A stretch of 64,000 nucleotides of DNA from Mytilus edulis (lineage: Eukaryota). The position numbers and the translations under genes were made by a program. The DNA is taken from assembly GCF_963676685.1 (NCBI RefSeq), contig NC_092352.1:54994001-55058000 (forward strand), written 5' to 3'. Shown one piece after another: positions 1 through 64,000 of the stretch (position 1 is the first letter of the stretch; each line of letters begins with the position of its first letter). Under the pieces are notes generated by a model, which was given only the letters and a program-made list of their open reading frames with translations, did no database searches and was not told the origin of the DNA.

Positions 1-66
1 CATGGCGTTGTCAGTTTATTTTAGATTTATGAGTTTGTCTGTCCCTCTGGTATCTATCGTCCCTCT
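1..66 (+). mobile_element. Family A extreme 3' end, cut by the window start
   Basis: catggcgttgtcagttt..tttagatttatgagttt..tgtccct..ggtatct.tcgtccctct. Confidence 0.75.
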
Positions 67-814
67 AGGTGATCTTTTAAACAGTTTGATAAACCGACGG
101 TGCGTTTGCGCTTTTTATTTATAAAAAAAATATATGAAAACAGAATTATCATTTTTCATTCACGACAAATTTAGGCGTGTTTGAGATGGGAACAATAAGG
201 TTCGAGGCATACCTAGGTTTCAGAATTTAACGAATGCATCATTCGAATGTAGCAAACAATATCCCAATTCAATTCATGAAAAGCTCGGCCATTAGTGCAC
301 AGGTATTTATGTTAGATTTCTGTAACCTAGTACAGATGGTGGACAAAAGTGAGTTTCCAATCAAAAATATTTCAACTTAAATCGATATTTTTCAAAAAAT
401 GTATTACCAAGTACTTTTTATGAGCATTTCTTTATAAAATGAATACCGTAAGATGTAGAAATGTGTGATTTTTTTATTGTATATTTGGCCATGATTTTCG
501 TGAGGTTAGTTTTCATTTTCTATTGGTTGAATAACAAATTTTTACGATTTCAGTTTGGTTAGAAACCGAAGCAAAACAAACCTTTCCAGAAATATTTTTT
601 TCTTTTTTGTTCACCTTGTCAGAAAATTAAGATGAGCCTGAAAAATATCATTGCGAAATTAACAATAAAAACTTTAAACATTTCTGCATACTGTGGTATT
701 TCTTTAATATAAATCGGTCATCATTGGTAGTTACTTGGTAATATGTAATATTATATTTTATTTTATCACCCCGTTAATGTATCTTTTATGTTTTTGTGTC
801 TTTGAAGAGTATTT

Positions 815-1062
815 TTCACGCATCGGTGACGATGATGTAATGGAATTTGATGCGACTGTCATACAAGTGAGAGGTTTAGCTAGCTATAAAACCAGGTTCA
901 ATCCACCATTTTCTACATTTGAAAATGCATGTACCAAGTCAGGAATATGACAGTTCTTGTCCATTCGTTTTTGATGCGTTTTGGTTTTTGATTTTGCCAT
1001 GTGATTATGGACTTTCCGAATTGATTTTCCTCTGAGTTCAGTATTTTTGTGATTTTACTTTT
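815..1062 (+). mobile_element. Family B 3' end (similar short copies at about 9240-9480, 14240-14425, 14455-14675, 31040-31190, 38240-38520, 46710-47000)
   Basis: actgtcatacaagtgagaggtttagctagctataaaacc...gtaccaagtcaggaatatgacagt...gattttactttt. Confidence 0.8.
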
Positions 1063-1163
1063 GAACAGCATCCGCCAACTACATTAACTCAGTATAAGTG
1101 ATATCAAATCTTATGTTTATAAACCGCAAATATTCTTTTGTTTAAGTGAATTTTATTTTTTAA

Positions 1164-1786
1164 GGGCATACGATACAGTTACAGTGGAGATCATGACGTT
1201 GCTAACGTAAACTGTTATTTTCGCGACGTCAAACTGTGACATACCGGGAAAAGATGCATTTTTCGACTGATTTTTATCATTCAAACTGATTTAATTTGAA
1301 AACGAGTGCATGGACTCCTATTTTTTAAAACGACATATTGTTTCATTTTGCAGGGAGATTATGTGAACCAAATTTTATAAAACTGTAAATAGTGCATTTT
1401 TTTTAATGTTGATAAATATACAGCAAAAAAATACGTTTTTTTTTCTCAATTCATGACCATTTGATAAATATGAGTTATTTCTTAATAAAAAATTCATAAG
1501 TTTTTAGGATATTTATAAAATACAGAAATTACAAATTATTTAACAAAAAACAATTTGTGTTTATCTTTTAAAAAAAAAAAAATATGGCTTTCTTTCGAAA
1601 GGGAAAATACGGCCACAAATCCGAATTTTGAGCAAATATACAAAATTTCGACCTCATTTAACTCAAAAAGTAGCATATAAAGGTATATTTTTTATTACAT
1701 ATTTGATTTAATCAGGCAAAAAAAATTAGCCTATATATAAATTTTCATCAAACTTAAATACGGGATCAAAACTGTAGCGTATGCCC
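1164..1786. mobile_element. Kolobok-type non-autonomous DNA transposon (MITE)
   Basis: TIR GGGCATACGATACAGTT / AACTGTAGCGTATGCCC (16/17 match); TTAA on both flanks; purine-purine termini. Confidence 0.8.
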
Positions 1787-1929
1787 TTAATTGAGCGTAA
1801 ACGTCCATAAAATTGAAGCGAAAATGCCCATAAAATATTATCAATGTTGTATCAAAAACGCAAACGTCCCGTGTCGGCAAAATAAGTTGCTACTGATCAA
1901 AGAATTTTTTTTTTTTTATACCTAAATAA

Positions 1930-2292
1930 TTACATTAGATGTATGTTTCATTATAATACGTTATTCTGATTGGCTAACTGCACATCACGTGCTATTCCTG
2001 AAACAATTGTATGAGACAATAACATTTATCATTCACGATGACACGAGGTCCCACAATAAAGTGCACAGGTAAATTATATAAAGACTTGATAAAAAACGTG
2101 TTTTCATGATTCTAGCTAAAAAAATGTAATTATAAGTATTGAATGCTTCTTTTTGTAACTTTATAGGGTTGTAAAAGCGTTGACCGTGCGCACATTTTTA
2201 GTATGAAGCGCTTCCGCGCTTCATACAAAATGTACTTCGGTCAACGCTTTTACACCCCAATAAATTTACAAAAAGCAGCATTCAATTCTTAA
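1930..2292 (+). mobile_element. Non-autonomous element with a terminal ~160-bp hairpin (Crypton-like candidate)
   Basis: ttctgattggct near the 5' end; imperfect inverted repeat at 2133-2291. Confidence 0.55.
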
Positions 2293-3775
2293 TTAATGTT
2301 CTAGGTAAAATAAATTGAATTAATGTATATTGAAATTTTATATACCATGCGCACGCAAACAACACAAATGACATGCATTTTCTGATCCCTCTATCACGGA
2401 ACATGTCATACCCTTTCAACGACTGATATATAAAAAGGGAGTTGGGTAACCCCATGAAAATTATATATCAAAAGAAAGGAAAATAATACCTTAAAAACAT
2501 CTGATTTTTATAGAAAAATCGTAGGATTGGTTTAAACTGCAGAATAACTAAAGCTTGAAATTTCGTATTTTTGGTTTAAATTTGACGTTATGTCTATGTA
2601 CTTTATGTTGTTTCCTTACCATTTTCAAATGTCTGGAACTCGGAAATTAGATCGGTGACCAACTGAAATTTTTCGATTTTTCATTATCTTTTGATGATAA
2701 GTTATATATGTATACAATTTCTTTTGAAAATTGACGAACAAGCCATTTACTCACCTGTTACCTGAATATGATAACAAGGATATTATTTGATGAAAATAAA
2801 AGCTTAGGTTTGTCCATTAAAACACGATTTAAAATATTTGCGTCTCAGTATATGATCTTCAAAGATACACACATTTTAATGTACCAAATAGTAAATAATA
2901 GCCTCTTTCCAAAAATGATTTTGAAGCAAACAAATATAACCGTGTTACGACTATTTTTAGTCAGTTATTGCCATATTTGGTATTTATCATTTTCTTTTTT
3001 GCAGATGTGAAGTCAGGTAACAACCTTGAAATTGACAGCTCTTTTCTAGTGTAGTACCACCCAGTGCCGCATTAAACTGAACGATAGATATGTAAATAGA
3101 AACTTTCTGTTACACTTTTGAACCATCAACATGCATTTGTACGCATGCATTTGAATTTCTTGGACACATTTTTTCATTGAATTGATCCTGGATAATATTG
3201 GCCCACACTATAAAATCATATAAATGATAAACATGTTTCTATATTGTCATATAAGGGGAAAATGAATCTTATTCTTGCAAAGATACAACTTAATACAATA
3301 ATAAATTTTCACATAACCGTAGATAATGATATCATCCTTAGAGCTCACCAGTTGAAAACTGCATGTGGATCGGGAATGAAAAATGCCATGATAGCGTCTT
3401 TTAACCGTTTATGCATGTCATAAAAGTAAAACTATAAATGGATATCTGAGACTATTATACTAACTAGTACAATAATCCCAGTTGATACATATTCCAAAAC
3501 GAACAAAAACTGCCATATGTCTCATTTACACCTGTTCCGTCACTGTGCGTTATTCTCCAGTACTTCGGTAGTGGTATTTTTCAAATGATATAATTTTGTC
3601 TGAATTATACAATTATATGAATTTGCTAAAGATAAAGTTCGATTCATATTGGACATGTTCGTGTACTAATATATCCGCTACCCTAAAATTTGGGGTTTGA
3701 GAGTTATTGATAAATGTAACACCAGAAAAGCGACTAATTTTCATTTTAAATACCTCAAACCCAAAATTGGTCTTA

Positions 3776-4179
3776 AGCTGGGATCACACATTCACAATTT
3801 TTACTGCCGTCCTTGACAGGACCATTACCGATTAAAATTTGTCAAAAGTCTGATGAAGATCCTGTGAATCGTGGATGGAAATTCAAACTTTAATTAGAAT
3901 TTGTAAAACAAATAATATAATCACGACAACAGTCAAATATTGTTCAGGAAGCTTCGATATTCAACCATTTTCAAGCGAATTTATCCCGATAATCCCGTTC
4001 TCAATTCGCTTCTAATCCAATTTGTATCTTTTGCCTGGTAAAATTCGACCGAGTCTGTCACGACTGCGTCCCGATTCTACCGAATGTAATCAAACAGATA
4101 TAAGACTTTTTCACTTTTCGTGTCGTATCGCTGTCTGATCTCAAACGGGAGCAATAATTGGCAATGTGTGAACCCCGCA
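3776..4179. mobile_element. PIF/Harbinger-type MITE
   Basis: TIR GCTGGGATCACACATT / AATGTGTGAACCCCGC (14/16 match); TTA flanks at 3773-75 and 4180-82. Confidence 0.65.
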
Positions 4180-4629
4180 TTAGGCATTTTTAGCTATTCG
4201 ATTTCGACACTTTTGGTTTTCGTGCTCTGTGTGCTCATCTGCGAAAAAAGCTAGCTTCAAATAATATTGTTTTTGTATTTTGATCGTACTACTTCCAATG
4301 TCTTGTAAAAGAATTAGGAATCAAATAGCTTCAGGTAATCATGCACACATACAAAAATATATCATTTGACAAAGATTAGATTTTGGCGAATCATATGTCC
4401 TTCATGGCCTCAATAAACGTTACATTGAGCATCAAATCGGAGGACTTACCTTGTTTGTATTGGATTTACCTGACTAAACATCTGCAAAGGAATTATTCAT
4501 TAGATTGACAATAAAAAAACTGTTCGTAGTGAAGGGGTTCTTTAGAAATATTGCGAAAATCTTAACTCGCATTGTGGTACTAACCATATTCGTACATTAA
4601 AAGAAGAAACAAGTGATCAGTTTCTTATT

Positions 4630-5765
4630 TACAACATATTTCTTAAATTTGGAGGTTGAATTTTTCACCAGATTGCCGGCATTCCTATGGGAACTGTGAC
4701 TCTCTTTGCCGACCTGTTTTTATTTGTCAAAACAAGATGATCAAAGCAGCCAGATCATTAATTTTCACATACATATGATGTTATTTCTATTTGCAATCAA
4801 TTTTGTTTTCTGTGTTTCAAGAACTAGAAATTAACGAGACAACAGACACGACTCCTTCCGCCTCATTTTTAGACTTAAACTTCGAATTGGACATACGCAA
4901 TAATCTTGGTACTAGATTCAATGACAAACGAGACGATTTTAATTTTGAAATTATGAATTGACCCCACCTTAGCAGCAATACAACAACTTAACCTGCATTA
5001 TGGGATATACATTTTCCAACTCATGATTCGGTATTCAAGAGCTTGCAGCTGCTACTCCGACTTTATAAAACGTAATCATATCTAAACAGAAAATCGATAA
5101 ACAGGGTTATGTCAAAGAACGTCCCGTCCTTATTAAAAAAAAAGAAGCTCATCGGAGGATACCAAGACTGCCTTGTTGATAAATATTCCATATCAACTTC
5201 ACAAATCATATACGATGGTCTTAAAGTATAAATGTTAATTTCTTGCTTTAGTGTTTCCATTTGTCTTTGTATATTATTAACCTTAATTGTTTATTCCATT
5301 TTTGACATGACTCGGTATCTATACACCCTGCCATAGTGTTATTGTGCTATGGTCATTTTTTGGTGTTCTTGTCTTTTATGTTTGCTTTTAAACTTTGTCT
5401 ATATGCATTTTTTTATTTTCTTTGTTGAAATATATTTATATGCTGGTATACTGATTAAGAATATAACACTGTTGACTGCTGTCCCCCAATGACAATTTTA
5501 TCTATTATTTCCGTTTGTTTTGCTCACATATTGTTGTCAATATAATACAATTATATGCGACTATCATACAAATGAGAGGTTAAGTTAGCTTTTAATACAG
5601 TTTATACACCATGCCTTAAATGAGGAAATGATTGTACCAAGATAGGAATACAACAGTTATTTTCCATTGATTTCGTTTGACCTGTTTGAGTTTTTGATTT
5701 TGCCATTTGATGAACGACTTTCCGTTTGAATTTTCCTTTAGTTAATTTTGCAATTCTGGTTATTT
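4630..5765 (+). mobile_element. Degenerate family B copy (RT plus 3'UTR)
   Basis: ggcattcctatgggaac, gaactagaaattaa, atgacaaacgagacgattttaatttt and ccccaccttagcagcaata are colinear with 25560-27110. Confidence 0.75.
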
Positions 5766-6751
5766 CAACGATTTAAATATTAGCTTTCAAATCTTTGGTT
5801 TACACCATATACCCTATGTACTAATGCATATTAACTTATTCAAGTTATAGTATGCACATATAGATCATATTATAAGTTTTTACAGGTTAATATATTATCT
5901 CATTAACTGTACGGTATTAGGCGTATTCGCATTTGTTACTGTTGCAGCATTGAGATATAGAAAGCTAGGGATCCCTGATGCACACTTCCATACCCCTCAA
6001 ACCCTATTTTTCTCCTCTAACTTCCAATTTCCATTCCTTGACTCCCAATGGCATCCGTTCGTTCTTCACAATAGTATGCAAATTTGTATCTTTAACAAAT
6101 TTGAAAAGTTTCGATATGTAGTTTCCTATAAGAGGAAGTTTGGAAATTGTCCAATCAGGGTGTAATCATTATTCTTGCAAAATTTAGTTACAAGGATTCC
6201 TAAGATGATGCAGTGAAAGTTAACACACGACGCTAGATGCAAACTCATATATAAAATATATATTTTCTCTGAAAACGTGTTAGTTTGAAAAAGGAAAAAC
6301 AAATATCTTAACAATATTTATAGCATACATGAGGTTAATAGATGACAAGAAAAACATTTTAATAAGCGCCACAAAACTTCTAAATAGTTGAAAAATACAA
6401 TTATTCTCAAATAATGAATGTTTTGTTACCTATAATTGACCAACCAATTATCTCTATTAGTAAAAGGTGTATGTAGTGTAGGTGGGCTCTTCCACTTCTT
6501 TTCATTTAACAATTTTGATGATTTATTTACTCACTAATTAGCGAAAGGTTGAAGTATCTGCGGTTTGAACCGACATAGGGAGGGTTACTTCTTCAAGGAT
6601 TTCATTGACCTGTAAACCACATCTTCTTTAATACTACATCTTCCAATTAACGTCTACACTAAGTGATCTATGATGCAAACTCTGATATTTCTTTCAATTA
6701 TCATAGCAGTTTGACGTAGGAATAAATGCTGGACGAAATGTATTATATTTT

Positions 6752-7070
6752 AGTTTAAACATATTTATTCATAGTGGATTTGGAAACAAGTTATAGATAC
6801 TTATATCGAGCCCTTTTCACTTTGCAGGTGCGAGTGCTGCCTTGTAGTGACATTGCTCTTTTTCGAAATCTACAAGGGTGTCTTTTACGTAAAAGAGACA
6901 TTGCGCTCTCTTAACAAGGGTCAGCCATTTGTCGTCCCCTTCCGACGGATTATCATCGTTTCTCTTGACCATACTCGCAAATGGTACCAAGTCCATGAAA
7001 TTTTCTCCCCGGAACGGTGATCGAACCAGGAATATTGTGTTAGTAGTCCGATGCGCTAATCACTGTACAC
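6752..7070 (-). mobile_element. tRNA-derived SINE with a Deu/Nin-like central domain
   Basis: Minus strand shows box A-like GTACAGTGATTAG and box B GGTTCGATC, then CCGTCGGAAGGGGACG..CGTAAAAGACACCC..TTTCGAAAAAGAG, ending AATAAATATGTTTAAAC. Confidence 0.6.
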
Positions 7071-10000
7071 TAAAAATATCATATTTTGAAGTATACTGAT
7101 CACAAATCATCATTGTTAGAAAAACTGTTTAAAAGTAAAACAATCTTTGGATTGATGATAAACTATTGTGATCCTCATTATGAGTATTTTTGTTATTGCG
7201 TGTTATATATCATATAAAAATAAGGAAGATGTGGTACGATTGTCAATGAGACAATTTTCCACCAGAGACCAAAATACGTAAAAGCTTATTTCTGAAATAA
7301 AATACAATTTGACAATTTTCATTCATTTTATGACCAAACGCCATGAGATTTCTAATTACTCTCAGTATGCTCATAAAATTACGGGAAATGTTGTTATCAC
7401 AAAATTTTGGACAGTTAATATGAATGAATTTCTACGTACCAGACACAATTAGCAAACATAAACATTTTACATAATTTCAACTATTATAAATTGCTTTCAA
7501 TCAGATCTCTTGAGATTTGTTTCTGTATTTCTTTTAGTCCGATGTCTAGAAAATGTAATTAAACGCTTTTCTCTTCACACGTCATTAAGAAAGTCAAGGT
7601 CCAATAATGTCCAGGGCAAAGTTAAGTTTTACATACTGAATTATTCAAAAATTAACGATCAATTATCAAATTTTCGATACTCTTAAGTATCGTTTAAGTA
7701 AAAATGAAAATAACTAAAAAATAAGGGGAAAATAAAGGGATGTGGTATATACGTCATAGAGACGACAAACCAATGATAGGAACAAACTCAAAAGAGAATA
7801 TGACTTTGCTATCAATAGACCCAACAAATCAGTCAAATGTGATTGTTTTACGGAATAAAGAGTGAATCTTTTACTTATGTTCAAAGACCATTCGCTCATA
7901 ATAAAGTAATGAAAATAACCTCCCTGCCAATAAAGAATATACCCTTTTCTTTTGTGATTATTGCTATAAAAGTAAGAAGATGACACTGAGGATTTTGTAA
8001 AATGCCAAATAACACTTGCTGGTTAATTACCTTAAAGCCGTTCTATAGGTCAAAGATCATAAGTTCATAGATAACAAAGTAACAAAGTTGATATTTTGTA
8101 TGAATTCATATAATCGAAATCTATTTTGTGAAGATACAAGTAAATTGAAAAAAACACACTTAAATAAAATAAAAGCCAGCGTTGTAAAAACACAGGAATA
8201 TAATTAGAATGTTTAATACAAAAATATGATACAGGAAAATACTATCATTTACAACCATTTAGTCCTAATAATAACATACTTATTCGTTGATCACATATAT
8301 AGATTGATTGTTGTTTGTTTACGCCCTGTGGCATTCGGCAATCCTCGGTAGAATCCGCGACCCTCCTTCTGTGAGGGTACGGAATTGGCCGAGTTGAGAC
8401 GAATGCACCAATGAGATCAAGGGTTCATTGGTTGAAAATATGAACCAGAATTAGAAAATAAAAAGTTCATACATTTCGCCTTGCGATATTCACAGTCCAA
8501 CTACGTACCATTGACAAAGAATCGTTGCAAGAATTGTATTCCAACTGGAAACACGTCATTAGGTAGTCCAAAAGCGATAATCGGTGTAGCAAAAAAGATA
8601 TGCACTGAAATATCAATTAATTGATAAGAAATCAGTTTCATAATCTACAAAAGTTAATTGTTATCTTAAAAAGGATAATCTTCAATTAAGTAGATGATTA
8701 AGCCACTCCCGACCAGGTCAAATGTATAAAGTAATTTAGTTCCTGTAATCTGATAAATTAACAACTTATTCTCTAAACGTACAAGAATGACAAATATAAA
8801 AAAAAAACTGTTAAAATTTGTAATTGCTCACATGTGTTGCCTGGGAGCAAACACATTTTTTGAAGCTACATATATATATTGTAATTAAACCACTTTCATA
8901 TGCTATTATAGGGTTGAACACTTATAATCGTTAAAATATAACAAAGGGTGAAATAAAATATCTTAATCAAAACAAATATTTAAAAATCGAGTACGTTGAC
9001 TTGTTGAATATATTACATTTTTTCATAAGTGTAATATGATTTTTTTTATACATCGTCAATAAGACAGCAGTCGAACGAAAACCCTTCCCCTCAAAAAACA
9101 ACAACAAAAAATACATTTGTCTATAAATATAAGCCGACAATGAGTATGCTTAAATGAGCAAACATAAACCAATATATAAAGGTAAATACATATTTGCTAA
9201 TATACTTTTTTGCTCTTCTTTGTTAAATATTTGTAAACTACTGTACCCCTTTTTTTGACATTTCTACCTATAATGTCTGTTTGTTTTGTTCACACATCGT
9301 TGTTAATATAATATCATTTGATTCGACTGTCATACAAGTGAGAGGTTAAGCTTTTTTTTTAAACCAGTTATAATCCGCCATTTTCTGCATAAGAAAATGC
9401 CTATACCAAGTTAGGAATATGACAGGTATTTTCCATTGTTTGATGTGTTTTATCATTTGATTTTGCCATTTGATTAGTACTTGATATATAAAAGTTATAT
9501 TTCATAAAGTATAGTTAGTTAATGAGTGTACAGTACATACACTATTGTCAAGTTGTCTCAGAGGCCTTAGATAAAACCCTGCTACACAAGGGAAGACAAA
9601 ATTAGTCAGCTTCTAAAAATTTACAGACCTTACATTGATGCTTTAAATTTCAGACGAAGTTTCTATAGTCAGTCGAGCAAAGCATAGATATAAATGTCTG
9701 TACTTCACTATTTTTCCGTGTTCGACATTTAAGCACAATGCAGGATTCTCTCTAAAAAAAAAAGAGACCGGGAAGTGCGCTATTTGACTATCACTGCTCA
9801 GCAACAAATGAACCTCAAAATATTCTAAGTTTAATGGTGATAGAATTAGACAAGTATTCATTCTACCTACGATTGATTCTAAGGCTTAGTCATGGCCAGT
9901 TCATCTTAATATGCACAAAATATAAAAAAAAAAAAAAAAAACAAAAAAAAAAAAAAAAACCCACACCGTTTTGTTTTTAATTTATTTTTTTTTAACTTTA

Positions 10001-11204
10001 AATGCCTTGATATTTTATTTATTTTTATAATTTATAACCAGGTGAATCTTTTTTTTTTAATATCTCATCTTTCCTTTTAACTTGTTAAGTTTTATTTTAC
10101 TCTATTAAAGCTCAACCCACCAACCGTTATCATCAGTGCTCCGATACTTAAAATGACTGTTTGACGAATGTCATCTCAGTAGTCATAGCGACCACGTGAT
10201 AGTTATAAAACCATTATCTTTTCAATTCCATAATTGTCTCTACTTGCTTGTTTAAACAATGTAGGCGGGAATTAATTTGAATTTTGAGCATTATGATTAG
10301 AATGAATGAGAAATCGCCTGAAAAAAATGAATGAAAAGTCGCCTGAAAATTATAAACTACTGATATATTTAATAAACAATCATACTGTATATCATGTCAC
10401 CAAACCACTAATTGCTCTTAGTTGATTCCCCCTAGGTTTTGTTTTATTTCTCTGAAGTCTGGTTTAGATATCAGTATAACTTGACAGAGAGCTAACTTCA
10501 CTCCTACACAAAATATTAAAACAAAAGATTAAGTTAAAATGAAAACACAGACAAAAGTTGATAGATATGTTTGATCTTACATGATTGAATATTCATCAGA
10601 GGAATGAAGTTTCACTTTAACATCTAATATTGAGAGCAAAACTAAGTGAAAACATTTACCGATGCTATTTCAGTATTTACAAATATTGTATATCACTCCA
10701 TGATTCATGTTGAGAATTATAATTATTCCCCGGAGACCAAATTTTGTACAAAACAAGATATTACACTACAAGAATAATTCGAAAACAATATTGCAACAGT
10801 TTTGGTATAAGTCAGTGCGATATCTTTGGCAGGAAACGTCTAATAATTCATTTCAAAATTCAAATCAGTTCAGATTAGGCAAGAGCAGTCAATAGAATAC
10901 TTAAATACTATCGACACAGACACGATGTCTGAATGAGTGAATCTGTTGCTGCTATAACTAATTCTGATGCCATTTTGGTCAAATCTGAAGTACAATTAAA
11001 GATAATTATACAACCATATTAGGTACTTGATAATCATATGTCGCAGTTTTTTAGGTTTAATTGGGTGCAGGAGTGAGCATTAGTCAGAAATGGAAGCAAG
11101 TTATCAGACACGTTGTAACAGTTATACTTAGACAAAACCTGATCTTGAAAGATTAAAGGCTTTTCAAATTTATATCCAAGCTTCATATGAAACATATATA
11201 CTTG

Positions 11205-11485
11205 TTATTTCTCTTATTTTTTTAGTGTAAATTCACATTGTGATAAGACGTGTCACGGTACTTGTCTATCCCAAATTCATGTATTTGGTTTTGATGTTAT
11301 ATTTGTTATTCTCGTGGGATTTTGTTTGATGCTTGGTCCGTTTCTGTGTGTGTTATATTGTAGTGTTGTGTCGTTGTTCTCTTATATTTAATGCTTTTCC
11401 CTCAGTTTTTGTTTGTCACCCCGATTTTGTTTTTTGTCCATGGATTTATGAGTTTGAACAGCGGTATACTACTGTTGCCTTTATA
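11205..11485 (+). mobile_element. Family C 3' end (others: 27637-27870 minus, 29890-30190 minus, 28700-28875 plus)
   Basis: gataagacgtgtcacggtacttgtctatcccaaattc...gcggtatactactgttgccttta. Confidence 0.8.
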
Positions 11486-11521
11486 TACAACCGTCAATAA
11501 TACTTATAACTTTTTATATAT

Positions 11522-11712
11522 AAGATTACCTTAGCTGTATTTGGCAAAACTTTTAGGAATTTTGGTTCTCAATGCTCTTCAACTTCGTACTTTATTTGGC
11601 CTTTTTAACTATTTTGGATTCGAGCGTCACTGATGAGTCTTTTGTAGACGAAACGCGCGTCTGGCGTATATACTAAATTTAGTCCTGGTATCTATGATGA
11701 GTTTATTTGCAA
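11522..11712 (+). mobile_element. Partial retrozyme-like repeat (second subtype) with intact hammerhead
   Basis: agattaccttagctgtatttggc...caatgctcttcaact...hammerhead...cctggtatctatgatgag, homologous to 33569-33929. Confidence 0.8.
11624..11667 (+). ncRNA. Minimal type-I hammerhead ribozyme, intact core
   Basis: GCGUCA-CUGAUGA-GUCU(UUUGU)AGAC-GAAA-CGCGCG-UC^-UGGCGU: stem I, stem II, palindromic stem III (ACGCGCGU); predicted cleavage after 11661. Confidence 0.9.
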
Positions 11713-11984
11713 CTATCAAGACGAAGAAAACTATGTAATGCATAACATAGGAGGAAAATGAAGGACATCATGGATTAAAAAATAATGTCAATAGATTAAT
11801 CCATTTTTATTTGTTTATCGTCCAGCGACAAATATTTCATAGCATATATTCAGAACATAACAAGATGATAATCAATATAGTTTGTATGTTTGTCAAAAGT
11901 GGATAAAACACTTACAAATTACACTGTAATGGAAAACGAGGAGTTGGACAGACACAACAATTTTGTTTCGCAACAGTTAACTTA

Positions 11985-12210
11985 TTTTATGGTCATTTCA
12001 TTAAACTGCCGGTTTACAAAACTATGAATTTTTCGAAAAACTAAGGATTTTATTATCCCAGGCATAGTATTACCTTAGCCATATTTGGCTCAACTTTTTT
12101 AAATTTTTAGATCCCCAATGCTCTTCAACTTTGTACTTGTTTGGCTTTTGTAGACGAAACGCGCGTCTGTCATTTTAAATTATAATCCTGGTACCTATGA
12201 TAACTATTAA
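11985..12210 (+). mobile_element. Retrozyme-like repeat with the 5' half of the hammerhead deleted
   Basis: Aligns with the monomer but jumps from cttgtttggc to ttttgtagacgaaacgcgcgtc, so CUGAUGA is missing. Confidence 0.75.
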
Positions 12211-12721
12211 CTTGTTCATCACTCAAAAGGTCTTATACGTGAAGAGAGTTAAGCACTTTACCCTTCAAGAGGCATCCCATTATAAGACCCCATTATGACC
12301 AAATTGGCTGCGTTTCTATACATCCCGCACAGTCATACGGACGACCCCTTCTAGACATGGGTTTTATTACCTGACGTGGGAATTCCAACATAAACCATTG
12401 GCTCTATATATATATATGTGCTATGATTTTCTGAAAAGATATTATTTGCACACACGATACAATTATAAATTTCATACAACTATTCAAATGAAGTATGAAA
12501 AGTACACACTTCAACCATAAGTATTTTGTATTGGAAGTACTATTTTGTTCTGTTAAATCTCCATGAACTCACAATTTGTTTATCCATCCTGCATTGTTAT
12601 GGGAATCAACTGTGATATTTTCCTCATAAAATTCTTCCTTTCTTCACAATAGATGGAGGCCTTACAGGAAAAGTCGAAAAAAATGTTGTTCATTCCCTGA
12701 AAACTATGCACACCAATTAGA

Positions 12722-12950
12722 CGAGTGCCACCTGTGAAGCAGGATCTGCTTACCCTTCTGCAGCACCTGAAATCACCCCCAGTTTTTGGTGGGGTTCATT
12801 TTGATTAGTCTTAAATTAGTATTCTATGTTGTGTCGTGTGTACTATTAATTGTCTGTTTGTCTTTTTCTTTTTTTTTAGCAATTGCGTTGTCAGTTTATT
12901 TTCGATCGATTTGTGTGAATGTCCCTCTGGTATCTTTTGTCTCTCTTTTG
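12722..12950 (+). mobile_element. Family A 3'UTR fragment
   Basis: gtgccacctgtgaagcaggatctgcttaccctt...ggtatcttttgtctctctttt. Confidence 0.8.
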
Positions 12951-13394
12951 AGACTCTTTTGTTTCATGTAGCTAATTTGAGCTTTGGACTTTTTATCTGT
13001 TTTCGCTTTGCCATTGATAATTTATCTTCCGTATTTTTCATTTGTTTCAATAACGTGCCTATGATTCATATTGAGTCGCCTCTTAGTTATATCATATTCT
13101 AAACACATTGTTTTTCTCACTTAGATTTCATTTGGTCTGCTTGATTTTCTGAGAAAAACATGTTGCATGAATATCAAGGAACATTTTAAATGCCGCAATT
13201 TATTATGAGTTCATTATGATGATTTTTAAAACAGATCCTTTTGTTTAGATGATAAATCATTCGTTTGTTTACAATATTGATACTGGTATTTCATTTTTGT
13301 CAACATCATTCATTAGCCTTATTTATAAAGTAAATCTAAATGTTGAATTAAAAAAAAATCATTCATGTATTTCGTAACCTTTTCGATTACAATT

Positions 13395-13957
13395 AATGGA
13401 TGTCAGCGACTGCTAGATATGTTAAAGAGAACAAATCTATAACTGGGCATCGTACTCTCAGATATGTACTTAGTTTCTGTTTGTTGTTGGGATATACAAG
13501 TACCAGGCCACGTCCACTCTGTGTAATATTTATATTTGTATCCATCTGATAAGTAAAGTTTTTGCAACTGATTTTTATAGTTAGTTCTTTTGTTGTACTG
13601 TTACAACACTGTCCCATGTTAGGGGAGGGTTGGGGTTCCGCTTACATGTTTAACCCCGCCTCTTTCTGCATGTATGTGCCTGACCAAGTCAGGAGCCTGT
13701 AGTTAAGTGGTCGTCGTATGTTTATGTGTTATATATTTGTTTTTCGTTCATTTTTTGTATATAAATTAGGCCGTTAGTTTTCTCGTTTGAATTGTTTTAC
13801 ATTGTCATTTCGGGGCCTTTTACAGCTGACTATGCGGTATTGGCTTTGATCATTGTTGGAGGCAGTACGGTGATCTATAGTTGTTAATTTCTGTGTCATT
13901 TGGTCTCTTGTGGAGAGTTGTATCATTGGCAATCATACCACATCTTCTTTTTTATAT
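13395..13957 (+). mobile_element. Family D non-coding retroelement 3' region (others: 55665-56000 plus; 34300-34900, 39885-40180, 41805-41975, 7218-7280 minus; 63170-63220 plus)
   Basis: Recurrent tail cattggcaatcataccacatcttctttttt; internal ttaaccccgcc..cctg..caagtcagg module. Confidence 0.7.
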
Positions 13958-15389
13958 CGTACATTATAAGCCTGGTATCTTAGATGAGTTTTTATATTAC
14001 TCGATCTTTAAAAGTTGACTTTGGTCATTGAGACATACACAATATTTTAACGAATTCCTTTGCCATTTTTAGGATATAAAAATATTTATCTTTATAATGT
14101 ACTGAAATATTGCAAGTGGGTTTTCGACAGGTCTAACTTAAGAATGTAGCAACAAACCTATAAGCATAATATGCATCAAACTTAAAAAAGGTTGTGCAAA
14201 CATTTAAAGAGAGGGCTTATTTATGCATTTTAACTCATTACAATTGAGAGGTTTAGCTAGCTATAAAACCAGATTTAATCCACCATTTTCTACAAAAGGA
14301 AATGTCTGTACCAATCAAGAATATGGCAGTTGATTTCCATTGGTGTGGTGTGTTTGAGCTTTTGATTTTGCCATTTGATAAATGATTTTCCTTGGAGTTC
14401 GGTACTTTTGTTATTTTACTTTCCCCTTTAAAAATGTTCCCCTATAAAAATATCGGAAATTGATGAGACTGTCATTAAAGTGAGAGGGTTAGCGCTATAG
14501 AACCAGGTTTAATCCACCATTTTCTACATTTGAAAATGCCTGTACCAAGTCAAGAATATGACAGTTTTTGTCCATTCGTTTTTGATGCGTTTTGTTATTT
14601 GATTTTGCCATGTGATTATGGACTTTCCCAATTGATCTTCCTCTAAGTTCAGTATTTTTGTGATTTTACTTTTTAATATCCCATATCTAGAATCAAAGTA
14701 TTAGTTTTTGTTTCTTTGCTTGTTAGTACCAATTACATCTCCTTAAACAAAATCACATTCCACACCATAAAACATGTTGCAAATATTCCAAGTAACCTCT
14801 TTTATTATTGAACTAACAAACGCTCCTGTTGTTAAAACAAACATGCATCATTATTATGTTTGCACTAGCGTTGGTATTTCATTATTGTCAACATCATCTA
14901 TTAACTTTATTTGTATCCAACGTTTAGTTTTGATAAAATGATACGTTTTCCATTGAAACTGTTACATCACGACCTTGTAATTTTATAAACATCATGCATT
15001 ATTCTACTTTTAAAAGTCATATTTTTAAATTTCAATTATACGTATAATAATTGATTTAATATCCTAGAAAATAATACCGAAATTACCCTATTTGATTTAC
15101 AACCTATAATATATTATGTACAGAATCGCTTGATTTTCATTTTTATAACATTTGCTGATTAAGATTATTTCTTTAACTTACTTAAAAAATAACATAAATT
15201 TAGAATCACGGATAAATTTTATTCTCTGATCGTAATTTGCTGCACTACTGTGCTTCTTAACACCCACTTTTGGCATATACTGCTTTCGCCTTCTCTGTCA
15301 TTTAGCCAATCGTTCGAGAATAATTTCTCACCCAATTTCTAATTTTCTACTGAACACAAAGACGTTATATTTTTTCATTTGCTTTTCAT

Positions 15390-16880
15390 TCTATGACAAA
15401 CGAGACGATTTTAGTTTTGAAATTATCAATTTGCACCGCTTAAGTAGCAATATACCAACTCCCTATGCTTATGGGGTATACATTTCCCAACTCATTCGGT
15501 ATCAAGAGCTTGTAACTGCTACTAAGACTATCTAAAACGTCACTAGTGTCTGAGATGAACCAGGGTTATGTCAAAGAGCGTCTCCCCCTTTTTTATGGCC
15601 CCGCAACGAAGTTGTCGGTGCCATATAGGTTTACCCTTGTCAGTAATTCCGTCAATAGTCATTCCGCAACAAACCATTATACGGACTTTTTAACACCCTC
15701 AGATATTGGGGTGATTATTTGGTATGTGAGTTAACCATGTATGTTTTGGACATTGATAAATTGTTGAAATCACAGTTATACGGACTTTTTTTCTTAACGC
15801 CTTCAGATATTGGGCTGATTATTGGTATGTCAGTTAACCATGAAGAGTTTCAGATCAAGGTTAAGTTTCGTTCTGCTCCGCTAATTTTTGCCGAAATTAA
15901 GGACTTTGGTATTTGATAAATTATTGAAAATCACAGTTATACGGATTTTTTTTCTAAACGCCTTTAGATATTGGAGTGATTTTTGGTATGTCAGTTTACC
16001 ATGATGAGTTACAAATCAAGTTTAAGTTTTGTTCTGCTCCGCTGATTTTTTACCGAAGTTAAGAGATTAAGACTTAGAAAATTGTTGAAAATCACAGTTA
16101 CACAATTATAAAGACTTCAGATTTTGAGCTGATTTTTGATATGTGAGACTACCATCATGTTTGTGTCCACATGTGCAGATTTTCTACTTTTTGAGACGGG
16201 GTCATTCGTGTCGTTTTGACACATCTAGTTTAAAAATAAGTTCATCGGAATATACCAAGAACTTGTTGATAGATATTCCATGATAATTTCACAAATAACA
16301 CATGATTGTCTTGAAGTATAGCTTCTAGGTACTGACGTGTCTATCAACCTAATTAAAAAAGTGTTGTTTTATTTGTCTTTGTTATAAATTATTAAACTTT
16401 ACTGTTTTGTCTTATCGTGGTAATATCATTTTTGCTTGGCTCATGCATTCCGCCAATGTGTTGCTGTGATAAATGTTTGTATTCTTTTTCTTTCATTTTT
16501 GTCTAATATGTGCTTTGTTTATATGCCATTTTTTTTACATATTTGTTTGTTTTTAAGTGATTACGATTGTAGTACAGTGTTTACTGCTGTACCCTGATTT
16601 TTGATATTTTTACCTATTATGTCGACTTGTTTTGTTCACACATTGTTGTCAAGATAGTGCAATTCTATAGGACAGTCATACAAGTGAGAAATTTAGCTAG
16701 CTATAAAACCAGGTTTAATCCACCGTTTTCTACATAAGGAAATGTCTGTACCAAGTCAGACACATGACATTTGTTTTCCATTCATTTGATGGGGTTGATC
16801 TTTTGATTTTACCATTAGATAAGAGACTTTCAGATTTGAGTTTTCCTTGCAGTTCGGTATTTTCGTCATTTTACTTTTTG
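15390..16880 (+). mobile_element. Family B copy split by a Helentron-type insertion
   Basis: RT thumb at 15390-15590 resumes at 16230 (aaaaataagttcatcgga) and continues into the 3'UTR. Confidence 0.75.
15595..16228 (+). mobile_element. Helentron-associated (HINE-like) element with internal 161-bp tandem repeats
   Basis: Subterminal inverted motif ggccccg / cggggtc, 3' hairpin gtgtc-gtttt-gacac, CTAG end and T-run insertion site; cacagtta recurs at 15771, 15932 and 16093. Confidence 0.75.
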
Positions 16881-16894
16881 ATAGTGACAAGTTG

Positions 16895-18160
16895 TTACGA
16901 ACACACACTTTTCTGGTATGCTAGACACATACGTCCTGTTTGCTGATACCTTGAATTTTCAAAGTTTATTGATATGACTTTTGATTCGTCACATATTTCT
17001 ACAGTACTACGGAACCGAATGACTTCATATTTCACCAGCACCTTGACAGTGATAAGTTGTAACGTGTGATCACTTTCAGATCTGTCGAGCACCTATTTCC
17101 TATGCCTATATTTTGAAATTTTCAACATGTTAAATGAACTTAAAAAACTTTCGTGACACATTTTCCCAGCACACCTAAACATTTTGTCCGATCGTCCGAC
17201 ATTTATTTCCGTCCAACACTTTTTTTTAATGTACTACCGAACAAAATGACGTCTTGTTTTGTCAGCAGCTTGAAAAAAGTAAAATCACAAAAATACTGAA
17301 CTCCGAGGAAAATTCAAAACGGAAAGTCCCTAATCAAATGGCAAAATTAAATGATAAAACACATCAAACGAATGGACAACAACTGTCATACTCCTGACCT
17401 GGTACAGGCATTTTGAAATGTAGATAAGGGCTGACTGAAGTTCACTGAACCTAGTTTTATAGCGCCAAACCACTCACCTGCATGACAGCCGCACCAAATT
17501 CCATTATATTTACAACGATGCGTGAACAAAACAGAAATAATAGGTAAAATTGTCAAAATAGGGGTACATCAGTCATCACCGTGTCACTCTGTCGGACACA
17601 GTTTTCTAGTTTGCTGATACTTTGAAGGTTGAATGAACTGAACCTGTATACAATTGTTTTAATTGTGAATTAACTGTTTACAAAACCTTAAATTTTTCGT
17701 TACCCATTTATTCAGTACAACTGAACAGAATGGCTTCATATTTCATCAGCAACTTGACACCCTCTAGTATCTTTCGCCTCTCTTTGACAGTGATGAGTTG
17801 TAAAGTGTGACCCCTTTCAGATCTGTCCGACATCTGTTCTTGTGCATATATTTTGAATTTTCAATATGGTGAATGAACTTAAAAACTTTCTTCATACATT
17901 TCTCGTGTTTTCTGAACATCTAGAATGACTGTATTGCATCATCAACTTGACAGAGAAGAGTTGTAACGTATTATCACTTTCAGGATCAGTCAGACATATC
18001 TTTCTGTACCTATATTTTAGACTTTTCAATATGTAGAATGAACTTAAAATATTCGTAACGCCTTTCTCAAAGAGAACTGAATGACTTTATATTTAGTCAC
18101 TACCTTGGCAGTGATAAGTTGAAATGTGAAAGCTCCTTTAAGATTTGTCAGGTACCTACT
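16895..18160. repeat. Degenerate ~150-200-bp tandem array interrupted by a family B insertion
   Basis: gaatgacttcatatttca..cttgacagtgataagttgtaa..ctttcagatctgtc..aatgaacttaaaa recurs at about 17015, 17725, 17922 and 18078. Confidence 0.7.
17275..17590 (-). mobile_element. Family B 3' end on the minus strand (degenerate copy also at about 29310-29600)
   Basis: aaaagtaaaatcacaaaaatactgaactccgaggaaaattc... is the reverse complement of the family B tail. Confidence 0.8.
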
Positions 18161-18580
18161 AAACATTGCTACTAGGGGTATGATTGGCACGAAAACGCCG
18201 CGTACTATCGTGTGTTTGATTTTTTCTTTCCATAATGTAAGGAACTGTGAACACGAAAACAGTACGAAAATATCTAAGTTGTAGCAAAATTCAAAACGGA
18301 AAGTCTATTACAGTATTATTGTATAATTTAAGAAAAATTATACTACGTCAATATGATCATTTCACACATCACAAAAATCACCATTCAAGGTAGTGCTACA
18401 TTTGACGCAGAGTTGATTGAAATGGGAGAGGGGATTCATAAATTTCTATAGAGTAACCCAAAGCCATCATATGCAAATCTTACTTAAGAGAGTTATATTT
18501 TTGGTATTTTTTTAAGCCGAGAAATGCATATATAATTGAAGATAATTACACAAAGGACTATCATTGCACTAGATTCCCTC

Positions 18581-18805
18581 ATGTGGAGCAGGATCTGCTA
18601 GCTTTTTCAGATGTACCTTAAAATACTCTAAATAAATCCATTAGTTAGCAGTATTACTGCACGTGCAGACCTGAGATCCCCCCCCCCCCCCCCCCCCCCA
18701 GTTTTTGGTGGTGGTTCGATTTTTCTTTTTGTTTTTAACCTTGGTGTTGTCAGTTTATTTTTGATCTTTGAGTTTGAATATCCCTCTACTCTTTCGCTCC
18801 ATTTT
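18581..18805 (+). mobile_element. Degenerate family A 3'UTR with an expanded poly-C tract
   Basis: atgtggagcaggatctgct...cctgagat followed by about 22 C in place of cacccc, then agtttttggtgg. Confidence 0.65.
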
Positions 18806-21800
18806 TCGATAAAACCTATTAAAGTTGATCAAATCTAAACAAAGTGTTTAAATGCGTTCAACGTGCTTTTCTGGAATTATGTTCATCATGAATGAAGAGA
18901 AACCGAGATGACGCTCTAGACAATAACGCTAAAAAATATTCGTTGTTTTACTAAAACCACTGGGTCAAATTCGACAAATGTTCATTAAAAGATGCCAATG
19001 AATAGTACTCTCTAATATTATTCAATAATTTTCACTTATTATAGATGCATTGCAATGATTACATCTTCATTAAAAATTGTACTATATATATTTTTTTAAT
19101 AATATTTAGATTTCACCAGCACCGGATATTTAAGGTGGTTTACACCTTCAGCAATAAGCTGAAAATTTAAATGGTTTAAAGGGGAGTTACAAAATAGTGT
19201 AAACAGTAAACAACAATATCGAATTCAAAGTAAATTCACAATGTTGTAAGTTCAAACAAATTGAATTCAAAGGTAAATTCGAAATGTTGTAAGTTCAAAA
19301 GAAACATGACAAAATCAACTGTTAGACTATATCAACCATCGGAAAGAATAAACACAACTAAAAACAAACGCAAACATCATAGAATATATCGTCTTCTCTG
19401 AACTTCTCGCATTAAGCAGTAAAACTCTTGCTAAAGTGGGGTGTCCATTTGACTGTGTGTGGTGTATAAATATGCAACAACATCAAGTCATGATTGGGAC
19501 GTTCTATGCGTATTCTTGGGTGAGTGAAACCCTTTCTTTTAAGTTAAAAAAAAACTGCACAGAAACTCACATAGGAGTGCGCAAATTAAATTTCTGTCCG
19601 TATTCAACATATCCTCATTCTCAGTGCTTTCCTGCCTTTTATCTCAGTTTACCTGTCCTGCACAAAATATTTTAAAAACTTCCTGAGAAGTCATCGTATT
19701 TTTTATGAGTTGTATTTTTTGATTGTCATCGTTACAGTTTTGTGAAAAAAAACTTATTACGGAATTTCAAGTTTTTGGCAAAGTCTTTACCAGAAAGTTC
19801 AAACAAAAGATAGCTTGTTAAACATGAAAAAAATTGTAAGCACAAGTTAGAGTGCATTGAAGTGATTACTTCCAATACGGACACATTATCAGAAAGTAAA
19901 AACTTGAGGATGATAAGAACGTAATCTGTTGAAATTAAATCCAACGTTTATTAACCCAAGTATAATCCTGGTATCTAGGATGAATTTATTAATAAGTAGA
20001 GTTGAGTAGGGTTGTTAAATTTTCAAAAAACAAGTTATATCATCGGTTTTGTTAAAGGTACACCTATAAAATCAATTTACTATATTAACACTTGTGATGT
20101 TAATGATGTACACCTCTGAGGAGCCAAAAATTTCTAGAATTATTAACTTTTTTCCTAACCTTGTTATTGCGTTTATAAGATTGTACAAAGTAATCGAAAA
20201 AGACAAAATTATTAAGGGTGCACTTCTTTAATTTCTACGGCCTTTTTAAAGAAAAAAAACCCATTTGTGATGCTTTTTCCCATTTTTCTTCAATTTAACC
20301 TATTTTTTGGCTATCACAGTTTCACAATTTTACTTATTTTTAAGATTCAACTAAAGATGGAGTGGACCAATCTGAATAAATCTTACAAAAAAAAAAAACA
20401 GATTAGATTATATTTTTTTTAAATGTTGTTGCTTTTTCGTGTCAAATTGACCATGCTGTAAATTTTAAAATTTTGGAATTTCCCTTTTTTTTTTTAAACA
20501 AATGCATTTTATTTTTGGTAATATCATTCCTATGTTCTCTTCACCCGTTTTCTCAGGTTTTTGACTGATGACACTGGCCGGATTTCCTTAAAAATAATTG
20601 AATATTATACAACTTTAAACTACTTTTTATAAGTACACATTTTTTTTTCACATAGTTTAGTATGATTATAATATTTTTAATAACATTTATTGATATTTCC
20701 CAATGTTTTGGTAATAATTCAAGAACGAGATTTCAACAAGATAGAAAAGTCAGAAGAATACATCCTCAATTTCAATCATTTCGTTTTATAAAAACAAACA
20801 CAGTCAAGCATACGATTCGAAACACATGCCAAAGGAAATTTAGTAGAATGATCACGATAATCAAATGTTTACTTTATCTAAATGATTCTCATTCTACGTT
20901 CTCTCTATCCTCATATGTATTCAACTCTTGAATCTTAATTTTTACTTTCAGTTTCTCCTTCCTTTGAATTATTCATTTAAGCTCTAATATAAGTAATCTA
21001 CTAAAAGATAACGAAACATTAATATCAGAAATAATGATGATATTTATTAATTGATGTGATAGAAATACACGATGCAAATATCGTTTAGCCAAATAAAAGA
21101 ACTATGTGAACACACTTATTTGCTTCGTTGTCACCGTTACCATCGAAAAAGAATATAAAGTACCGACTTTAAAATTATTCCTTCCAATTGAATCATACTT
21201 CCGTTAATAATCTATTAGTATGGTTTAATTTAATAAATATTTAGACCATTTTGATATCGAAATCAATTAAATTATCAAATATAATGCAATATACTTAACA
21301 CATTTACTTAAAAGATTAAGCAGTTTTATATGTTTTTTTTATAAATTTTGACACAATCTCGTGTTTCTCGAGTACATAATCCGTTTTCTTCATTTGTGAA
21401 GGATGTCGAATTCCCTGTTTGGCATTGACATACATTTTATCTTGTTTTTTTTACTTGGACAGAGGAGTGTTTATCTTTGAATTTTAGACTATTGAATATG
21501 GCAGGATTAACTTATTTGCCTCATTTAAATTTACGTGTTGGCGTAATCTTTAAAGCTTCAAACTATGAAATGCCAACTGGGATTTCTTTTGAAATATACT
21601 TTGGGGATCAATAAAAAAGATTCTTTTATTTTATTGGATAGAAATTCACCCATATATTCCTTACGTGAAGAAACTCAATCTAAACGTGTTCTATTCACGC
21701 CTTTTTTTTTACCAAAGCACCGAGGAAATATAGACCATTTTGATATCGAAATCAATCAAATTATCAAATATAATGCAATATACTTGACATGCTGAAAAAA

Positions 21801-22362
21801 AATCTTTTTTACCCAGAAATCCCCATGTTTTTTTTCTAATGCACCTATAACATAAAAATTAGCAACTGACCACTAGAGGCCAAATGATAATGTTTTTAAT
21901 TTGTTTTCCCATTTCATTTTTCTGTAGAAGTTACTGTACTTTTGTGTTATCAAATACGGTTAAAATATTTTTATGATTTGTGTTCTTTACACCCATCTCG
22001 ATAGAACCACAAAAAAATATGTAAATAAATATTTGATATTAAAAATAAAATATTTAAAAGTTATTCCTAAAACTTTTAAAGATGCAAAATTTGGGGACGC
22101 TAATTCGTTCCATAGATCATTAGAAAATACTTAAAGCAGGTAGCCTTGTCTCCTTTAAGGCCAGTGTGGAACAATTACTTTGTTTTTCAAATTAAATTGT
22201 CTAATAGTCTAATCCATTTAGCATACTTTCCTTCACTTCGTGTTTTCATTGTGCCTTATATTTTTCTCAAATATAGGTGTTTTTTTTTTATATATTTCAG
22301 CGTATTGTGCTTTAACGTGTACAAATGAATCATAGATGAGTAATTAAAGCAGACAAATATAT

Positions 22363-22733
22363 AAAAGAGGGACGAAAGATACCAAAGGGACAGTCAAACT
22401 CATAAATCTAAAACAAACTGACAACGCCATGGCTAAAAATTAAAATAACAAACAGTAAAACAATAGTACACACGACACAACATAGAAAACTAAAGAATAA
22501 ACATCACGAACCCCACCAAAAACTAGGGGCGATCTCAGGTGCTCCGGAAGGGTAAGCAGATCCTGCTGCACATGTGGCACCCGTCGTGTTGCTTAGGTGA
22601 TTACAAATCCGGTAAATAGTCTAATTCAGTAGGTCATATTCATGAAAGGGAAGGGGATTGTAGTTACGACGTAAGGAACATATCCAATATCATTTGTGAA
22701 ACGGTTATTCCATAACGGTCAACCAACTCGTGA
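22363..22733 (-). mobile_element. Family A 3' end
   Basis: Reverse complement of about 24447-24817 at high identity. Confidence 0.85.
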
Positions 22734-24109
22734 CTAATATATATAACTTGTATATGAACATTTAATTTGCATCATTCATGAGAAGTGTTAACAGAAAATC
22801 CTAGAAAGTCTAAGGATCCAACAGATAACGATGTAATTTGCTTCGTGTTTAAAAATGGAAACAAATAAACAATCCTATCAAAGTAAGCGATACTAGAGTA
22901 ATTTATTTTGAGCATCATCAGGTTAGCCACAATCATTATTCATTTGAGATTAAAGATTTTCTTAAAATATCTTTGAAATGATATTTTAGGATTTCGTATA
23001 TTTTTCAATGCATATGATATACCCATGTTCTAATCTTAAAGATGGTGTACTATTCCCGGTTGTGATATTTTGAATGAGTGTAGATTTGCATGACAGGTCA
23101 TGAATGCAGATTCCCTGACTTTTTTACCTGATGTAGATCTTCGTTATGGGTTCGTGGGATTTGAACACCTGTAAACTACTGTTTGATTTAGTTTTTTTCT
23201 CAGACCCTTTTGTTTGGTAAATATCAATACAACTATATTCATCTTGATTTGGTATAGAAAAAGTCCGAAGTACATCATTGTCAAACCAACATAACTGTGT
23301 ATGGTCCTCTTTATTTTGATGACCTAATGAGTAAAACGAAATGTAAAATACCCTTAAACAGTTTTACTACATCAGATTCAGATTTTGACAGTTAATGTCT
23401 CTTCAAAACTGCTCGTGGCAAAAGCAAATTGAAAATTATTAATATAATGTAATGGTAAAAGAGCAGATATAAAAATATATAAGATAACCAAAACAAGACT
23501 ATGCACGCAGGGTTGCATTTCTTAATTTTGAATGTCGATATATATAGTGTAGTTCCTTAGTTTTATTAGACCACATTTCAATAACATAATATGCGTATTT
23601 TCATTTGAGTACAAAAGTACTGAGCTACTAGGCTGGTAATCGAATTTTCAAAATACATATATAAAGGTGTGATACCTTAAATTTCAGTAAAGGTTGAAAA
23701 ACTTTTTTTAAATGTTCTTCACATGAAGTAAACTAATGTGAAATTGATCTTCCGTCTGGAAAAAGCATTGAACATATCATAATTTATTTGATATCTTACA
23801 TGAATTAACTAATTAAAACAAGAAATAGACAGCAAATGTAGGTGGAGAACTCACATTTACGACAAAAAAGAAAAGTATTCCATTATGAGCTGTCAAATTT
23901 TTGTGTAGCACCTGCAAATGAAGTATTTATCTCTCATATCTTTATTTTAGTATTGATTATTGCAATGAAGCTTCTACACCAACGTGTCGACATTTTCGGG
24001 TAGTTGAAGTCTACGCATCGAAACTTTTAATTTTAGTATGTCTTTGTATGCATTCTAGTTGATAACATATAAATTATTTAGTCTAATGTGGAGGGTTGGC
24101 AATGATACA

Positions 24110-24817
24110 TCGAATTGGAGATAAAGGATACTACAGATACAGTTAAGTCGGCTTCATATCTTGACTTACATCTAGAAATTGACAATGAGGGTCGGTTGAA
24201 AACAAAACTTTACGACAAAAGAGATGATTTCAGCTTTCCAATTGTGAACTTTCCATTTCTAAGTAGCAACATTCCAGCAGCACCTGCATACGTGGTATAT
24301 ATCTCCCAATTGATACGATATTCCCGTGCTTGCATTTCCTATCATGATTTTCTTGATAGAGGGTTGCTGCTCACAAGGAAGCTATTACACCAAGAGTTCC
24401 AAATGGTGAAGTTGAAATCATCCCTTCGTAAATTTTACGGACGCTATCACGAGTTGGTTGACCGTTATGGAATAACCGTTTCACAAATGATATCGGATAT
24501 GTTCCTTACGTCGTAACTACAATCCCCTTCCCTTTCATGAATGTGACCTACCGAATTAGACTATTTACCGGATTTGTAATCACATAAGCAACACGACGGG
24601 TGCCACATGTGGAGCAGGATCTGCTTACCCTTCCGGAGCACCTGAGATCACTCCTAGTTTTTGGTGGGGTTCGTGTTGTTTATTCTTTAGTTTTCTATGT
24701 TGTGTCGTGTGTACTATTGTTTTTCTGTTTGTCTTTTTCATTTTTAGCCATGGCGTTGTCAGTTTGTTTTAGATTTATGAGTTTGACTGTCCCTTTGGTA
24801 TCTTTCGTCCCTCTTTT
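24110..24817 (+). mobile_element. Penelope-like (Naiad-type) family A, 5'-truncated: RT C-terminus plus 3'UTR
   Basis: ORF ELEIKDTT..SASYLDL..LYDKRDDFSFPIVNFPFLSSNIP..PAY.VYISQLIRYSRAC is PLE RT palm-end/thumb and stops at 24516 with no downstream GIY-YIG; ends in a T-rich tail. Confidence 0.85.
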
Positions 24818-24829
24818 ATTAGTAACAGT

Positions 24830-25085
24830 CCCTCTGAAGTCTTTTGTAGACGATTAGTGCTTCTGGTGTATAAGATTAAAACCTTGGTATTTTTAAGAAT
24901 TTTTACAACCATTAGGTCTATACCATTGCTGAAGGCCATTTTATTCGGGATGGTATCACCGACACTAGTCAGTACTCATGTCACGACACTAGTCAGTACT
25001 CATCGATATTGTCTTAACCTGTAAGTTTACTTTTAATACATTCAAAACATTACGGTAAATATACCCCAAGCCATTAGCCAATGCT
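24830..25085 (+). mobile_element. Degenerate, circularly permuted retrozyme-like copy
   Basis: Decayed hammerhead (gtcttttgtagacga..ctggtgta), then the monomer 3' end running into the monomer 5' start (caaccattaggtctataccattgctg...ggtatcacc). Confidence 0.6.
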
Positions 25086-25112
25086 TGTTTTGATATAAAA
25101 TTGATATGGTAA

Positions 25113-25335
25113 GGCCTCAGTTGCCGAATGGTCTAAGTAATTGAACTACTGTATTACTCGCCAGTTAACACCAAAGTTTTGAGTTCGAATCCTGCACGGG
25201 ACAGGTGCACTCGACTCCAATCTTTATTTACTCTGATTGTCAGTTTTCTTACCGAATTTTGATGGTTCTCTCTGGGAATACGAAATAGCACAATAGTGTT
25301 GAAAGTTGCGTTAAACCTATTAATCAATTAATCAG
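25113..25335 (+). mobile_element. tRNA-derived SINE
   Basis: Box A TTGCCGAATGG, box B GAGTTCGAATCC, 3' end gttgaaagttgcgttaaac followed by an (aatc)-like tail. Confidence 0.7.
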
Positions 25336-25489
25336 TAATGGATATAGATATTGCATGTTAATTTTCTGTTATTTAATTCAAAGCGCTATGTTTTTTCTAC
25401 AACCATGTATTACTGGTCTAATCAAAATTGGACAAATTGTATTCGGAACTTTTGGTTTCTTATTCTCTTCGTGCCTTTTTTTTTAATTC

Positions 25490-27110
25490 AAAAATAAAAA
25501 CAGTATATGACAGGCTCCAATACATGCTACACAGAAGAACAAGTGGTCAGTATGCTGCAGATTTTTTTATCGACAACATATTTGTTGAATTTGGAGACAG
25601 ACTTTTTCAACAAATTGTCGCAAATCCTATGGGAACGAACTGTGTGCCCCTTGTTGCCTACCTCTTCTTTCTTATTTTCATATAAATCGGAGTTCCTTTA
25701 GATACTTGTCAAACACAAGAAGATCAAAGAAACCAGATTATTTAATTTCACTTTCAGATATATTAATGATGTTCTTTCCATAAACAATCCGAACTTTTCT
25801 GATTGGGTTCCCTTAATATATTCCCCAGAACTAGAAATTAAATAAACAACATACACGGCTTCCTTCGCCGCATTTTATGACTTATATCTCGAATTTGACA
25901 TACATGGTCATCTCAGTACCCGAATCTATGACAAACGAGACGATTTTAATTTTAAAATTATAAATTTCCCCCACCTTAGTAGCAATATACCAACTTCACC
26001 TGCATATTGGATATGCTTTTCCAAACTTATTCAAAATTCAAGAGCTTGCAGCTCCTACTCAGACTTTGTAAAATGTCACCAGTGTCTGAGCAGAAAGTTA
26101 ATGAACCAGAGGTATTTCGCAGAACGTCTCGTCCTTTTTCTAAAGTTCATCGGAAGGTCCCAAGACCTTGCTGATAAATATTCCGTTGCAACTTCACAAA
26201 TAATACAATACGGTCTTGATGTATATATTCTGAGTACTGACATTGTTTACCACTGGACGTTAAGCAACCAACAATTAATCAATCTGACATTGTTTATCAT
26301 CTTAACAACGTGTTATATTATTCTTTTATTTATCTTTGTTCTATTATTAATATTACTGTTATTGGTTGGATTGTTTTCTCTGATATTCATTTGACGTTGC
26401 TCGGTACTTTAACATCCCGTCAAGGATCATTTTTGTGATGTGTTTTGTATATTCGACTTTTTGTATTTCTTTGGTTCTTATAACGAGTACTTTATAAGAT
26501 CCCGTCATCATGTTATTGTTCTATTATATGTTATGTTTTAGTTATTTTATAAATTTAAAAATACGTTGAACGACAAACGACATAATTATTATTAATAACG
26601 CAGTGGTAAAAACCATTTTTTGATTCTTAGAAATTCTAAAGAACTTTTGAACAATTTAAAATCTTGGTTTTTTTCTGAAATAAATTCCAACATACTTTTG
26701 ATTTCTTAACCCTGTATGCCAACATTCCCCATTTGAAATTATAAAATTGTTTTGTATAAACATTGAACGACAACATTTTTCCAGACATTTTTTTGGTTTA
26801 ATTGTAACACAGTGATGACTACTGTACCCATATTGTGACGATTTTATTTATTATGTCTGTTTTGTTCACATATCGTTGTAAATATAACGGAATTTGATGA
26901 GACTATCGTTCAAGTGAAAGGTTAGCGCTATAAAACCAGATTCAATCCACCATTTCTACATTTAAAAATGCCTCTTTCAAGTCAGGAATATGACAGTTGT
27001 TGTCCATTCGTTTTTGATGTGTTTTGTCATTTGATTTTGCCATGTGATTAGGGGCTTTCTGATTAAATTTTCCTCGAAGTTCAGTATTGTTGTGATTTTC
27101 TTTTTTTTAT
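25490..27110 (+). mobile_element. Penelope-like (Naiad-type) family B pseudogene: RT plus long 3'UTR
   Basis: Translates as FIDNIFVEFG..FQQIV.NPMGTNC.PL, FRYINDVLS, ELEIK*TT, IYDKRDDFNF..NFPHLSSNIPTSPAY, with a frameshift and TAG/TAA stops; followed by the family B 3'UTR ending ttgtgattttcttttt. Confidence 0.8.
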
Positions 27111-28334
27111 ACGCTACCAATTACTAAATTAATTGTTTGTAACAAAAAGATTATATGTACACTCTTAGGAAATTCTGATTCGTATCACATGCCAAGTTAT
27201 GTTTCCAGTTGTTTTCTTGTCTGACCAGAAATGAATACAAAAAGGTTTTAATTTATTATTAAAATTTGGCTTTAAAATAGCGTTCACTAAATAAGAGTAC
27301 ATCTCTAATAAGTCTGAAAATTACACTTTTTTGACAGCAGAAATTACAAAAATTAGTAAAACCATTCAAGAGTTAAAATTTATGTTCATTTATGAATAAA
27401 CGACCATGTTAATATAATAAGGACACTTTAGTGCATATAGGTAATTTGTTGTGTCACTATTATATATCATAAAAATGAAAGGTTTTGACATGAATGGTAA
27501 TTCTTTATAAATGGTACGTGTATATACATAGGTTTGGTCAAAATATATATGAGGAACGGCTTTAATCAAAAAGATGTTTTTAACATTTTTATTGTTCGTG
27601 TTTCTCGTGTATTTAGTTTTCTATGCTGTTCTTGTATAAAGGAAACAGTAGTATACCGCTGTTCAAACTCATAAATCCATGGACAAAAAACAAAATCGGG
27701 TTAACAAACTAAAACTGAGGGAAACGCATAAATATAAGATGAGAACAACGACACAACACTACAATGTAACTAACACACACAGAAACGGACCAAGGATCAG
27801 ACAAAATCCCACGAGAATAACAAATATAACATCAAAACCAAATACATGAATTTGGGATAGACAAGATACTTTTGTTTGTTCTTTGTTTTTTTTTGCCATG
27901 GCGTTGTCTATTTGTATCAGACTAATGAGTGTTATGTACCTTTGGTATATTTTGTCTTTTTTTTTGTATACTACATCTTGTAGGAAAATATTTGGTGGGA
28001 TAAAGTTGTTGCTTATATCAATATATAGGGCAAGATTTTAAGATGAGGATATTTTGATATTTGATGATTTTTTGCATAAAACACTAATGCAAACATATGA
28101 TGCAAAATTCAAATACTATAAATACCGATTGTTTAAAAATACTAATGTTTCATAAAAACCAGTAGTATGTTATTTTGTATACTAGTACTGTGTAATTTGA
28201 GGAGTCAACGAAGTGACCCTATCATATACTTTCTCTTTTTGGTGCATCTGAAGGGCTTTGTGTAGATGGTTTTTCATTATTGATTTCTTTGAGTATTTAT
28301 GACATATGCAGACAAAACATGTATTGAATAATAA

Positions 28335-28690
28335 GACAGGTGTCTTCAGTGAGTTTTAACAACCATTCGGGTAATGACACCGTATATGGAGATTTCATAC
28401 AGGAGGGTATAACCGGCCTAATATTCAGTCCTCCTGGGTTGACAAAATGTCATTTATACGTTCTTTCACCATATATTTACTGTAAATGAGTCATTGCAAA
28501 TAATTCAAATACTATATAAAAAAAAATACCTCAGGAAAAAGATTGCATCGTCAAGATTATGAAGATTTTTTGTGACTTTTGGTTTTCAATACTTTTCGAC
28601 TTTGTAGCTAATTCCATCTGATTTGATGGCCAATTATGAGACAAGTGTAGACGTGAAATTATAAACTTTGAATCTTTGGTTAGTTTTTAC
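28335..28690 (+). mobile_element. Highly degenerate retrozyme-like monomer
   Basis: Colinear remnants: aaccattcgggt, gagggtataaccggcc, caatacttttcgactttgta, tatgagac..gtagacg. Confidence 0.5.
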
Positions 28691-31271
28691 ATTCATTTGC
28701 CTGTACCAAGTTAGAAATATGATAGTTGTAGCAGTTCAGTGTTTCTGTTGTTCCGCTGTTACCAAGTTTTAGTTAATGTGATTCCCTCGGTTAGGTTTGT
28801 GACCCGGATTTATTTTTCGGTTAAATTAATAAATGGCTATTAAACAGTGGTATACTACTATTGCCTTTATTTATAAGCAATACTGTTTACTTGAATATTC
28901 GTTTAACTCGTCGTTTAAAGTAACGCTTGTGAAATAATCAAAGCCACCAATGCAATCAGAACATCTCACACTATATTTCTCTATGCAGAAGAACTGGATA
29001 ATTAATTAATCGAGAGAAAAAAAGAAATGACCACTTCATGCGTTTCGCAAATCTTCGAAACAGCGGCGACAATGGTATAAACCGATACAATGTCGACATA
29101 CCTACGCCCAACTTATAGTATTCCCGATGGTTATTTTCTTTTCACTGTGTTACTCATAGTCATAAACTGTTTATTCTCCCACATTTGCGAAACTGATGTG
29201 GTGAGATTAATAAAAAATCTACTTCAATCTTTGACAATAAAAGGACACGAATTATTGCAACGATAATAACTTCATATTCTGTTACTTATTGAAATATATG
29301 TATCAAAAATACAGAACTTAAAAGCAAATTGAAAAGAGGAAATTGATAAAAAAAAACTGACATAATAAAACGCTATCAACGAATGATACAAGTGAAAAAA
29401 AGGTGCCATAATCCTGATTTGTACAGGCATTTCCCAAAGAAAAACTTGGTTAAACCTCGTTTTGTATCTAGATGAACCTCCAATTTGTATGACATTTTTT
29501 TTTTATAGTTTCGTTATATTGACAAAATTGATTGATGTGACAAATAGATATGAAAGTTTAGTGTGACAATGATTGGGATCCAGCAGCCATTGCTGTGTCA
29601 TCATACATCACAGACATACAAAACAGCTGACTATAAAAAAAATCGAAAAAACATTGAAAAAATTAAAAAAAAAGACGCCAGTAAAAAGGTGAAGATTGCA
29701 AATATGACAATAACGGCAACAACAGTAACGTTTTTGTCCAGGCTTATAATCTTAAACATTTTATAATAAATACAATCTATAATGAGAAAGAAACAATTAC
29801 GGAATCTTCAAATGATCCTACGAATATGATCCAGTATGATCGGTCAGGTCTCGTAGAAGATAGAAGACTATCATTTTTTTGTAATTTGGTAAATAAATGC
29901 AACAGAAGAATACCGGTGTTCAAAAGTCATAAATCGATTGAGAGAAAACAAATCCGTGATACAAACTAAAACCGAGGGAAACACATCAACTATAAGAGGA
30001 AAACAACGAAACTACAGAAACACTGAAGTGCAACAAAAACAAACGACAATGCAACACACACAGAAACGAACAATCAAATAATAATTGCCATTTTTTCTGA
30101 ATTGGTACAGGACATTTAAAGAAAAAATGGTGGGTTGAACCTGGTTTTGTGGCTAACCAAACCTCGCACTTCTATGGAAATGTAAAATGTACCACGAAGG
30201 GAATTTATCGATGCCAATATGCTGTATCATCACATTATGAGTTGCTTTAAATCTTCAAGAATAACTGAAAACTGTCATTTTGTTTCTGTTATAAGCTAAA
30301 AATTCAACAGCAAGGACACTGTGATAAGGGTCAAATATTTAAAATTCATAACATTCAAGACTCACAAAATCGCCCCCCCCCGGCCCCAAAGACGCACAAA
30401 AACCAGGCAGAATATATGTAACATTTATTCTACACCGTTTTTTTTTATGGATATTTGACCAAAAAGCGTTTTACCACGGCAGTAAAATACAACTTTGGTA
30501 TTTCTACAGATAGTTCTATAGCAAGAGCAGAAAAGTAAATAAAGAAATCACTAAATGGCCGATTAAAGAACATCCGACTATATTATGTTCTATACTTTAT
30601 TTGTCAGTATTAAGATACCATCTACAAATAATGAATTTCCAGCAGTCTGAACAAATAATGAAATATTTAAAACACGTCTGACATTGGATGAAACAGGATG
30701 ATTGAGAAAACACATAACTGACAAGAGTCCAAAAGTCAGTTTAATAGTGCTGATTAACTCTAGACACACTCACTTCTAGCAAATATATCAGGAGCTGAAA
30801 AAAATCAAACCGATGATTATTTAAAAATATATCTGCATCAGACAGTTACGGTAGATTAAGGAATATATTAAAGACAAATCAACACCTTACTACAAGGTAT
30901 TGCTAGACTCTAATACTCCGTGAAAAGTTCATCAAGTCAGTGGAAGGTTGCTGAGTATTATCAGAGAAGTCTCTCTCACAATATACACGAGGTTATTAGG
31001 GAAAAGGTGTCAGGAAAAGTGTACTGATTGTCATGGCTATTCGGAAAATGCCTACCAAGTCAGGAATATGGCAGTTATACACTTGTTCCGTTGGTTGCTA
31101 GTGTTTGATTTTGTAAGTTTTTATGGACTTCCCGACTCCTCTTTTGAATTTGCCTTAGAGGTCAGAATTTTTTATATACCTTTTTTTTTCTCGGACATCC
31201 ATTAGAATATAAAAAAAACAACAGCAAAGTTGAAGGGTATTGCATGAACTAACCAAAGGAGCCGAAACAAC

Positions 31272-31395
31272 GCAGGTCGTTGGTTTTCTCCGGGCACTCC
31301 GCCTGCCTCCAAAAATAAAAATTAGCCGCCATGAAATTGATCAAAAGCGGTGCTTAGAAGTGGCGTTAAAACACCGAAAATCAAGACGAATCAAA
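31272..31395 (+). mobile_element. SINE 3' half with a V-domain-like motif
   Basis: ggttttctccgggcactccg..tcc...aagtggcgttaaaacacc. Confidence 0.55.
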
Positions 31396-32359
31396 TCGTA
31401 CCTCTTCTCTGAATAAATTACAAGTGTAAATGAAGGAAATTTACATGAGATTTGCGTTAATAGCCATTGGATGATACACATTTATAATCCCTCTTTAAAA
31501 TAGCCAAGAAGATGAATAATGGAACGACGAAGAAGTAAACATTGCCACTAATTTATGTGACTCTTATTTCAAACTCATGTCTTAATAGATATGCAACTCA
31601 TGAAATTGACTCCAATGGAAGAAATGAGTTTTTAAAGCTGCCTTCTGACCCAAGCAGGTTTGAAGATCGATGGTAGAGCATGAAGATATAACATTCAAAC
31701 TGTTTTTTAGCTGTTTTTAAACCAACTACAGACACCTCAGCCCTTTTCCGATTAATAAAGACACGAGGTAATATTTGCTGCCGAATACAACAGCTTCAGA
31801 AGACAGATGGTGACAGAAGAAAGGGGGGGGTATTTATCTTACCTCAATGTTAATTATAAAGCTACGACAGCAAACAAATATTTTCATTGCATGTAATTCA
31901 ATACTCGACAAGAGATTGACCATTGCAGAAAACACAGGTAAAGTAATTGTTCGCACTATGAAATTTCCGGTTTATATTTTTTTGGTAAAAAAAAACGAAA
32001 CAAAACAAAAATAGCAAAATACCATGTTAAATGTATAAAAATTCTTTTATCATATTCACCAGGTATGTAATCATAAGCATCATAAGCATCAAGGGCATCA
32101 ACTATTAAAGTCTTAGCATCAATTAAGTTCTTGGCCAAAATATTAGAAAATTACAAACTTATATACAAAATGAAGAGCTTATGAACCGAAAAGGAAAAAG
32201 TTATGTATACTAAGGACTAATACAAGTTACAATAAACCCGATAGATATGTTTTACAAAGGCTGCCGACTCGGAATAATTACAGTGCCATAGGAAAAGGAG
32301 AATATGCTTGACAGGGGCAGAAGGGGTGAATTGCAACAGGTAACCTATTCATAGACTTG

Positions 32360-33092
32360 TTGCAAAAAGAGGCAGCTGTTATCTGCTCTTTTGTCGGGTT
32401 ATTTTCATTCTCAATTATAATTTTTGACACAACCTTTTTCAACTTTTGATCTTCAGTGCTGTACAACTTTGTACTTTTTTTCACTTTCGATCTTTTATAT
32501 CTGGGCGTCACTGTTGAGTCTTGTGTGAACACGGCGCGTTTTTGGCGTATTGAATTTTAAACCTGATGCTTTTTGTTATCTATTAAGCACGTGTTTCTTT
32601 GTCTAATACGTTCTCCTATTAATTTGTATTGTAGTCCTGTAATATTATGTTGTCATTTCAATGTTATATTTAACATTGCCATTAAAGTGCGAGGTTTGGC
32701 ATGCCACAAAACTAGGTTCAACCCACCATTTTTCCTTTAAAAATGTCCTGTACCAAGTCAGGAATATGGCCATTGTTATATTATTGTTCGTTTCTGTGTG
32801 TTTGTTTGTTTTCTCATATTTTTGAGTGTAAATTCACATTGCGATAAGACGTGTCACGGTACTTGTCTATCCCAAATTCATGTATTTGGTTTTGATGTTA
32901 TATTTGTTATTCTCGTGGGATTTTGCCTGATGCTTGGTCCGTTTCTGTGTGTGTTACATTTTAGTGTTGTGTCGTTGTTCTCCTCTTATATTTAATGCGT
33001 TTCCCTCGGTTTTAGTTTGTTACCCCGATTTTGTTTTTTGTCCATGGATTTGTGAGTTTTGAACAGCGGTATACTACTGTTGCCTTTATTTA
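32360..33092 (+). mobile_element. Family C non-coding composite retroelement: decayed retrozyme segment, shared 3' module and specific tail
   Basis: Colinear with 44250-45008; ends gaacagcggtatactactgttgcctttattta. Confidence 0.75.
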
Positions 33093-33568
33093 TATTTAGT
33101 AGGCACCACAGGATCAATAAACAATCATACGTTGAACAAAATGCAAATGCTATGAGAAAATACAAAAAACGATGGAATCCAGAAACACAGAAAAGACCAT
33201 AAAATTAGAACCTCATATGTGGTACTTGTCGTGTTGACCATGGAAATTATAAATTCAATAAATAGTCCAAATCAACAACAAATAAAAGTGTTTAACGACC
33301 TTGACTGGCTATACAGCCCTCGCACGGTCGGCTCGGTGCCCGAAGGCGATTGATGAGCGTTTAAATATTTTCTGCCGTGGGTCAGGAACTGGTAGTAGAG
33401 GACACCGAATGGAGGCCGCCATCTTGGTTTTGGTGAATAGATTTTTCTTTGTTTACTATTTTGATGTTATTTCTTCACTAACGGCTGCTTTCAGGGCCAG
33501 TTTGGTCAGCTTGGCAGCACGCTAGCCTCGATGATGGAGTACTGGTAGATGAATCGTGGACGTAGTTC

Positions 33569-33929
33569 TAAATAGTTATCAAAGGTACCAGGATTATAAT
33601 TTAGTACGCCAGACGCGCGTTTCGTCTACATAAGACTCATCAGTGACGCTCAAATCAAAAATATTTATAAACCCAAACAAGTACAAAGTTGAAGAGCATT
33701 GAGGATCCAAAATTCCAAAAAGTTGTGTCAAATACGGCTAAGGTTATCTATGCCTGGGATAAGAAAATCCTTAGTTTTTCAAAAAGTTCAAAGTTTTGTA
33801 TACAGGAAATTTATAAAAATGACCACATTATTGATATTCATGTCTACACCGAAGTGTTGACTACTGGGCTGGTGATACCCTCGGGGACGAAACGTCCACC
33901 AGCAGTGGCATCGACCCAGTGGTATAAAT
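33569..33929 (-). mobile_element. Complete ~356-bp hammerhead-containing monomer (non-LTR retrozyme-like)
   Basis: Bounded by TAAAT direct repeats (33569-73 and 33925-29), contains an intact hammerhead, and is homologous to several other copies in the window. Confidence 0.8.
33606..33649 (-). ncRNA. Minimal type-I hammerhead ribozyme, intact core
   Basis: Reverse complement reads GCGUCA CUGAUGA GUCU UAUGU AGAC GAAA CGCGCG UC UGGCGU. Confidence 0.9.
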
Positions 33930-34894
33930 GACAGGAAGCGTTATCAGGACCAAAGCCGTGAGGCAGTTACATGCAGGTCGTATCACCCAATACCTAGGAT
34001 ACAGCCCTCGGACGTTAATCGGCATAACACTCCCCATGATACAATGGTTTTGGAGTGCATGTTAACGCGGGTACGCCAACTACTACGTCTATCTGTACGG
34101 CTTGGATTGGTTTCTGTCATCTTAAGTAGTAAGTCGTTGATCATCTAACTGTAAGCCCTCATTGAAGATAGCGGGTAAAGGAGAGCTGGCCCAGCACGTC
34201 CGTTCAGCTGTAATGACTGAGACGTGACTGGAGATTAGAAAAATATGTAGTCCAAATCGGACATGTCACAGTCGTTTTGAGGTGAAAGGGATTATTACTT
34301 TGTGACAACTTTGAGAACTCACCACCAGAGACCAAATGACACAGATATTAACAAATACATCTCGCCGAACGGCCTTTAATAGTGAGCAAAACCCATACCA
34401 GATAGTCAGCTATAAAATGTTCCGAAAAATAAAATTAACTGTCTAATTTATGTACATGAAGTAATGAACGTAAAACCAATCAAGAATGTGACGGGGTTAA
34501 ACTACTCGGAAGTTCCCAGTCCTTCCCATACCTTGAACTGTGTTGTTACAGTAGATCAAAACTATTGAAATTGGCTGAACTCATCAGAAGTAAACAAATA
34601 GAAATAATCTAACAAAACTACAAAGTAAACAAGGCAGGGTAGGTTTACATCCTCACTACAAAAACAACACCCATTAAGTACAGATCTAAGTGAACTCGCA
34701 GTTACGGGCAGCTAGCTTAAAGCAAATAACTAACAACTATTAAAATAATCATGCATCTAGGTCTAAAATATCAATATGTTTATATCCAACATCCAATGGA
34801 TTGAGTGTAAAGACATCAATAACAGTCAGAAAAAAACCCAGGATCCTGTGAAATGCCAAGATACAGGTATCAACATAGTGTAGAGTCATGAATA

Positions 34895-35610
34895 TACATA
34901 TTTATCCTGCAATTGGATGTCCTACTATACAGATACAGCCCTACATATGTCGCTATGCTGTATCTGTATACTATACAGATATCGCTTTAAAGCTCCGCCT
35001 ACTGCCGGACTGAGTATTGTTTGAACCTGTTTGACCTCAGAATGTGTATTCCAGTTGCATTCCAATGACGATGACAATTGTCGATTTCAAAACTTGAATG
35101 TGTATGATTGTGTTACAAAATCAACCATGTCAATTTCAGCATACATGTTTAGTGAATGTCAAGCCTGAAGCGTAGGACAACTCGTACACTTCTGTTTCAA
35201 ATTTGACAATGTTTTGTTATTTGTTTTTACTGCTGAAATTAGTTGTTATGTTAAAATATATAATTATTCACCTTGAGCGATGTATTATTGTTGACCACTC
35301 GAGATTCTTTTTTTGCGAACCCGTCTTCAGCGTAATGTGTGATTTTGATATTACTACGCGGGCCTCAAGGGATTACAAATCGAAAATAAATACTAAATAT
35401 GTTAGTTTTTGTGTCTTTCAAAACACAAACAATATACAGAATAATTGCAGGATAAAGACAATAACTGTTTAGTGTCTTTAAATATCAGCTGTATTTGTAC
35501 TCGGCTCGAAACAGGTGTAGTAGCTCGCTAAAAGTTCGCATACACCTTGTTTCCTAGCCTCGTACAAATACAGCTGATATTTAAAGACTCTAAACAGTTA
35601 TTGTCTATGT
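34895..35610 (+). mobile_element. Element with a terminal ~150-bp hairpin and a small 5' hairpin
   Basis: Inverted repeat at 35456-35606; tatacagatacagc / gctgtatctgtata at about 34926-34970. The left boundary is uncertain. Confidence 0.5.
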
Positions 35611-37119
35611 ATATAAAAACAATATTCCAAGATTTAATTACAGTGTTGATTTGGTAACCTTTTAGAATAAGACCATCTAAAGGATCGATAAGTTTGCACG
35701 GATTGTATCTTAATTTAGCGCCTCGGTAAAAAACACAAACGTAAAAACAAACAAGACGTGCTTCCCGTTTGAAATAAGTTTTCGATAGGTAAAAACAAAC
35801 TTAAAATCTATGGATGAGTTAAGTAAATGTTTTAAGTATTTTGCGGTAACGAAATGTCTGAAATAATAATTTTCGAGTAAATTCAGTAATACATAGATTA
35901 CGTTCATTGAAATCCAAAACACCACCTCAAACACTGTAAATATAATGAGTTTTGATATATAAAGGCCGGTAGGATGGTGCGAATAGAGGAACACTACAAT
36001 AAAGAAAACGGAAAAGTAACAATAAGGAACTAAAAAGGTCTCGTTTTTCGTGCATTTTAGTGTAGGTTGTCGCGTGTATAATGAAATCTATAAATCTACG
36101 AAAGGACAGTTATTACCATTTTTATTAGTATTATTTAAAGTAAGTTCTTTCAGGTAAATTTCGGTAGTATATTTAGAATTTTTTTTTTAACAGAAAAAAT
36201 ATAACCAATATAACGGTAAGTGTTGTTAAATTTATCAATCAAATGCAATTTAGAAAGGTCTTTACTGAGTATGGTCATACACTGGGAATTTTTAATCGTA
36301 CATGTTATCATGTTTTCTTTTTCCACGTTTAGCTAATTGATTGCCATAGTTCCTTGACTGCATCGATTATTATTGTAAAGTTGTGTTTTCAAGCTCACTG
36401 TATGTCAGCAATTCGATTCACAAATTTGATCTCTTTCGACTCATGTTTGTAGTCGCAAAAGGTGTGATATAGGTATGAGAAATAATATGAACACGCTGTT
36501 TATATATGGGAGGTATTTTCGGTATGAATCAAAAATGAAATCAAAACCCTATTGTTTTCATCAGGCAGGAACGCACAAAGCCGAATATTTGAAAGCCGAG
36601 GATGAAAAGAATATAACAAATTGAAGAGTTTTACCTCAAAAATGTAAATATTGATTAAAAAGTGATGGCGTTCAGCCCTTTAGTGGTAAAGGATTTTTTT
36701 GGAAAACAAGTTTCCCGTTTTTTCCAATTCCAACCGGTATCAAAGTGTTTTTTTATGTTCAGCCAACATTATACTTTCCTACAATAGGCTTTAGATAGAA
36801 CATCACCATTAGAATCGAACGTTGCTGCGTATTTATACATCTCACAAATACAAATCTTCCACCTGTTTTTTTTTTCAGGCGGACAAGTCAAGTCTAAACT
36901 GTCAGTTTAACAGTCTTGTTTGCTTAAATAGAAGTTAAATGTTTAAACATTTGGTTAACTAAATTTACTGATTATGCAATATAGCGTACGCATAATAGTA
37001 CAAGTTTTGTTCTACTAGAAGTATTTTGTATATATATTTCTGATATTAAACCCAATGAAAAGTTGCAACACATAGCTTGCTTATGGGTTTTATACTATGC
37101 AGCAATCCCATTGCAGTGT

Positions 37120-38036
37120 CTTTAGGGCATGTCTGAGCAGAAAGTTTAGGGGCTATGTCAAAGACCTTTCGTCCCTTTTCTCAAATAATTTCATCGGAAG
37201 GTACCAAGACCTTGTTGATAAATATTCCGAATCAACTGTTCAAATAATACACGATGGTCTTGGAGTATAGATTCTATGTACTGACGTTGTTTATCTTCAT
37301 AATAACGTATCTTTGTCTTTATGAATATTACTTTTATTGTTTAGTCTATGTTTGTAAATCTTTATATATATGAAGATGTGGTATGAGTGGCAATGAGACA
37401 ACTCTCCATCCAAATAACAAATTATAAAAGTAAATCATTATCTTTGTCTTCTTGTCTATCATTTATGCTTATGTGCTTCTTCTATATGCCTTTTTGTGTT
37501 TCTTTGTACATATGACGTGGCTCTGCACTTATACATCCCGTCATTGTATTTTTGTTCTATGATAAGTTTCGTATTTTTGTCTTTCGTATTGTGAATGTGC
37601 TTTGCCTATATACCTTTTTTGTTTTTAGTCGTTGACATATTTGTTTGTTCTTATATTGATTAAGATAATCACACAATGTTACTGATGTACGCCTATTTTT
37701 GATATTTTGATCTTATATTTCAGTTTGTTTTCTTCACACATCGCTGTCAATATATACTTTTATGCGACTATCATACAAGTGAGAGGATTATCTAGCTATA
37801 AATAAACACATCATAAAAACCAGGATTGAAATTTTGTATTTGCGCCCAAAAGACAGCCCAGTGACGCTCGAAGCAATGCAGGTTAAAACGAACATTTCCC
37901 TCATGTATGTACCAAGTCAAAAATGTGACAGTTGTCATTCATTCGTTTGATGTTTGAGATTTTAAATTTGCCATTTGCTTAGTGACTTTCTGTTTTGAAA
38001 CTTCCTCGGAATTCAGTATTTTTTATTTTACTTTTT
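37120..38036 (+). mobile_element. Family B 3' portion with nested family D and retrozyme fragments
   Basis: gtctgagcagaaagtt...catcggaaggtaccaagaccttgttgataaatattcc, then 3'UTR; inserts at about 37370-37440 and 37805-37890. Confidence 0.7.
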
Positions 38037-38935
38037 GATAGCACATACGCCATATATTTGTAGTGGTAGGTAGGTTCGGAAAGTTCGACCTTCGTTTGTA
38101 ACAATAAGACCGCATAAAATTCGAATATGTAATAGATAGAAAATGAATGCTTGCGTTAAATTCGTAAATTAAAAAAAAATGTATGAAGGGAACAACTAGT
38201 TTACTACAAACACCCGATGAGAGTAAGATTGTCCAACAAAACTTGTACCCTCTTTTGACATTTTTACCTATTACGTCTGTTTGTTGTTTTGTTCGCCCAT
38301 TGTTGTTAATATGATGAAATTTCATTATGTTCAGAGTTGAAACTAGCTAAAAAAAACCAGGTTTAATCGACCATTTTCTACAAAAGGAAATTCCAGTACG
38401 AAATTGTACAGTTGTTTTCCATTCGTTCGATGTGTTTGAACTTTCGATTTTGCCATTTGATAAAAGATTTCCGATTTAATTTTCCATGAAGTTTGGTATT
38501 CTTGTAATTTAACTTTTATTTTTTTTTTTTATATCGGATGTGACATTGAGGGGTTATACCGGTGTTCTGTTGTCGCAGAAATTCCCTTTCGCTTTTTGAC
38601 AGATAACCGAACGAATGTCTTATAAACGCGAACATTATTGAGTGTAAAATAACATTCCTTATCGCTTTTTATAAATCCATTTCTTCAATGAATACCCTTA
38701 GAAATATTTTTAAAACGTTTTAAAATTTCTTTATCGGTGAAAAGCCTTCAAGGATACGATATTTTCTGCTTCTTGGTTTCCGATAAAACAGCGGAAATTT
38801 CGTCAATATTGGAATTCCAATTCATTATGGATGAAACTGATTGAACAAAATGACAGTATTTTATTCCCATTGTTAATATATTGCACTAACGATCGTCTGG
38901 AGATTGTAATGCAGAATAATCATGACTTTTATTGG

Positions 38936-39094
38936 CAATAGTTATCAAAGGTACCAGGATTATAATTAAGTACGCCAGACGCGCGTTTTGTCTAAACAAG
39001 ACTCATCAGTGACGCTCATATCAAAATATTTATAAAGCCAAACAAGAACAAAGTTGAAGAGCATTGAATATTCAAAATTCCAAAAGTTGTCCTG
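38936..39094 (-). mobile_element. Partial retrozyme-like repeat, interrupted by a Harbinger-type MITE
   Basis: Close match to 33570-33725; appears to resume weakly at about 40614-40637. Confidence 0.75.
38972..39015 (-). ncRNA. Hammerhead ribozyme with G12A core mutation, probably inactive
   Basis: Same fold, but GAAA is replaced by AAAA (position 38989). Confidence 0.8.
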
Positions 39095-39097
39095 TAA

Positions 39098-40610
39098 GGC
39101 CACAGCAATTTAATTTCTTGTTCTACGGATTTTTGGACTCCAAAATTTGGGGCGAGCGAGCGATTTGAAAATTTTAATAAAAAAATATTTAATTTGCAAA
39201 TTTTTGAGGCGAAGCTTGAAAAGTTAAGGCGAGCGATTTTTTTTTTTTTTGTAAACATAAAATAGTAGGTTTTGACATTTATTAAAACTTGATTTATCAC
39301 TTGTACTTTGACATTTCTTTAATTTATGAAGTAATTTTTCCCTGTTCACCAAGAAATAACTGAATAATTAAATCTGGTCTATGTATGTGTGGCTGACAAT
39401 GAGACAATTCTCCATCCAAGTCATAACCAGTTTGGGAACAACCCCTTAATTTTATAAATATGCCTTTTATGAGGGCTCAATATAAACAGGGACTTTCTAT
39501 ACTAAGTAGGTAAGTATAGAAAGTCCCTGATATAAGTTACAATATATATGTTTTTGTAAAAAATAATCACTTTTTAGTACAAAAGGGCTCATATTTTCCC
39601 AAATGAACTACATATCTATCTGGTATTAAATGGTCAAAACGTGTCCAAGTATTTTGAAATATTCCTGGACTTTTACCATGTAAACATATATATTTACTTT
39701 AAAAGTTCAATATTATTCAAAATAAATGGAACCCTCTTTGAGAAAAGTGGTTAAAAATATGATTCATTTCTCCTCTTTTTGAGTAAAAAATTCTAAGTTT
39801 TCAAAGGTTTTTTAGTAGCACTATACAAATTCTTGGTATTTCTATTTTCATTTCTACATCAGTAAAATGACCTCTTGTCTGGGGGAGGGTTGCTCCCAAC
39901 CTGATAATGACAGACACAGGTCAAAGTACGGCTTTTTACACAGGGCTTTGATCCATACGGTTACCGTCATTAAACAGCAAGCTATAAAGGACCCTAAAAT
40001 TATCAGTGTTCTTAATTCGAACAGGAAAACCAACGATGTAATTTATATATCCAAACCGGCAAACGGGAAAATACCAATGAACCGCATCAACAAACGACAA
40101 CTGTTGAACGACAGGCCCCTGAATCAATCAGGACAGGTGCATAAACATGCAGCGGCTATGGATAGTTTTGTTTCGCCAGCATACAATATAATTGCAGTTG
40201 AAGGCAAACCCTTCAGAAGTTCTTAGTACTTTATATTTTTTGATAGGGAATATGAATAAGGGGAAAAGAAACCAACGTTTTGTTTTTTACAGGTATTTCC
40301 GCTGTTATATATATTTATATCGGAACACCCCCACTTTAGATAAATGCTGAAACAAAAATTCTCACAGATATTTACACAGTGTGGTGGGGTGCTTATAGGT
40401 TTAAAATTGTTATATACAGGTTTAGACTGTGATTTTAAAAACAAATGTTGATATCTTTTTATATCATTTACAAAAAACGGTGCGGGAAATGGACATGATT
40501 ACATTTCCGGATGCGGGAAGCGGGAATATAAAAAAAAAATAAAAAAATTCTGTTTTGAAAAAAAAATGTGCTGGCGGGTCCGTCGAACAAGGAATTAAAT
40601 TGGTGTGGCC
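39098..40610. mobile_element. PIF/Harbinger-type non-autonomous element with nested repeats
   Basis: 32-bp TIR GGCCACAGCAATTTAATTTCTTGTTCTACGGA (29/32 match); TAA duplication at 39095-97 and 40611-13. Confidence 0.8.
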
Positions 40611-40657
40611 TAAGACAAGTTTGGCTAAGAAGGTAATGAGACAAACAATACAGCTGC

Positions 40658-41095
40658 TTCCGCCAGTAAACTAATTCTCGACTCCTAGGAGTCGAGATTA
40701 AGAATTGAACGATGGACAGTTAGTGCGTGAATTTTTCTTGCTACCTGATTGGAAGATATTACGAGACGTGAATAATCAAAGTTTATTGATTGGTTAGGAC
40801 AATCCAAACCAAGTAAATGTCCTTCAATCCCGTAGAGTATCGGATTTGTCCTCTCTATTTTAGCAATTAGATTTTACACAGGTAACCTTTATCTATAAAT
40901 AGTCGAATCTTCTGGAGTAAACAAAAACGTTAAATGATACTACGTCATAGCGTGTGACCTCACGTGTGTGGTAAAATTTGTTGATTGATGCACGTGGCTA
41001 TTCTAGTAAACGAATTAATCTACAAAGCGAGAGCACTTTCCATTTTCATCAGCTAAGAGTCGAATAGCCTTTTTGAAAGGCTAACGCTTGTGGAA
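40658..41095 (+). mobile_element. Probable HINE/DINE-like element
   Basis: Perfect 22-bp palindrome at 40676-40697; its core gagtcga recurs at 41057, followed by the hairpin tagccttt-ttg-aaaggcta (41065-41083). Confidence 0.5.
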
Positions 41096-41176
41096 GTATC
41101 TAGTCAACTTTTAACAGACACGGGTCAAAGTACGGCTTTTTACACAGGGCTTTGATCCATACCGTCATTAAACAGC

Positions 41177-41705
41177 TTTGGAGTATATATCTCCCAATTG
41201 ATACGATATTCCCGTGCTTACATTTCCTATCATGATTTTCTTGATAGAGGGTTACTGCTCTCAAGGAAGCTATTAAACCAAGAGTTCCAAATGGTGAAGT
41301 TGAAATCATCCCTTCGTAAATTTTACGGACGCCATCACGAGTTGGTTGACCGTTATGGAATAACCGTTTCACAAATGATATCGGATATGTTCCTTACGTC
41401 GTAACTACAATCCCCTTCCCTTTCATGAATGTGACCTACCGAATTAGACTATTTACCGGATTTGTAATCACATAAGCAACACGACGGGTGCCACATGTGG
41501 AGCAGGATCTGCTTACCCTTCCGGAGCACCTGAGATCACCCCTAGTTTTTGGTGGGGTTCGTGTTGTTTATTCTTTAGTTTTCTATGTTGTGTCATGTGT
41601 ACTATTGTTTTTCTGTTTGTCTTTTTCATTTTTAGCCATGGCGTTGTCAGTTTGTTTTAGATTTATGAGTTTGACTGTCCCTTTGGTATCTTTCGTCCCT
41701 CTTTT
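41177..41705 (+). mobile_element. Family A copy, 5'-truncated, near-identical to 24290-24817
   Basis: Only a handful of substitutions relative to the copy at 24 kb. Confidence 0.85.
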
Positions 41706-42699
41706 AACATTATCATCTGATTCAAAGTATTTCTTTGATTGGGACTTTGACATGATAATAACTATTATACAGAATCTGAAACATCAAATAGATTCAACTA
41801 ATAGATATAAGAAGATGTGGTATGAGTGCCAATGAGACAATTCTCTATCCAAGTCATAACTTGTAAAAGTAAACCATAATAGGTCAAAGTACGGTCTTTA
41901 ACACGAAGCCTTGGCTCACACCGCAAATTTTAAAGAGCCCCAAAAAATAAATTGTTTAAAACCATTCAAACTGCATTTTATATTATCCGGTGTGACTCTA
42001 TGCTCTCATACATAATAGACAAATAAGCCCATGTAACCCTACTGATATGGTTATCTTGGTCATATGTCATAAATTCTTAGCACATTCAATCATAAGAAAA
42101 GAAGAAGAAAAAACCGAACAATTATATCTAACAACTCAAGGTTAGTTTATGTTGTGAGGAGGGAAGTCAAGAACAAATAAATGTTCCTTTGGTAAACTTG
42201 TCTAATATGACAAGGATTCGAATCCATGAAATGTAACTGGATGTTTTTGACTACATGGCTTCATTATATCATTGGACCAATGTTCTGCCAAGATGTCACA
42301 CTCAGTCTATATCCTGATTAATAATACCTTATGTAAGTATCCTAGGTTGATAGCCAGTGTATTTTCACCAATTTTCTGTTATCTAATGAATATTGTTCAT
42401 CTTTAACGCCGCCGAGGTATTTGTAAAAAAAGATATGCCTTTTTTACCCTCTCTGTCGTGATATTTGCCAAAAAATACTCTATCCGACTGGACGCTTGTA
42501 ACGTCACGATCATCAATGCGTTTTTCAACGTTAACATTCGGTGAAATTAAACAGATATAGCATGTTCTTGAGGGGTATTTGCGAAAAAAATACGGCTCGT
42601 GAAAATTTACATTCTCTCACTGGTATTTTTCGCAAATGATATGTCTGTTCAATATCAGTGATATACTTTTGGGGACATAAGGGGTATTTAACAATTAAA

Positions 42700-45150
42700 A
42701 TCAAAAGTAAATTCACAAAGCTACTGTACTGAAAATTCAAAAAGGACAACCCCTCACCAATGGCAATATCAAAAGCTCAAACACATCGAACTAATGGAAA
42801 ACAAATGTCATATTCCTGACTTGATAAGACATTTTTTTATTTAGAAAATAGTGGATTTAACCTGGTTTCAAAGCTGGCTAACCCTCTCACTTGTATGACA
42901 GTCACATAAAATTCCATCATATTGACAACGATGTGCGAACAAAACAAACAGACTTAATATAATCTCAATCACCACAAAAAACAATCAAATATGTTCCAGT
43001 AGACACTTGTTAAAAACCAAAGAAGCCATTTCATTTTATTTTCATTCAGATATATTGATGATGTTTTTTCCATTAACAGTCCAAACTTTTCTGATTGGAT
43101 TCAATTTGCATATTCCAAAAACTAGAAATTATAAAAACAACATAAACGGCTTCCTCCTCCTCCTCGTTTAAAGACTTAACCTCGAACTAGGACCCCCCCC
43201 CCCCCCACAACTAGACATAAGCATTAATCTCAGTATCTAAATCAATGACAAGCCAGACGATTTTCATTTTGAAATTGTCAATCTTCCTTACCTAAGTAGC
43301 AATATTACAACTTCACCTGCATATGGGATATGCATTTCTCAACTTATTCGGTATTCTAGATCTTGCCGCTTTATAAAACGTTACCAGTGAGCAGAAGGTA
43401 TATTACCAGGGCTATGTCAAAGAAAGTCGCGTCCTTCTAAAAAAACATATAAGAAGATACCTTGGTGTAGGGTTTGAATGATTCGTTCATTTTTGAAGAC
43501 CCTACATCAACTGTAAGGTGAAGATCAGGAATAAAAGCCCTGTTCATTAATATTTTTAATTTTTTTTCTATGTTTTGTGTGCGATTTTGTCCCATGTACA
43601 TATTCTCCATATTCTTTTATTTTCTATTCAATACTTTGTTCATAAATATTACACATCAACTTCAAAAATAATACATGATGGTCCTGAAGTATAGATGTTA
43701 GGTACTGACGTTATTATCATCTTAAAAACGTGTATAGAATTCTTTTATTTGTCTTTGAAAAGTATTTACCTTTAATGTTTCGTCAATTTTTGGTTATATG
43801 GCTCATAACTTGTGCTAAAGTGTTATTGTGCTATGGTATTTTTTTGTATTCTTGTATTTCATTTAATGTGCTTTGTCTATATGCCTTTTTTGTCTGTATT
43901 ATTTTTGGCAAATTTGTTTGTTTATATTGATTAAGATTATAACTCAATGTGGACCGTTGTATCCCTAATTATGACCTTTACCTATTATATCCGTTGGATT
44001 TGTACACACATTGTTGTCGGCCTAATAGAAATTTGAGCGACAGTAAAGCAAATGAGAGGTTTAGCTAGCTTTAAAACCAGGTTTGATCCATTATTTGTTT
44101 ATGACGTCACTTGGCGTAGAGGTTTAAACGTATTCGGATGTGTCTTCTTTTGTGTTTCAAATGTCTGGTTATGTAAATGTATTTCAGTTGTTTCCTGTAA
44201 TTAGTTAATACTTCAGCTTTATCATGTACTTTTTTTGAATATTCATTTTATTAAATTTACTGTTTGCAAAAGTATAAATTACTCAAAATTATAGGGATTT
44301 TCTGGTAACTTAACAGAAAACCCTTGCCGTTTTTGGCACAACCTTTTTGATCTTTTGGTCCTCGATGCTGTTCAACTTTGTACTCGTTTCGGCTTTCAAA
44401 CTTTTGTATCTGTGCGTCACACATTGGTCTTGTGTGGACAAAATACACTTCTGGCGTATTAAAATTTTGAACTTGTTGCCTTTTGTTGGCTGTTGTTCGT
44501 GTGATTCTTTGTCAATTGTGTTCTCCAATTTATTTATATTGTAGTCCTGTGTTGTCATTTTGATGTTATATTTCACATGGCCATAAAAGTGCGAGGTTTG
44601 GCATGCCACAAAACCAGGTTCAACCCACCATTTTTTCCTTTAAAAATGCCCTGTACCAAGTCAGGAATATGGTCATTGTTATATTATAGTTCGTTTCTGT
44701 GTGTATTACATTATAACGTTGTGTCGTTTGCTTTCTCTTATTTTTGAGTGTAAATTCACATTGCGATAAGACGTGTCACGGTACTTGTCTATCCCAAATT
44801 CATGTATTTGGTTTTGATGTTATATATATATGTTATATTTGTTATTCTCGTGGGATTTTGTCTATGTGTGTTACATTTTAGTGTTATGTCGTTGTTCTCC
44901 TCTTATATTTAATGCGTTTCCCTCGGTTTTAGTTTGTTATCCCGATTTTGTTTTTTGTCCATGGATTTATGAGTTTTGAACAGCGGTATACTACTGTTGC
45001 CTTTATTTACATAGGAAATGCCTCTACCAAATCATGAATATGGTTTGTTTTCCATTGGTTTGATGTGATTGAGCTTTCGATTTGGCCATTTGATAAGGAT
45101 TACCTATTTGAATGTTCCTATGAGCTCACTATTTTTGTTATTTTATTTTT
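42700..45150 (+). mobile_element. Family B insertion with an inverted 3'-end copy at its 5' side and a nested family C element
   Basis: Minus-strand 3'UTR at 42700-42995 abuts plus-strand RT starting at about 43000 (FRYIDDV at about 43046-43066); the 3'UTR is interrupted at about 44100-45008. Confidence 0.7.
44100..45008 (+). mobile_element. Family C copy nested in a family B 3'UTR
   Basis: Same organisation as 32360-33092; the host element resumes at acataggaaatgcc. Confidence 0.75.
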
Positions 45151-46072
45151 TTGCATACACAAATAAATGAAATTATACGAACGAAACGGATTGGCATTCT
45201 CGATTCAATTTATATCAGCAAGACTGTCGGAACGCATGTGGAAAGTAGGGGTTGGTGTTGTTGAGACATCACGAAATCAGTCCATGAATGAATCAATCAA
45301 AAGCGGCTTTAGTTATGCAATACAGACAAAAAATAGTGGCACATAATAATCACAAATCATTTTTCGTCAGCAAAACAACTGAAAAGCTGTAAGAAAAGTC
45401 GTTAAGCTTTCATAATACATATTCCTTTTTTCAGCGGAATATTTGTTCATTTTAAACAATGATTGGTTTAAATTGAAGAAATGACGAATGCGATGCATGA
45501 ATTATTTCTTTTCTATTATGTCTGTTCGTCCTTTTGATTTTTAGCCTTTGGTATCTTTCGCTCCCATTTAAGTAAAATATTTGTCTTTATAAATTATTCC
45601 TTTGTTTCCTTCAAAATAGTACCATAAGTCAATGCGTTTGTGCTATCTTGTGCAATCTGTGCAACTTCTGCACTTTTCGTAAAATTGTTGGTTTGTCTGA
45701 AGGTATATTCTGATCTAGTTTATGACTGAAAATGTAGATAAGTTTACATACATTTGACATTCTTCCTGTGACTTACGATGAAAACTGTTGATGTAGCCTT
45801 TAACGTTCCTTCAACACAATATTGTATTGAGATATTCAAACTATTTGAAGACTTTGTAGACATCAGATATCTCTATTGCGTATTCTGCAATCTGTCTCAG
45901 ACTTTTGGTATAGAAAAAAACAACTTGAAGTGTAACATCTGGATACTGAAATTGGATGACTGATTTGTCTAACATATAATTTATACGTACAATGACTGAT
46001 TTGTCTTGCATTGTAAGTTATATAAGGCACAAGTTGTTCAAACGGAGTTACAAAATTATAAACGAACAAAAT

Positions 46073-46395
46073 CAAGGTGACATTAGATTATCGATGTTCA
46101 GATATCGTAATACGATTAACGTACCAAACGGGATGACAGTAGATTATCAATGTTCAAATATCGTAATTCGATTAACGTACCAAACAAGGTGACAGTAGAT
46201 TATTGATGTTCAAATATCGTAATTCGATTAACGGACCAAACAAGATGACAGTAGATTATCAATGTTCAAATATCGCAATCCGATTAACGTACCAAACAAG
46301 ATGACAGTAGATTATCGATGTTCAAATATCGTGATTCGATTAACGTACCAAATCAAGGTGACAGTAGATTATCGATGTTCAAATCTGGTAATTCA
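46073..46395. repeat. 56-bp minisatellite, about 5.7 copies
   Basis: Unit caaggtgacagtagattatcgatgttcaaatatcgtaattcgattaacgtaccaaa. Confidence 0.9.
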
Positions 46396-49300
46396 ATTAT
46401 ACAGAGACAAACCAAGGAAACAAACAGATATTGTCACACATACCATTAAGACATACTATTCTTTATCCTCTCATACTCTTTTTAATTATTTGTTACTATT
46501 TTTAAGGATAGCTTATGAAAGTTGGAAAATCTAAATCTTAAATGAAGACAGGGAAATAGTTTCTAAAAGAAAATATATGTTCCAAACTAAAACATCACCT
46601 TTACACAGTTGCGTAATGAAAATGATTGTGCATCTTTGTTTTCAATAAACTTCAGAATATTCTGTATTTTACGCGGCTGAATTTCAGCCATTATCATTTA
46701 TGAGTCTTTTGTATCCATATTTTTAACATTTTTACCTATTATGTCTGTTTATTTTGTTCACGCATTGTCAATAAAATAGAATTTTAGGCGACTGTCATAC
46801 AAGTGAGAGGTTTAGCTAGCTAGAAACCCCAGGCTTAATCTATCATTATTTACATAAGGAATGCATGTTCCAAGTCAGAAATATAACAGTTGGTTTCCAT
46901 TCGTTTGATGTGTTGAGCTTTTGGTTTTCCAATTTGACAAGGGACTTTCAGTTTTGAATTTTCCTTGGATTTTAGTTTGGTATTTTTGTTATTTTAACTT
47001 TTGTTAAATAACTATATGTTTTTGTTTTGAAAACAGTAAATCGTATTGTATTTCTTATTTTATTACCAATGATCAATGCTTTTTAATCTCAAAATACTGA
47101 AATAAATAAAGTTTAATACATAACAACATATCAAAATATATAACAGGATGGTTGCCTCAAAATTTATACAAAAAGTCATATTTGATATTTAAGCTCAACA
47201 TTTAATAATAAATACATCTTTGGATAAGATTATGAAAACAATGCTGAAACATTTACATAATGCCATGATTCAACAATGGTATATGTCCATGGCTATAGTC
47301 TACGTCAATCTTTACATAGCCAGGTTTGGACAGAGAGTCAATTATATATATGATATATGGTAACAATAAAACAACAACTGGTTTGTCATGGGGTATTTCA
47401 TAATAGCTTTTACAATCATAAAGCAAAGTATTAAAACACAACTTTTTTTTCCAAATACGTTATTTCAAATTGACTAGTAGTTATAAATGCTATAATCTTT
47501 TTTAAAGTTTTCATGAATATAACAAAAAAAAAACCCAACCCATCTCACTTTCATTGCATTTGGAATTAAAAATTTAGATCAAAGTATTCTTATCATTCTG
47601 AACGACCCCCTACAAAGATATCAAATTAGTTAAAAGTCAACTTTAAAGGTGTTGTATTAAATATATGGTCACCTGAACAATAATGAAATAAAAAACATTT
47701 CAAAATGCATTTTAAAATTTAAAAAATGCATTTAGATTATGCGATACTGTCAGTGACTTGCAATATAAGATTTACAATAATAATTTAACAAATAATTTTA
47801 AATTTTCAAAAAGTATGGACAGGAGAACAAAGCCTATCATCATTCAATGGTACTAGGCACGGAGGTATAATCACGTGACAAAGGGTAGTTATTATTAAAA
47901 TTTTCAGCTCACTTGACCATGGATTTTAAAATAGGTAAACTTGATTTGTTCGAAAAAAAATAATAATAATTCGCTAACAAAAGATGCAGTCATGCAACAT
48001 GGAAGTGAGTAAGCAAGAAATTGTGTTAAAATAGAATCCTGACCGGGTTAAATTGTGTGTTGCGGTAGTAAAAGTGAGGAATTTAATAAATGTATACATC
48101 AAATAACTTTCAGTTATTTAAAAAACGAAATTTTGAAATATAACTGAACATGTATTATTATAGTCGTAAACGATATTTCAGTTAAAGTTTGCTATCAGCG
48201 GGAAGTAGACAGCGCTACAAATTTCATTCAAACAAATTATGCCCTAACAAGTAAATATCAATAATATCTTCCCGACTAATTATTACATAAATTTACGAGT
48301 CTGTTTTGCAAAAGTTCGCTGAAGGTCGACCACCGTTAGTTATTAGCTGTCTTTTCACATGATTAATTCAAGAAAAGAAACTATACCTATTGGAAATCGT
48401 AACTGTAAGAATCATCAAAATTAATCATGACCAATTTTCATCTTATATAAAAGATGAATATATTATTGGGGCTGATAAATTGTCTTGTTATGAATGACTC
48501 ATACATATTGACCATAACTCTTTAGTGGACATAGTAATTCATTAGACGGCTTACAGACATTTGTGAATAATCAATGCAAGGAAGACTAAATTGGAGCCTT
48601 TCATATAAATAACACTTACATTACTACAAGATAAAAATCGGAAATGAGACATGTCCATTAGTTTTCGTCATTATAATACCACGGGATTGGAAGTTTCAAG
48701 GTTTTGTAGCAGCACCTTCTATTATTTAAATAGAATATAGTGGGTTTGAAGTAAGTCTTCATAATGCTTTAAATGCTTATTACACCACCAAACTGTTGCA
48801 TCATAATACAGGAAGGGCTTATGGTGTTATAAATATACAGCCGCCTACATTTTTTGTCCGGAGACAAAAAGTAACTTTCTGAAGCAAAAAATAAATGATG
48901 AGGATATTCGATTCTATAGCAAAACAAAGGGAGGGGATTTTTTTATGCAGATCGAAGGGCGGAACCATTGGTTCGTATATCAAGAAATCTGGCATTGCAA
49001 TAGTTTTGGAACGGCTTCTCAACTTTAATTCTCAAATACGAATAAAAGAGTTTTTAGGCATTTACAAGAAAATAATGTTTGTTTCACTTACATATATATA
49101 ATAATGAAAATAAATTACTTAGGCCAATAAAAAGGATTTCTGGCCTATATTAAAAGAAACAGGGTGAAAAATAAATTACGAAATAAATTGCACAATCTGA
49201 TATTTTATTAGTTTAACAATAAAATCATTTATTTACACTGGACCCTTTGAATTTAATGATATAAAATGACGCATATGAATACGATTTTTAAATGAATGGC

Positions 49301-50779
49301 AGTTCACAATCGTTATTTTGTAGGTTGAATAGTAGGACCACGCACAGCTGATGAAAACTTTTCAATTGTGTCAAGTTTCAAAGATGCGAATTTGTTTTAA
49401 AAAAATAACTAGTTTGAAAATGACGCAGAAACCTATTGAAATCATTTACCTTTTAAATTTTCATAAAAATATGGACACTTAATATATCAATATGAATAAA
49501 TCATGAATGAAAATGCATGAAAGACTTTAAATCTTGACACATCGTTTTTGAACACAAACAATTATGAACATTAACATCAATTGATAAGACAACAAAACAT
49601 GAAAGACATGTACATAAAAAAACACTGGTGCAGAAAATCCGTTTTTTGTTTTTATAATTTGAGGTTTATAATATAAGTTCTTAGTATATTTGAATCAACA
49701 GTTTTCTTTGAAACTTCGCTTTCCCTTTTTTCTTCCTAATTAATGCAAAAATAAGTTGTGACTGAGAATTTGTACTTAAAATATTCAAAATGTCTATACT
49801 TTCTAGAACATGGACAAGTCCTTTACCGAGACCGACAGGGAAAATGACTGACAGACGGACTGATTGATATGTTCTGCTTCGGTATTTAAATATATTGGTT
49901 GATTGATATTCGGTTGATTGACTGATATCATAAGATCGTACTACATGGTCTCAGACCACGTGGTTTTACAGAAATTGGGTACTACGAGTGTAACTGGTTA
50001 AAACTAAACAAATTTTCTGCACCAACATTTTAAAATAAGACAATGGCATACAATACTAAACAAGACATGTAATTGCAAATTATTTTTTGACTAATCACAC
50101 ATATTCGGAATGGCATTTGAAGTGTTCAACAAAGGCAGTCCGGGCTATCACAAAAGACGCCCCAGAAATCACAGACAAACATATCGAGTTCTCGTTCTTG
50201 TACTTAAACAATTATAGTCTATTTTTAGTCCCAAGTGTCAATCAAGGATGCAGTTTGGAGTCTATGAGTTTAGATGTCCCCTATTTTTTGGGGCTGTTTA
50301 AACTATAACATATAAAATTTACTATTTAAAAAAAACCTGACGCAATTGATCGGCAATTACAAGTTAACTTAAAAAAAACCAAGAAATTTTATTTGAATAA
50401 ATATGTACCTGGTGTATCATCATAGGGTAGAGGTGAACATGGAGTTGTTTATAAATTTTTATTTAATTTATGTAGTTCGCATAATATCTAGGACATGGGC
50501 AAGTTCAACATTATGTACTGCCAATATTGAGAGGGAATGCTTTTAAAAAGGCCATGCATTGCTTGACACAGCCAATGGTAAAAGAGGGATATGATTTTTT
50601 CGGCAATTACCCTTTTTATCATCCATTTTATGTGTAAACATTGTTACACCATTAAACAGCCAAAATAGCCGCCCTGTCGACAGTTGTGATGCATACATTA
50701 AGTATATAAAGTACAACTTGCAGTCGATTGCATAACTATTTCTTACTAACTGTCGATTTCAAAATATGTTTTGTTTATT

Positions 50780-50920
50780 GGCCAGCTGAAGCACACCTCC
50801 GGTTGCGGGATTTTCTCGCTATGTTGAAGACCCGTAGGTGGTCTTTGGTTGTTTTCTGCACTTTGTTCGGGTTTGTTGTCTCTTTCACACATTCCCCATT
50901 TCCATTTTTAATTTTACTTA
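50780..50920 (+). mobile_element. Family E short interspersed 3'-end repeat, ~250 bp past the NDNF stop (also 59965-60095 plus, 62335-62470 minus)
   Basis: cctccgg.tgcgggattttct..gacc..ggtgg...gtcgggttgttgtctctttgacacattccccatttcc recurs three times. Confidence 0.7.
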
Positions 50921-51168
50921 ATATGTTACATTTAATTATCTCATTTAAAGGCACCCCTCCCCTTAACAGCAATGGATTAACACTTGGGATGGCACCAAAT
51001 ACCCTCATAGACTAATAACAACACGTTTGATACCGATTTAAAAAAAAAAGTGCAGACGGCATGTGCATTTTTTGGAGTAATCTTCATCATGCACAAGTTT
51101 GAGAACTTAGAGAAGCTCTCGTGACATTTTTCCTCCGGAGAACCGGATATTACCTATGTACAATTATT

Positions 51169-52523
51169 TCATAAATGTTGTTTTGTTGCTGTTTGTAAAC
51201 TGTTATACAGTAATGAATAACCTTTACCGAGTTGTATTACAACATCAAATTGGTAAAGAGTGTTACTTTTTAAGTTTCTGATTTGATGATTTAGCACCAT
51301 GTTAGGTGTTTGATGTCTAATTTTCATACATTTCACTTTTTTACTATCAATAACTGGAGATTGGTTCTTATTACTACACTGATTATAATTCCGCCGCCGT
51401 TTCCGTCGGACTGAAATTTCTTTTTGATATATACAAAATTTCCGTCTTGATTTCGTTACTCGCCAACCTATAGTTAATGAATTACTTGTAGTACTATTGT
51501 CAACCAGAAACACTTCCGATTTCTGAGGCAAGATAGGGTACCTAAGTTTTGACTGTTTTCTAGATACCACTAATCTAGCAGTCTTTGGAGCATCTCTTTT
51601 TCGGCTAACTATATCTATGAAATAAGTATCCGCCTTCAAATTTTCAAGTGTAAAATTGGAAGAACGTTTCACTTTTTTCACAAAAACTGACTCACCACGT
51701 ATGGAACCACGTGTTACTTTTAACGTCACTTTACCAGTACAAGAATGGACGGCAAGAAATAGATCACTGGTATTTTTAAGGTCATATTTAAAATCAAATC
51801 TTAATTTTGATTTTTTAAACTCTAACTCTTGAAGTTTTCCATCTCTCAATTTTCGAATTCTGTCCCGTTGCTTCCGTTTTTTTGTCTTTACTTCTAATTT
51901 TTTATATGCACTACTCATATTAGTCCGCTTATTAATCGCATACACATTTACGAAATAAGTTTTCCCAGGTCTAGCCTGGGTATAAATATATTTTGTATTT
52001 GTATCTACACAGGTATAGTGAATATCTCTTGGTTTCACTTTTTTCACTGGCCTTGCTTTACTCTGGAATTTTTTTGGAACTTCGTCCTCCCACGGAAAAA
52101 AGAATCCTCTACTCTTGGATGCTACCGGCAATTTATCTCCAAACATATTAGACATGAGTGAACAATAGGTATCAGAACTCTTTTTAGCACTCACAGATAC
52201 ACAATACGTTATAATATTCCCATAAGGGGTCTCGTCCTGACTACGGTTCCAAGAAACTGTGAAACTCTTCCGCCGTATGCTATCTGCACGAATTGCGGAA
52301 TTTCTAGGTAAAGATGGATAAAATGTACTATCCCTTGCAAGCTTTTTTAATCGAAGGAAGAATTTTACATAAGTGTCACTTTCAATTGGCCTTAAGAACA
52401 CTGTATAAACTCCAGTGGAATTAACGCTTCTTTGAAAAGTATGAGCCTCTGAACCCACATACGAATCCAACTGTATTCCTGCTGGATTTGTTGGTTTTAC
52501 TTGCTCTTCAAATAATGGATCAT
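51169..52523 (-). CDS. NDNF: NDNF-like secreted FN3-domain protein, terminal coding exon
   Basis: 433-aa ORF matches NDNF motifs recalled for the family: YPSLP..SW, YCVSV, CVDTN..PGKTYFVNVYAIN..NMSSAY, LRDGK, VHSCTG, KFCIY, NQC, LKSNTLYQFDV, GYSLLY. The frame extends to a tttcag acceptor (AG at 52525-52524), adding (D)DPLFEEQVKPTNPAGIQL; the listed TTG start is not a real start. Confidence 0.92.
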
Positions 52524-53907
52524 CTGAAATGGGATAAATTTTGCATATTTATAAACGTCAGTTCTAATCAATTAAACTTATAATGCGCAAAGGATATGAT
52601 AATAGTATATTTGATGCTAATATATATATATGTGTGTGTGTGCATGTGCGTGTGTTAAGCATCATTACCATTTTTGACAGCATGATGTTTCACCTTGTGT
52701 TTTTTATTCAATTCAAATTTAGAAACAAATTGCAAGGAAACTACGATCAAATTTAAGTTGCTGTTAACTACTTTGCATGCATGGTACCTTGACGATCTTT
52801 TATTTCATGATTTATTGCTTACATGTATTACATTTCTTTGGAAAAAATCGTTTCTTTTGGGTAAAATAAAATATTTGACATTGAAAACATCTTAGCAAAA
52901 ATGAATAAAGATACTGCTGTTTTAAAAGCAAGAAGCTGCAGAGATTACAGAACGAATGACATTGAATAAAACGTAAAATTGTGATTAATTTTGGTAATAA
53001 AAAATAGATAAATATAACTTTTTATGCATAATATTTATCCCTTCTTGCAGTACGAGAGGTTCATTGTTCTTTTACGCTAACGAGATTTCCAAGACCATGT
53101 GATTGATTTTGTACCTAAGTGACCTTTCTTGCAGTCTTGGCACAATTCAACATGTCGAAAACTCATTATACTCTATGCATAAAAATAACACAGCGTTATA
53201 ATTCATAGTTCTGTAAAACGTTGTCATTTACTTGTCTAAAATTACACAGTTGTAATTAGTGGTTTCCAAACTTCAAAGAAAATTATTATTAAAAACACCA
53301 TCCAAGTGGAATTCCAGAAATAAGAACAATACATAGACCTAACACTACGATAACATAAAAAAAAATATCTGCATACATAATGACGGTCTGGGATAAAGCT
53401 TGCCATACGCTATTTCGATTATTGAAAATATATATGTTTTGTCTGCTCATTGTAATTGGTTGCAGAAGTTTTTTTAGGTGACGAACTCTGATGATGCACT
53501 GTTGGCATCGCTGCAACGTGGATGTCAATGAGGAAACTGCAGTTTTAGTGTAAACAATGCATTCATATTGTAGATTTAACAGGACATGTACAATATGAAC
53601 TCGAAAATCATCTGGAAACTGATATATTAAGCACTAAAACGGATCGCAAGGTTCCGAGATCGATCGAGGCGATATCGAAAATCATAAGTAATGAATATTT
53701 ATCAAATATTTAGTGGCTGTTTGAGACAAACAGCCACTAAATATTTATGGTCTTTTTTCGTTTGTTTTTTTTATTTGCGATGGCGTTGCCACGTGTTTGA
53801 ATGTCCCTATGGTATCTGTCGCTTCTCTTTCATAAATAACTTTAACTCCATCAATATAAATAAAAGCTCATATTTATTTAAAATTTCCCTAATTTCTAAA
53901 AATTATA

Positions 53908-54225
53908 TGAAGACAAATGTAATGCTCTGTAAAGCATTTCGTGTATCAGATTTATATATGTATTTCTACTTCATTCCAAAGTATACCATGTTTAAAGAGC
54001 ATTGATAGCCATGAAGACATATATAATGCTCTGTAAAGCATTTCGTGTATCAGATTTGTATATATTTCTACTTCATTCCAAAGTATACCATGTTTAAAGA
54101 GCATTGATAGCCATGAAGACATATATAATGCTCTGTAAAGCATTTCGTGTATCAGATTTATATATATTTCTACTTCATTCCAAAGTATACCATGTTTAAA
54201 GAGCATTGATAGCCATGATGTCATA
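53908..54225. repeat. 102-104-bp tandem repeat, three copies, intronic
   Basis: aatgctctgtaaagcatttcgtg recurs at 53921, 54025 and 54127. Confidence 0.9.
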
Positions 54226-54574
54226 TTTATGTATGTTAACTTCAATTCTGAGGTAATTTTGATTGATTACCGTTTTTCTTAAACACGTTTGAACAACATA
54301 TGATCAGTTTCGAACCAAGTAGATTTAATACATTACTATTTAGTTTTCTTATAAACAAGAAAAAGGTTATAATATAGCTGCACGTGAGGGTTTATACGAA
54401 AATATGGTTATGAATATGTCTGACAGCTTTTCTCTATCAGAATTAGTGTAGTTCTTATAATTTCTCAGCTTGTGAAAAAAATAATGCAGAAGATATAATT
54501 TTTCAATTGAATAATTTAGCAGGTTTGCTAGTTGGTTAGTTGTGTATTATATCTGAATTAGTCGTCGAAAATAA

Positions 54575-54925
54575 AACCACCTCGGTGGTCCCATGCTTGC
54601 CTTGAGTGTTGCGGGAGGTCAGTTGTTCTAGACAGCCATTGGTTGGTTCAAATTAAAAGCCTAACATTTTGAATATACTGCTTCCCTCAAATTTTGTGAC
54701 ACAGGAGTAGTAATAAAAAAAGTCAACCCAAAATAAATATTGTATGTGCTACTTGGTTGACATGTCTATAGATTGTTGCTGTTTAAGCTAAGATTCCAAC
54801 ACGACAGCAGCATTCTTCTCGCAAGAGACTTGGTTCGTGATTAGGTCACATTAAGATTTTTCGACCTGGATATGCATGTAAAATTTGCCACTGTATGTGA
54901 AGGAACCCGATAATTTCAATTAATG
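54575..54925 (+). mobile_element. Highly degenerate SINE in an NDNF intron
   Basis: Remnant tRNA-like head (gcttgccttgagtg), tgcttc, gacatgtcta and 3' aaatttgccactg; weak support. Confidence 0.35.
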
Positions 54926-55438
54926 CTTTATTAATTTAAACAGTGTATACAACCATATTTATTCACCTTCTTGTGAAAAAAAAACCCACAAAAATAATAG
55001 GGTAGATAAAATACAGATCCATTCATTTTACGATATTAATACACAAAAGACCTTTTCACAAGGTTCAACAATAACCCCAATTAGAGATAGTAATAACATA
55101 ATTGAAAAGGTAGGAGAGTATTGTGGCTACCAGCATGTGTGGTCAAACAGTTTACTACTTTGATTGACAAGAAAGAAGTTAATTATGACTGTTTACATTT
55201 GTAAACGGTCATTGACATATTTGAGTCACTGTCCGCATTTTGATGACCTTAATGACATTGGCACATGGTGGTTGTTTCGAGTGTTTTTATTCGAAAACCT
55301 GGGGAACCCAACTGAACACTATCTGACTATACTTTTTACTCGACAAACCAGCTGAAATCCTTACATGAAAATAAAAAAAGGGAAGCTACCCAAAACAAAC
55401 CACCCCCTCCGAGGTTTTATAACTATATCAGTATTTAC

Positions 55439-55554
55439 CTTCATAATCCTTACTATCAGATATACTTTTATATAAAACACTTGATTCAACAGCAGACGCA
55501 CATGGGGTGATTTTCAACGATACTGGACTGTCTTCCTCGATCAGAAATAGTACC
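55439..55554 (-). CDS. NDNF: NDNF-like internal coding exon (116 bp)
   Basis: ttccag|G GTA...GAA G|gtaaat encodes VLFLIEEDSPVSLKITPCASAVESSVLYKSISDSKDYE, similar to vertebrate NDNF YFFVVEEDNTPLSVTVTPC. Its phase-1 end (G) joins the AT of the next exon to give GAT, in frame. Confidence 0.88.
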
Positions 55555-57917
55555 CTGGAAATAAATTACAAATGTATAATACATAGAAAAATATGACATC
55601 TCAATCTCTCCATTGTATCACCAGTGAACACTGAAAACAAAAACTTATTATTAGTTAATATTGGCTCTGAACTAGATGTCAGTAACAGTAAGTACTCTCA
55701 GATCTGTATTAAGTGTCGGGTTTGTTGTTGGGATGTATAAATACCCTGCCACTTCCGGTCTGTATTTTTGTTAGATGATTTTCTACATTGTATTATACTA
55801 GTAGTTTTAATGTTGTACTGTTACACCACACCACTGTCCCAGGTAGGATGAATGGTTTGATGCCTTCAAACAAGTTTAATCCCGCCATATTGTGTATGTA
55901 CCTCTCTCAAGCCAGGAGCCTGTGATTCAGTAATTGTCGTTCGTTGCTGTATATTATTTTGTTTTTCGATCAGTGTTCTTTGTGAATAAATCAGGCCTTC
56001 AGATTTTTTTTTTAAACTGTTTTGGCAATCAAAACACATTTTTTTTATTTATTAAAAGCCATTTATTGTGCTTATGTACCAAATCGAGAAATCTCGACCA
56101 TGTCTTGTTTTTTGTTGTTTGACTTTGTTTGCTTGTTTATTTTCTCAGAGGAGTCGGGTGTTTTCGTGGTTAGTCGAATATTTTCGTGGTTGGTAGGGTC
56201 TGTTTTAATGTCTTATATTTTCGGTAATTCAGGTTCTATGCGTTATTAAAGAAAAATCGACATGTCATTTTATTTTTGCCCCTTTTTGTGTCAGTGTTAT
56301 GTCTGTAATCGAAGTTTAAACCATTTTACACATGGTTTATAAGATGTGCGCTGAATTATTCAGAGTCGTTGCAGCATTTCATCTAAATTCACTTTCTGTC
56401 AGTTTGTCTTAGACAATACCAGAACGTTTCTATTTCAGGGTTGTATTTAATCCAGCGATTAACTTTGTTATGTCTAATGCAAAGTCTGTTGATTCTTTGA
56501 TAGCCTTTTTCATTTTCTTAACATCTTTTCAATCAATGTGAAATAAACGTTTATTATAAGAGAATTATAGAGTTGTTGAAAGGTGCAATGATTTCACAAA
56601 TGCATATGCAAAGATTCTTTTTTTAAACTCTAAATCTATCCTTGGAATGTGTAAATTACTTAAGAAATGCATTCCATCAAATCTTGAGTTCTTACTAATT
56701 GCGTAAATATACTATAAAAAGAATACTTGTCCTCACATAATTTCAAGGTCAAGAACACAGATTTTCAATATCAATGTCACATAATGTCAAGGTCAACATC
56801 GATGTGTTTAATTTAAACTCTATCACATTTCACATTAGAAAAAAAATTCTTACGGCAACATCTGACAAAAATTAGAAAAAGAAGATGCCAATAGTCGCTA
56901 AATCGAAAGCAACGTTAAATTAAGATGTCTAAACTTTGCAAATATTCATTAATATCTTGTGTTGCAATTCCAGGAGGCAAATAACGCCTTAAACTGTTCT
57001 CTTTTTGGGATATTATGCTTTTTTTAATTTTACATCTTAACCATGGTAACCACAATGGTGCTTGTTTCACCACAGAACACTTGATTTTTTAACACGGAAA
57101 TGTGTCCCGCGACTGTAACATAAAGTTCATGCACACTTTCATTACTATAAAATAAAATAAATCAGTCCTTAAAATTAACCTTTTGAAAATTTATTTTGAG
57201 ACAAAAGGTGTGCGGATGAATGGCCGAGGTATAATAAATTCCGCACTTTTACAATTTTGATGTAATACTATACATACGTATTCTTATTTACGGTGTGCTT
57301 GAACTTTGAGTGCAAGAGAAAATTGGAAAGTGCGTAATCTCGCAACCTTTCAATAACCGTAAAAGAAATTAATGAAATAATAGATCTGGATAATATCAGC
57401 GATGTAGCCTGTTCGGTAGCTGTAGTACAAGAAAATATGTTGACCAAAACCAATAGATAGCAAGATAGGAAGCTGGATTCGCATCATGTTGTAAAAAAGG
57501 GCGAACAAAATTCCGCCCAATTTTAGTAATTTATCATAGTTATAGTTATATAGTTATTATATAGTTATTATATAAAAACCACATTTACGTGCCATCATTT
57601 CAAGACGGCCTTGATCCATCGTATAAATTGGTACGCATTCTACGCCCCACCCCTGAAATTGTTCAACATACGGTTGTCTTAATAGTGTATGTATGTATTT
57701 GTTTTGTAATTGCTTGGCCCCTTATGCTTATTATTGTGCAAAACAATTTGTTATGTTAACTATTTATCTAAACCAGTGAACAGATATAGCGTTATCCACA
57801 ACAAGCCCCCAAAAAGGCCACCTTTATCTGTGATGAAGCACTTGCAGAACACATCATAATCAGAGTAAGGTAACAACTGACGAGGGAGTTTAAAATGTTG
57901 TATTAAACAATTTTAAA

Positions 57918-58110
57918 ACATGTGGAGCAGGATCTGCTTACCCTTCCGGAGCACCTGAGATCACACCAAGTTTTTATTGGGGTTCGTGTTGCTTAGTCTT
58001 TAGTTTTCTATGTTGTGTCATGTGTACTATTATTTGTCTGTTTGTCTCTTTCATTTTAGACATGGCGTTGTCAGTTTATTTTCAATCTATGACTGAGTTT
58101 GATTGTCCCT
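57918..58110 (+). mobile_element. Family A 3'UTR fragment
   Basis: acatgtggagcaggatctgcttacccttccggagcacctgagatc... Confidence 0.8.
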
Positions 58111-58179
58111 CTTGTATCTTTCACACCTTTACATTTATTTGCCATTCTACCTATCTTTTTATCATTGTCTTGAGTCATC

Positions 58180-58490
58180 TTTAAATAATTTTATTTTGGA
58201 TGTAACGCGTCTTCTGATTGGCTGACGTTATTTTGTTATGAGCCCATAGACATTATTTAGTCATGTGACCGTGACGTCATCAACGTTTTTTCATGGTTTT
58301 CTACGGTTTAAAATGGAATTTAGAATTAAATTATAGGAAATGACTGTAATATTTTTTCTGTCTATTCGAAATAACATAAAAAATGTGGTGCACACTGTTA
58401 AATAACCCGCTACGCGCGTTATTCAGTGTGCATCAAATGTTTTATGTTATTTCTTCATAGACAGAAAAAATATTACAGTCATTCCTTAAA
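58180..58490 (+). mobile_element. Non-autonomous element with a terminal ~150-bp hairpin (Crypton-like candidate)
   Basis: ttctgattggct near the 5' end; inverted repeat at 58335-58486. Confidence 0.55.
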
Positions 58491-61400
58491 TGATTATAAT
58501 CTAGTCACCGATTAAAAATTGCGTCATAAAGTTTTTAGAACCTTGAAATAAATAAAGGAAGACGTTTTAAATTTTAATGACATTAGAGTGAAATAATTTC
58601 AGGGGGAAATAACCTAGCTCTTTAAATAAAAACTTATGAAAAGTGTCAGTCCGGAAGACTCAGAGCTATATTAGACACAAAGGTATAGTCATAATCAAAA
58701 TATGACATCGGTTATAAGTAACATTCCTCATGTTTGATAAATACAGGAGCTTTATTGTAAACTAGCTTTGATATGGTAAAAAGCAAAAAAAAATATCTAG
58801 ACTATTTTTTAAAAAAACGAACAAAATATGAGCTTTAATAAATAAAAATTTACTTTTCAATATTTATTTCTAAATCGTAGATCATTAATACTCGTTTATT
58901 ACTAAACCTCTTGTTTTGACGTCTTATGTAAAACATTAAATACCTATTTATCATTATACCACTGCATACCTCATGTTTCAATATCGTGACCTTTTAATCG
59001 TGACCTTTTAGAATAACTTCCTTGATTCTCATATGTAAATTAGCTAAAAGTTAATAAACTTTATTCTTAGGAAACATTTTTTAGTTTTCCTCGTAAGTGC
59101 CAATCTTGAGGAAATTAATTAAATTATTCAATTAACATTTTCTCTTTTACACTTGATTCAAATAACTAAATCATGACAAATCACAGGGACCGTTATCTCG
59201 CGAGATAGAAGCTAAACCAGGAAAACAAATTTCGAAGTGTTATTTGGAAGTAGACGCTTTTGTTCTCATCAACCGACATTTTCTTTTCACTTAACATATG
59301 ACAGGCTTTTTGATGTCATGCAGTCCTAACTTCTAATGTTAGTGACTGTACTTTATAAAATATTTCAGTCATATATAAACGACTTCAATTGTAAAGGAAA
59401 ACAAAACACATGTATATGTGGTGGCGTTAAATTTGTGAGTGTTTATCAATCCCCTAAGAAAGATCTTTTTCAAAATACTATATTTTACTTCCTCTTCAAT
59501 ACATATTCTTTATTAATATAAACTTGTGTTTACAAATTATAACAACCATGTAAATCAATTAAACCACATCCTTACAACCTTGTAAAGTATATACTTTTTT
59601 CTATGCTATCATCAAATAGTAGTGAAAAAGCATTATGAAAAATATGATACCTCAATATGCACCTGAAAGGAGTATAAATCTTGAGTCCTTCTTATCTAAC
59701 GTGTTATAAATCCGAAGCGAGATGTATCTAATAATCATTACCATATCTAATTATCGTTTTTATTCGCTTTACCTGTCTTAGGTGCGCAGACAAAACGGTA
59801 AGAAAATGTACGACGTGTTATTAAAAGTGATAGTTTTACGGCAGCTAGAGTAATTTGAACAGATAATTAAACAGTGTGTAAAGAATCGGTCGTGTGCCCT
59901 AAAACGAGGCCATATTAACTAAATTATTTGTTTTTAAATGCAATTTTTACACATTTCTGTTTAGGGATCGGCTTAAGCATACCTCCGGGTGCGGGATTTT
60001 CTTGTTGTATTGACCCATTGGTGGCCTTCGGCTGTTTTCTGCTTTTTGGTCGGGTTGTTGTCTTTTTGACACATTTCCATTCTTAATTTTGTTTTTACAA
60101 TTAATTATGATAACTACAAAACATATAATATGTTTTATTTTTCATTTTTGAGTAATCTTTGTTCCATCTTCGCCCATATAGAATTCGACCTCGTAGGCTT
60201 CATGACAAATATGAGTGGCAGCTTAGCAGCTGAGATGTCTATTTCAGAATTGTGATTGAAATAAATCAGATTACCTCCTAGATCACATCACCCGACGTTT
60301 GAGTTTCTAATTCCGCCCTTCATTCCGGTTAAACCACTTTTCAAAATTCACCTACTTGATTTCTTTTTCTCATTTTGTGTATTCAAGAAATATTTGCCAC
60401 TTGACGTAGATCAAACTATTAATACCCGGGATACAAGCGGCGTATGATAGGCGATTCATGGATCTTATTTATTGTAAGTTGAGATTTTGGATTAAATGTT
60501 AAATTCATTTTGATACAGATACGCAATAGGTAAAACAAAATATAAAATAACAAAACCCAGACCATTATAAAAATTAGGAACAAAAAAACGTCAATTATAC
60601 ATGACAAAACAGCACTAATAAATGTTTCAAGCAACACATATTTTTTCACCAAATCCTATGAAAACTTAGGTCAAGGCTGATAGTTTGTAGCAAGGAAACC
60701 GAAATCTTACAAACGTTTAAAAAGAGTGATAAATGAAAGCCGTTATAACAGCACTTTTGAAGTTTGGACTTACTGCTGTGAGCAATGATCAGCTTAATGG
60801 ACGAATAATTAAATGCAAAGAGATTTGGTAATTAACTGCAATAAAAATGATGAAAGGATTTGCAGAGAGATGAAACTCGATTCACCTGTGAAGCCAATTA
60901 AGTAAACAAAGTGATGTCTATAAACAATAATTGCGGTTTCAGCTCACGTAATATTGAACTTGTTCCACCAACTCTAAAAAAAACCGTCCGATGACGAAAA
61001 GTCAGTGAATGGGTATCAGCGTATAACCTTCTACTTCTTAGTATGAGTCTCCTTTAATTAGGAGCACCTCTATATGAAGTTTTACCTTAATCTTAGGTCT
61101 ATGACTGATTGATTAAATGCTGTTAAACATCAAATAATTGGTAATCAGTAAATATTTATGACGAGAACAAGTAAAGACATTTATTTAGCCTATTTGCAAA
61201 ATGTCAAACTCGAAAATTAGACGTGCGATTTTGAAACTCAGTGAAACTCAGATAATGTCTATATATCGATAAGGGCAATAGTTACAGATTAGGAACTTTT
61301 CCAGAATCGTCCTCATTCCGACCAGACGATTCGCTATATCGCTGACAACATCTTGTATGAAATCTTTAAAATTTGCAAATTTATATGTTACATGTGGTAC

Positions 61401-63489
61401 TTGCAATGTGAGTTTTACCTTTCTTGCAATAGCAGCTTTGTCGTTGCAATTTAAGTACATGTAATTGTTCTCGATGGCAATCAAATCCGTTCAGGCTTGT
61501 CTTTGTTTTTTTTTGTTCTATTTGATATCGTCCTTTTTATTTTTCATGTTCCAATATTGTATGGAATCTATCTTTATGTAGATAATCTTTTTTCAACTTC
61601 CTCAAACTTTATGTATAAGTTGTGTTGACACTTATTGTTGCTTGATTGCATATGGTTGCTTAACGTCCAGTGGCAAATAGTTCATGCATGCATATTCGAT
61701 ATGACGGCCATTATTGACCATTCTCTCATATGATAACATCCACTGGTTTGTTAAATAGTTCGTTTACATTTTCATTTTTCTATCAGATTAAAATAAAATA
61801 CTATTCAGTCTCGTCCTGTAAGTCTAGCTTAAGTCTAACGCCAAATAAATGTACTTTGCTGGTTAAAATGACCTTGTACAGTAGAAATGTTAACGATTTG
61901 AGATCAAAAGCAAGAGATAACAATTCATTTCAGCGGCAGAAATTTGATGTATGTTACTGTCTGAAATTGACTATGATAAATCCTCAGAATCATTGCTCTA
62001 GACCTAAACAGTGGCAGATTAAACAAGAAATCAATAGTTGTTATGGCAGTTATGACAAATTACTGCAAGGTTATAATATATTGTTTTGATGAAAACGCAG
62101 TGTAGCATTTCTGCGGCTGACAAATATTGCATAACAAGGGTCCAATGTCGTAAAAAAAAAAAATCAACGAAATCTGATTAAATGAATAAATCCATTTGGA
62201 TTTTTTGCTTTGTAATGATATATGTTGTTAGTATAAGATTTATTATATGTAATAAAAACAAACGATGGAAGTCGTAATTCATTTCGTTTCGCCATTCATA
62301 TGAGTCTTCTTCCTTAAACACTATCATAGCATTTACTAAAATTGAAATTGAAAACGGAGAATATGTCAAAGACACCAACAACCCGACCAAAGTGCAGAAT
62401 ACAGCCAAAGGCCACATATGGCTATTCAAAGTAGCGAGAAAATCACGCACTCGGCGTCGGCGAGCTGGTCCCTACATACAACTTATTCAGCGAAGATGCA
62501 ATATTCGCATGTATATCAACCTTAATAGAAGCAAAGAACAATATTTATAAACTTTATAAGGCTTATTTTAATGAAAACGAAACTATTAAAACGTCAGTTG
62601 TTACCGTTTTTTCTGCAGGTTCTCTGGTAAATGTAAAAAATAATTTTAGACCTTTGAGATGTGCCCTAAATATATGATGACTTAATACAAATTCCAATTG
62701 GCTAATTTGTATAAAATAATTATTTCATAAACAACATTTTGATATACAGGAGGTGACAATTGTGAACAGCAATAATAACGAATCTGCAATATCATGTCTC
62801 CCTGGGCTAATTACATTTTAAATCTACAATACTATAAAATATAACACATTTCTCAATATAAAACAAACAATTCCAAATAAAAACAAATATCTCGGTGTTG
62901 GTCAATCTTATTTAAAAAGACACGAAATGAATGATTTTAATGTTTTAATCCTTTTATGGAATAAATGAGTGTTTATTTATTTTTAAAAAGCACAACAATA
63001 CCAGTATATCAACTATATACACTAGAGTAAATTTACTTAAGTGGATAAGTCCATTCACAATTTTCTCATAGTCTGATTCGACAAGTTAAGCCTTTATTGA
63101 ACTATGGTACAAAACAGCATAGATTGTATGGTTTTCTATCACTTGCTTAAATCCGATCCAGTTGTTTTTTCTGTTAGATAATTGTTTCATTGGCAATCAT
63201 ACCACATCTTCTAATTTTATAACACGCATTGTACATAAAAATTAAAGTGAAAATTGTGCACTATGCACCATTTAATGCTGAAAACCAGCCATCCCCATTT
63301 AAAAATTGTTACGGCCATTTTTCTTATATTGCTTCACAGCGGGTTTCAAACAGATTTAAATCGTTTACTACTGCTTATTTCTAAACATAAATACCTAAAG
63401 ACACCTTAAAACCGGAATTTTGATAGATTTTAGCACATTTAGAGTGTTTATCCAAAAATATCAAAGACATACATTCTTAACTAAAACCA

Positions 63490-63880
63490 AAATCTATTCT
63501 AAGAAATTCATAAATTGTTTTCAATTTATTTAAAAAGATGGCATTCGATGCATTTTACGATAATACATACAATTGTGTTCCTAGAAGTTTATGTCTCTTC
63601 AACAGTAATAAGTACTGCATACCACAGAATTTTCATAGGGGTTATATATTAATTTTGAGTAATGATATATAAGAAATGCATTTACTAAAAGCTTAATCTA
63701 CTCCAAGAAGTTCATAAAAAATGTTTGTTTTCAATTTTGATAAGAGATGGCATTCGATGAAACATTTTACAATAATGCTTACACGTTTTTGTCTTAATTT
63801 ATTTGTATGTCTCTTTAACAGCATAATGTATTGAATATTATCATGTACATTGGATATACATTTTTTATTTAAAAGTAAAG
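63490..63880. repeat. Degenerate ~205-bp tandem duplication
   Basis: aagaa.ttcataaa..gttttcaattt..agatggcattcgatg..atgtctctt occurs twice. Confidence 0.65.
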
Positions 63881-63907
63881 ATCAAATGAAACTAATTGGT
63901 AGCTACA

Positions 63908-64000
63908 TTTTGTACTTCCAGGCCAGATAAGACAAAATAAGATTTGTACTTCTTGGCCAGATAAGACAAAATAAGATTTGTACTTCTTGGCCAGATAAGA
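63908..64000. repeat. 34-bp tandem repeat running off the window end
   Basis: Unit gccagataagacaaaataagatttgtacttcttg. Confidence 0.9.

Follow-up and report, generated by a model that had tools for sequence, protein, structure and literature searches.

The window (the whole 64,000-nucleotide stretch of Mytilus edulis DNA analysed here) contains an RNA module at 44577..44676, inside a 5'-truncated retroelement copy of family C whose 5' end lies at -521 and whose 3' end lies near +385 from the predicted cleavage site (Table 1). This copy was apparently inserted in the P3 loop of an older family B copy, the halves of which flank it at 44038-44100 and 45010-45155. A 459-aa open frame on the minus strand (51169-52548) has no retroelement look and is probably a host-gene exon.

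The initial annotation had described one fold with a compensatorily changing closing stem in families B, C and D, and this stem was indeed present in the sequence of B (855-863/946-954), C (44577-85/44668-76) and D (CAGGT at 55840-44, GCCTG at 55918-22). A GGGG/CCCC stem attributed to the D copy at 55831 was absent from that copy, which has decayed; a better-preserved D copy is present elsewhere in the window. The P4 hairpin motif occurred 14 times in the 64-kb window against 0.29 expected, and a profile of the module gave 103 matches in 1.0 Mb of unselected genome with fragments counted (~100 copies per Mb), which sorted into B, C and D plus two further families, E and F. Families B and C were alignable over the 91-nt module only (-39..+50 around the predicted cut), and D and E over 86 nt only, again the module. 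The terminal tails had been called unrelated, which does not hold throughout, as those of D and F are related over 419 nt.

Table 1 Features of the module and of related copies in the window (P, paired stem; T, pseudoknot; L, loop)
Feature	Position	Strand	Basis or remark
Whole module, predicted type-P5 twister core, family C	44577..44676	+	Sequence, descriptor match, alignment
P5 arms closing the family C module	44577-44585 and 44668-44676	+	
P2 3' strand (GTGC), conserved G44593 (predicted general base), A44594, T1 3' strand (GGT)	44589..44597	+	Layouts in Table 1 of PMC8501958 and RF02684
Palindrome 1, TGGCATGCCA, loop-less, family-specific	44599..44608	+	Sequence; predicted between-copy duplex
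Palindrome 2 (AACC-A-GGTT), ends one base before N-1; putative between-copy P1	44612..44620	+	
Predicted cleavage site C44621/A44622, then second conserved A	44621..44623	+	Homology to twister
P2 5' strand (CCC, one base under canonical) and T2 5' strand (AC)	44624..44628	+	Descriptor
P3 hairpin (CATTTT/AAAATG), family-variable	44629..44648	+	
P4 (CCTG/CAGG), L4 = T, T1 strand ACC, AA, T2 strand GT	44650..44665	+	
5'-truncated family C Naiad copy carrying the module (3' UTR/pseudo-LTR only)	44100..45009	+	Ends relative to the site
Family B copy	855..954	+	One P4 mismatch; 3' end of published Naiad_Mgal matched
Second family C copy	32675..32773	+	Passes descriptor
Family D copy, fairly intact, ends approximate	13608..13704	+	
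Family D copy; P2, T1 and P4 decayed	55833..55931	+	Missed by descriptor
Family B element end	25846..27110	+	RT C-terminal remnant 25846-26394, then decayed module near 26900-27000

The hosts of the module are Naiad Penelope-like retroelements, in which it lies in the 3' UTR/pseudo-LTR. The family C ORF encodes 1007 aa with an N-terminal GIY-YIG domain (138-226; E = 1.4e-4, 22.5 bits against a cut-off of 22.6), CxC and DKA motifs and a C-terminal RT (a weak RVT_1 match at 711-856), which are the hallmarks listed for Naiads in the relevant section of PMC8557442; the protein is 62% identical to that of family A. Across 30 C copies the 3' end was fixed and the 5' ends were ragged. An element 3' end lay directly upstream in 10/10 evaluable full-length C copies (one further copy had no 5' end visible), and in 8 of these 10 the upstream pseudo-LTR extended to the module, so that the ORF sits between two modules, as at locus L562, where modules 4555 nt apart flank it. 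Family C shares with the Naiads of PMC8557442 both protein layout and pseudo-LTRs, the latter arising from partial tandems. Family B, for its part, corresponds to the 3'-terminal sequence of the published Naiad_Mgal consensus. In family E, RT sequence was found about 580 nt upstream of the module, and the two longest D copies have 1280 nt in common that start with an RT remnant; no RT link was established for family F. Family C is thus not non-coding, and the earlier suggestion that C and D are non-coding elements mobilised in trans is unsupported, because C is autonomous and D has an RT remnant of its own.

Two further features of these families are recorded here. An E copy and a D copy lie 2.8 kb apart within a larger repeat unit of >3 kb with about 97% identity (loci L135-L150 and L191-L193). 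Family E carries an in-frame TGA opposite a cysteine just past the DKA motif in 14/14 covering copies (L532-L561, L564-L566), and its 3' UTR contains a SECIS-like match (L111:5796-5860; 27.5 bits against a cut-off of 35). By these sequence features, family E is likely a selenoprotein Naiad in mussel, a type known from spiders and clams only according to the account in PMC8557442; reading through the TGA at L565 gave no open frame of 300 aa.

From its sequence, the module very probably adopts the fold of a type-P5 (circularly permuted) twister on the plus strand. Its blocks run P5, P2', G-A, T1', linker, N|AA, P2, T2, P3, P4, L4, P4', P5', a permuted order with its ends in P5 that agrees with RF02684 and with the twister layouts in Table 1 of PMC8501958. 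The type-P5 twister (RF02684, clan CL00120; reviewed in PMC5408937) has the same succession P2'-GA-T1'-(P1 position)-N|AA-P2-T2-junction-P4-L4-P4', the same core G and A residues and two pseudoknots. The Naiad module differs from it in lacking a P1 hairpin and holding two palindromes instead, in having P3, in a B/C-clade P2 that consists of three base pairs and a bulge, in scoring below the Rfam cut-off and in residing in animal retroelements, and is best regarded as a twister variant. The core G and the A before the T1 strand were invariant in 14/14 alignment rows, and N|AA was present in every descriptor match (where the design required it) and, by eye, in 8/8 modules at published Naiad ends.

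P2 has four base pairs in D, E and F (CCCC/GGGG, TCCC/GGGA or ACCC/GGGT) and in 5/8 published modules; in B, C, Bpla and Mphi it comprises 3 bp and a bulge, which in B and C is a pyrimidine opposite a three-base 5' strand. Young C copies and that at 44577..44676 also have a C-C mismatch in P2. A P2 of altered length might perturb the active site, according to a suggestion related in PMC5408937, and because their P2 is short the family B and C modules may be slower variants.

Base pairing was assessed in an alignment of 14 sequences, with P5 left out of the twister-pair counts and with the B/C P2 shifted one column by the aligner. Twister pairs were paired in 91.8% of 182 cells, with 14 cells altered on both sides, and none of 500 shuffles scored as high. 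Pairing was 97.6% in the 3-bp T1 pseudoknot, where two of three pairs changed on both sides, 100% in the 2-bp T2 pseudoknot (28/28 cells; GU, AU and GC) and 98.2% in P4, a stem with the inner G-C pair and loop U...A of twister. T1 reads CCC/GGG in D and E, ACC/GGT in B and C, and CCT/AGG in F; T2 variants comprise GC/GC, GC/GT, AC/GT and CC/GG overall. The number of pairs with two-sided change in this alignment was not above that of shuffles (341/500), and the stability of the monomer fold was not unusual (z = -1.21 for C, -1.50 for B, +1.14 for D, -0.95 for E and -1.18 for F). The proposal, made from the window alone, that Naiad elements carry a selected RNA structure that may process the transcript is supported.

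We also inspected by eye the terminal 500-600 nt at the 3' side of 54/54 Naiad consensus sequences (File S5 of PMC8557442), a range that modules lying further upstream would escape. The same module was present in 8/54: Mgal, Bpla, Mphi, Scon and Mmer from bivalves, Movir-1 and Chem-4 from cnidarians and Mley from a ctenophore. These contribute further T1 sequences (CAC/GTG, CGA/TCG), all paired except for three outer pairs, which are U-U in Mphi, Scon and Mmer (3/8), and a paired T2 of CC/GG in two clam Naiads. Their P2, P4 and P5 stems differ in sequence and stay paired. Bpla and Mphi have a short P2 like that of B and C, with C rather than T as the bulged base.

A descriptor built on the twister block rules was applied in loose and strict versions to 1.0 Mb of unselected genome and to 10 controls. 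The genome gave 24 loose and 9 strict matches, and each of the controls gave 1-6 loose and 0 strict. Within the window the descriptor passed two C copies (sites 44621 and 32719) and one chance-like match; the B and D copies named in the initial annotation are damaged and failed. Phage twisters were also recovered, with 5/5 scanned phage loci above the RF02684 cut-off, and a loose-pattern scan of viral sequences returned ordinary P5 twisters only, which served as controls. In metagenome contigs matching the loose pattern, 120 loci among the matches listed contained 0 descriptor matches and no further animal cases.

In the window Rfam detected no family at cut-off, and at E ≤ 10 twister models matched neither the window nor a 10-kb locus that holds an intact E copy; a search of the genome with RF02684 found nothing among the 79 scored of about 31,000 candidates. 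The best Rfam twister match was a partial one to RF03160 (twister-P1) in a D copy (18.1 bits, E = 0.2), below cut-off. In a full-text literature search, with most subscription papers outside its scope, we found neither a paper that links Naiad or Penelope-like elements with twister nor a description of a dimeric twister. The main text of PMC8557442 contains the word 'twister' 0 times, and the search described there was for hammerheads only.

Within a single copy, P1 was absent: 8/8 mussel linkers formed 0 bp, compared with 4-8 bp in 3/3 phage P5 twisters. In place of the P1 hairpin, beside the cut site, the mussel linkers hold two loop-less palindromes. Palindrome 1 varies by family (for example, TGGCATGCCA, TAGCGCTA, GGGATCCC, TGAGATCTCA and TGGTACCA), and palindrome 2, which ends at the base before N-1, takes the forms AACC-A-GGTT, AACATGTT and AACGTT. 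The two together exceeded shuffles at p = 0.0002-0.0044 in 7/8 rows and 0.047 in a decayed F copy (F2), in tests devised after the sequences were seen and on families that share ancestry. The published modules are a more independent check: P1 hairpins were absent and both palindromes present by eye in 8/8, with seven different sequences for each, and palindrome 2 read AATC-T-GATT, AACC-T-GGTT, AACCGGTT, CACATGTG, CACGTG and AATCGATT besides the mussel form. The predicted gain from homodimer formation was -12 to -17 kcal/mol for mussel linkers versus -2 to -4 for phage linkers, and two-strand folding, by a method that ignores pseudoknots, predicted that palindrome 1 forms a duplex between copies in 4/4 families (-8 to -17 kcal/mol).

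Considering these features of sequence and predicted fold, we propose that self-cleavage of the Naiad module at N|AA likely takes place once two copies have paired by way of palindromes substituting for P1, and we rate paired self-cleavage as the most likely mechanism, at a probability of roughly 0.6. Palindrome 2 of two copies would form a single duplex, immediately ahead of the cut in either copy, and so provide both cores with P1, much like the palindromic stem III of the dimeric hammerheads described for other Penelope-like elements (PMC6765202); palindrome 1 would help to bring the copies together and may start the pairing. Simultaneous between-copy pairing of both palindromes with the cores closed would be topologically awkward. 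In a tandem transcript with two modules (4555 nt apart in C), two cuts would release a unit-length RNA, the ends of which could re-pair and be joined. Such release and joining have been proposed as the role of hammerheads in the other Penelope-like elements.

RNA evidence came from one raw run (X24, about 6% read) that covered C and E in both orientations and showed no pile-up of read starts or ends at the predicted site in either family. A depth step from 406 to 532 in the bin of the E site, in one orientation, was set aside because the opposite orientation has a step of the same size at another place. Genomic 5' truncations fell within 5 nt of the site in 1/30 young C copies, and 149 unselected copies showed no sharp 5'-truncation peak there. 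The absence of read ends weighs little, since the Poseidon hammerhead, for which a protein is needed for cleavage, cuts yet left no RNA-seq ends in the experiments related in PMC11167929.

The strongest competitor of paired self-cleavage, which we nevertheless consider unlikely, is that the twister cleaves as a P1-less monomer and that the palindromes pair RNAs for another reason, such as holding two templates for the RT or joining ends. P1 is dispensable in vitro, where a P1-less twister cleaves as a monomer (results given in PMC5408937), so a dimer may not be needed, and the twister variants with a poor P1 that occupy the 5' end of Schistosoma Perere-3 have activity (as reported in PMC8501958). 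Against a purely monomeric role, palindrome 2 stops exactly at the canonical end of P1 in all families and species seen.

Less probable again, and in line with the second idea of the initial annotation, is that a scaffold derived from twister has little or no cutting activity and gives the Naiad RT a signal for binding or dimerisation. The weak P2 of B and C, the lack of read ends or a truncation peak at the site, and the dispensability of the Poseidon hammerhead for insertion in vitro (an assay in PMC11167929) would all suit such a scaffold. However, the stems vary whereas the catalytic G, the adenines of L4 and the A that follows the cut stay the same across all families and three phyla, and the Poseidon hammerhead does cleave with protein, likewise with no RNA-seq ends.

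It is very improbable that the shared module reflects leftover homology or recombination among related retroelement families, with no selection on RNA structure. In dead genomic B copies, conservation of the core (0.81-0.92) was not clearly higher than that of the tail (0.84), as this explanation would have it, but the comparison has little power because dead copies decay neutrally. Compensatory changes in P2, P4, P5, T1, T2 and both palindromes extend across ctenophore, cnidarian and bivalve elements, and this explanation is largely refuted because the covariation spans phyla.

Least probable of all is the novel multibranch class first proposed, with a GTG/CAC stem enclosing a GGTTT/AAACC hairpin, which is consistent with the lack of an Rfam family above cut-off and with the similar inner stems returned by pseudoknot-free folding, but whose inner stems, which compete with both pseudoknots, were paired in 78.0% of cells with no two-sided change among the 14 sequences (covariation 0.016; 408/500 shuffles as high), whereas the twister pairs covary. 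The bulged C of Naiad_Bpla and Naiad_Mphi breaks GTG/CAC and fits a bulge, and once both pseudoknots are recognised the module maps to twister, type P5, rather than to a new ribozyme class.

Other motifs were seen in the same elements and in the window. The 3' end of family A carries a second conserved RNA motif, present at 41478-41566 on the plus strand and also in the 24590 region and at other places, which likewise has two palindromes (CCACATGTGG and TCCGGA at 41478-41566). It gave no Rfam match at E ≤ 10 and was recognised by eye in 12/54 published Naiads, from oysters, an ark shell, a pearl oyster, hemichordates, Clytia and a fish, with differing palindromes; an uncatalogued ribozyme is possible on this pattern. 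Seven Naiad ends in File S5 (Amil, Aacu, Anas, Plae, Obim, Ovul and Bfor) show, by eye, GAAA ahead of CTGATGA and may be rearranged hammerheads like those presented in part of PMC10085705. Another repeat family in the window gave hammerhead-like matches at 11624-11667 (+), 33606-33649 (-) and 38980-39018 (-), of which two are type I just below cut-off (33 and 32.5 bits versus 34) and one is a weak type III. A wider reading, to which we give somewhat less than even odds, is that a natural 'double twister' working only as a pair would process Naiad transcripts from ctenophores to bivalves, and that Naiads would swap several two-palindrome self-cleaving modules, one of them (that of family A) possibly a new ribozyme class.

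The module resembles the minimal, dimer-cleaving type I hammerheads in the pseudo-LTRs of canonical Penelope-like elements (sections of PMC6765202 and PMC7761336), with the same position in the element, the same tandem layout and a palindrome in lieu of a hairpin beside the cut. It differs from them in being of another ribozyme class and in having two palindromes rather than one; dimer cleavage has been shown for the hammerheads and is predicted for the Naiad module. The twister T-variants of Perere-3 (RTE clade, Schistosoma mansoni) are likewise retrotransposon twisters with a poor or missing P1, but in the portion of PMC8501958 devoted to them they are type P1, sit at the 5' end of a LINE and have P1 completed by flanking DNA. 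The Naiad module is type P5 and lies near a Penelope-like 3' end, and insertions do not start at the cut.

The finding would represent a possible first natural dimeric twister, and extrapolation from 103 matches in 1.0 Mb suggests that a single animal genome holds of the order of 100,000 copies derived from twister. Naiads have been presented as Penelope-like elements that thrive without hammerheads, with the suggestion that hammerheads are perhaps mere parasites of the elements (discussion in PMC8557442). The occurrence of a twister at the position of those hammerheads, likewise with a palindrome replacing a hairpin, points instead to paired self-cleavage as a requirement that unrelated ribozyme classes satisfy, and the likely pair-dependent cutting would explain how Naiads do without the hammerhead of their relatives.
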